Origin: Rickettsiales bacterium | GTDB lineage: Bacteria; Pseudomonadota; Alphaproteobacteria; Rickettsiales; UBA6187 | Assembly: GCA_028223895.1 (NCBI GenBank) | Contig: JAOIVE010000003.1 | Coordinates: forward strand, 5,537-69,536 | Direction of reading: 5' to 3' | DNA: 64,000 bases | In this document: in pieces, positions 1 to 64,000 of the stretch | How the letters are laid out: each line of letters starts with the position of its first letter | How positions within the stretch are numbered: the stretch's first letter is position 1 | The notes under the pieces: model-generated | Databases searched by the model: none | Told to the model about the DNA's origin: nothing | What the model saw: only the letters and a program-made list of their open reading frames with translations | Position numbers and translations under genes: made by a program

Positions 1-207
1 CCCAAATCAGGAATATATTCACGAATAGGGCGCAAAACCGGCTCAGTAAGGCGATATAGCACTTCAGATACCTTGCTTACAACCATATTATGAGTGTTTA
101 TAACCCTAAAGCTTATAAGCCAGCTCATAATAATCCATATTATCAATATCCAGCTATATATTCCCAATATACTTGATATAAGTTCGATAAAAGGGTTTAT
201 ATTCATA
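1..207 (-). CDS. YggT family membrane protein, C-terminal part cut by window edge
   Basis: Not in the ORF track. My reverse-strand translation from ATG at 207..205 gives MNINPFIELISSILGIYSWILIIWIIMSWLISFRVINTHNMVVSKVSEVLYRLTEPVLRPIREYIPDLG. A hydrophobic helix plus the LTEPvLrPiR..iP motif is typical of YggT. Confidence 0.6.
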
Positions 208-501
208 ATCTCCACATCCTTTCATGGTATCATAAGCGAAAAAATCACTCAATGAAAAAATATTATGTCATATAAGATTTTGCAGGCTAGCATATATTTA
301 TTGCCTCGTCGATTAAGAAAAATATCTTGATAGGAGCATATTTTTAAAAAAATTATGCAATAATGGTCTGAAACTTGAGATATATATAATATTTTGTACA
401 TATATGTTTAAATCTTTACTTGCATTGCATAAAAAAATATGTATTTTCGTCTCTCACTTTAATGTGTTGTTTTGTCAAAAGATATATAGATAAGAGGTTT
501 T

Positions 502-837
502 ATGGCTCTTTACGAGAGTACTTTCATCGTTCGTCAGGATGTTTCCCCGCAAGAGGTAGACAAGGTGACAGAGAATTTTGAAAAAGTTTTGGGCAAGTTT
601 AAAGCCAAGTTGGTTAGAAAAGAATTTTGGGGTCTTCGTAGCCTTGCTTATAAGGTTAAAAAATGTAAGAAGGGTTATTATACAATGTTGTGTGTTGATG
701 CTTCTGCAGAAGCTATTGACGAATTGCAGCGTCAATATAAGCTTAGCGAGGATGTTATTCGCAGTTTAACTGTTAAGGTTGAAGAGTTCGATAAGGAGCC
801 TAGCGCTCTGGTTAAGGGTAGCGACTCTAAAAAATAA
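502..837 (+). CDS. rpsF: 30S ribosomal protein S6
   Basis: MALYESTFIVRQD...FWGLRSLAYKVKK signature. AAGAGG RBS upstream. First gene of the conserved rpsF-rpsR-rplI cluster. Confidence 0.95.
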   Translation: MALYESTFIVRQDVSPQEVDKVTENFEKVLGKFKAKLVRKEFWGLRSLAYKVKKCKKGYYTMLCVDASAEAIDELQRQYKLSEDVIRSLTVKVEEFDKEPSALVKGSDSKK

Positions 838-855
838 ATTTAAGGAATAAGCTAA

Positions 856-1110
856 ATGTCACATGAAAAATCATCAGTTCCAATTGTACGCAATGTTTTC
901 TTTCGTCGTAACAGAGGTTGTCCTTTGTCTGGAGAAGGTGCTCCTAAGGTAGATTACAAAAATACAGAGTTGTTGTTGCGTTTTGTATCTGAGCGTGGAC
1001 GTATTGTACCAAGTCGTATTTCAACTGTATCGGCTAAGATGCAGCGTAAACTTGCAAAGGCTGTTAAACGCTCTCGCGCTATTGCCTTGCTACCTTTTAT
1101 TGCCCAGTAG
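856..1110 (+). CDS. rpsR: 30S ribosomal protein S18
   Basis: [60 protein letters not shown] matches the S18 core. Confidence 0.95.
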
Positions 1111-1154
1111 ATTAAATAAAGGCTTTTTTAGCCAATAGAATTAAGGATTATAAG

Positions 1155-1760
1155 ATGGAAGTTATTTTGTTAGAAAAAGTTGAAAAATTGGGTGCTGTGG
1201 GTGACGTAGTTTCTGTGAAGAATGGTTTTGGCCGCAATTTTTTGATACCTCGCAAGAAAGCTCTTCGTGCAACTAATGAAAATAAAGCTTTTTTTGAAAA
1301 GCAGCGTTCAGAAATTGAAAAAGAAAATGCTGAAAAGCTTAAAGTAGCTGAAAAACTTGCAAAAGATGTTTCTGAAAAGTTTTTTATAATTAACTGTCAG
1401 GCTGGTGAAGATGGACGTTTGTTCGGTTCTGTAGCTGCTCGTGATATTGCAAAAGTTATATCTGATACTGGTGTTAAAGTTTCTCGCAGTCAGATTACTC
1501 TTGATAAGCCGATAAAATATACAGGTATTAACCTTGCAAGAATAGCACTTCATCCTGAAGTTATTGTTACAGCATACATTAATGTTGCTCGTACAGAAGG
1601 TGAAGCTGAGGAGGCTAAAAAAGAATTTTTAAACCCTACTAAGAAAGAAGAAGTTGCCGCGTCTCCTGTAGAGAGTGAAGAAGTTGCTGCAAAAGAAGAT
1701 TCTTCTGAAGAAGTAAAAGCTGATGATAAGTCTGCTGAGTCTTCTCAATCTGATAAATAG
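1155..1760 (+). CDS. rplI: 50S ribosomal protein L9, with an acidic C-terminal tail of about 50 aa
   Basis: MEVILLEKVEKLGAVGDVVSVKNGFGRNFLIPRKKAL is the L9 N-domain. The tail is Glu/Ser/Lys-rich. Confidence 0.93.
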   Translation: MEVILLEKVEKLGAVGDVVSVKNGFGRNFLIPRKKALRATNENKAFFEKQRSEIEKENAEKLKVAEKLAKDVSEKFFIINCQAGEDGRLFGSVAARDIAKVISDTGVKVSRSQITLDKPIKYTGINLARIALHPEVIVTAYINVARTEGEAEEAKKEFLNPTKKEEVAASPVESEEVAAKEDSSEEVKADDKSAESSQSDK

Positions 1761-1782
1761 TTTATCTTAATTATATGTAGAA

Positions 1783-1822
1783 AAAACTTAGATATGTATT
1801 TTATATATCTAAGTTTTCTTCT
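1783..1822 (+). terminator. Rho-independent terminator candidate after rplI
   Basis: AAAACTTAGATAT (1783-1795) pairs with ATATCTAAGTTTT (1805-1817) and is followed by a T-rich tract. Confidence 0.5.
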
Positions 1823-2140
1823 TTACTGATAAATATAAAATTTATAAGAAATAATTAGCACTTATTTAAAGAGGTCGGACTTTTATTTAGTTCGGCTTTT
1901 TTAATTATATCTATATGTTAAATAATATAGTTTATGAGTTTTCTTTGATATTTATCTAAGCTGGATTATCATTTAGTTTCTATAGCACTGATAATATTAG
2001 TTAAATTGTAGTTTTGTGCATATTAAAGTGCTATAATTTGAAAAATTTTGCCTAAGCGATGTCAAAACATAAATGCTACTTGAAAAAAGAGCTAATCACG
2101 TTTAAAAGGTTCTGAAAATTAATAAAAACGGAAAATCAGC

Positions 2141-3583
2141 ATGAAAACACCCTTTGATGACTCTTTAAAAGAGGAATGTGGAGTTTTTGGAATTTATGGG
2201 AGTGAAGATTCAGCTGCTCATACGGCATTAGGTTTGCACGCTTTACAGCATAGAGGGCAGGAGGCTGCTGGTGTCGTTACTTATGATAGTGGAAGGTTTT
2301 ATAGTCATAAGGCTCTGGGTCATGTTGGTGATAATTTTAATTCTGAAAAAGTAATAGAGAGTCTGCAAGGTGATTGCGCTATTGGGCATGTGAGATACTC
2401 AACGTCAGGCGATAAGCATGATCGTAATATACAGCCGGTTTTTGCAGAGTTTAGTTTCGGTGGAATGGCAATAGCTCACAATGGAAATCTTACAAATTCG
2501 CAAACTTTGAGAAAGCAGCTTATCCATGATGGGGCTATATTTCAGTCAACTATGGATACTGAAATTTTTATTCATCTGATTGCAAAATGTAATAGTGGTA
2601 AGGTTGTTGATCGTTTTAAAGAGGCGCTAAAACAGGCGCAAGGGGCTTATTCTCTGGTGGCTCTAACGCAAAAAAAATTGATAGCTGCAAGAGATCCGCT
2701 CGGTGTTCGTCCTTTGGTATTAGGAAGGCTTGGCAAATCTTATATAGTAGCGTCTGAGAGCTGTGCTTTTGATATCATAGGAGCTACTTATGTACGTGAT
2801 ATAGAACCCGGAGAGGTTATTGTAATTGATAAAGATGGGTTGAGCAGTTCAAGATTATTTGAAGAAAAAAAACAACGTTTTTGTGTTTTTGAATATATAT
2901 ATTTTGCTCGTCCGGATAGTTTTGTTGAAGGGAAGTCAGTTTACGACATAAGAAAAAGAATTGGTGCTGAGCTTGCAAAAGAAGGCTCTGTAAAGGCTGA
3001 TGTTGTGGTGCCTGTACCCGATTCTGGAGTTCCTGCAGCTTTAGGTTATGCAGAAGAGGCAAAATTGCCATTTGAATTTGGAATTATTAGAAATCACTAT
3101 GTAGGCAGAACATTTATTCAGCCTTCGGATGCTGTGCGTCATTTGGGAGTTAAGCTGAAACATAATTCTAATATGTCGGTTCTGAAGGACAAAAAAGTTA
3201 TTCTTGTAGATGATAGCATTGTGCGTGGTACTACATCCAAGAAGATAGTCTCAATGGTGCGTGAGGCCGGTGCAAAAGAAGTGCATATGCGCATAGCAAG
3301 CCCACCAACGACCGATCCATGTTTTTATGGAGTTGATACTCCAAGCAAAGAAAATCTCATCGCTGCTAATTATAGTGTAGAAGAAATTGCGGATATTATT
3401 GGCGCTGACAGCCTGGAATTTATATCAATTGATGGCTTATATCGAGCAACTGGCGAGAAGGGGAGGGATGATAAATCTCCAAAATATTGTGATGCCTGCT
3501 TTACAAATGATTATCCTTTGGAAGTTTTAGATAAAAAAGGCGGCGCTGTATCTTTATTTACAGAAACGCGCAAAGAAAGCTAA
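2141..3583 (+). CDS. purF: amidophosphoribosyltransferase
   Basis: Ntn-type ECGVFGIYG start, PRPP loop VILVDDSIVRGTTS, and C-terminal Cys motifs (DPCFYGVD, YCDACF). Confidence 0.95.
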   Translation: MKTPFDDSLKEECGVFGIYGSEDSAAHTALGLHALQHRGQEAAGVVTYDSGRFYSHKALGHVGDNFNSEKVIESLQGDCAIGHVRYSTSGDKHDRNIQPVFAEFSFGGMAIAHNGNLTNSQTLRKQLIHDGAIFQSTMDTEIFIHLIAKCNSGKVVDRFKEALKQAQGAYSLVALTQKKLIAARDPLGVRPLVLGRLGKSYIVASESCAFDIIGATYVRDIEPGEVIVIDKDGLSSSRLFEEKKQRFCVFEYIYFARPDSFVEGKSVYDIRKRIGAELAKEGSVKADVVVPVPDSGVPAALGYAEEAKLPFEFGIIRNHYVGRTFIQPSDAVRHLGVKLKHNSNMSVLKDKKVILVDDSIVRGTTSKKIVSMVREAGAKEVHMRIASPPTTDPCFYGVDTPSKENLIAANYSVEEIADIIGADSLEFISIDGLYRATGEKGRDDKSPKYCDACFTNDYPLEVLDKKGGAVSLFTETRKES

Positions 3584-3587
3584 AAAT

Positions 3588-4307
3588 ATGGGTAAAAAAT
3601 TACTTGAAGGAAAAATTGCAGTTGTAACTGGTGCTTCAAGAGGTATAGGTGCGGCAATATGTAAGCGTTATGCTAAAGAAGGCGCGCATGTGGTTATGGT
3701 TGCCCGCAGCGTCAATGAGATGGAATCTGTAGATGATGAAATTCAGGAAATAGGAGGTTCGGCAACTATTGTTCCTCTTGATTTGCAGGATTTTGACAAA
3801 ATTGATCAGCTTGGTGCTGGCCTTATGGAGCGTTTTGGCAAAATAGATATATTGGTTGGCAATGCCGGTGTATTGGGTGGTTTATCTCCAATTGATCATA
3901 TTGATCCAAAAATATGGCAAAATATTTTTGATGTAAATGTAACTGCAAATTATCGTTTGCTGCGTAGTTTGACTCCGCTTTTAAAGCAATCTGATGCTGG
4001 AAGGGCGTTATTTGTCAGTTCTGATGTTGCGCGAGGTGTTGTTCTGCATTGGGGAGCATATGCAGCAAGTAAAGCGGCGTTAGAAAAAATGGTAGAAATA
4101 TATGCAGCTGAAAATGAACATACAAATATTCGTGCCGCAATTGTCGATCCGGGTGCTGTTGCAACGGCGATGATGAATATATGGGCGCCGGGTGCTGATC
4201 AGGAAAAATTGACAAAGCCTGATGAAATAACGGATATATTTGTTGAATTATTACTTGAAGATAGCGATATAGAAGAGGGTGGTGTTTTCTACGCACAAAA
4301 TGGTTAA
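3588..4307 (+). CDS. SDR family oxidoreductase
   Basis: TGASRGIG Rossmann motif and YAASKAAL catalytic motif. Starts 5 nt after purF. Confidence 0.85.
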   Translation: MGKKLLEGKIAVVTGASRGIGAAICKRYAKEGAHVVMVARSVNEMESVDDEIQEIGGSATIVPLDLQDFDKIDQLGAGLMERFGKIDILVGNAGVLGGLSPIDHIDPKIWQNIFDVNVTANYRLLRSLTPLLKQSDAGRALFVSSDVARGVVLHWGAYAASKAALEKMVEIYAAENEHTNIRAAIVDPGAVATAMMNIWAPGADQEKLTKPDEITDIFVELLLEDSDIEEGGVFYAQNG

Positions 4308-4380
4308 GTCGTGGCTTGTACACATAAATCCAAAATCTTGATAGGCTCTGTTTTTATTGTTCGTAACCTTTATTCAAAAC

Positions 4381-4926
4381 TTAACTACGAACTCTACCTT
4401 GTGAAGATGCTCTTGATCCTGGTGTAAAATTTTCTGCGAAAGTTTCGGTAGGTTTAAAAGAATCCGCTTTTTCATTATCGGTAGCTGGAAATTTTTTTGC
4501 CCCAAATTTCTCAAGAATTCCTATAACATCAGTAATATTATTTCTTATAGCAAAGTCCAGTGGAGTTTCTTGAGTTAATGTTTTTTCTTCTTCTTCATCG
4601 TCATCTAGGGTTATGCTATCAAAATTTAATGGTCTATTTATATCTGCTCCTTTTTCAACAAGAGTTCTTATAACTTCAATTGTACCTTTGAGTTTATCAC
4701 CATTTTCTTGATTATCGCCAGATGCTTTTACTAATAATAGATGTAATGGCGTAAAGCCTGATATTTCTTTGTCTAAATCTTCTTGCTCTTCTTTTATAAT
4801 TCTTTTTGCTTCTTCATATTTACGATTTATAATGTTGTAATGTAGTGGACTTGATTTAATCTTTAAAATAACGTCACCAGATTTAGACATATTTTTAGCC
4901 CCTATATTTAAATCTTTTATTAACAC
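4381..4926 (-). CDS. ankyrin-repeat protein (small, orphan)
   Basis: TPLHLLL...LVEKGADIN and TPLDFAIRNNITDVIGILEKFGA are ankyrin units. The start may be the internal MSKSGD. Confidence 0.7.
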   Translation of the reverse strand: MLIKDLNIGAKNMSKSGDVILKIKSSPLHYNIINRKYEEAKRIIKEEQEDLDKEISGFTPLHLLLVKASGDNQENGDKLKGTIEVIRTLVEKGADINRPLNFDSITLDDDEEEEKTLTQETPLDFAIRNNITDVIGILEKFGAKKFPATDNEKADSFKPTETFAENFTPGSRASSQGRVRS

Positions 4927-5072
4927 CCAGGAATAACTTCTGACATATTTTTTAATATGAAGATATAAAATTTTAAATATTTTATTATAACTTAATTTAT
5001 ATTTTAGGGGTGTGGTGCAGTTATGAAACTAAAAATTTTGTATCGTTATAAGTGGTTAAAATCCTTATATCT

Positions 5073-6215
5073 TTAGCGCTGGTTTGTTGATTTATTAGGT
5101 TTGAAAGAGTGCTCCTCTGTGGGCCATCTTCGTGCTATTACTTTTAATAAATGTTCTGGCAATGCTTGCGTATCTAAAATATCTTTTATGGTTGGCTTAA
5201 CTCTTTCAAATTTATAATCTGTTGCTGCGTTTTCTGTCTTAACTTTCGTACCTAATAAAAAGCTAAACTTTTGGCCATCAGCATATTCAGAAACTTCTTT
5301 ATTAATAATATTTGCAGCTAAAAACAACAAGGATGCAGGGTTCTTACAAGGCTTTAGTTCATGGCTCATGTTTTCAGATGATAGCACAATTTGCACCATA
5401 GGATAAAAATGCGATTTTTTTCCAATATTTCCGCCATTATTTGCAGCTTCTGTCTTTAATGCTTTTTTTACATGTTCTGGATTTAAAATAGTGTTTTTCT
5501 CTTTAGGATTTTTCTCTTTAGAATCTTTCTTTACTACACAAACGTTATTAATCATTTCTTCAAAAACTGTTTTACCAAGATTTTGTTCAATAAGGTTTAA
5601 TTGTTCTTGTGTAACTATAATGCCGCTAATAAGTTCTGCATTTTCAAGTAAAATTGGCAATATTTTATTTTCAAAATTGTCAAATTTAATATTAAGAAAG
5701 TTTTTTGCTCCATTTTCTATAAGTTTTCTTCTTATATTTTCACCGTTGGCATTTAGACTATTATTGTCAAGTGGTGTTGAATTACTATTGTCGATAATAT
5801 TTACATCAGCGCCATTATCAATAAGTTTTAAGGCAATTTCTTCTTGGCAAAAAAAAGCAGCCCAATGTAAAGGAGATTCTTTGTATAGGTTTAAGGCATT
5901 TACGTTAGCCCCGTTTTCTATTAATAGTGTTGAAATTTCTTCGTTACCTTTTTTAACTGCAATATAAAGTGGTGTCTCCCACATTTTTCCACAAATTAAA
6001 TTTACATCAGCTCCGTTTTCTATCAGGATTTTTACAATTCTCGTATTGCCTTTTAAAACAGCCTTATAAAGTAAGGTGTTATTATTGAGATCTTTATAAT
6101 CCAGATTCACACCTTCAATCAGGTTCTCATTAAATTTTTCGATATTATCTTCTTCTATATTTTTAAATAATTCTTTTATAGCAGATAAAAACACATTACT
6201 TTGGGTGGTAGTCAT
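5073..6215 (-). CDS. ankyrin-repeat protein
   Basis: At least four consecutive units of the form (N)TLLYKAVLKGNTRIVKILIENGADVN, followed by a non-repeat C-terminal half. Confidence 0.8.
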   Translation of the reverse strand: MTTTQSNVFLSAIKELFKNIEEDNIEKFNENLIEGVNLDYKDLNNNTLLYKAVLKGNTRIVKILIENGADVNLICGKMWETPLYIAVKKGNEEISTLLIENGANVNALNLYKESPLHWAAFFCQEEIALKLIDNGADVNIIDNSNSTPLDNNSLNANGENIRRKLIENGAKNFLNIKFDNFENKILPILLENAELISGIIVTQEQLNLIEQNLGKTVFEEMINNVCVVKKDSKEKNPKEKNTILNPEHVKKALKTEAANNGGNIGKKSHFYPMVQIVLSSENMSHELKPCKNPASLLFLAANIINKEVSEYADGQKFSFLLGTKVKTENAATDYKFERVKPTIKDILDTQALPEHLLKVIARRWPTEEHSFKPNKSTNQR

Positions 6216-6243
6216 AATTTAATCTTATAGTTAATTTAAAAGG

Positions 6244-9200
6244 TTAAGAGGCAATATTTATTATATTTTCCAATGACTTGCGCGTTCCTTTTAGTCGCTC
6301 GTCTGAAGAGTTGTATTCTTTAAAAATTACTAATTTCTGATCTCCACGTAATTTGGTAGTAAGTGGATTTTTGGTGATATAGGTAATTAAAGCTTCAGGA
6401 TTCTTAAACTTATCATTATGAAATTTTAAAGTAATTCCTTTTGGTCCTGCATCAATTTTTTCAACTCCGGCTTTAATGCATAAAATTTTAATTTTCATGA
6501 TTTCAAGTAAGTTATGTAGTGGTTCTGGTAATGCACCAAAGCGATCAACCAGCTCAACGGCAATTTCTTCTACATCATCATTTTCCTGTAAATTAGCAAT
6601 ACGGCGATATAGACCCATGCGCAGTTGCAGGTCGGAAACATAATCTTCAGGAATCATAACCGATATGCCCATATTTATATTAGGGCTGAAACTTTCATCA
6701 GATTCATCATCGCCAGTTGATTCTGCTTTTGCCCGCTCAATTGCTTCTTTTAGCATCGCCTGATAAAGTTCAACGCCAACTTCCTTTATTTGCCCTGATT
6801 GCTCATCTCCTACAAGATTACCAAATCCACGAATATCCATATCGTGACTGGCAAGGGTAAAGCCAGCGCCAAGTGAATCAAGATTTTGCATAATCTCTAA
6901 TCGTTTCATAGCAATTTCACCGGGTATGCGCTTTGGAGGAGTGGTCAAATATGCATAAGCTCGGACTTTTGACCGACCAACGCGACCACGCATTTGGTAT
7001 AATTGAGACAGGCCAAACATATCAGCACGATAAACAATTATGGTATTTGCCATAGGTAAATCTATACCAGAGCCGACAATATTAGTTGATAGCAGTACAT
7101 CATAATGACCATCATAAAAATCATTCATTGTCTGATCCAACTCATTAGGAGTGAGCTGCCCATGGGCGCGGGTTAATTTTACTTCAGGTACTAATTTTGC
7201 AAGTTTTTCATGCACCTCATCGAGATCTTTAATACGAGGAACTACAAAAAACGTCCGTCCTCCACGATAAAATTCCCGCAAAATTGCATTGCGGATAACT
7301 ACCGGATCAAATGGCATTGTATATGTGCGAATTGCAAGGCGATCAACTGGCGGTGTGGCGATCAGGCTTAAATCTTTAATGCCGCTAAGAGACATTTGCA
7401 ATGTACGTGGTATTGGAGTAGCTGATAAGGTTAATATGTGAATATTTGAACGCATCTGCTTAAAGCGTTCTTTTTGGGCTACACCAAATTGCTGTTCTTC
7501 ATCAATGATTACCAGACCCAAATCCTTAAACTCAATAGATTTTGCCAGCAGAGCATGTGTGCCAATAACAATATCAACTTTACCTTCTTTAAGACCGGAT
7601 TTTGTTTCTTTTGCTGATTTTGCAGATGTTAAACGACATAACATTCGCACCTCAAATGGCATGCCAGCAAAACGCTCTTTGAATGTTTTATAATGTTGGC
7701 GGCATAATAGGGTAGTTGGGGCAATAAGAGCAACCTGCTTGTGTTCGCCATCACTTGCTGCAATAAATGCTGCGCGCAGCGCAACTTCAGTTTTTCCAAA
7801 TCCAACATCACCGCAGATAAGTCGATCCATAGGTTTGCCTGAGGAGAGATCTTGCGCAACCTCTTCAATGCAACGCAATTGATCGTCAGTTTCGGCATAT
7901 GCAAAGCGAGAGCAAAATTCTTCATATAAACCTTCCATAGGACGCATTGGCTGACCTTTACGAAGAGCGCGAGCTGCTGCGGTTTTAAGTAAATCTTCAG
8001 CAATAATTTTAATGCGTTTTTTAAGGCTAGCTTTGCGTGATTGCCATGATGTATGACCTAATTTATCAAGTTTTGCCGTTTCATTATCTGATCCATAGCG
8101 TGAAAGAACGTCAATATTTTCTACAGGAACATATAATTTATCGCCATTTGCATAAATGATACGCAGGCAGTCATGGTTTTCACCAGATATATTAAGTGTT
8201 TCAAGTTCTTCAAAGCGTCCAATTCCATGATCTTTATGAACAACAAGCTCGCCTTTTGACAGGCTGGATACTTCCTGTAGGAAATTATCACTACGCTTTG
8301 ATTTAGCTTTTTTGCGACCAAGGCGCGTGCCAAGCAGATCCTGCTCAGAAATAAGAATGAAATCAGGATGTTCAAAGCCATGTTCAATATCAAGAATTAC
8401 AAGGCCAATAACATTTTCAGATAATTTTTTTATTCCCGACCATTTATCAATAAACTGCCCGACATAATCATGTTCTTTTAATATGGATTTAATCCGCTCG
8501 CGCGAGCCAACAGAATAACAGCTTATAAGGATTGGGCGTTTGTCATTTTTATTATGAGTAACAAAATTCATCAGATAGTCGCCAAAAATTTCAACTGCGT
8601 TAACGCGGGTTGCTTTTGACTGGACAGAAAAATCCGGCACTGATTTTAAGGGGAGGGAGTTAACATGAGCATTTTCAATGAGCTGGTTATCTCTTTGACC
8701 CCTCACCCCAACCCTCTCCCCAAAGAGGGAGAGGGAGTTAGAGCTGTAATTTTCAACCCTCTCCCCAGAGGGGGAGAGGGGGTTAGAGTAGTTATTTTCA
8801 ACCCTCTCCCCAAAGAGGGAGAGGGAGTTAGAGCTGTAATTTTCAACCCTTCCTTTTTCTATTCCCTCTCCCTCTTTGGGGAGAGGGTTAGGGTGAGGGG
8901 TATTTCCTGAAATCTGGTGAGGGGTATTTTTTAAAACACTTTGAATATTTTCCAGAACCCCTTCTAAATTCTCGATAACCTGATTATTCCAGAAGCGAAT
9001 AACTCTATAGCCCTTAGACTCTAAAAATTTAGTTCTTTTTTTATCATGCTCTTTTTGCTCAGCATGCTGACCACCATCAAGTTCAATAATAAGTTTTTTA
9101 TCCAAACATACGAAATCAACTATATATTTTTCTATATCATGTTGCCTGCGAAACTTATATCCGCCAAATCTGCGGCCTCTTAGCTCACTCCATAATTTTT

Positions 9201-10581
9201 TTTCTACTTCTGTCTGGTTTTTTCTTAAATTGCGAGCATTTTCAATGAGCTGGTTATCTCTTTGACCCCTCACCCCAACCCTCTCCCCAAAGAGGGAGAG
9301 GGAGTTAGAGCTGTAATTTTCAACCCTCTCCCCAAAGAGGGAGAGGGAGTTAGAGCTGTAATTTTCAACCCTTCCTTTTTCTATTCCCTCTCCCTCTTTG
9401 GGGAGAGGGTTAGGGTGAGGGGTATTTCCTAAAGTCTGGTGAGGGGTATTTCCTGAAATCTGGTGAGGGGTATTTCCAACCCTATCTCCTAAGGGTGAGA
9501 GGGGGTTATAAGCAGTTGCAGACTCAACATTAAATGGATTTGCATATAGACATTTAAAAGCAGAACTTTGTTGTTCCCAATCTTTTTCTGTTAAATATAA
9601 TAAATCTGGTTCAATTGGGTGGTAATTGTCGCTAGCAGAAAAACCTAACTCTTTAACGTTGGAACGCGATTGAAAATAATCATCAACCAGATCATGTCTT
9701 TCATGACGGGCTTCAGCGGCTAAATGGTCGAAAAATATTATTGTATTTTGCGGTAAATATTCAAAGAAACTATCCATATGAGGATAAAATAATGGCAGCC
9801 AGTGTTCCATGCCTGCATAATGGCGACCGGCAGAAATCGCCTCATATAAAGGATCGCTTTTTGTCACAGCACCAAATTTTTCACGATATTGTTTGCGAAA
9901 CAGGCTTATATTTTCTTCATCCAATAAAACTTCAGAAGCCGGCATAATTGATAAATTATCGCTTTTGCCACCGCTAATTTGAGTTAATGGATCAAAAAAG
10001 CGGATATTTTCAACTTTATCACCAAAGAAATCAAGACGATAACCTTGCTCGCTGCCGCAAGGAATAATGTCTAATATACTTCCCCTTATTGCAAATTCAC
10101 CGGCCTCATTGGCAGTTGGAGAGTTTATATAGCCGCTTCTTACTAAATGACGGACAAAATCTTCACGATCTAAAATATCGCCAATATTAACCTTGGTGGC
10201 TAAATTAACCAATAGTTCCTGTGGTGGTAACTTTTGCAGCAAGCTGTTTACGGTGGTTAATATAACCGTCTTTTTCTTAGGATTGTTTTTAAGCAGTAAC
10301 AATTCACATAAGCCTTCTGTGCGGGCGCTTGCAATATGCGGGGCAGGGGAGATACGATCATATGGCAGGCAATCCCATGCCGGAATAAATATAATGGAGC
10401 TATTTGGCTCAATCATTTTTATATTAGCTGCCAGACTGTTCATTCTTTTGTCATCGCGAACAACGGCAAGTATTGGTAAATCGCTCTGTTTTTGTAATTG
10501 AGTAATAAGAAACCCTTCCGCCCCTTCATAAAGGGGGGATAAAATATTTTTCTGCGCTAGGTTCCTTATATCTATTAACAT
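6244..10581 (-). CDS. mfd: transcription-repair coupling factor Mfd carrying an in-frame insertion of about 280 aa
   Basis: UvrB-homology N-terminus and RNAP-interaction region (KGELVVHKDHGIGRF). Helicase motifs GDVGFGKTEVA, IIDEEQQFGV, LSATPIPRTL and QMRGRVGRS. It is 1445 aa against 1148 aa for E. coli Mfd. Confidence 0.93.
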   Translation of the reverse strand: MLIDIRNLAQKNILSPLYEGAEGFLITQLQKQSDLPILAVVRDDKRMNSLAANIKMIEPNSSIIFIPAWDCLPYDRISPAPHIASARTEGLCELLLLKNNPKKKTVILTTVNSLLQKLPPQELLVNLATKVNIGDILDREDFVRHLVRSGYINSPTANEAGEFAIRGSILDIIPCGSEQGYRLDFFGDKVENIRFFDPLTQISGGKSDNLSIMPASEVLLDEENISLFRKQYREKFGAVTKSDPLYEAISAGRHYAGMEHWLPLFYPHMDSFFEYLPQNTIIFFDHLAAEARHERHDLVDDYFQSRSNVKELGFSASDNYHPIEPDLLYLTEKDWEQQSSAFKCLYANPFNVESATAYNPLSPLGDRVGNTPHQISGNTPHQTLGNTPHPNPLPKEGEGIEKGRVENYSSNSLSLFGERVENYSSNSLSLFGERVGVRGQRDNQLIENARNLRKNQTEVEKKLWSELRGRRFGGYKFRRQHDIEKYIVDFVCLDKKLIIELDGGQHAEQKEHDKKRTKFLESKGYRVIRFWNNQVIENLEGVLENIQSVLKNTPHQISGNTPHPNPLPKEGEGIEKGRVENYSSNSLSLFGERVENNYSNPLSPSGERVENYSSNSLSLFGERVGVRGQRDNQLIENAHVNSLPLKSVPDFSVQSKATRVNAVEIFGDYLMNFVTHNKNDKRPILISCYSVGSRERIKSILKEHDYVGQFIDKWSGIKKLSENVIGLVILDIEHGFEHPDFILISEQDLLGTRLGRKKAKSKRSDNFLQEVSSLSKGELVVHKDHGIGRFEELETLNISGENHDCLRIIYANGDKLYVPVENIDVLSRYGSDNETAKLDKLGHTSWQSRKASLKKRIKIIAEDLLKTAAARALRKGQPMRPMEGLYEEFCSRFAYAETDDQLRCIEEVAQDLSSGKPMDRLICGDVGFGKTEVALRAAFIAASDGEHKQVALIAPTTLLCRQHYKTFKERFAGMPFEVRMLCRLTSAKSAKETKSGLKEGKVDIVIGTHALLAKSIEFKDLGLVIIDEEQQFGVAQKERFKQMRSNIHILTLSATPIPRTLQMSLSGIKDLSLIATPPVDRLAIRTYTMPFDPVVIRNAILREFYRGGRTFFVVPRIKDLDEVHEKLAKLVPEVKLTRAHGQLTPNELDQTMNDFYDGHYDVLLSTNIVGSGIDLPMANTIIVYRADMFGLSQLYQMRGRVGRSKVRAYAYLTTPPKRIPGEIAMKRLEIMQNLDSLGAGFTLASHDMDIRGFGNLVGDEQSGQIKEVGVELYQAMLKEAIERAKAESTGDDESDESFSPNINMGISVMIPEDYVSDLQLRMGLYRRIANLQENDDVEEIAVELVDRFGALPEPLHNLLEIMKIKILCIKAGVEKIDAGPKGITLKFHNDKFKNPEALITYITKNPLTTKLRGDQKLVIFKEYNSSDERLKGTRKSLENIINIAS
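8667..8929. repeat. G+C-rich nested palindromic repeat, copy 1 (three 45-bp units)
   Basis: Outer inverted repeat CCCCTCACCCCAACCCTCTCCCC...GGGGAGAGGGTTAGGGTGAGGGG. Inner 45-bp tandem units each carry the CCCTCTCCC/GGGAGAGGG hairpin. Confidence 0.9.
8932..9233 (-). other. DUF559 / Vsr-like PD-(D/E)xK endonuclease domain embedded in Mfd
   Basis: ARNLRKNQTEVEKKLWSELRGRRFGGYKFRRQHDIEKYIVDFVCLDKKLIIELDGGQHAEQKEHDKKRTKFLESKGYRVIRFWNNQVIENLEGVLENI fits the family consensus end to end. Confidence 0.8.
9234..9507. repeat. G+C-rich nested palindromic repeat, copy 2 (two 45-bp units, three 24-bp units)
   Basis: Starts with the same GAGCATTTTCAATGAGCTGGTTATCTCTTTGACCCCTCACCCC as copy 1 and differs only in unit copy number. 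Confidence 0.9.
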
Positions 10582-10684
10582 TACGAGAAAGTTATATAGA
10601 TAATATTTTTTCCTGCAATGTAATATTTATTACATAATTATGTGATAATAAGTTAATTAATAGTAAAGTTATTCAGGAAGTTAT

Positions 10685-11422
10685 ATGAGCAGCGGTAAAG
10701 GGGCAGAGAATCCTAAAGTGAGTGTTGGGGGATTTGACGATGTTGCGTTGACTAAATCAAGTAACCAGAAAAGTGATAAGGTAAGAAGTAATAAAAAATC
10801 TTCTGATAATACTTCTCTTTTGTATACTTACATTAGAAATGGCGCATCTGAGAGTGCTATAAAAACGCTTATATTAAAAGATAAAACTTTACTGAGTAAG
10901 CTAGATTCAGAGGGGGAAACGGCTCTTGATATTGCTGTTGAGGAAAAAAACTATGAGGCAGTAAATATAATCTGTTCCTCATATAAAAAAAATACAATAA
11001 AAGATGAAACTATGTATCTTACAATTGTTAATGCGTTGATTTCAAAGGAGTATGATATTGCGGCCTTAATTATTGAAGCTGCAAGTGAAGAACAAGTTGA
11101 AAAAGCTAGAAATTTCTTAAAAGCTGATACTACAAACACAATAATGAAAAAAGGATTAGGAAGCTTGGCCTGGATTGTTTCCGAGCTAAATATTCATGAT
11201 TCTATGAAAAAGATAAAAAAATTTGATGAAGAAAAAGATAAGCCAACTGATCTGGACGAAGCTTTTGAAGAAATATTAATAGCAAATGCAGTAAGACATG
11301 ATAATGGATATGGAGAACTTTTTTCTTCTCTTTATAAAGAACAAGCCTTTTCATATTATAATGAAGATAAATCAAAATCCTGGACAGATAGAGTAGCTGG
11401 TGGAAATGAGAAAGCTCGCTAA
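10685..11422 (+). CDS. hypothetical protein with one ankyrin-like unit (orphan)
   Basis: GETALDIAVEEKNYEAVNII is ankyrin-like. Divergent from mfd. N-terminus MSSGKG. Confidence 0.5.
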   Translation: MSSGKGAENPKVSVGGFDDVALTKSSNQKSDKVRSNKKSSDNTSLLYTYIRNGASESAIKTLILKDKTLLSKLDSEGETALDIAVEEKNYEAVNIICSSYKKNTIKDETMYLTIVNALISKEYDIAALIIEAASEEQVEKARNFLKADTTNTIMKKGLGSLAWIVSELNIHDSMKKIKKFDEEKDKPTDLDEAFEEILIANAVRHDNGYGELFSSLYKEQAFSYYNEDKSKSWTDRVAGGNEKAR

Positions 11423-11510
11423 TATGCATTAGTATATTATTTTTCTTTATTATTAGGCGACAGGCCATTATCCTTTCTCATAATTAATGGGATTTTATAA
11501 AAAAAATAAT

Positions 11511-12884
11511 ATGGCCAAGAAAAACAGTCAGTTCATATGTCAGGAATGTGGTGCAATCTACCAAAAATGGACAGGAAAGTGCAATGCATGCGGAACATGG
11601 GATTGTATAATAGAAGAAAAAGCGTCAACTGAGGCCTCTTATAGCTCAACAAATGCAAGCAAAGGAAATAGTTTGCAGTTTTCATCGCTTGAGGGTGAGG
11701 CTAGCGAAGTTAAGCGTGTTCTTACCGGTATGAGTGAGCTTGATCGGGTTCTTGGTGGAGGTCTGGTAAATGGTGCTGCTATTCTTATTGGCGGTGATCC
11801 GGGAATAGGAAAATCAACGATTGTACTACAAACAGCGGCAAATTTGGCTTCATCAAGTCACGAAGTTGCTTATATAAGCGGTGAGGAATCAATAGATCAG
11901 CTAAGGCTGCGTGCGCGGAGGCTGGGTTTGGAAAAAACTCCTGTGCAATTACTGGCAACAACTTCGGTTAAGGATATTATTGCCACTTTGAATGTGGCAA
12001 AGCCGCCAGAGGTGGTCATTATAGATTCTATACAAACAATGTATTTAGATGATTTGGGATCAGCACCGGGAACTGTCTCGCAAGTTAGGGCAACATCACA
12101 TGAATTAATAAGTTTTGCCAAGAAGCGTGGAATAACAATGATATTTGTTGGTCATGTAACAAAAGAAGGGCAGATTGCCGGGCCAAAAGTTTTGGAACAT
12201 ATGGTTGATGCTGTGTTATATTTTGAAGGTGATAGAGGCCACCAATTTAGAATATTGCGCTCTGTAAAAAACAGATTTGGCGCAGCTAATGAGATTGGCG
12301 TTTTTGAAATGCAGTCGCAAGGTTTGGTTGAGGTAAATAATCCTTCGGCATTGTTTTTGGCTGATCGCGATTATCAGGTTAGTGGAACTACCGTTTTTGC
12401 CGGTATGGAAGGTACGCGTCCGGTTTTAGTAGAGATTCAGGCGCTGGTGGCATCAACGCCAATTCCAACTCCAAGAAGAGCGGTTGTGGGTTGGGATAGT
12501 AACCGTTTGGCAATGATTATAGCGGTTTTGCAAACAAGATATGGGATTTTTCTTGCCGATAAAGATGTCTATTTGAATGTAGCAGGAGGATTGAAGGTTA
12601 GTGAGCCGGCAGCGGATCTGGCGGTGGCGATAGCATTAATATCTTCTGTTTTAAATAAGCCTCTGCCAAGCGACTGGGTTATATTTGGTGAGTTGGGTTT
12701 GTCAGGTGAGATACGCAAAGTTTCACAAATAGATACACGCTTAAAAGAAGCTGCAAAGCTTGGTTTTACAGGTGCTTTAACTCCTAAATCTAACGTGAAA
12801 CAAAATAATTCCTTTATTCTAAAAGAAATTAGCCATATAAAGGAGCTTAAGAATATGTTTGAAAATCAACAGCAAGTAGCGTGA
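11511..12884 (+). CDS. radA: DNA repair protein RadA
   Basis: Zinc ribbon FICQECGAIYQKWTGKCNACGTW, Walker A GGDPGIGKST, KNRFG motif, and a Lon-like C-domain. The ATG at 11511 (MAKKNSQ) is preferred over the TTG-frame start at 11487. Confidence 0.93.
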   Translation: MAKKNSQFICQECGAIYQKWTGKCNACGTWDCIIEEKASTEASYSSTNASKGNSLQFSSLEGEASEVKRVLTGMSELDRVLGGGLVNGAAILIGGDPGIGKSTIVLQTAANLASSSHEVAYISGEESIDQLRLRARRLGLEKTPVQLLATTSVKDIIATLNVAKPPEVVIIDSIQTMYLDDLGSAPGTVSQVRATSHELISFAKKRGITMIFVGHVTKEGQIAGPKVLEHMVDAVLYFEGDRGHQFRILRSVKNRFGAANEIGVFEMQSQGLVEVNNPSALFLADRDYQVSGTTVFAGMEGTRPVLVEIQALVASTPIPTPRRAVVGWDSNRLAMIIAVLQTRYGIFLADKDVYLNVAGGLKVSEPAADLAVAIALISSVLNKPLPSDWVIFGELGLSGEIRKVSQIDTRLKEAAKLGFTGALTPKSNVKQNNSFILKEISHIKELKNMFENQQQVA

Positions 12885-12885
12885 T

Positions 12886-13806
12886 ATGGATTCTTTATTA
12901 TCTGGTTTAAATTGGTTTGACGTTATTATTCTGTCAATCATTTCAATTTCAACTATTTTTGCATTTCTACGAGGCTTTTTAAAAGCTATATTTTCCTTTT
13001 CAGTGTGGATTTTATCTACAGTCGCTGCTTATTATCTATATCCTTACATAGTTGATTTTATTGGTGAATTTTCAAGCGGTGAAGAAACTTTGATAGGCAT
13101 ATGCATGCTTGTGGTGTTTATTATAATTTTTATTATAATATCCCTTATATTCTCAAAAATTTTATCTTTTCTTGTTGCTCATAGAAAAACATGGATGGAC
13201 AGAACTTTAGGCTTTGCCTTTGGCTTGGTGCGCGGCGTTATAATAGCCTGCATGATATTCTTTAGCATTCAAATGACTGTTTCTATGTTAAATGCCGGTG
13301 GTTCAGCAAAAAATCCGAGCTGGTTAACGCAAGCAAAAACATATCGCCTGCTGGAGATTACTACTGACTTTATTATCAATAATTTGCCAGAAGGTTCATC
13401 TGAAGAAATTGATGAGGCTATGAACAGATTTAAAAATATATCAGAAGATGTTGTAAAACAAAGTCTTGGTATGGACGTTAGCCAAAGGACTCTTTCAAGT
13501 GAAGACAGAGCTATAATTGGTGAAGTTATAAAGTCGCTGCCAAAAAGAGATCTAAATTTTGTTTATGACAAACTCAAAGGCGGTATGAGTGATGCATCAA
13601 ATGAAGAAAAAGTTAAGGTTTTCAGTAAGATATTAGATTTATATAAAGCAGCTTTTGATAAAGGTGAGATTCAAACGCCGGTTGATAGCGATAAAATAAA
13701 ACATCTTGATGAAGTGCTTAATGGTAATGGCTCTGCCAGTGATGAAATTGGTTATCAGAAAAATAACATTAAACAGCTGGAGCGTTTGGTAGATCAGCAT
13801 AATTAA
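12886..13806 (+). CDS. cvpA: CvpA family membrane protein with a long soluble C-terminal extension
   Basis: N-terminal LNWFDVIILSIISISTIFAFLRGFLKAIFS plus three further TM helices, as in CvpA. Starts 2 nt after radA. Confidence 0.7.
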   Translation: MDSLLSGLNWFDVIILSIISISTIFAFLRGFLKAIFSFSVWILSTVAAYYLYPYIVDFIGEFSSGEETLIGICMLVVFIIIFIIISLIFSKILSFLVAHRKTWMDRTLGFAFGLVRGVIIACMIFFSIQMTVSMLNAGGSAKNPSWLTQAKTYRLLEITTDFIINNLPEGSSEEIDEAMNRFKNISEDVVKQSLGMDVSQRTLSSEDRAIIGEVIKSLPKRDLNFVYDKLKGGMSDASNEEKVKVFSKILDLYKAAFDKGEIQTPVDSDKIKHLDEVLNGNGSASDEIGYQKNNIKQLERLVDQHN

Positions 13807-13820
13807 CCTATTAGAGTCAT

Positions 13821-13853
13821 AAAAAAGCTCATCTGAAAAAGATGAGCCTTCTT
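13821..13853. terminator. Bidirectional terminator hairpin between convergent genes
   Basis: AAAAAA-GCTCATCT-gaaaa-AGATGAGC-CTTCTT. Confidence 0.5.
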
Positions 13854-13875
13854 ATAAAATAATATTATCTAAAGT

Positions 13876-14361
13876 CTAATAAGGTGAGTTATATCCTGTA
13901 GCTCTGTTATCAGGCATAGCATATTGGCTTGCCATTGCCGTATTAGATGAGTTTGGATATCTTCCTTGTGATATTTTAGGAATATAAACCTCTCTAAAAA
14001 CAGGAATATCTTCATTTACACTAGCTGCAGAAGCTCTCTTGCTTTCGCATTGCATAATTTCATATATACGATCCAAATATGATACGCGAGCATTTGCAGA
14101 CTCAATTACCTCATTTGCATCCATATATGTAGATACATAGCCAAGTGGCATTAAAATATTTTTTAGTTTTGGACCTTTGTTTTTAAAAGCCATTTGCTTG
14201 TAAAACTCAGCCTCATTCATTTCAAGAAGTACTTCTTTACAAGATAGGTTTTTATCCTTTCTTTGCATAGCCTGTACTTTCTTATACTCACCTCCAGCTG
14301 TTGAGCAACCCCCCAAAAGCATGATTGAAAAACCTAATAATATTATTTTATTTAAAGCCAT
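13876..14361 (-). CDS. lipoprotein, unknown function
   Basis: Signal peptide plus lipobox MALNKIILLGFSIMLLGGCS. Confidence 0.6.
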   Translation of the reverse strand: MALNKIILLGFSIMLLGGCSTAGGEYKKVQAMQRKDKNLSCKEVLLEMNEAEFYKQMAFKNKGPKLKNILMPLGYVSTYMDANEVIESANARVSYLDRIYEIMQCESKRASAASVNEDIPVFREVYIPKISQGRYPNSSNTAMASQYAMPDNRATGYNSPY

Positions 14362-14602
14362 GATTTGTCTCCCCTAGATAGCCATGTCTTGATAGATGCA
14401 ATAATCTTACAAAAGTATTTACAAATCGTTACCAAAAGTATTTTAATTGGTTCAATAATGATATTTTTTATTAACAAAAATTAATAAAATCGATATAAAA
14501 CAGTATATTAAGTGCCATAATGATACATTACTGGGTCAAACTGCTTATAAGTAGTTAATAATTTAATTATGATTTCAGAAATAAGATCTTATATTTTAAG
14601 AA

Positions 14603-15313
14603 TTATTTAAATTGAAGTTTATAGTCAATTGCGCAAACTTTTGATTCAGTTGTCACTGCGTAAACTCCTGAGCTGTCGCAATTGGTTCCTCTTGATATTA
14701 AAATGCCGCTATCGCCATTTCCATCATCAATTTTTCTGTCGATTGTTTCAACGTCAAGAGGGTAAAGGCCTGTTTTGTTGGTATTCCATGCAGTACCATC
14801 TTCCGCATTTGGGGTTGCAGAGCCTATCTGCATAACATTCATTTCATACAAATAGTCAAACGAATAGCCTATATCTTCATAAGATGAAGCCGGAACGTCA
14901 ACTCCTATAGTTGCTTGCGAGCTATCAGCGGCGTTGGCATATCCTGCATATGAACCTTCTATAAGTTCAGCCAAAGAAAGATGCTGCCAGGCTCTGAATC
15001 CTTCTTTGGTACTTGATTCTGACCATTCGATTTTTCTATCGCCATCACCATTACAACTGCTGTTTTTTCCGCCATTATCTGTGCAGGAAGTCCAGAATGC
15101 GGTAGCATTGTTAAAATCACCGGGCAGGGCGTTATATTCTAAGTTAAATGCAGATAGTGCAGAACTATATTTATTTATGTCAGTTATAATGTCGCGTAAT
15201 TTTGCCTGCTTTATAATATCCTGACCAGTAAAAATTCCAGCCAGAATCAATCCCATTATTACTATAACAATCGAAAGTTCTATTAATGTAAATCCGCTAT
15301 TTTTCTTTTTCAT
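14603..15313 (-). CDS. prepilin-type N-terminal cleavage/methylation domain protein (large pilin-like paralogue)
   Basis: MKKKNSG|FTLIELSIVIVIMGLILAGI with Glu+5, central CNGDGDRKIEW...FRAWQHLSLAELIEGSY, and a C-terminal Cys-Cys loop. Confidence 0.8.
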   Translation of the reverse strand: MKKKNSGFTLIELSIVIVIMGLILAGIFTGQDIIKQAKLRDIITDINKYSSALSAFNLEYNALPGDFNNATAFWTSCTDNGGKNSSCNGDGDRKIEWSESSTKEGFRAWQHLSLAELIEGSYAGYANAADSSQATIGVDVPASSYEDIGYSFDYLYEMNVMQIGSATPNAEDGTAWNTNKTGLYPLDVETIDRKIDDGNGDSGILISRGTNCDSSGVYAVTTESKVCAIDYKLQFK

Positions 15314-15321
15314 TATAATTC

Positions 15322-16041
15322 CTATCTGAAAATATAATCATCAAATGCAAAATGTACCGTGCATTTGTCAGTTTGATCTGTTAATAAGTAAGTTGTTGTT
15401 TTAGCGGCAGAATCTGAAAGTCTGGCGCCTGACGCAACACATTGGCCATCAGTATCGGAAAAACTAATTATCTTTCCCGTATAAGGCATTGCATCGTCAA
15501 TTTTTTCATCTATTGCGTAAGCATCTTTTATTGCTACTCTGTAATTATCCCAACAATTATCAGACGGGCCACAAACAACAAGGCTATTTCCTTTACTGGC
15601 ATATTGTGACCATAAATTATTACTATATACATAATAGCTAACATCACTGCCATATGGGCTTGGTGGAATATCTACACCGATTATTTCTCCGGTTGATCCG
15701 TCATATGAACCTTCAATCAGACCAGCTAATCCTAGCTGTTCAAAAAATCCTTTATTTTCCTGCTCAGACATCAGACTATCGCCAATAAGGCGGTTTCCAT
15801 CTCCATTATCGGCCGCAGACCAGTAATTAGCCGCATTGCTAAGGTCTCCTGGAAAACCATGATATTCAAGCTGAAAATTATTATAAGCGGTTAAATATTT
15901 TCTTACATCAACGATTAGTGATTTTACTTTTGCCTGCCTTACTAAATTTGTGCCAACCATAACACCTGTTACAATCAGGCCTATAATTACTATTGCGATA
16001 GCTACTTCAACCAGCGTAAAGCCGCTATTTTTATTTCTCAT
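15322..16041 (-). CDS. prepilin-type N-terminal cleavage/methylation domain protein (paralogue)
   Basis: MRNKNSG|FTLVEVAIAIVIIGLIV. The internal ATG at 16041 gives the same short leader as its paralogues and removes the overlap with the upstream gene. Confidence 0.8.
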   Translation of the reverse strand: MRNKNSGFTLVEVAIAIVIIGLIVTGVMVGTNLVRQAKVKSLIVDVRKYLTAYNNFQLEYHGFPGDLSNAANYWSAADNGDGNRLIGDSLMSEQENKGFFEQLGLAGLIEGSYDGSTGEIIGVDIPPSPYGSDVSYYVYSNNLWSQYASKGNSLVVCGPSDNCWDNYRVAIKDAYAIDEKIDDAMPYTGKIISFSDTDGQCVASGARLSDSAAKTTTYLLTDQTDKCTVHFAFDDYIFR

Positions 16042-16051
16042 ATTATAAAAC

Positions 16052-16825
16052 CTATTTAAATGCATAATCATCAAATGCAAAATTCATTGTACAAAAATCA
16101 GTTGAATCCTGTAATGCATATTCTAATGTTCTTATTTCTGTTGGATCGCCAGCTGCTAAATCTTCTAATCTTTTATTGGCCGGCAGGCAATCTCCTGAAA
16201 CTCGCGAATAAGAAATAACTTTTCCTAAATATGGCATTGAGTCATCAATTTTTTTATCAATTGCATATGCGTCTTCAACCGCAACGCGGTGACTATCATA
16301 GCAAGTGTCTGAAGGGCCACAAATTGATAAACTATTGCCGCTATCATAAATATTCCATAATTTATCTGAGTTAACATAAAAGCTGCTATTGCTGCTATAA
16401 GATGTTGGAGGCACATCAACACCAATAATTTCCCCTGTTCCCCCATCATATGACCCTGGTATAAGGCCTGATAAACTTAGCTGTTCAAAAAAGCCTTTAT
16501 TCTCAGTTTCAGACATTTGAAATCCGCCAATTAAACGATTGCCATCACCGTTAGCTGCAGATGCCCAATAGCTTGTCGCATTTGTCATATCTCCTGCAAG
16601 TGCTTCATATTTTATTCTAAAAGTGTTATATGCAGTGCGATATTCATCAACATCTTTTATTAATGCTTTTATTCTGGCTTGTTTGACTAAATCCTGACCG
16701 GCGACAACCCCTGCCACAATCAAGCCAATTATTACTATTACAATTGAAAGTTCTACAAGCGTAAAGCCGCTTGAGCGTTTATTTATAGACAAATCTTCCC
16801 CCATACACATTAGTGCATCCTTCAT
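16052..16825 (-). CDS. prepilin-type N-terminal cleavage/methylation domain protein (paralogue)
   Basis: ..NKRSSG|FTLVELSIVIVIIGLIVAG. Alignable along its whole length with 15322..16041. The start codon is uncertain, with three in-frame Met within 8 codons. Confidence 0.75.
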   Translation of the reverse strand: MKDALMCMGEDLSINKRSSGFTLVELSIVIVIIGLIVAGVVAGQDLVKQARIKALIKDVDEYRTAYNTFRIKYEALAGDMTNATSYWASAANGDGNRLIGGFQMSETENKGFFEQLSLSGLIPGSYDGGTGEIIGVDVPPTSYSSNSSFYVNSDKLWNIYDSGNSLSICGPSDTCYDSHRVAVEDAYAIDKKIDDSMPYLGKVISYSRVSGDCLPANKRLEDLAAGDPTEIRTLEYALQDSTDFCTMNFAFDDYAFK

Positions 16826-16941
16826 TCTAGCATATAAATCATATGGTTACAATTTTATTGGGTGTTTGTAATATAACTGTAATATATTTGCTCTATTAGT
16901 ATATTTCTTATAAAAAATTATTTCTGAATAAAGGATAAAGT

Positions 16942-35454: not shown

Positions 35455-35925
35455 ATGAGTACTTATAGTGCAAAACCTTCAGAAATAGAGCGTAAATGGT
35501 TTGTAATTGACGCTGAAGATTTGATTCTTGGTCGTGTTGCCTCAGAGGTTTCTATGATCTTAAGAGGAAAGAGAAAAGCTACATACACTCCTAGTATGGA
35601 TTGTGGTGATAATGTAATTGTTATCAATGCAGGTAAGATTGCTTTAACTGGCAATAAATTGCAGGATAAAAAATATTACTGGCATACTGGTTATCCTGGT
35701 GGGATTAAAGAGCGTAATGCCGCTAAGATTTTGGGCGACAAATATCCGGAGCGTGTTTTCATAAAAGCTGTTGAGCGTATGATTTCCCGTAATCCTTTGG
35801 GTCGTGCTCAAATGCGTAAATTGCATGTTTATAGCGGTTCAGAGCATCCTCATGCTGCTCAAAAGCCAGAAGTTATTGATTTTGGCGCGCAAAATAAGAA
35901 AAATAAAAAACGTGAAAATAATTAG
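35455..35925 (+). CDS. rplM: 50S ribosomal protein L13
   Basis: [20 protein letters not shown]...[12 protein letters not shown]. Confidence 0.95.
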
Positions 35926-35937
35926 GACTGATAGATT

Positions 35938-36381
35938 ATGACAGCGCAAGTTGAAGTTCAAGTTGAAGAAGAAAGAAAACCAAATATCGATAAGTTAGGC
36001 AGATCATATGCTACGGGTCGTCGTAAAGAGTCAAGCTCTCGTGTTTGGGTTAAATCTGGAACAGGAAAAGTTACTGTAAACGGTAAAGATATCACTACAT
36101 ATTTTGGTCGTCCTGTTTTAAGAATGATTGTTAATCAGGTTTTTGCTGTTACTTCAAGACAAGGCAATTTTGATGTGTTTTGTACAGTTAAAGGCGGTGG
36201 CTTATCTGGTCAGGCTGGAGCGATTCGTCATGGTATAGCAAGAGCTTTGGATCAGTTTGATCCAACATTGCACACTGCATTAAAAAAGGCGGGATTCCTT
36301 ACTCGTGATAGTCGTGCTGTTGAGCGTAAGAAACCTGGTCGTGCTAAAGCTCGTAAGAAGTTCCAGTTCTCAAAACGTTAG
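35938..36381 (+). CDS. rpsI: 30S ribosomal protein S9
   Basis: [14 protein letters not shown]...[19 protein letters not shown]...KKFQFSKR. Confidence 0.95.
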
Positions 36382-36409
36382 GATGCTTTTTGGCATTTTG
36401 GAAAAAATC

Positions 36410-36440
36410 AAGGCATCTCTATTTGGGGATGCCTTTTTTA
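36410..36440 (+). terminator. Rho-independent terminator after rpsI
   Basis: AAGGCATC-tctatttgg-GGATGCCTT followed by TTTTT. Confidence 0.6.
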
Positions 36441-36575
36441 TTAATTAAATTAAAAATAGTCTAAATTTGATTTTTTGAGGGTTATTAAACCGATTTGATG
36501 ATGCAATAAGTAAATATAAATACTATTATGTTTTTCATCTTATGCCAAATTGGCATTATTTAAAGAGTTGTAGAT

Positions 36576-37628
36576 ATGGGAAATGAAAATAAGAATATAA
36601 ATGCGGTTATTATAGGGGCTAGTGGCTATACCGGAGTTGAGTTATTAAGGATTTTATTGAACCACCCATTTGTAAATATAGTAAATTTAGTTGCAGAAAG
36701 CAGTGCCGGAAAGAAGATAGACGAAATATACCCGCATTTGAGAGGCTATGATCTTCCCGTAATTATAAAATTATCAGAAATTTCTTGGGAAAATATAGAT
36801 GTGGCATTTTGTTGTTTGCCGCATGCTACTTCTCAGGAAGTTATAAAATTGCTGCCTGAAAATATAAAGATAATAGATTTATCGGCGGATTTTAGGTTAT
36901 ATGATCCTAAGACATATGAGCAATGGTATGGACATCCGCATTTGGCGCCTGAATTACAGGAAGAGGCTGTTTATGGCTTAACTGAACTTTTTAGAAAGAC
37001 GATAAAAGAGTCTAGACTTGTTGCTTGTCCGGGTTGTTATCCAACGAGTGCCTTATTGCCTCTTATTCCGCTATTGAAAAATAATTTAATAAGTCCTGAA
37101 AATATAATAATAGACTCAAAGTCTGGAGTAACAGGAGCTGGCAGGTCTGCAAAGCAGACTAATTTATTTACTGAAGTAAATGAAGGAGTAAAGGCTTATG
37201 CAGTTTGTCAGCATAGGCATATGCCTGAGATAGAACAAATTTTATCGGCTGTTAGCGATGACGATATAACCGTTACTTTTTCTCCGCATTTGGTTCCTAT
37301 GAGCCGTGGTATAATATCAACCATCTATGTTAATACGCAAAAAGATGTAACAGATACTGATATAAAAAATGCTCTTATTGAAAGATATAACGAGGAAGAA
37401 TTTATAGATATACGTGATGATGGTATATTGCCTAATACCAGGGATGTTCATGGCACGAATAAATGTATTATTTCTGTTTGTAAGGGAAGAAGTGCCAATC
37501 AGGTGGTAATAGTTTCAGTGATTGATAACCTTGCTAAGGGTTCTTCCGGCCAGGCAGTTCAAAATATGAATGTTATGTTTGGCTATCCTGAAAAAACAGC
37601 ACTGGAATTTGTTCCAACTTTCCCGTAA
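36576..37628 (+). CDS. argC: N-acetyl-gamma-glutamyl-phosphate reductase
   Basis: IGASGYTGVELLRIL and active-site PGCYPTSALL. Confidence 0.92.
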   Translation: MGNENKNINAVIIGASGYTGVELLRILLNHPFVNIVNLVAESSAGKKIDEIYPHLRGYDLPVIIKLSEISWENIDVAFCCLPHATSQEVIKLLPENIKIIDLSADFRLYDPKTYEQWYGHPHLAPELQEEAVYGLTELFRKTIKESRLVACPGCYPTSALLPLIPLLKNNLISPENIIIDSKSGVTGAGRSAKQTNLFTEVNEGVKAYAVCQHRHMPEIEQILSAVSDDDITVTFSPHLVPMSRGIISTIYVNTQKDVTDTDIKNALIERYNEEEFIDIRDDGILPNTRDVHGTNKCIISVCKGRSANQVVIVSVIDNLAKGSSGQAVQNMNVMFGYPEKTALEFVPTFP

Positions 37629-37659
37629 TATGACTTGTTTTTAAAAAGAGGTTAGATTG

Positions 37660-38313
37660 ATGTCTGATTTATATGAAGAAATAAAAGAAGATATTGCCAG
37701 CGAACGTTATGCAAAGATCTGGAATAAATATGGAAATATGTTTATAGGATTTGCGGTGTTAATTGTTATGGCAACGGCATTGGGCGTTTACTGGAATAAT
37801 AGTCGTGTTAAGAGCGTAACATCTGCCGGTGATGATTTATATGAGGCATCTATAGCTGCGCGTAAGGATAACTTTTCTAAGGCTGAAGAAATTTATAATA
37901 AGATAATTAAGAAGAATGTTAATAAAGGAACCGTAGCGGTTGCAAAATTACAAAATGCTGCCCAACTATATAAAGAAGGAAAAAAGCAGGAGGCAGCTCA
38001 GCAATATCTTGATATAAGTCAGGATGATTCAATTGGTCAGGAAATAAGGCATCTTGGTTCTTTATTATATCTTTATGCTTCTGCTGATCAGGGAAAAATA
38101 GAAAGTTTGGAAGATAAAATATCTAAAAAAGATAACCCATGGTACTATTCTGCTTTGGAATTTGAGGCATTTTATCTTTTATCTAACGATAAAAAAAATC
38201 AGGCTAAAGAAAAATTTGAAGAATTGATAGTATCTATGGATGCTCCTAAAACTATTAGAACGCGCGCAAGTGAAATGTTGCGTGTCTTATCTCAAAAAGA
38301 GGTTTTACAGTGA
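37660..38313 (+). CDS. YfgM-like membrane-anchored TPR protein
   Basis: A single N-terminal TM helix (FIGFAVLIVMATALGVYW) plus a helical repeat region. Conserved position upstream of bamB-der. Confidence 0.6.
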   Translation: MSDLYEEIKEDIASERYAKIWNKYGNMFIGFAVLIVMATALGVYWNNSRVKSVTSAGDDLYEASIAARKDNFSKAEEIYNKIIKKNVNKGTVAVAKLQNAAQLYKEGKKQEAAQQYLDISQDDSIGQEIRHLGSLLYLYASADQGKIESLEDKISKKDNPWYYSALEFEAFYLLSNDKKNQAKEKFEELIVSMDAPKTIRTRASEMLRVLSQKEVLQ

Positions 38314-39887
38314 TAAAAATAATAAAATTAATTATAGCTTTTTCCTTCCTTGTTGGTTGTCAGGCGACTTCTGACTATCTTGATAGTTTTACAACAGATG
38401 AAAGGTTAAAAGGCGAGAGATATTCTATATTGCAGGCAGAATCAAAAATCAGGCCTGATTATAGTATAGAAAATATGCAAGTTTATCTTCCTTATCCTGA
38501 AGAAAATAAGCGCTGGTATAAAAGTAGTGGCTTTAGTCTTTTGACTCCTGAGCATCCAAGAGCATCAAGATCTTTTACATTTGAAGGCTTTTCAAGTCGC
38601 TCTATGGGAAAAGGTAGCAAAAATGGTCAGCATCTGAGTGCTTCTCCGATAGTAGCTAAAGGAAAGGTTATATCTCTTGATGGAACAGGAGCGATAACTG
38701 CGGTTGATGCGCTTAATATAAAAAAGCAATATTGGCGCTATGAAAATGACGAGTGGAAATATGATATAAGCACTGACTTAAATAAAATCCGTCCAGCTTA
38801 TGCGGGCATGTCTTATTATGAAGATGTGATTTATGCAACTACCGGATATGATCAGGTTATAGCAATTAATATTGATAATGGTGAAGAAGTTTGGAAGCGT
38901 AAATTATCAGGCATAACACGCTCTGCACCTGCTGTACGTAATGGTCGTGTTTTTGTAATAACTGCTGAGAATAAGCTTTATGCAATAAGTGCCCGTGATG
39001 GTAGTATTTTATGGACGCATAGCGCAGTTGTGGAGGATATAAGTACTATTGGATCTGCTTCTCCTGTTGTTGTTGATAATTTGGTTCTGGTTCCTTATTC
39101 GTCTGGTGATTTATATGCTCTGGATGTAGAAACTGGTAAGGAAGTGTGGGCTGATTCATTTATTTCCGGCCGATCGGATATTTCCTCATATGAGGTGCAT
39201 GATATAAATACAACTCCTGTTGTTAGCCGTGGGAATGTATATATAATTAGTAATGATGGGGTTTTGGCTGCATCTGATGTTAAGACAGGCATAAGAATCT
39301 GGGAGCAGGATATTGCCGGCGATCAGGCTCCGTGGGTTGCAGGTGACTTTTTATTTGTGATAAATAATCTTAGTGAAGTAATATGCATACATACAAAAAC
39401 AGGCGGCGTGCGTTGGGTTAAGCAATTGCCTGAATATAAAAATGCTGATAGTAAAAGCGGAAAGATTAGATGGAGTGGCCCTGTTTTAGCAGGTGGTGAT
39501 TTGCTGGTTGTAGGTTCGCACGGCGTTCTCTCAAGAATTTCTCCGCAAACTGGGAAAATTTCTTCATCTGAGACAATTGATATTCCGGATAATATTTTTA
39601 TATCTCCAATAGTTGCTTATGACACAGTGTATCTATATAGTGACGATGCTAAGCTTCTTGCATTGCGTGGAAATGATATTTTGACGCTTGATAAGATCAC
39701 TGGTCAGCTTGATGAGGGTAATAAATCTGCCTCATCTAAGCAGGAAAATGAATCTCCAATATCTTTGGAGTCAGAATCGCTTGTTGATCAGATTATGCAA
39801 AAAGCAGGAAATATAAAATATAAAATAAAGAATGTTCTAACTGGTTCTGATAATCAAACTGACCCGGTTAAATCAGAAGGTAAGTAG
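38310..39887 (+). CDS. bamB: PQQ-like beta-propeller lipoprotein, BamB-like, with a C-terminal extension
   Basis: Lipobox FSFLVGCQ and repeated propeller blades (LYAISARDGSILW, LYALDVETGKEVW, VLAASDVKTGIRIW). yfgM-bamB-der synteny. Confidence 0.75.
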   Translation: MIKIIKLIIAFSFLVGCQATSDYLDSFTTDERLKGERYSILQAESKIRPDYSIENMQVYLPYPEENKRWYKSSGFSLLTPEHPRASRSFTFEGFSSRSMGKGSKNGQHLSASPIVAKGKVISLDGTGAITAVDALNIKKQYWRYENDEWKYDISTDLNKIRPAYAGMSYYEDVIYATTGYDQVIAINIDNGEEVWKRKLSGITRSAPAVRNGRVFVITAENKLYAISARDGSILWTHSAVVEDISTIGSASPVVVDNLVLVPYSSGDLYALDVETGKEVWADSFISGRSDISSYEVHDINTTPVVSRGNVYIISNDGVLAASDVKTGIRIWEQDIAGDQAPWVAGDFLFVINNLSEVICIHTKTGGVRWVKQLPEYKNADSKSGKIRWSGPVLAGGDLLVVGSHGVLSRISPQTGKISSSETIDIPDNIFISPIVAYDTVYLYSDDAKLLALRGNDILTLDKITGQLDEGNKSASSKQENESPISLESESLVDQIMQKAGNIKYKIKNVLTGSDNQTDPVKSEGK

Positions 39888-39892
39888 AAATA

Positions 39893-41257
39893 ATGTCATT
39901 TACAGTAGCAATCATTGGTCGTCCCAATGTTGGAAAGTCAACCCTGTTTAACAGGCTAACAGGCAGAAAACACGCAATTGTTGATAGCACTCCTGGTGTT
40001 ACAAGAGATCGTCGTGAGGGCAAGGGAAATATAGCATCTCTGGAGTTTAATGTTATAGATACTCCTGGTTTGGAAGAGTCTGATAAAAATGCTCTTGAAT
40101 ATAGAATGATGATGCAGACAGAGGCTGCAATTGACCAGTCAGATGTGTGTTTTATGGTTATTGATGGCCGCCTTGGAGTTACTCCTGTAGATAAATTTTT
40201 TGCCAGATGGTTGCGTAAAAAAGGCAAGGATGTGATAACAGTTGTCAATAAATGTGAAGGTTCGCACGGTGATGCCGGATATATAGAGGCAATAAGGCTA
40301 GGATTTTCTCATACAGTTCAGATTTCTGCTGAACATAATGAGGGTATGGGCGAGCTTTATGATGTTTTAGCTCCTTGTGAAGAAAAGTATAGAATTGATG
40401 CAGATGATTTAGATATAGAAAATGAGGATAACAAAGCAATTCAGATTGCCATAGTTGGTCGCCCTAATGTAGGAAAATCTACTTTAATGAATCAGCTATT
40501 GGGAGAAGATAGAGTTTTAACCGGGCCTGAAGCTGGTATAACTCGTGACTCTATCGCTATAGAAAAAGAATTATTTGGCAATAAAATTCGTCTTATAGAT
40601 ACGGCCGGTATTCGTAGAAAATCAAATGTGACAGGTGAGCTTGAGAAAATGTCGGTTGGAGATAGTTTTCGCGCTTTGCAATTTGCACATGTTGCGGTTT
40701 TAATGCTTGATGCTACATGCTCTTTTGAGAAGCAGGATTTGATTATTGCCGATAGAATTATAAAAGAGGGAAGGGCGGTTATAGTTGCCCTTAATAAGTG
40801 GGATTTAGTTAAAGATAAGAAAAAATTTATTGATGATATAAATTTTAAAATAGATGAGTGTTTGCCTGATATTAAAGGTGTAAAAATAGTGACTTTATCG
40901 GCTCTTAATGGTGTGCGCACAGATGAAATTATAAAGCAATCGATAAAGGCGTATGAAACCTGGAATATGAGAATATCCACCGCAAAATTAAATCAATGGC
41001 TTAAAGATAAGGAATCTGCACATTTACCTCCATTGGGTAAAAATAAGCGTCGTGTGAAATTAAAATATTTAACGCAAGGTAATACCAGGCCTCCGACATT
41101 CACTTTATTTAGTAATTTGCCTGCTGACCTTCCTGAAAGCTATCGTAGATATCTGATTAACGCCATGCGTGAGGATTTTAAACTAAATGGTGTACCGATG
41201 CGCTTAATGCTAAGGAAAAGCGATAACCCTTACGAAAATAAGCGTAAGAAAAAATAA
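39893..41257 (+). CDS. der: ribosome-associated GTPase Der (EngA)
   Basis: Two GTPase domains (GRPNVGKSTLFN and GRPNVGKSTLMN; DTPG/DTAG; NKCE/NKWD) plus a KH-like C-domain. Confidence 0.95.
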   Translation: MSFTVAIIGRPNVGKSTLFNRLTGRKHAIVDSTPGVTRDRREGKGNIASLEFNVIDTPGLEESDKNALEYRMMMQTEAAIDQSDVCFMVIDGRLGVTPVDKFFARWLRKKGKDVITVVNKCEGSHGDAGYIEAIRLGFSHTVQISAEHNEGMGELYDVLAPCEEKYRIDADDLDIENEDNKAIQIAIVGRPNVGKSTLMNQLLGEDRVLTGPEAGITRDSIAIEKELFGNKIRLIDTAGIRRKSNVTGELEKMSVGDSFRALQFAHVAVLMLDATCSFEKQDLIIADRIIKEGRAVIVALNKWDLVKDKKKFIDDINFKIDECLPDIKGVKIVTLSALNGVRTDEIIKQSIKAYETWNMRISTAKLNQWLKDKESAHLPPLGKNKRRVKLKYLTQGNTRPPTFTLFSNLPADLPESYRRYLINAMREDFKLNGVPMRLMLRKSDNPYENKRKKK

Positions 41258-41307
41258 AGTTATTTATTGGCGATTGATCATCTGATTGTTATTAATTTCT
41301 ATATTTC

Positions 41308-41337
41308 TTGCTGCTAAGTATAATTTTAGTGTATAAT
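41308..41337 (+). promoter_or_regulatory. possible sigma70 promoter for the pilin gene
   Basis: TTGCTG, an 18-nt spacer, then TATAAT (41332-41337), about 30 nt upstream of the start. Confidence 0.3.
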
Positions 41338-41368
41338 TAACGATACGGGGTTGTTTTTGGGGGAATAA

Positions 41369-41836
41369 TTGAAAAATCGTAAATGTTCATCAAGCCAAAG
41401 TGGCTTTACATTGATTGAATTATTGATAGTGGTGGCGATTCTTGGAATATTAACTGCTGTTGCCCTTCCTCAATATCAAGGTTATGTTGCGCAAGCCAAA
41501 ATTGGTGCTGTTAAAGGAAATCACAAAGCCATATTAAATTTAATATTAGGTGAATTTGCAAGATGTTCTGCCGGAGCTACAAATTCAACTATGGGCAGTG
41601 TAACTACTGCGTGTACTGAAGATGTTGATGTTTTTGCAGATGCTGTAAAAACATATATGGATGCTGAAAATGTGTTAAATCCATATGATCCGACTTTAAG
41701 CGCTCTTATTGTTGGGGCTGCTGGCACAACGCAAGGCTATAGTTATCTAACGGCAAACACTTCAAATGCGACAATAACCGTAACATCGGTTTATGAAACA
41801 GGTAGCTCTTTGTCTGGATATGCGGTGAAAGAATAG
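41369..41836 (+). CDS. pilA: type IVa pilin (PilA-like)
   Basis: SG|[27 protein letters not shown] is the classic type IV pilin alpha1-N. TTG start after GGGGGAA. Confidence 0.8.
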
Positions 41837-41843
41837 TTTATTT

Positions 41844-42563
41844 CTATCTAAGCATGAAATCAAGATTGTTGCCAATATCAAGAACTATCTTATGTGAGTT
41901 TTTAGGAAGATCTTCGAGGGTTTTTTCAAACTTATAGCTTTCTCCAGAATATATATTCTCACCTGAAGATTCTATATATGCTAAATGTATTTGTTTTTCT
42001 TCCTCATCATATACAGTGATCCTAAGCTTTGGAATTACTCTTGGGTCGCTTGATTCATTCATCAATGTGCCGGTTATTGATATATTGGGAGTTTTTTCTA
42101 AATCGATAGATGATTTTGCTGCAACTTCTTCATTCTCATCTTCTTGCGCAGTTTGAGCACTATTATCCGACCCTATACCTTTTATTTCAGGATCGTAAAA
42201 CGTAAATAGTGAAGTGTCATATATGCCAAAAATGCCATAATATCCAGATGTAAAACTACTTGAGCGAACTATGCCGCTTCCGTGGAAGAAGCTATATGTA
42301 AATATGAATATAAATACCATAAATCCACAAGCTGCTTTTGCCCAAATTGGGGCAGGGGGGCCAACTATAACAGGAACGTTTGAGCCTTTTGGAATAGGGC
42401 CGCTAGTGCCGCCGGTTTCCTCCATTGCCAACTCTTCTTCTGATGGAGGTTCAATATGCCATTTATGCTTACATTTGGCACAACGCACTTTGCGCCCTTC
42501 TGAGCCAACGGATTTAGCTTTTACTGCATATTTTGCATGACATGATGGGCAAACTAAAAGCAT
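41844..42563 (-). CDS. MJ0042-type zinc-ribbon protein with a TM segment and DUF3426-like C-domain
   Basis: MLLVCPSCHAKYAVK...RKVRCAKCKHKWHI, then one TM helix. Confidence 0.75.
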   Translation of the reverse strand: MLLVCPSCHAKYAVKAKSVGSEGRKVRCAKCKHKWHIEPPSEEELAMEETGGTSGPIPKGSNVPVIVGPPAPIWAKAACGFMVFIFIFTYSFFHGSGIVRSSSFTSGYYGIFGIYDTSLFTFYDPEIKGIGSDNSAQTAQEDENEEVAAKSSIDLEKTPNISITGTLMNESSDPRVIPKLRITVYDEEEKQIHLAYIESSGENIYSGESYKFEKTLEDLPKNSHKIVLDIGNNLDFMLR

Positions 42564-42762
42564 AACTAACTGTCACAATAAATTTATATTAGTGATGATA
42601 TAGCAAAAATAAATATGTTGCAATAGATTGCATAATTTGCAAATTATCTCAGCTATAGACTATTAGGGAAAAATAATGTATAATCCTCGCTCTTTGAAAA
42701 CGGAGATTAAACTGATGAACAGTGCAGCAGTAGAAACATTAATAATAAATCAGGATATTTAT

Positions 42763-43620
42763 ATGCCAGACGTTCAAAAGCAAATAATTGAGAATGCTTG
42801 GGAAAAGCGTAATGAAATTTCTATAGATACTACCGGTGAGATTCGCGATGCGGTTACTATAGTGCTTAATAATGTTGATGAAGGTAAGTTAAGAGTTTCA
42901 GAAAAAATAAATGGCCATTGGACTGTGAATCAGTGGGTTAAAAAAGCTATACTTTTATCATTCAGACTAAATGATATGGAGCTTATGGACGGTGGGCCAA
43001 GATCTTCTGGTGAGGCGTGTGCATGGTATGATAAAGTTCCATCAAAATTTTTAGGCTGGAGCGAGAAAGATTTTAAACAGGCGGGGTTCCGTGCAGTTCC
43101 TGGTTGTTTTGTGCGTCATGGTTCTTATGTGGCACCAGATGTAGTATTAATGCCAAGTTTCGTTAATCTTGGTGCTTATGTTGGGCGTGGAACTATGGTT
43201 GACACATGGGCAACTATTGGAAGTTGTGCTCAGATTGGTAAAAATTGCCATATTTCTGGTGGTGCTGGAATCGGAGGTGTTTTAGAGCCTCTACAAGCAA
43301 ATCCTGTTATTATTGAGGATAATTGCTTTATTGGCGCGCGTAGTGAAATTGCTGAAGGCGTTATTATAGAAGAAGGCTCTGTGATTTCTATGGGCGTATT
43401 TATTGGCGCTTCTACAAAAATAGTTGATCGCACTACAGGTGAAGTTTTCAGAGGTCGTGTTCCTGCTTATTCGGTTGTTGTTCCTGGTAGTATTCCTGGA
43501 AAACAACGTGAAGATGGAAGTTTTGAGCCATCTCTTTATGCTGCTGTGATAGTAAAAAGAGTGGATGAAAAGACACGTTCTAAAACTTCTATAAATGAGC
43601 TTTTGCGCTCTGGAGAGTAA
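42763..43620 (+). CDS. dapD: 2,3,4,5-tetrahydropyridine-2,6-dicarboxylate N-succinyltransferase
   Basis: IENAWEKR..., [16 protein letters not shown], and hexapeptide repeats. The ATG at 42763 gives the normal length of about 285 aa (the ORF is open from 42676). Confidence 0.9.
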
Positions 43621-43704
43621 AATTTCTGTAGATTGGCTTGATCCTGAATCTTATTATATGTTAGATTCACGTTTGTCGTGATAACTTTAAGTAAGATGGT
43701 AAAA

Positions 43705-44865
43705 ATGTCTATAGACCCAATAGAACTTTCTAAGGATTTAATTTCCTGTCCAAGTGTTACTCCCGCTGATGAGGGAGCTTTGCAGGTTTTGCAAAGCGCT
43801 TTGGAGTCAATGGGTTTTAAATGCGACAGGGTTACTTTTAGCGATGATCAAGCTCCTTCTGTAGATAATCTTTATGCGCGTTTAGGAGAGGATGGGCCTA
43901 ATTTATGTTTTGCAGGCCATACTGATGTTGTTCCTCCTGGCAATTTAGATGATTGGCAGAGTAATCCTTTTAAGCCAGAAATTCGCGATGGTGTGCTATA
44001 TGGGCGTGGCGTTGTCGATATGAAATGTGCAATTGCCTGTTTTGCCGCTGCTGTTTCGCGTTATCTGGAAAATAATAAATTAAAAGGAAGTATTAGTTTT
44101 CTTATCACTGGAGACGAAGAGGGTGATGCTATAAATGGTACTAAGAAACTTCTGCAACATATTGAAAATAAAGGTGAAAAGATTGATGCTTGTATAGTTG
44201 GTGAGCCAACTTCTGAAAATCAGGTTGGTGACACTATAAAGATTGGCCGTCGTGGTTCTGTAACTTTTGATTTGTTGCTAATAGGAAAACAAGGACATGT
44301 TGCATATCCGCATTTGGCTGATAATCCAATTAGTAGATTAACACGCATTTTACATGAGCTTGACTCGCATGAGCTTGATAGCGGTACGGAATATTTTCAG
44401 CCATCAAATCTGGAAATTGTAGGATTTGAGGTTGATAATAAAACTGATAATGTAATTCCTGCTGTTGCAAGGGCAAAGTTTAATATACGTTTTAATGATA
44501 AGCATAAATCAGCCACTTTAATAAAGTGGGTGGAGGGAATATGTGAATCAATATGCGAGGTTGGAGATGCCTCTTTTGAATTAAAATATCGTGTTTCTGG
44601 GGAATCATTTCTAACAAAGCCAGGAGAGCTTAGCTCCATTGTCCAGTCATCGGTTGATAAAATTGCAAAAATTGAAGGCAAATTAAGTACGGCGGGTGGA
44701 ACTTCTGATGCCCGTTTTATCAAGGATTTTTGTCCAGTAGTAGAGATTGGCCTTTTAAATGCTACAGCCCATAAAGTTGATGAGTCAGCACCAGTTGCTG
44801 ATATTGAACTTCTTGCTGATATTTATGCGGATGTTATAGAGTCATATTTTAAACAAATCTTGTAA
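43705..44865 (+). CDS. dapE: succinyl-diaminopimelate desuccinylase
   Basis: M20 motifs FAGHTDVVP, GRGVVDMK and ITGDEEG. The start is chosen at MSIDPIEL (the ORF is open from 43678). Confidence 0.9.
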   Translation: MSIDPIELSKDLISCPSVTPADEGALQVLQSALESMGFKCDRVTFSDDQAPSVDNLYARLGEDGPNLCFAGHTDVVPPGNLDDWQSNPFKPEIRDGVLYGRGVVDMKCAIACFAAAVSRYLENNKLKGSISFLITGDEEGDAINGTKKLLQHIENKGEKIDACIVGEPTSENQVGDTIKIGRRGSVTFDLLLIGKQGHVAYPHLADNPISRLTRILHELDSHELDSGTEYFQPSNLEIVGFEVDNKTDNVIPAVARAKFNIRFNDKHKSATLIKWVEGICESICEVGDASFELKYRVSGESFLTKPGELSSIVQSSVDKIAKIEGKLSTAGGTSDARFIKDFCPVVEIGLLNATAHKVDESAPVADIELLADIYADVIESYFKQIL

Positions 44866-44914
44866 TATTGGTCAGTTTCGTCTATAAGGCAGCATAAATT
44901 CAAGGGCTTGTATT

Positions 44915-46465
44915 ATGGACGAAAAAATTCTTATTGTTGATTTTGGATCTCAGGTAACTCAGCTTATAGCTCGTCGTGTGCGCGAGGCTGGAACATATTG
45001 CGAGATTCATCCATATAATAAAATTACGCCGGAATTTGTTGACGATTTTGATCCTAAGGGAATTATTTTATCTGGCGGTCCTTCATCAGTAATTGATAAT
45101 TTTTCTCCATCAATTGATAAATTTATATTTAACCATAATGTTCCTGTTTTGGGAATTTGTTATGGCCAGCAATTAATGTGCAGCCTTTTAGGTGGCGCTG
45201 TTGAGTCGTCTGATCATCGTGAATTTGGGCGTGCATTTGTTGATGTTGTAGAAAATTCTGCCCTGTTTGAAGATGTTTGGAATCTTGGTGATCGAAAGCA
45301 GGTTTGGATGAGCCATGGTGATCGTGTAGAAAAAATACCTGAAGGGTTTAAGGTAGTAGCTCACTCTGCAGGTGCGCCGTTTGCGGCAATATCAAATGAA
45401 GAAAAAAAGTTTTATGCGGTTCAATTTCATCCTGAAGTTACTCATACTCCTGAAGGAAAATTATTGTTAAATAATTTCGTTAATAAAATATGTAAATGCT
45501 CATCAAAATGGAATATGGCTTCATTTGTTGAAACTGAAATAAATAAGATTCGTCAACAGGTTAAAGATAAAACTGTAATTTGTGGTGTAAGTGGTGGAGT
45601 TGATTCATCTGTTGTGGCATCCTTGTTGCATAAGGCACTGGGAACTCAGCTAAAATGCGTTTTTGTAGATACTGGACTGCTTAGAAAAGACGAAGGGTTA
45701 AAGGTTAAAGAGAGATTTGAAAAGAAGTTTCATATTCCTATAGTTTATGTTGATGCTTCAGAAAAATTTTTAGGATTGTTAGATGGAGTTTCTGATCCTG
45801 AAAAGAAGAGAAAAATTATTGGCGCTACATTTATTAATGTATTTGAAGAAGAAGCAAATAAAATTGGCGGAGCAGATTTCTTAGCTCAGGGTACTTTATA
45901 TCCAGATGTAATTGAGTCAGTTTCTGTGCATGGAGATGCAGCAGTTACTATAAAATCACATCATAATGTTGGTGGCTTGCCTGAGCGCATGAATATGGGG
46001 CTGGTCGAGCCTGTGCGTGAGTTATTTAAAGATGAGGTGAGGGATCTTGGAAGAGAGTTAGGGATGGATGAAGATCTGGTAAAGAGACATCCTTTTCCTG
46101 GCCCTGGTCTTGCAATTCGTATTCCAGGAGAAATTACTGCGGAAAAAGTAAAAATATTACAAGAGGCTGACGCGATATATCTCGATGAAATCCGCAAAGC
46201 CGGTTTATATGATGAAATATGGCAGGCATTTGCCGTGTTATTGCCAGTAAAAACAGTTGGTGTTATGGGTGATGCGCGCACATATGAGTATGTATGTGGG
46301 CTGAGAGCTGTTACATCTACTGATGGTATGACAGCTGATTTTTATGATTTTTCTCATGACTTTTTAAGAAATGTAAGTACTGCAATTATAAATAAAGTCA
46401 AAGGTGTGAATAGAGTAGTTTATGATGTAACTTCTAAGCCTCCGGGAACGATTGAGTGGGAATAA
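44915..46465 (+). CDS. guaA: glutamine-hydrolysing GMP synthase
   Basis: GATase [11 protein letters not shown]-loop [10 protein letters not shown], and C-terminal KPPGTIEWE. Confidence 0.95.
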
Positions 46466-46603
46466 TATTTCTCCTTATTACAGGGTTTTATAAATATATT
46501 TATAACTTTTCCACTTATTGTTAGAAAAATTATTATTTGATTGTTGCGGTATAATTTATTTATACCTATCATCTGTTTATATAGATTCTTTGGGGGATTT
46601 GGT

Positions 46604-47488
46604 TTGCAGATAAATTGGCTGAAATATAGAAAAAACATACCATTTGCTCCGTATATAAGACTTCTGCGGATTAATCATCCCATAGGAATAATATTATTAG
46701 TCTGGCCTTGCTGGTGGACTATAGCTATGGCAGAAAGAGGGTCTATTAACCTTGGCCTTTTAATTGTCTTTGGCTTTGGTGCATTTTTAATGCGCAGTGC
46801 AGGATGCATTATAAATGATATTTTGGACAGAGATGTGGATGCTCAGGTTCGTCGAACCAAAGACAGGCCAATAGCCAATGGTGATATATCGGTAAGAGAA
46901 GCATCTTTGGTGGTAGTTTTATTTCTTTTAATTGGCTGGGCAATATTGCTAACCCTTAGCAATACAGCTATTATTCTTGGATATTTAGTTGTCATACCAA
47001 TTATCGTATATCCTTTAATGAAAAGGGTCACATATTGGCCTCAGGCTTTTTTAGGCCTTACATTTAACTGGGGCGTATTGATGGGTTGGGCTGCTGTACA
47101 TGATAAAATATCCATGCCGGCGATTTTAATCTATATAGCAGGTGTTGCATGGACTTTGGGTTACGATACTATTTACGCTCATCAGGATAAGATTGATGAC
47201 CTTGCTTTGGGATTGAAATCCGCTGCTCTTAAATTAGGTAGGAGAACTAAGAGATACTTATATGTTTTTTATGGTACTACAACAATTTGTCTGTGGGCTG
47301 CCGGTATTTTATTGGGTAATGGAGTTTTATATCATTTATTTCTTGTGATTGGCGCTTTGCAACTTTTCTGGCAGGTTACTATGGTAAATCTGGATAATCC
47401 GAATGATTGTAAAATAAAATTCCAGTCTAACCGCTATTATGGCGCTATTATATTTCTTGGAGTCTTAGGCGGTAAGATTTCTTTTTAG
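46604..47488 (+). CDS. ubiA: 4-hydroxybenzoate polyprenyltransferase
   Basis: RSAGCIINDILDRDVDAQVRRTKDRP and YAHQDKIDD motifs. A TTG at 46604 follows a GGGGGA RBS (the ORF is open from 46541), so the start is uncertain. Confidence 0.85.
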   Translation: MQINWLKYRKNIPFAPYIRLLRINHPIGIILLVWPCWWTIAMAERGSINLGLLIVFGFGAFLMRSAGCIINDILDRDVDAQVRRTKDRPIANGDISVREASLVVVLFLLIGWAILLTLSNTAIILGYLVVIPIIVYPLMKRVTYWPQAFLGLTFNWGVLMGWAAVHDKISMPAILIYIAGVAWTLGYDTIYAHQDKIDDLALGLKSAALKLGRRTKRYLYVFYGTTTICLWAAGILLGNGVLYHLFLVIGALQLFWQVTMVNLDNPNDCKIKFQSNRYYGAIIFLGVLGGKISF

Positions 47489-47512
47489 GATTAAGATTTT
47501 ATTGTATATAAC

Positions 47513-48505
47513 CTATATTTTAGGCAATTGATCCAGAAAATCATTTTGCCAGACTTTTTTATATGTGTCGGGTGAAATATTTCCTCCAGATAAGATAATA
47601 AGTATCTTTTGTTTGTTTTTTTGAGCCTTTAGCCATTTAAAGGCAGCACCCATTGCAACGGCAGAAGTTGGTTCTATAGTGGTTTTTAGTAGATGCATAA
47701 GCCACTGCGTCCAGTAAATAATTTCTTCTTCTGTTACTGAATAAAAACCATCTATTTTTTTTAAATAACTAAATGTTCGTTCCGATACACAAAGAGACAT
47801 TGCTCCATCAGCAATAGTTTGTGGAGAGTCTTTATAAGCAAATATTTTCCCGCTGTTATATGAGCGTAGCGCATCATCGGCATTTGCTGGCTCTCCTGCA
47901 AAAATAAGAGATTCTTTAGATAATAACTCTTTTGCAAGATATGTTCCTGACAATAATCCGCCGCCGCCGCATGTAGCAAAAATAGCATCTGGTTTTACCC
48001 CTTTTTTTAAAGCCTCATAACAGCTTGTTCCTTGGCCTTCAATCACCATATCATTGTCAAAAGGGTGGATAAAATATGCGCCTCTTTTTTGCATTTCACA
48101 AGTACGACTTTCTGCATCTGGCCGATTTTCAGTTAATATAACATTTGCGCCATATCCCTCTGTCGCTTGTTTCTTAATTTTTGATGCATGTTTAGTCATA
48201 AATATTGTAGATTTTATTTTAAATAAACTACAGGCAAGAGCTACAGCTTGTGCATGATTTCCTGAGCTGAAAGTTACAACTTCCTGTGGTAGTTTTTCCT
48301 GTTCTTTGAGAGTTAATAAAGTGTTTAAAGCACCACGTATTTTAAATGCTCCTATTTTTTGGAATCCTTCAACTTTGAAAATAATATCATGCCCCAGCCA
48401 TTCATTTAAGTGAGTTGATTTTAATAATGGAGTTTCATTTATAAAGGGTCTTATTCTTTTATATGCTAGTTCTACAGCCTCAGGAGAAAGTAATTTATTG
48501 CTCAT
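47513..48505 (-). CDS. PLP-dependent threonine/serine dehydratase family enzyme
   Basis: FQKIGAFKIRGA (PLP Lys), SSGNHAQAVA and CGGGGLLSG loops. 4-nt overlap with the upstream RidA ORF. Confidence 0.85.
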   Translation of the reverse strand: MSNKLLSPEAVELAYKRIRPFINETPLLKSTHLNEWLGHDIIFKVEGFQKIGAFKIRGALNTLLTLKEQEKLPQEVVTFSSGNHAQAVALACSLFKIKSTIFMTKHASKIKKQATEGYGANVILTENRPDAESRTCEMQKRGAYFIHPFDNDMVIEGQGTSCYEALKKGVKPDAIFATCGGGGLLSGTYLAKELLSKESLIFAGEPANADDALRSYNSGKIFAYKDSPQTIADGAMSLCVSERTFSYLKKIDGFYSVTEEEIIYWTQWLMHLLKTTIEPTSAVAMGAAFKWLKAQKNKQKILIILSGGNISPDTYKKVWQNDFLDQLPKI

Positions 48506-48969
48506 TGATCTATCTCAAAAATAGCATCAACTTCGACGGTACTGTGTGATGGTAAGCTATTTGAACTTACTGTTGTACGAACATGCTTCCCCTTATCTGC
48601 AAATACATCCACCATTAGATCGGAAACTCCATTGGCAACTTTTGCCTGACCGCAGAAATCATCCGTTGAGTTTACAAACACACCAAGGCGCACACAATGT
48701 TTTACTTTTCCTAAGTCACCTTCAAGAGCTTGTTTTAGTTGAAATAATATATTCAAGCCACAAAGCCTTGCAGCTTTTTGTGCTTCTTCTAATGAATATT
48801 TATCTCCGGCTTTGCCAGCATATTCAAGTTTTCCATTATATTTTGCGGTTTGTCCGGCAATAAATATTAAATTTCCTGTTTTATAATATGGTATATAATT
48901 TGCCGCTGGCAGGTTGGATTCTGGCAGTTCTATCCCTAATTCTTTGAGCCTATTTTCAATATCACTCAT
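48502..48969 (-). CDS. RidA/YjgF family protein
   Basis: MSDIENRLKELGIELP...GNLIFIAGQ...VEVDAIFEI. The start is chosen at MSDIE. It forms an operon with the dehydratase whose enamine/imine products RidA proteins quench. Confidence 0.8.
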   Translation of the reverse strand: MSDIENRLKELGIELPESNLPAANYIPYYKTGNLIFIAGQTAKYNGKLEYAGKAGDKYSLEEAQKAARLCGLNILFQLKQALEGDLGKVKHCVRLGVFVNSTDDFCGQAKVANGVSDLMVDVFADKGKHVRTTVSSNSLPSHSTVEVDAIFEIDQ

Positions 48970-49846
48970 TTGTAAGGCTTTCATATACAATAGTAGTAAA
49001 TGAATCAGGGCTTACTATCCCTTTTTCCATGAGTGCGTCAAAATCTTTTGTTGGTTTTTGGGCTATAACTTCATCAAGATTCTTACCTTCTTTAATTGCT
49101 GCTTTTATATTATTTGTTATTTTTATCAGCATATCTCTATAGGATTTTAGATCAGATTTATTCATTAATGGGCCGTGACCAGGAGCAATAATTGTTTTAT
49201 CATCAGATAATTTTAGTAATTTTTCCAGCGCATTTATAATACCTGTTATAGATCCGCCATGCTCTGTGTCTATAAAGGGATAAAGGCCACTAAATATTAT
49301 ATCTCCTGCAACAATAATGTTATTTTTAACAAAATATACAATAGCATCACCATCTGTGTGGGCGTTTGGCATATGCGTAATACGGACTTCATCATCATTA
49401 TAGTGAAGGGTAATATTATCTGTAAATGTTAGCTTGGGTAGCCCGGTTTTTGATAAAGCAGGCATTTGCCTTTTAAAGTAAGTTATGAATTGTTCAGTGC
49501 TAAGACGTTTTTGTACATTGTTATGAGCCATAATAATAGCTTTTTTGCTGCCAAAAAATTCATTTCCTCCGGTGTGATCAAAGTGAAAATGCGTGTTTAA
49601 AATAAATTTTATTTCTGAATTGCTGATTGATCTAACTTGCTCTTCAATTATTTTACTGCGATCAGCTAGCTGGTCGTCAATAATAAATGCGCCGTCATTT
49701 CCTGTAGATAAGACAATATTTCCTCCTTTTGGACTAACTAGAAAATATATGTTATCACGTATTTTTGTTGTAACAACATCACTTTGTGCATTGGCGGAAA
49801 ATGTCATTAGCAGGGTGAATATGATAACGCTATAAAATTTTTTCAT
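48962..49846 (-). CDS. secreted MBL-fold metallo-hydrolase
   Basis: Signal peptide MKKFYSVIIFTLLMTFSANA and the HFHFDHTGG zinc motif. Confidence 0.85.
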   Translation of the reverse strand: MKKFYSVIIFTLLMTFSANAQSDVVTTKIRDNIYFLVSPKGGNIVLSTGNDGAFIIDDQLADRSKIIEEQVRSISNSEIKFILNTHFHFDHTGGNEFFGSKKAIIMAHNNVQKRLSTEQFITYFKRQMPALSKTGLPKLTFTDNITLHYNDDEVRITHMPNAHTDGDAIVYFVKNNIIVAGDIIFSGLYPFIDTEHGGSITGIINALEKLLKLSDDKTIIAPGHGPLMNKSDLKSYRDMLIKITNNIKAAIKEGKNLDEVIAQKPTKDFDALMEKGIVSPDSFTTIVYESLTNE

Positions 49847-50030
49847 GTTCGTACCAAATTAAATTTAAAATTGACAGTTGCGCTTAAAATAATAAAGAAT
49901 TTATAAATTTTCTATAATTACCAACATATAATATTGAGTTGTAAACTTCATCATATTTCAGTGGAGCGCATATTGAAAATATTAATTAACCTTCTTATAT
50001 AGTTAAGAGATAATATTTTTGGGTTTTGAT

Positions 50031-50894
50031 ATGAATTATTTAAAAACAGCTATCCTTCTTGCAGGAATGACTGCTCTGTTTGGCCTTGCAGGATTTGCTC
50101 TTGGTGGCGAAGGAGGGATGGTTATAGCATTTATCATTGCTGCTGCCATGAACGTAGGTTCATATTGGTTTTCAGATAAAATAGTCCTGAAAATGTATGG
50201 CGCTAAACCGTTAACTTCCGGAGATATTTATGACATGGTAGCGGAACTTGCGAACAAAGCATCTCTGCCTATGCCAAAGGTATATATCATGGAAAATCCG
50301 CAACCAAATGCTTTTGCAACAGGACGGAATCCTGAAAATGGCGCAGTAGCTGTTACGACAGGAATAACTCAAATATTGAATAAAGACGAGTTGCGAGGTG
50401 TGATTGCGCATGAGTTGGCGCATATTAAAAACCGCGATACTCTTATCATGACTATAACTGCTACAATTGCCGGAGCACTTGGCATGCTTGCTAATATGGC
50501 AATGTTCACCGGGCATAGGCGCGAAGGTGGAAGTCCGATTGGTACTATAGCAGTTATGATACTTGCCCCAATTGCTGCCATGCTTGTGCAAATGGCAATC
50601 TCACGAACACGTGAATATGCAGCTGATAAGGGTGGGGCGGAAATAAGCGGTACGCCTCTTGCGCTTGCTTCAGCATTAGAAAAAATACAAAACGGAGCGC
50701 AGGCAGTAGATAATGATAAAGCGGAGCAAAATCCTGCTACTGCTCATATGTTTATTATTAATCCTCTGCATGCACGATCTACTGACAACTTATTTTCCAC
50801 GCACCCTAACACAGCTAATCGTATAAAAGCTTTGCAAGAAATGTCTGGTGGCCGCAAGGAGGGTAATAGGTCGGTCAGCGGGCCTTGGGGATAG
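50031..50894 (+). CDS. htpX: zinc metalloprotease HtpX
   Basis: [13 protein letters not shown]..., [10 protein letters not shown] (HExxH), and four TM segments. Confidence 0.92.
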
Positions 50895-51000
50895 GTCAGG
50901 CAGGTATAAAATAATGCTTTTAAAACAGATGTAAATATTGATTTTTTATGTATATTCAAGGTTAGTAAATATCTGTTTTAACATATTATTATGAACTTCT

Positions 51001-53733
51001 ATGAGCAAAGTATCAAATCATGATATTCAGGGTCTGTGGCATAGTCTTCCTGTGGGTAGGGCGTTATGTGATCTTAATAGTTCAGTCGATGGCTTAAGCA
51101 GCGAGGAGGCAAACCAACGCCTTAAAATTTATGGGCATAATCGTCTTCCTGATCCACCAAGGCAGAGTATTATCAAGCGTTTCCTTCTGCAATTTCATAA
51201 TATTCTGATTTATGTACTTCTTGGCTCATCTCTTATCACCGCAGTGCTTGGTCATATTGCTGATACTATTGTTATTCTGACAGTTGTTCTTGCTAATGCT
51301 ATAATTGGTTTCATTCAAGAAGGAAAAGCAGAAAAAGCAATGGATGCTATAAGGCATATGCTTTCTGCGCATGCTTCTGTAATACGTGATGGAAAGCGTC
51401 AAAAAATAGAAGGAGAAAAACTTGTACCAGGAGATATAATTTTTCTTGAGGCTGGAGATAAAGTGCCAGCTGACTCTCGCCTTATAAAAGCGCATGGATT
51501 GTTTGTACAGGAAGCCATACTTACCGGGGAGTCTGTTGCGGTGGAAAAGCATATAGGGGAGGTAGAAGCAGAATCTGCGCTGGGTGATCGTTCTTCGATG
51601 ACATTTTATGGAACATTTGTAACGAGTGGACAGGGGTTAGCTGTTGTAACTGGTATAGGAATGAATACGGAGATTGGGCGCATAAGCAGCCTGCTTGCAA
51701 CGGTTGAAACTCTGACTACTCCACTTATTGAGCAAATGAATGTGTTTGCCAAATGGCTGACTATTTTCATCCTTATGATGGCGGTTATATTACTTATATA
51801 TGGATATTTTAGCGGATATCATGAATTGGAAGAGATGTTCATGGCTGTGGTTGGAATTTCTGTTGCTGCCATACCAGAAGGCTTGCCGGCTGTTCTAACC
51901 ATAACGCTTGCTATTGGTGTGCAGGCAATGGCTAGGCGCAATGCTATCATACGCCGTCTTCCTGCAATTGAAACGCTGGGATCTGTTTCGGTTATATGCA
52001 CTGATAAAACCGGAACTCTAACTCGTAATGAAATGATGGTAGCTTCTGCTGTTACTTACAACCAACTTTATTATATTGAAGGAAATGGTTATGAGCCAAA
52101 AGGCGCAATAATGCTTGAAGGTGCGCATATAGATATAAAAGAGAATGATATACTTGATAAACTAGCTAAGGCAGGAGCCTTATGTAATGATGCTGCTTTG
52201 CATGAAAATAATGGAATATGGAAAATAGAGGGCGACCCAATGGAGGGTGCATTGCTTAGCTTTGCATGTAAGGCAGGTTTAAATATTCATGATGAAATTC
52301 TTAAATGCCCGCGCAATGACTCTATCCCATTTGATTCAAAATACAGATTTATGGCAACGCTTAACAATGATAATCAAGGTCGCTCAATAATTTTTGTTAA
52401 GGGAGCGCCAGAGCGTATTATTGGTATGTGTAAGAATCAACTTGCAAATAGCAATAACATGTTGATGGATGCTGATTACTGGAATAGGAAAGCAAATGAA
52501 ATAGCCTCAGATGGACAAAGGGTTCTTGCTTTGGCAATGGGAAGTGTAGAGTCAAATAACACTGTACTGAAGCATTATGATATTGAAGGAAAATTAACAA
52601 TGATCGGATTGGTTGGGTTTATTGATCCACCAAGGCCGGAATCAGTAAACGCAATCAAAGAGTGCCATAGTGCAGGAATCCTTGTGAAGATGATTACTGG
52701 CGACCACGCTGTAACTGCATCAGCCATAGGAAAACATATAGGTCTGCATAATTCTAATAAAGTTCTGACAGGCGCAGATATTGATAAAATGAATGATGAA
52801 GAGTTAAAGTCTACGGTGCTTGATACCGATATTTATGCACGTACAAGTCCTGAGCATAAGCTTCGTCTTGTTATGGCGCTGCAATCACATGGCATGATTG
52901 TTGCAATGACGGGAGATGGTGTAAATGACGCTCCTGCATTAAAACGTGCTGATGCAGGAATTGCTATGGGAATGAAAGGAAGTGAGGTTGCCAAGGAGTC
53001 GGCAGAATTGGTGCTTGCAGATGATAATTTTGCTTCAATTGTAAATGCGGTGCGCGAAGGTCGGACGGTTTATGATAACATTAAAAAAGTAATTAGCTGG
53101 ACATTACCTACTAGCTTTGGTGAAGCTATGGTTATTATTGCCGCCTTATTGCTTGGATTAACATTACCTATTACTCCAATACAAATTCTTTGGATAAATC
53201 TTATTACTGCCTCAACTTTGGGTCTTGCACTTGCTTTTGAGCCAACCGAAGAAAAAACTATGCAGCGTAAACCACGTAAGAGGAATGCTCCAATTTTGAC
53301 TGTTGGTCTGTTATGGCATATTATCCTTGTATCCATCCTTTTCTTATGCGGCGTTTATGGCATTTATTCCTATGCTATAGATATGGGTTATTCAGTTGAT
53401 TTAGCAAGGACGCTTGCTGTTAATACTATCGTAGTTATGGAGGTTTTTCATCTTTTCTTCATCCGCAATATCTATGGTACGTCACTTACATTTAAAGCAT
53501 TGCGCGGGACAAGGGTGGTGTGGATAACCGTTATTATTATTGTGGTAGCGCAATTTGCAATAACCTACCTGCCAATAATGCAGAAAATATTTGCCACTGA
53601 ATCTATTACGTTTTTTGATGGTCTGCTAATAATAGGTGTAGGCATCATGCTGTTTGCCATTATTGAAATTGAAAAGCAGATAAGGTTGCAAATAGTGAGT
53701 TTAAAAAGAAGCGATAGTGCCTCCCATTTATAA
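51001..53733 (+). CDS. cation-transporting P-type ATPase (P2-type, Ca2+/Mg2+-like)
   Basis: TGES, ICTDKTGTLT, KGAPE, MITGD and TGDGVNDAPALK motifs, plus about 10 TM helices. Confidence 0.92.
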   Translation: MSKVSNHDIQGLWHSLPVGRALCDLNSSVDGLSSEEANQRLKIYGHNRLPDPPRQSIIKRFLLQFHNILIYVLLGSSLITAVLGHIADTIVILTVVLANAIIGFIQEGKAEKAMDAIRHMLSAHASVIRDGKRQKIEGEKLVPGDIIFLEAGDKVPADSRLIKAHGLFVQEAILTGESVAVEKHIGEVEAESALGDRSSMTFYGTFVTSGQGLAVVTGIGMNTEIGRISSLLATVETLTTPLIEQMNVFAKWLTIFILMMAVILLIYGYFSGYHELEEMFMAVVGISVAAIPEGLPAVLTITLAIGVQAMARRNAIIRRLPAIETLGSVSVICTDKTGTLTRNEMMVASAVTYNQLYYIEGNGYEPKGAIMLEGAHIDIKENDILDKLAKAGALCNDAALHENNGIWKIEGDPMEGALLSFACKAGLNIHDEILKCPRNDSIPFDSKYRFMATLNNDNQGRSIIFVKGAPERIIGMCKNQLANSNNMLMDADYWNRKANEIASDGQRVLALAMGSVESNNTVLKHYDIEGKLTMIGLVGFIDPPRPESVNAIKECHSAGILVKMITGDHAVTASAIGKHIGLHNSNKVLTGADIDKMNDEELKSTVLDTDIYARTSPEHKLRLVMALQSHGMIVAMTGDGVNDAPALKRADAGIAMGMKGSEVAKESAELVLADDNFASIVNAVREGRTVYDNIKKVISWTLPTSFGEAMVIIAALLLGLTLPITPIQILWINLITASTLGLALAFEPTEEKTMQRKPRKRNAPILTVGLLWHIILVSILFLCGVYGIYSYAIDMGYSVDLARTLAVNTIVVMEVFHLFFIRNIYGTSLTFKALRGTRVVWITVIIIVVAQFAITYLPIMQKIFATESITFFDGLLIIGVGIMLFAIIEIEKQIRLQIVSLKRSDSASHL

Positions 53734-53793
53734 AAAACAGATATTCTGCTATGGATGGTATGTTTTTCAGGGGTGCTGGGGTTTGTGGGTGAA
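53727..53793 (+). repeat. att-like direct repeat, copy a (only the terminal 65 bp or so), overlapping the ATPase stop codon
   Basis: TTTATAAAAAACAGATATTCTGCTATGGATGGTATGTTTTTCAGGGGTGCTGGGGTTTGTGG matches the 3' ends of 56528..56899 and 63588..63960. Confidence 0.8.
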
Positions 53794-53799
53794 GTGCAA

Positions 53800-54588
53800 T
53801 CACGCTGACTCTATGAATTTTGCAACTCTATTTCTTTTAAAGCCCTTATATGCAAAGACTGTTAAAGGAAAAACAAATGAAATAAGCCCAATAATTCCTG
53901 AGTATTCATCGTACCAAGCAAGGTTTGTTTCTGATATGTAAAAACCTGGAAAAATTGGTTTTAGAATGTATGGCATAAATATACCTAAAAGAAGGTAACT
54001 TGGAAACAATATTATAAAAATCGTGGATGATATTTTATCATAGTTTTTTGATTCTGATGAGATATTCAAAATTTTCAAAAAAAGCTTAGTTAAGTTAGGA
54101 AGGAAAAACATTCCAAATATTAGTATGATAAACATTATGAAAAATCTAAAATTAACCCCAGTGAAATTTCTTTGATGCTCACTAAATTTCACTAGAAGGT
54201 TATTCTTTAAGACATTAATATAATCTTTATCACTGCCTGAAAGGCTTAATTCACTTGAGTAGTCGGATAAGTTAACAACTAATCTATTAATTTTTTCTTC
54301 ATAAGAATTGAAGGAGAGGTCAGCACTATAACCTTCTTTAGGAAAGTTTTTTATATCTTTATCTGAAATAGGAAGTTCCAATTCCACATGGTCAATTTTA
54401 AGCGTACCTTTTGTTTTATCACTTCCATTCAAGTCAACTAGATGTCTGTAGGTTGAGTTAGCAATATCCACCAGTTCATTTGTAGTCATTGAGGTGTTTG
54501 GTAAATTAATAGTTGGTGTAAAGTTTGCAGATAATGCATAAGTAGACCAAAGGCATAAAAAAACTAAAAGTTTAATTTTTATAAACAT
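53800..54588 (-). CDS. secreted/membrane protein, unknown function
   Basis: The start is taken at MFIKIKLLVFLCLWSTYALSA (signal peptide). C-terminal TM helices follow. The longer ORF to 54741 only reads into the repeat element. Confidence 0.55.
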   Translation of the reverse strand: MFIKIKLLVFLCLWSTYALSANFTPTINLPNTSMTTNELVDIANSTYRHLVDLNGSDKTKGTLKIDHVELELPISDKDIKNFPKEGYSADLSFNSYEEKINRLVVNLSDYSSELSLSGSDKDYINVLKNNLLVKFSEHQRNFTGVNFRFFIMFIILIFGMFFLPNLTKLFLKILNISSESKNYDKISSTIFIILFPSYLLLGIFMPYILKPIFPGFYISETNLAWYDEYSGIIGLISFVFPLTVFAYKGFKRNRVAKFIESA

Positions 54589-54600
54589 AATTTTTAATTC

Positions 54601-54924
54601 TCCATCTGGTACCCATCTGGTACCTCGTTTTAAAAAATAGTGACCCCGAGTGGATTGATAAAAATCGCTATTAACACGATTTTTACCCTTCGGGCTTCGT
54701 CGCATATTACATATGCTCCTCGTCCAATTTGATTTCATCAAATTGTCGAACCACCGACCTACAGATTATGAATATTGGTTGTCACCCTTAACATAGAACC
54801 ACATATACAACCATTTACTACGATAGTCCACTACATCTCAAACGGTTGTTTCAATGTTACGATGCGCTTGGCTACGATCTACTACGTGCAAATTGTATTT
54901 TGATTGGTACCTCGGTGGTACCAC
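54601..54924. repeat. structured MITE-like element, copy A
   Basis: Termini TCCATCTGGTACCcatcTGGTACC and TTGGTACCtcggTGGTACCAC. The 110-nt multi-hairpin core is identical to copy B. Confidence 0.85.
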
Positions 54925-54932
54925 GATTATTT

Positions 54933-55451
54933 TTATCCTCCTTTTTTTCCAATATCTGTTTTGGACTGCTCCCATAGTAGTTGGTCATAGGTTTTTGCAA
55001 TACGAGAGTCATATGCAGGTAACTTTCTTTCTTTCAATATGCGTATAAAGTCTGCTTCTTTTAGATGCTGTGAGTCGGAGCAGTCACTTCCATAAGTGCA
55101 TATGTAATAATAAGGCTCTCTCGCAAGACCCTGCCGGAATCCATAAATGGTATCTTCATGCCACATAACATCTTTAACATCACCAATCACTACTCTTTCT
55201 CTATCTTTATTGTACCAATCTTTATCATAAATAGCCTTAGGTGAAGCATATTGACGTTCAGAATCGCGATCGTAAATGAAGCCATTTGGCAGATATATAG
55301 GAAAAGGAGCTGGTGCCATCATTCCATTATAAAATAAAACAATAAATGGCCATGCCATAACAACAGTCCCAACTATGGCTGCAATTGCAACATATGATAT
55401 AGAACCCCATTTTATAATTCTCTTACTTATTGCTTTTATATTTATTTCCAT
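54933..55451 (-). CDS. membrane-anchored protein, putative cognate partner (immunity-like) of the MuF-domain protein
   Basis: One N-terminal TM helix. Paralogue of 59932..60525 (TIYGFRQGLAREPYYYICTYGSDCSDSQHL vs TIYGYRKDLQGNPFYFICDYGKDCSNSQNL). Lies 5 nt downstream of 55457..56362. Confidence 0.6.
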   Translation of the reverse strand: MEINIKAISKRIIKWGSISYVAIAAIVGTVVMAWPFIVLFYNGMMAPAPFPIYLPNGFIYDRDSERQYASPKAIYDKDWYNKDRERVVIGDVKDVMWHEDTIYGFRQGLAREPYYYICTYGSDCSDSQHLKEADFIRILKERKLPAYDSRIAKTYDQLLWEQSKTDIGKKGG

Positions 55452-55456
55452 AACGC

Positions 55457-56362
55457 CTAATTGGTTATTTTCACTGTTGCATTAAATTTCGTCTGCCAAC
55501 TATCAGTAATTGTATAAACATCACCAAGTGCATCATCGATAACACGTACTCGTTCTTCGGCTTCTCCTCGGTCTATGCCAAATAGACGCACCTGAATTTC
55601 TACAAGAGTAAATATATCTGCAAATGCATCAATGAAATTATATGTAATAATGCCATTTATAACTAGAAAATCTTTTTCTTTTCTAACGTCACCTTCAAAT
55701 ACTCCCTTTACCGTTGAGTTCCTGAAAGTATACAATACGTCATAAAAGTTATAGGTAGTGCCAAAAGGGTAATCAAAATGACCCTCTCCCTTTTCCTTCG
55801 CTTTATCTATAATCTGCTTGTTAATCGCACGATAAACACCAGGCTGCCCATCGGATGCTATTGCCTGATATTCATAATAATCAATAATCTCAGCCAAATA
55901 ACCTGTTTCTTGCAATGTTACTGGAGCACCTCCGGCATTTCTATAGTGATTCCAAAAATCTAAGTTTCCCCATTTTTCTTGATCATTAATCGGAGTTATC
56001 AATAGCTGATTGGCATATTCCTTCGCATTAATAGGCTCAGCCCAGCATCTGCAGTTAAAGTCTTCACCGGGATGACCTGTTTTGGGCTTTTTACTCCACT
56101 CAAAGATTTTGTCATCATTAGCGGCATGTGATGGCCTTACTTTTTTATCATCCTGTGTACGCCATATATAATGGGTACTACCTCCAAACATTTTGTACTG
56201 CATCAGCAACCAAACAAGATGCTCATCTATTTTTTGTAATGCTTTAGCTTCTTCAAACAACCCTAAATCAAGGCTTTTGGTAATCAGCATTTGGTTCTTA
56301 ACACCAAGATGTTCAATTTGTTTAACTATAGGTGATTTGGTTTGCGTAAATATATTATGCAT
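55457..56362 (-). CDS. MuF (SPP1 gp7 / phage Mu F) domain protein with a C-terminal domain of unknown function, polymorphic-toxin-like
   Basis: HYIWRTQDDKKVRPSHAANDDKIFEWSKKPKTGHPGEDFNCRCWAEPI matches the MuF signature. The start is taken at MHNIFTQ by analogy with the paralogue. Confidence 0.7.
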   Translation of the reverse strand: MHNIFTQTKSPIVKQIEHLGVKNQMLITKSLDLGLFEEAKALQKIDEHLVWLLMQYKMFGGSTHYIWRTQDDKKVRPSHAANDDKIFEWSKKPKTGHPGEDFNCRCWAEPINAKEYANQLLITPINDQEKWGNLDFWNHYRNAGGAPVTLQETGYLAEIIDYYEYQAIASDGQPGVYRAINKQIIDKAKEKGEGHFDYPFGTTYNFYDVLYTFRNSTVKGVFEGDVRKEKDFLVINGIITYNFIDAFADIFTLVEIQVRLFGIDRGEAEERVRVIDDALGDVYTITDSWQTKFNATVKITN

Positions 56363-56520
56363 TGGTTTCTCCTGAATTTGGGGCAATAAAAAACCCCTTT
56401 GGCTAGAGATGCACAAAGAGGCTGATGAACTATAATGATGTGGGTGGATACAAAAATCTGTATTCTATAATTTACATAATATCATGAAAATTTGAGCTAT
56501 ATAAGCCCTGCTCATAAAAA
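56363..56520 (-). promoter_or_regulatory. conserved leader/promoter region of MuF-like gene 1
   Basis: Near-identical to 61493..61655. On the coding strand it has a TATAGT box, then the hairpin CCTCTTTG..CAAAGGGG plus a T-run (56388-56424), then the CAGGAGA RBS. Confidence 0.5.
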
Positions 56521-56527
56521 AATAATA

Positions 56528-64000: not shown

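What the first reader, a model, noticed from the sequence alone, without database searches (positions are those of the whole stretch)
8667..9507. Intact DUF559 (Vsr-like) endonuclease domain with flanking palindromic repeats inserted in frame inside mfd
The reverse-strand ORF 6244..10581 is one uninterrupted 1445-aa Mfd, against 1148 aa for E. coli Mfd. Residues about 359-639 have no counterpart in canonical Mfd. They sit after the UvrB-homology module and before the D3/RNAP-interaction region, so in a linker. The centre of the insert (nt about 8932-9233) is a full-length DUF559 / PD-(D/E)xK Vsr-like endonuclease domain (ARNLRKNQTEVEKKLW...IVDF...ELDGGQH...RVIRFWNNQV). This family normally occurs as small free-standing ORFs. 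It is bracketed by two direct copies of a G+C-rich palindromic repeat of about 265-275 bp whose starts are exactly 567 bp (189 codons) apart, so everything stays in frame on the mfd strand.

Two readings fit. One is a selfish nuclease-plus-repeat cassette that colonised a tolerant linker of a repair gene without breaking it, like in-frame Rickettsia palindromic elements but carrying an enzyme. The other is a domesticated nuclease fused to the stalled-RNAP translocase. I am not aware of either being a described arrangement for Mfd.
Basis: partly seen in the sequence, partly recalled or inferred. Interest (0 to 1): 0.85.

Follow-up and report, generated by a model that had tools for sequence, protein, structure and literature searches.

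The report
Nuclease cassette inserted in-frame in mfd
A small nuclease gene (DUF559, related to Vsr and to a homing endonuclease), bracketed by known but unexplained "BoxC" triplex-forming repeats, sits in-frame in a linker of the repair gene mfd; the same cassette occurs in many unrelated bacterial genes, which points to a selfish element and links BoxC repeats to a nuclease.

Summary
ORF 6244..10581(-) encodes an intact 1445-aa Mfd with an 840-nt (280-codon) in-frame insert at 8668..9507. The insert lies in the D1b-D3 linker and is absent from every orthologue examined.

The insert holds one intact DUF559 domain (Pfam E=4.5e-44). All family-invariant residues are present, and the predicted fold matches 3HRL and the homing endonuclease I-Bth0305I.

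The flanking "palindromic repeats" are not anonymous. They are four perfect copies of the BoxC / PIT / TMECO intrastrand-triplex motif, in inverted pairs, plus extra hairpin units. This motif has been known in E. coli since the 1990s and has no assigned function.

The unit [triplex motif - DUF559 - inverted triplex motif] is general. It was found at 44 of 69 unrelated metagenome DUF559 loci and at 0 of 183 controls, and both the stems and the third strands covary. Most copies are free-standing. Others sit in-frame inside RecO, RecG, TruB, IleRS, NadE, TrpF, HsdS and more.

Best reading: a selfish nuclease-plus-repeat element, here a partly decayed tandem array, tolerated in a disordered linker. 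Domestication by Mfd is unlikely. How the element moves is inferred, not shown. I found no description of the DUF559-BoxC link in the searched literature.

The parts
6244..10581 (-). mfd (transcription-repair coupling factor), one intact 1445-aa ORF that includes the insert
   Evidence: All Mfd Pfam domains are present. The closest orthologues are 1153-1179 aa.
8668..9507 (-). The insert: 840 nt = 280 codons (aa 359-638), in the linker between the UvrB-homology module and D3
   Evidence: Clean gap in the orthologue alignment. The site maps to about residues 350-352 of E. coli Mfd. Anatomy.
8926..9234 (-). DUF559 body (RNLRKNQT...SVLKN). The Pfam match covers 8932-9249.
   Evidence: - Pfam E=4.5e-44.
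- PDB by sequence: 3hrl E=1.3e-28, 3r3p (I-Bth0305I) E=0.004.
- All 12 family-invariant residues are present, including D131, E142, D144 and H148 in insert numbering.
- AF2 core pLDDT is above 90. Foldseek gives 3hrl TM 0.87 and I-Bth0305I TM 0.74.
9235..9264 (-). 30-nt leader (QRDNQLIENA), the N-terminal start of the DUF559 reading frame
   Evidence: It aligns with the N-termini of free-standing homologues.
9265..9302 (-). Proximal upstream TIR (TIR-L): a full BoxC/TMECO triplex motif (hairpin CCCTCTCCC-TCTTTG-GGGAGAGGG, then TTG, then third strand GGGTGAGGGG)
   Evidence: Exact match to the published TMECO consensus, with 0 expected by chance. Inverted-repeat arms.
8864..8901 (-). Proximal downstream TIR (TIR-R): the same motif inverted. 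Read in the mfd frame it gives TPHPNPLPKEGEG.
   Evidence: Together with 9265-9302 it bounds a 439-nt core element, 9302..8864.
8902..8925 (-). 24-bp unit (ACCCCTCACC + AGATTTCAGGAAAT, read as NTPHQISG) between the DUF559 body and TIR-R
   Evidence: The same 'NPHQISS-NPHP' duplication is seen in the unrelated locus L005.
9386..9507 (-). Left-end module. It consists of a diverged L-type hairpin h0 (9480-9503), two 24-bp units (9424-9471) and a full inverted triplex motif (9386-9423). I read it as a DUF559-less deletion derivative of the element.
   Evidence: h0 is 84% identical to the hairpin consensus.
9303..9385 (-). Inter-element spacer (38 nt, 9348-9385) plus one 45-bp hairpin unit (9303-9347)
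8736..8863 (-). Inter-element spacer (8826-8863) plus two 45-bp hairpin units (8781-8825 and 8736-8780)
8668..8735 (-). Right-end stub: a full triplex motif (TIR-L type, 8698-8735) plus a second copy of the 30-nt DUF559 leader (8668-8697), joined directly to Mfd codon 639
   Evidence: The junction lies inside the nuclease reading frame, not at a TIR end.

Best explanation
The insert is a selfish DNA element that has lodged in-frame in a flexible linker of mfd without breaking the gene.

Its core is a unit of about 440 nt. This is a DUF559 nuclease gene (Vsr / I-Bth0305I fold) bounded by two inverted copies of the BoxC / PIT / TMECO motif. Each motif is a G+C-rich hairpin followed by a third, mirror-repeat purine strand that can fold back into an intrastrand DNA triplex.

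In mfd the element is present as a short, partly decayed tandem array:
- a nuclease-less derivative;
- a spacer with hairpin units;
- one full element;
- a second spacer;
- a 68-nt stub of a third copy.

The total is 840 nt and one frame is open. Mfd is therefore translated with a folded nuclease domain of about 115 aa held between two arms of about 80 aa that are predicted to be disordered.

Shown here: the anatomy, absence from orthologues, intactness of the nuclease, recurrence of the same bracketed unit across unrelated bacteria and host genes, and stem and third-strand covariation of the repeats.

Inferred: that the nuclease drives spread. Most likely it nicks or cuts at, or next to, triplex/hairpin motifs or empty sites, and the element is then copied in by recombinational repair (homing-like, or analogous to REP/RAYT). 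Also inferred: that insertions survive in essential genes only when they keep the frame and fall in tolerant loops.
For: 1. The insert is specific to this lineage.
- None of the 120 best Mfd relatives carries PF04480.
- The closest orthologues show a clean gap.
- In 1.84e9 representative proteins the best hit to aa 250-800 is an ordinary Mfd that matches the flanks only.

2. The nuclease is intact.
- Pfam E=4.5e-44 over the full profile.
- All invariant residues are present.
- The fold matches 3hrl and the catalytic domain of homing endonuclease I-Bth0305I.

3. The flanks are element ends, not random repeats.
- There are four exact matches to the TMECO consensus, all inside the insert, in inverted pairs, with 0 expected by chance.
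- Each flank module folds as a perfect stem of about 38 bp (RNA z=-11, DNA z=-7.3).

4. The unit is general.
- The best inverted repeat across the DUF559 core scores at least 16 in 44 of 69 metagenome loci. None of 183 shifted controls does (maximum 11).
- 68 of 84 loci have a hairpin of at least 8 bp after the box, with 57 distinct, covarying stems.
- The third strand follows the purine-triplex mirror rule in 99 of 144 TIRs, against 36% of controls.

5. Host contexts are diverse.
- In-frame hosts include RecO, TruB (41/41-nt TIRs, 444 nt), IleRS, RecG, TrpF, NadE, an aminotransferase, CCA-adding enzyme, HsdS and methyltransferases.
- One free-standing copy is wedged into an ABC-transporter operon with overlapping stops and starts.
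- Tandem DUF559-DUF559 proteins exist.

6. A solo triplex-type hairpin sits at the same linker site in another Mfd.

7. Signs of recent activity or gene conversion: the two flank modules differ by 2 substitutions plus one 45-bp unit.

8. Literature.
- Vsr-like nucleases are established homing endonucleases (PMC2677866, PMC3239194).
- TM/BoxC loci are unusually rearranged between E. coli strains (PMC4666352).
- DUF559 genes are 14-fold enriched among predicted inversion targets (PMC9881135).

9. In E. coli K-12, the DUF559 gene ycjD ends in a degenerate hairpin. A remnant of a second DUF559 3' end and a full TMECO follow it.
Against: - No mobility was observed. There is no second copy in the 64-kb window, and the rest of the genome could not be reached.
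- No target-site duplication and no common target sequence were found, so the insertion chemistry is unknown.
- The element encodes a nuclease only, with no transposase or recombinase.
- The right junction lies inside the nuclease frame rather than at a TIR end. The present structure has therefore been remodelled, or it arose by illegitimate recombination.
- About a third of DUF559 loci lack clear TIRs, including the Undibacterium genomes.
- The RecO insertion has co-diverged with its host. In that case it behaves as a stably inherited domain rather than an actively moving element.
- GC3 of the nuclease (0.26) equals that of the host gene (0.28), so it is not a recent import from a distant genome.
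- At least one DUF559 protein (Caulobacter VsrA) is proposed to be a repair enzyme (PMC12907096).
- Read-level support for the assembly is unavailable.
Confidence: 0.78

Rival explanations
1. Domesticated fusion. Mfd of this lineage has recruited the DUF559 nuclease as a working domain, for example to nick DNA at stalled RNA polymerase, and the repeats are leftovers of the acquisition.
For: - The nuclease is fully intact and in frame.
- The insertion lies next to the UvrA-recruiting module.
- In RecO an in-frame DUF559 has been kept, with catalytic residues, across hosts only 53-89% identical, so long-term retention inside repair proteins does occur.
- Several hosts are DNA-repair proteins: RecO, RecG, EndoIII and Mfd.
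Against: - It is found in one genome only.
- The flank modules are about 99% identical, so the structure is young or still being homogenised.
- The same cassette with the same ends sits in IleRS, NadE, TrpF, TruB and an aminotransferase, where a nuclease has no plausible role.
- The arms are repeat-encoded and predicted to be disordered.
Confidence: 0.07
2. Assembly artefact. A repeat-bracketed DUF559 locus from elsewhere in the genome, or from another organism, was joined into mfd by the assembler, or the number of modules is mis-assembled.
For: - The insert is bounded by near-identical repeats of 213-258 nt and contains tandem 45-bp units. Such regions are the kind that short-read assemblers mishandle.
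- The contig is a singleton in the protein database and could not be found in the public collections.
Against: - Both junctions are in frame and no Mfd residue is lost. The alignment to orthologues resumes exactly across the gap.
- Only one of six frames is open over 840 nt.
- GC3 of the nuclease matches the host gene.
- Analogous in-frame insertions appear in many independent assemblies, including 12 RecO genes.
- A wrong module count would still be a multiple of 45 nt and would not change the conclusion.
Confidence: 0.07
3. An ordinary repair or housekeeping nuclease gene with regulatory hairpins. DUF559 is a Vsr-type mismatch endonuclease, and the flanking hairpins are RNA-level stabilisers or translation regulators. 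The mfd case is then a chance gene fusion created by a rearrangement at unstable triplex repeats, and no element is mobile.
For: - Caulobacter VsrA (DUF559) is functionally tied to a cytosine methyltransferase.
- Hairpins upstream of free-standing endonuclease genes have been read as translational regulators (PMC2677866).
- In free-standing copies the upstream motif lies just before the start codon.
- TM motifs promote rearrangements (PMC4666352).
Against: - The two ends are inverted copies of each other, up to 50 nt long, which regulation does not require.
- The third-strand covariation follows a purine-motif triplex rule. According to PMC4666352 that triplex forms in DNA, not RNA.
- Precise in-frame placement inside more than 15 unrelated genes, with host sequence intact on both sides, is not what random rearrangement gives.
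Confidence: 0.08

Closest known systems
BoxC / PIT / TMECO intrastrand-triplex repeats (E. coli BoxC, 1990s; Hoyne et al. 2000; Holder et al. 2015, PMC4666352)
   Same: The four TIR motifs in the insert match the published consensus CCCTCNCCC-N3-6-GGGNGAGGG-N3-GGGNGAGGG exactly. The 'TTA/TTG' second loop and the occurrence as closely spaced inverted pairs are also shared. In related loci the stems and third strands covary as a triplex requires.
   Different: In E. coli these repeats were described as always intergenic, not linked to mobile elements, and without a known function or partner protein. The paper never mentions an endonuclease. Here they bracket a nuclease gene and are translated inside a protein.
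Vsr-like (EDxHD) homing endonucleases, e.g. I-Bth0305I (Dassa et al. 2009, PMC2677866; Taylor et al. 2011, PMC3239194)
   Same: The nuclease fold is the same (3r3p: sequence E=0.004; Foldseek TM 0.74). They also occur as selfish inserts in DNA-metabolism genes, sometimes as 'stand-alone inserts' without an intron or intein.
   Different: Those sit in group I introns, in split-intein 'fractured' genes, or break the host gene into two ORFs. They carry extra DNA-binding modules. Here there is no intron, no intein and no fracture: the nuclease is read through as part of the host protein and is bounded by triplex-motif TIRs.
REP / RAYT units (REPtrons, REPINs). This comparison rests on my own knowledge of Nunvar et al. 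2010 and Bertels & Rainey 2011.
   Same: A single-copy enzyme gene is flanked by inverted copies of a short G+C-rich hairpin repeat that is also scattered in many solo or clustered copies around the genome. This is the best analogy for how the system may work.
   Different: RAYTs are HUH/Y1 transposases. Here the enzyme is a PD-(D/E)xK Vsr-like nuclease, and Pfam found no Y1_Tnp domain. REPs are not triplex motifs. RAYT units are not known, to my knowledge, to sit in-frame in host genes.
Rickettsia palindromic elements (RPE; Ogata et al. 2000, from my own knowledge)
   Same: [quoted passage not shown] Related Mfd genes carry other in-frame palindromic inserts.
   Different: RPEs are non-coding elements of about 100-150 bp with no enzyme, and they are not BoxC-like. 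Sequence relatedness was not tested and is not expected.
ShiLan-type insertion in a phage methylase (Arsenault et al. 2025, PMC11855218)
   Same: A non-splicing, stop-free insertion that stays in the host protein and carries a homing-type endonuclease.
   Different: There the HNH nuclease is encoded out of frame within the insert, the host is a phage gene, and no flanking TIR or triplex repeats are reported. Here the nuclease is in the host frame.
Inteins
   Same: An in-frame selfish insertion, often carrying a nuclease, often in DNA-repair or replication genes.
   Different: No Hint/intein domain was found by Pfam, and there are no splice-junction residues (the insert starts NPLSP and ends IENA|H). 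The flanks are repeat-encoded and predicted to be disordered. The insert is presumably not removed from the protein.

Membership tests
DUF559 (PF04480; Vsr-like PD-(D/E)xK nucleases) | Pfam HMM score above the gathering threshold over the full domain | tested here: met
   149.2 bits against a cut-off of 20.6, E=4.5e-44, profile positions 3-108 of 109.
DUF559 (PF04480; Vsr-like PD-(D/E)xK nucleases) | Conserved active-site signature (D...E-x-D-G..H) and other family-invariant residues | tested here: met
   All 12 invariant columns of a 121-sequence alignment are present: W106 F119 Q122 D131 E142 D144 G145 H148 D155 R158 R171 W173.
DUF559 (PF04480; Vsr-like PD-(D/E)xK nucleases) | Vsr-like alpha/beta fold | tested here: met
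   The AF2 core has pLDDT above 90. Foldseek gives 3hrl TM 0.87 (E 4e-8), I-Bth0305I TM 0.74 (E 1e-4) and Vsr 1cw0 E 0.02.
DUF559 (PF04480; Vsr-like PD-(D/E)xK nucleases) | Nuclease activity | not testable with these tools
   Needs biochemistry.
Mfd / TRCF | Full domain set (UvrB-homology, D3, RNAP-interaction domain, SF2 translocase, TRCF C-terminal domain) in the canonical order | tested here: met
   The protein is 61-64% identical to Mfd orthologues outside the insert, with hundreds of invariant columns kept. It aligns to E. coli Mfd structures at E=6e-63.
BoxC / PIT / TMECO intrastrand-triplex motif | Match to the consensus CCCTCNCCC-N3-6-GGGNGAGGG-N3-GGGNGAGGG | tested here: met
   Four exact matches, at 8700-8735(-), 8864-8899(+), 9267-9302(-) and 9386-9421(+), with 0 expected in shuffles. 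The consensus comes from PMC4666352.
BoxC / PIT / TMECO intrastrand-triplex motif | The third strand is a mirror repeat of the purine arm (purine-motif triplex potential) | tested here: met
   In the window, GGGGAGAGGG pairs with GGGTGAGGGG. Across related loci 99 of 144 TIRs obey the rule at 85% or more, against 36% of controls.
BoxC / PIT / TMECO intrastrand-triplex motif | Triplex actually forms (CD, NMR or footprint) | not testable with these tools
   Shown for the E. coli motif in PMC4666352, not for this sequence.
BoxC / PIT / TMECO intrastrand-triplex motif | Intergenic location (as described for E. coli K-12) | tested here: not met
   Here all copies lie inside an ORF and are translated. 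This is a property described for one genome rather than a strict definition of the family.
Homing endonuclease gene | The nuclease is encoded within an insertion that is present or absent at one site of a conserved gene | tested here: met
   Present here and absent in all orthologues.
Homing endonuclease gene | Embedded in a self-splicing intron or intein, or free-standing between genes | tested here: not met
   No intein or Hint domain. No intron or ribozyme family in Rfam, only sub-threshold hairpin-like hits. The insert is read through in frame.
Homing endonuclease gene | Cleaves the empty allele and is copied in by repair | not testable with these tools
   Needs cleavage and homing assays.
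Transposon / MITE with terminal inverted repeats | Terminal inverted repeats | tested here: met
   38-nt TIRs here. TIRs of 16-50 nt occur in 44 of 69 related loci and in 0 of 183 controls.
Transposon / MITE with terminal inverted repeats | Target-site duplication | tested here: not met
   No consistent direct repeat flanks the TIRs in five well-defined loci or here.
Transposon / MITE with terminal inverted repeats | Encodes, or depends on, a transposase (DDE, HUH or serine/tyrosine) | tested here: not met
   The only protein domain in the unit is DUF559 / MTES_1575.
Transposon / MITE with terminal inverted repeats | Multiple copies in one genome | tested here: inconclusive
   No other copy in the 64-kb window. 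The rest of the genome could not be found.
REP/RAYT unit | Enzyme gene flanked by inverted copies of a dispersed hairpin repeat | tested here: met
   In E. coli K-12 there are 23 TMECOs (PMC4666352), and a TMECO lies beside the DUF559 gene ycjD.
REP/RAYT unit | The enzyme is an HUH Y1 (IS200/IS605-like) transposase | tested here: not met
   Pfam shows only DUF559.
Intein | Hint domain blocks and splice-junction residues (N-terminal C/S; C-terminal HN followed by C/S/T) | tested here: not met
   No Pfam intein family. The junctions are Y|NPLSP and IENA|HVN.
Rickettsia palindromic element | Short non-coding palindromic element inserted in-frame in ORFs | tested here: not met
   It is in-frame and palindromic, but it carries a complete enzyme domain, and its ends are BoxC-type motifs. 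Similarity to RPE consensus sequences was not tested.

The most novel reading that the evidence does not exclude
BoxC / PIT / TMECO triplex repeats have been an orphan repeat family for about 30 years. They may be the ends and the non-autonomous derivatives of a widespread, undescribed class of nuclease-only mobile elements whose enzyme is DUF559. The nuclease would recognise the hairpin/triplex DNA structure, which would account for the genomic instability reported at TM loci. The element would spread by repair-mediated copying. It could also colonise essential genes in-frame and be expressed as a passenger domain of the host protein, as in this Mfd.
Probability: 0.4. Interest if true: 0.85.

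Novelty: new variant of a known kind. Interest (0 to 1): 0.72.

Why it matters
1. It gives two orphan features a testable partner. BoxC/PIT/TM repeats (function unknown; 23 copies in E. coli K-12) and the very abundant DUF559 domain would relate as a repeat and its nuclease. The test can be run in E. coli K-12 itself, with YcjD and BoxC.

2. It shows a way for a nuclease gene to persist inside essential genes without an intron or intein. It is simply translated through, on arms predicted to be disordered and encoded by its own terminal repeats. This adds to the known range of selfish elements in coding sequence.

3. For annotation, 'fusion proteins' such as RecO-DUF559, TruB-DUF559 and Mfd-DUF559 should be read as host gene plus passenger, not as new multidomain enzymes.

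4. A nuclease tethered to the protein that binds stalled RNA polymerase and recruits UvrA could affect mutagenesis or repair in this organism. That is unlikely, but it is cheap to test.

Tried and rejected
Searches that led nowhere
- Exact 26-mer of the hairpin in genome contigs and in metagenome contigs: 0 hits in each. The source genome and sister strains could not be reached, so there is no empty-site or copy-number test.
- Exact look-up of the 1445-aa protein: not on record.
- Genome-contig scan with the DUF559 protein: only 6 loci, several without TIRs.
- My first hairpin pattern had the wrong loop length and found nothing. I corrected it.

Ideas tested and rejected
- Intron or ribozyme: Rfam gave only sub-threshold matches resembling miRNA precursors, which reflect the long hairpins.
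- Intrinsic terminators inside mfd: none on the mfd strand within the insert.
- Defence-system membership: PADLOC gave only a weak 'homing endonuclease' model hit, E=3.8e-6.
- Intein: no domain and no junction residues.
- Classical transposition: no target-site duplication and no transposase.

Ideas left open
- That the 3' arm of the upstream hairpin serves as a Shine-Dalgarno sequence. Only 27 of 66 free-standing copies have an SD-like motif at the right distance, which is not convincing.
- That the relatives' longer Mfd proteins carry the same repeat. One checked at the DNA level (P0027) has a different palindromic family.

Other
- RecO was looked for in the window as a possible donor copy: absent.
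- Literature searches for DUF559 / COG2852 / YcjD, for Vsr-like homing endonucleases with palindromes, and for MITEs with Vsr found no description of the DUF559-BoxC unit or of in-frame DUF559 elements. Only open-access papers and bioRxiv were searched.

Full report

Yes. The minus-strand ORF 6244..10581 is one uninterrupted 1445-aa reading frame. Pfam finds every Mfd module in canonical order: UvrB_inter at aa 131-217, MFD_D3 at 681-749, CarD_TRCF_RID at 774-829, then DEAD, Helicase_C and TRCF. In addition it finds a full-length DUF559 domain at aa 445-550 (E=4.5e-44, 149 bits against a gathering score of 20.6, profile positions 3-108 of 109).

Among 5456 Mfd relatives, the 120 best are 1118-1289 aa long and none carries PF04480. 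In an alignment with 14 of them, the closest orthologues (61-64% identical overall) show a clean gap over query residues 359-638, and the alignment resumes without loss of any Mfd residue. The insert is therefore 840 nt (9507..8668), or 280 codons.

Aligned to E. coli Mfd structures, the site falls at about residues 350-352, between 'PTKAANA' and 'NLGFQKLPDL'. This lies after the UvrB-homology module and before D3, and it is a stretch that also varies in length among relatives.

A profile-free HMMER search of 1.84 billion representative proteins with residues 250-800 returned an ordinary Mfd as best hit. That hit matched only the two flanks. No protein combined Mfd flanks with DUF559.

**2. 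Anatomy**

On the mfd strand the insert reads as follows:
- a diverged hairpin h0 (9503-9480);
- two 24-bp units, ACCCCTCACC + AGATTTCAGGAAAT (9471-9424);
- a 38-nt motif 'R' (9423-9386);
- a 38-nt spacer and one 45-bp hairpin unit (9385-9303);
- the inverted motif 'L' (9302-9265);
- a 30-nt leader encoding QRDNQLIENA (9264-9235);
- the DUF559 body (9234-8926);
- one 24-bp unit (8925-8902);
- 'R' again (8901-8864);
- a spacer and two 45-bp units (8863-8736);
- 'L' again (8735-8698);
- a second copy of the 30-nt leader (8697-8668), joined directly to Mfd codon 639.

L and R are reverse complements of one another (39-nt arms, 97% complementary). The core element is thus L-leader-DUF559-R, 439 nt (9302..8864). 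The material on either side looks like the junctions of a tandem array. The left part is a nuclease-less derivative (L-type hairpin + 24-bp units + R, 122 nt). The right end is a 68-nt stub of a further copy. The pieces sum to 840 nt.

The two flank modules (213 and 258 nt) differ by two substitutions and one 45-bp unit. Each folds into a perfect stem of about 38 bp (RNA -144.6 kcal/mol, z=-11; DNA z=-7.3).

Only the mfd frame is open across both flanks and the nuclease. Every other frame has 1-14 stops per segment.

The flanks are 49-50% G+C, the nuclease is 33% and the host gene 39%. GC3 of the nuclease (0.26) matches that of the host gene (0.28).

**3. The nuclease**

By sequence the domain matches PDB 3hrl (Neisseria gonorrhoeae 'endonuclease-like protein', E=1.3e-28). 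It also matches 3r3p, the catalytic domain of the group-I-intron homing endonuclease I-Bth0305I (E=0.004).

An AlphaFold model built on 121 homologues has a confident core (residues 81-194 of the insert, pLDDT mostly above 90). Both repeat-encoded arms have pLDDT 36-59 and no secondary structure.

Foldseek returns 3hrl (TM 0.87), I-Bth0305I (TM 0.74, E=1e-4) and, more weakly, E. coli Vsr. All twelve invariant columns of the family alignment, including D131, E142, D144 and H148, are intact. The domain therefore looks functional.

**4. What the repeats are**

A literature search on the motif strings led to Holder et al. 2015 (PMC4666352). The motif is the BoxC / PIT / 'TMECO' element, with consensus CCCTCNCCC-N3-6-GGGNGAGGG-N3-GGGNGAGGG. 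It consists of a G+C-rich hairpin followed by a mirror-repeat purine strand that folds back into an intrastrand DNA triplex.

That paper reports the following for E. coli K-12:
- 23 copies;
- 'always intergenic';
- not associated with mobile elements;
- two loop types (TTA and CCG);
- five closely spaced inverted pairs;
- no known function;
- an association with local genome rearrangement.

The paper does not mention any endonuclease.

The window contains exactly four matches to this consensus. All are inside the insert, two on each strand, with none expected by chance. There are seven matches to the hairpin part alone, also all inside the insert.

**5. The unit is general**

At the DNA level the arrangement [hairpin+box] - DUF559 - [box+hairpin] is found in unrelated loci:
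- a RimM N-terminal fusion (L004);
- a RecO insertion (L002);
- a free-standing copy wedged between ABC-transporter genes with overlapping stop and start codons (L005);
- a TruB insertion with perfect 41-nt TIRs (L013);
- an IleRS insertion with a different but still self-complementary hairpin (L014).

In 80 metagenome loci retrieved with a DUF559 core profile, 69 had full flanks. I scored the best inverted repeat between the 150 nt upstream and the 150 nt downstream of the domain. It scores at least 16 in 44 of the 69 loci (median 21). None of 183 position-shifted controls reaches 16 (median 8, maximum 11). Units are 400-560 nt long.

Downstream hairpins of at least 8 bp follow a CCCTCACCC-type box in 68 of 84 loci, with 57 distinct 5' arms whose partners change in step. 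The third strand also changes with the stem according to the purine-triplex mirror rule. Examples are GGGGGAGGG/GGGTGGGGG, AGGGGGAAGG/GGATGGGGGT and GGGAGAGGA/AGGTGAGGG. The rule holds at 85% or more in 99 of 144 TIRs, against 36% when third strands are paired with stems from other loci.

Holder et al. state that purine-motif triplexes form in DNA but not in RNA. This three-way covariation therefore points to a constraint at the DNA level.

In E. coli K-12 the DUF559 gene ycjD ends in a degenerate hairpin. It is followed by a remnant of a second DUF559 3' end, and a full TMECO lies about 170 nt downstream.

No consistent target-site duplication was seen.

**6. Contexts**

Most copies are small free-standing genes. 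The median extension beyond the domain is 5.5 aa at the N-terminus and 14 aa at the C-terminus, and 1 of 80 is embedded while about 9 of 80 are fused.

Embedded copies are nevertheless numerous in absolute terms. Among the 120 closest relatives of this insert, 24 lie inside larger proteins. Hosts identified by domains on both sides are:
- RecO, TruB, IleRS, HrpA, TrpF, EndoIII-like, GNAT, methyltransferases and HsdS;
- RecG, with the insert inside the DEAD domain;
- NadE (in the interdomain linker), a class I/II aminotransferase, CCA-adding enzyme/poly(A) polymerase, and an Eco57I-type enzyme with two copies.

A nuclease has no plausible role in many of these hosts. That argues for a passenger rather than for functional fusions.

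The twelve RecO cases share one insertion site. Host and nuclease identities correlate (host 53-89%, nuclease 49-92%, r=0.65). An in-frame copy can therefore be inherited vertically for a long time with its catalytic residues intact.

The window's nuclease is 61-70% identical to these RecO-borne copies. recO is not in the window.

One Mfd relative (P0004) has a solo box+hairpin, read as 'SPLPNPPPHTGEG', at exactly the same linker site. Other relatives carry in-frame palindromic inserts of a different repeat family at other linkers.

**7. How it most likely works**

Shown:
- an intact Vsr/I-Bth0305I-type nuclease bracketed by inverted BoxC/TM motifs forms a recurrent unit of about 0.4-0.5 kb;
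- the unit occurs at many unrelated sites, including in-frame positions;
- here it sits in a linker, its translated ends are predicted to be disordered, and the host gene is otherwise intact.

Inferred:
- the unit is mobile and the nuclease is its agent;
- with no transposase and no target duplication, the most economical model is homing-like. The nuclease nicks or cuts at structured motifs, solo motifs or empty sites, and the unit is copied in by recombinational repair, with the repeats providing recognition, homology or both;
- solo and clustered BoxC motifs would be its non-autonomous derivatives, much as REPs relate to RAYT;
- insertions in essential genes survive only if they preserve the frame and fall in tolerant regions, which gives the pattern seen.

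The present mfd structure (array, internal deletion, right junction inside the nuclease frame) shows later remodelling. This is consistent with the instability reported for TM loci and with the 14-fold enrichment of DUF559 genes among predicted inversion targets (PMC9881135).

I put about 0.8 on 'selfish passenger element' and about 0.4 on the specific nuclease-driven, structure-targeted mechanism.

**8. Rivals**

- Domestication by Mfd is possible but unsupported. The insert is in a single genome, the repeats are young, and the same cassette sits in metabolic enzymes.
- An assembly artefact cannot be excluded without reads. It is unlikely given the two exact in-frame junctions, the single open frame, the host-like GC3 and the many independent parallels.
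- A non-mobile 'repair gene with regulatory hairpins' does not explain the inverted identity of the ends, the DNA-type triplex covariation, or the precise in-frame placement in many genes.

**9. Novelty**

The parts are known: Mfd, DUF559, BoxC/TM motifs, Vsr-like homing endonucleases, in-frame palindromic elements, and a recently described non-splicing endonuclease insertion in a phage methylase (PMC11855218).

I could not find described, in the open-access literature searched, any of the following:
- the pairing of DUF559 with BoxC/TM motifs as a unit;
- the in-frame colonisation of housekeeping genes by that unit;
- its presence in Mfd.

I rate it a new variant of a known kind.

**Context of the window**

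The window is 36% G+C. Three ankyrin-repeat proteins flank mfd, and radA, cvpA and purF are nearby. The nearest named Mfd relatives are alphaproteobacterial and Rickettsiales MAGs. This suggests a host-associated alphaproteobacterium.

Noticed in passing
window 4381-4926(-), 5073-6215(-), 10685-11422(+): Three ankyrin-repeat proteins immediately flank mfd in a 36% G+C window. This suggests an intracellular or host-associated alphaproteobacterium.
   Followed up: partly
window 32650-33059 (inside ORF 31563-33452, +): A 183-bp tandem repeat (2.2 copies, 92% matches), followed by a 24-bp repeat, lies inside a 629-aa ORF with no Pfam hit.
   Followed up: no
window 25662-27563(-) and 27688-29340(-): Two adjacent large ORFs (633 and 550 aa) have no Pfam family at E<=1e-4.
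   Followed up: no
window 8665-8910(+): An 81-aa plus-strand ORF reads through the repeat array antisense to mfd (PLPKEGEG... repeats). It is almost certainly a by-product of the stop-poor repeats, not a gene.
   Followed up: partly
L001 about 3981-4025 (mfd of P0004, Logan ERR14369873): A solo degenerate box+hairpin (GCCCCCTCCCCAACCCTCCACCGCATACGGGAGAGGG, read as SPLPNPPPHTGEG) sits at the same D1b-D3 linker site of another Mfd. It is either a footprint or landing pad, or an independent hit at a tolerant site.
   Followed up: partly
L096 1843-1910 and 3138-3258 (mfd of P0027): A related Mfd (1289 aa) carries in-frame palindromic inserts of a different repeat family (AAGGGA-type arms of 24-31 nt) at other linker sites. 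Five other long relatives (1244-1266 aa) have similar low-complexity inserts.
   Followed up: partly
P0127, P0131, P0132, P0138, P0141, P0146, P0158, P0166, P0196, P0201, P0216, P0233; L002 4377-4787: A clade of alphaproteobacterial RecO proteins carries DUF559 plus TIRs at one fixed site (LPxFL|...|LAGxxLTGYFLE). The nuclease co-diverges with the host (r=0.65), which means long-term vertical retention.
   Followed up: yes
L044 1310-3466: A RecG gene has DUF559 inserted inside helicase domain 1 (the DEAD match is split). This is another SF2 repair translocase hit by the element.
   Followed up: partly
L005 5001-5558: A free-standing DUF559 unit is wedged into an ABC-transporter operon with 4-nt overlaps to both neighbours. 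Its downstream end has the same 'NPHQISS-NPHP...' duplicated box as the window.
   Followed up: partly
L097 11206-11761 (E. coli K-12 NC_000913.3 about 1351205-1351760): ycjD, a DUF559 gene of E. coli K-12, ends in a degenerate hairpin. A fragment of a second DUF559 3' end and a full BoxC/TMECO motif follow it before fabI. I did not find this link noted in PMC4666352.
   Followed up: partly
P0121, P0122, P0248: Proteins with two DUF559 domains in tandem, separated by hairpin-derived peptides. This is consistent with tandem arrays of the element.
   Followed up: no
L022, L080: In some metagenome loci the strongest inverted pair has the box outermost and the hairpin innermost (R...L) at greater spacing (459-540 nt), as in the outer modules of the window. 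Nested or arrayed copies may be common.
   Followed up: no
L007, L008, L010, L012 (Undibacterium and other Betaproteobacteria): DUF559 genes 46-51% identical to the window's show no detectable TIRs in the flanking 260 nt. The association is frequent but not universal.
   Followed up: no
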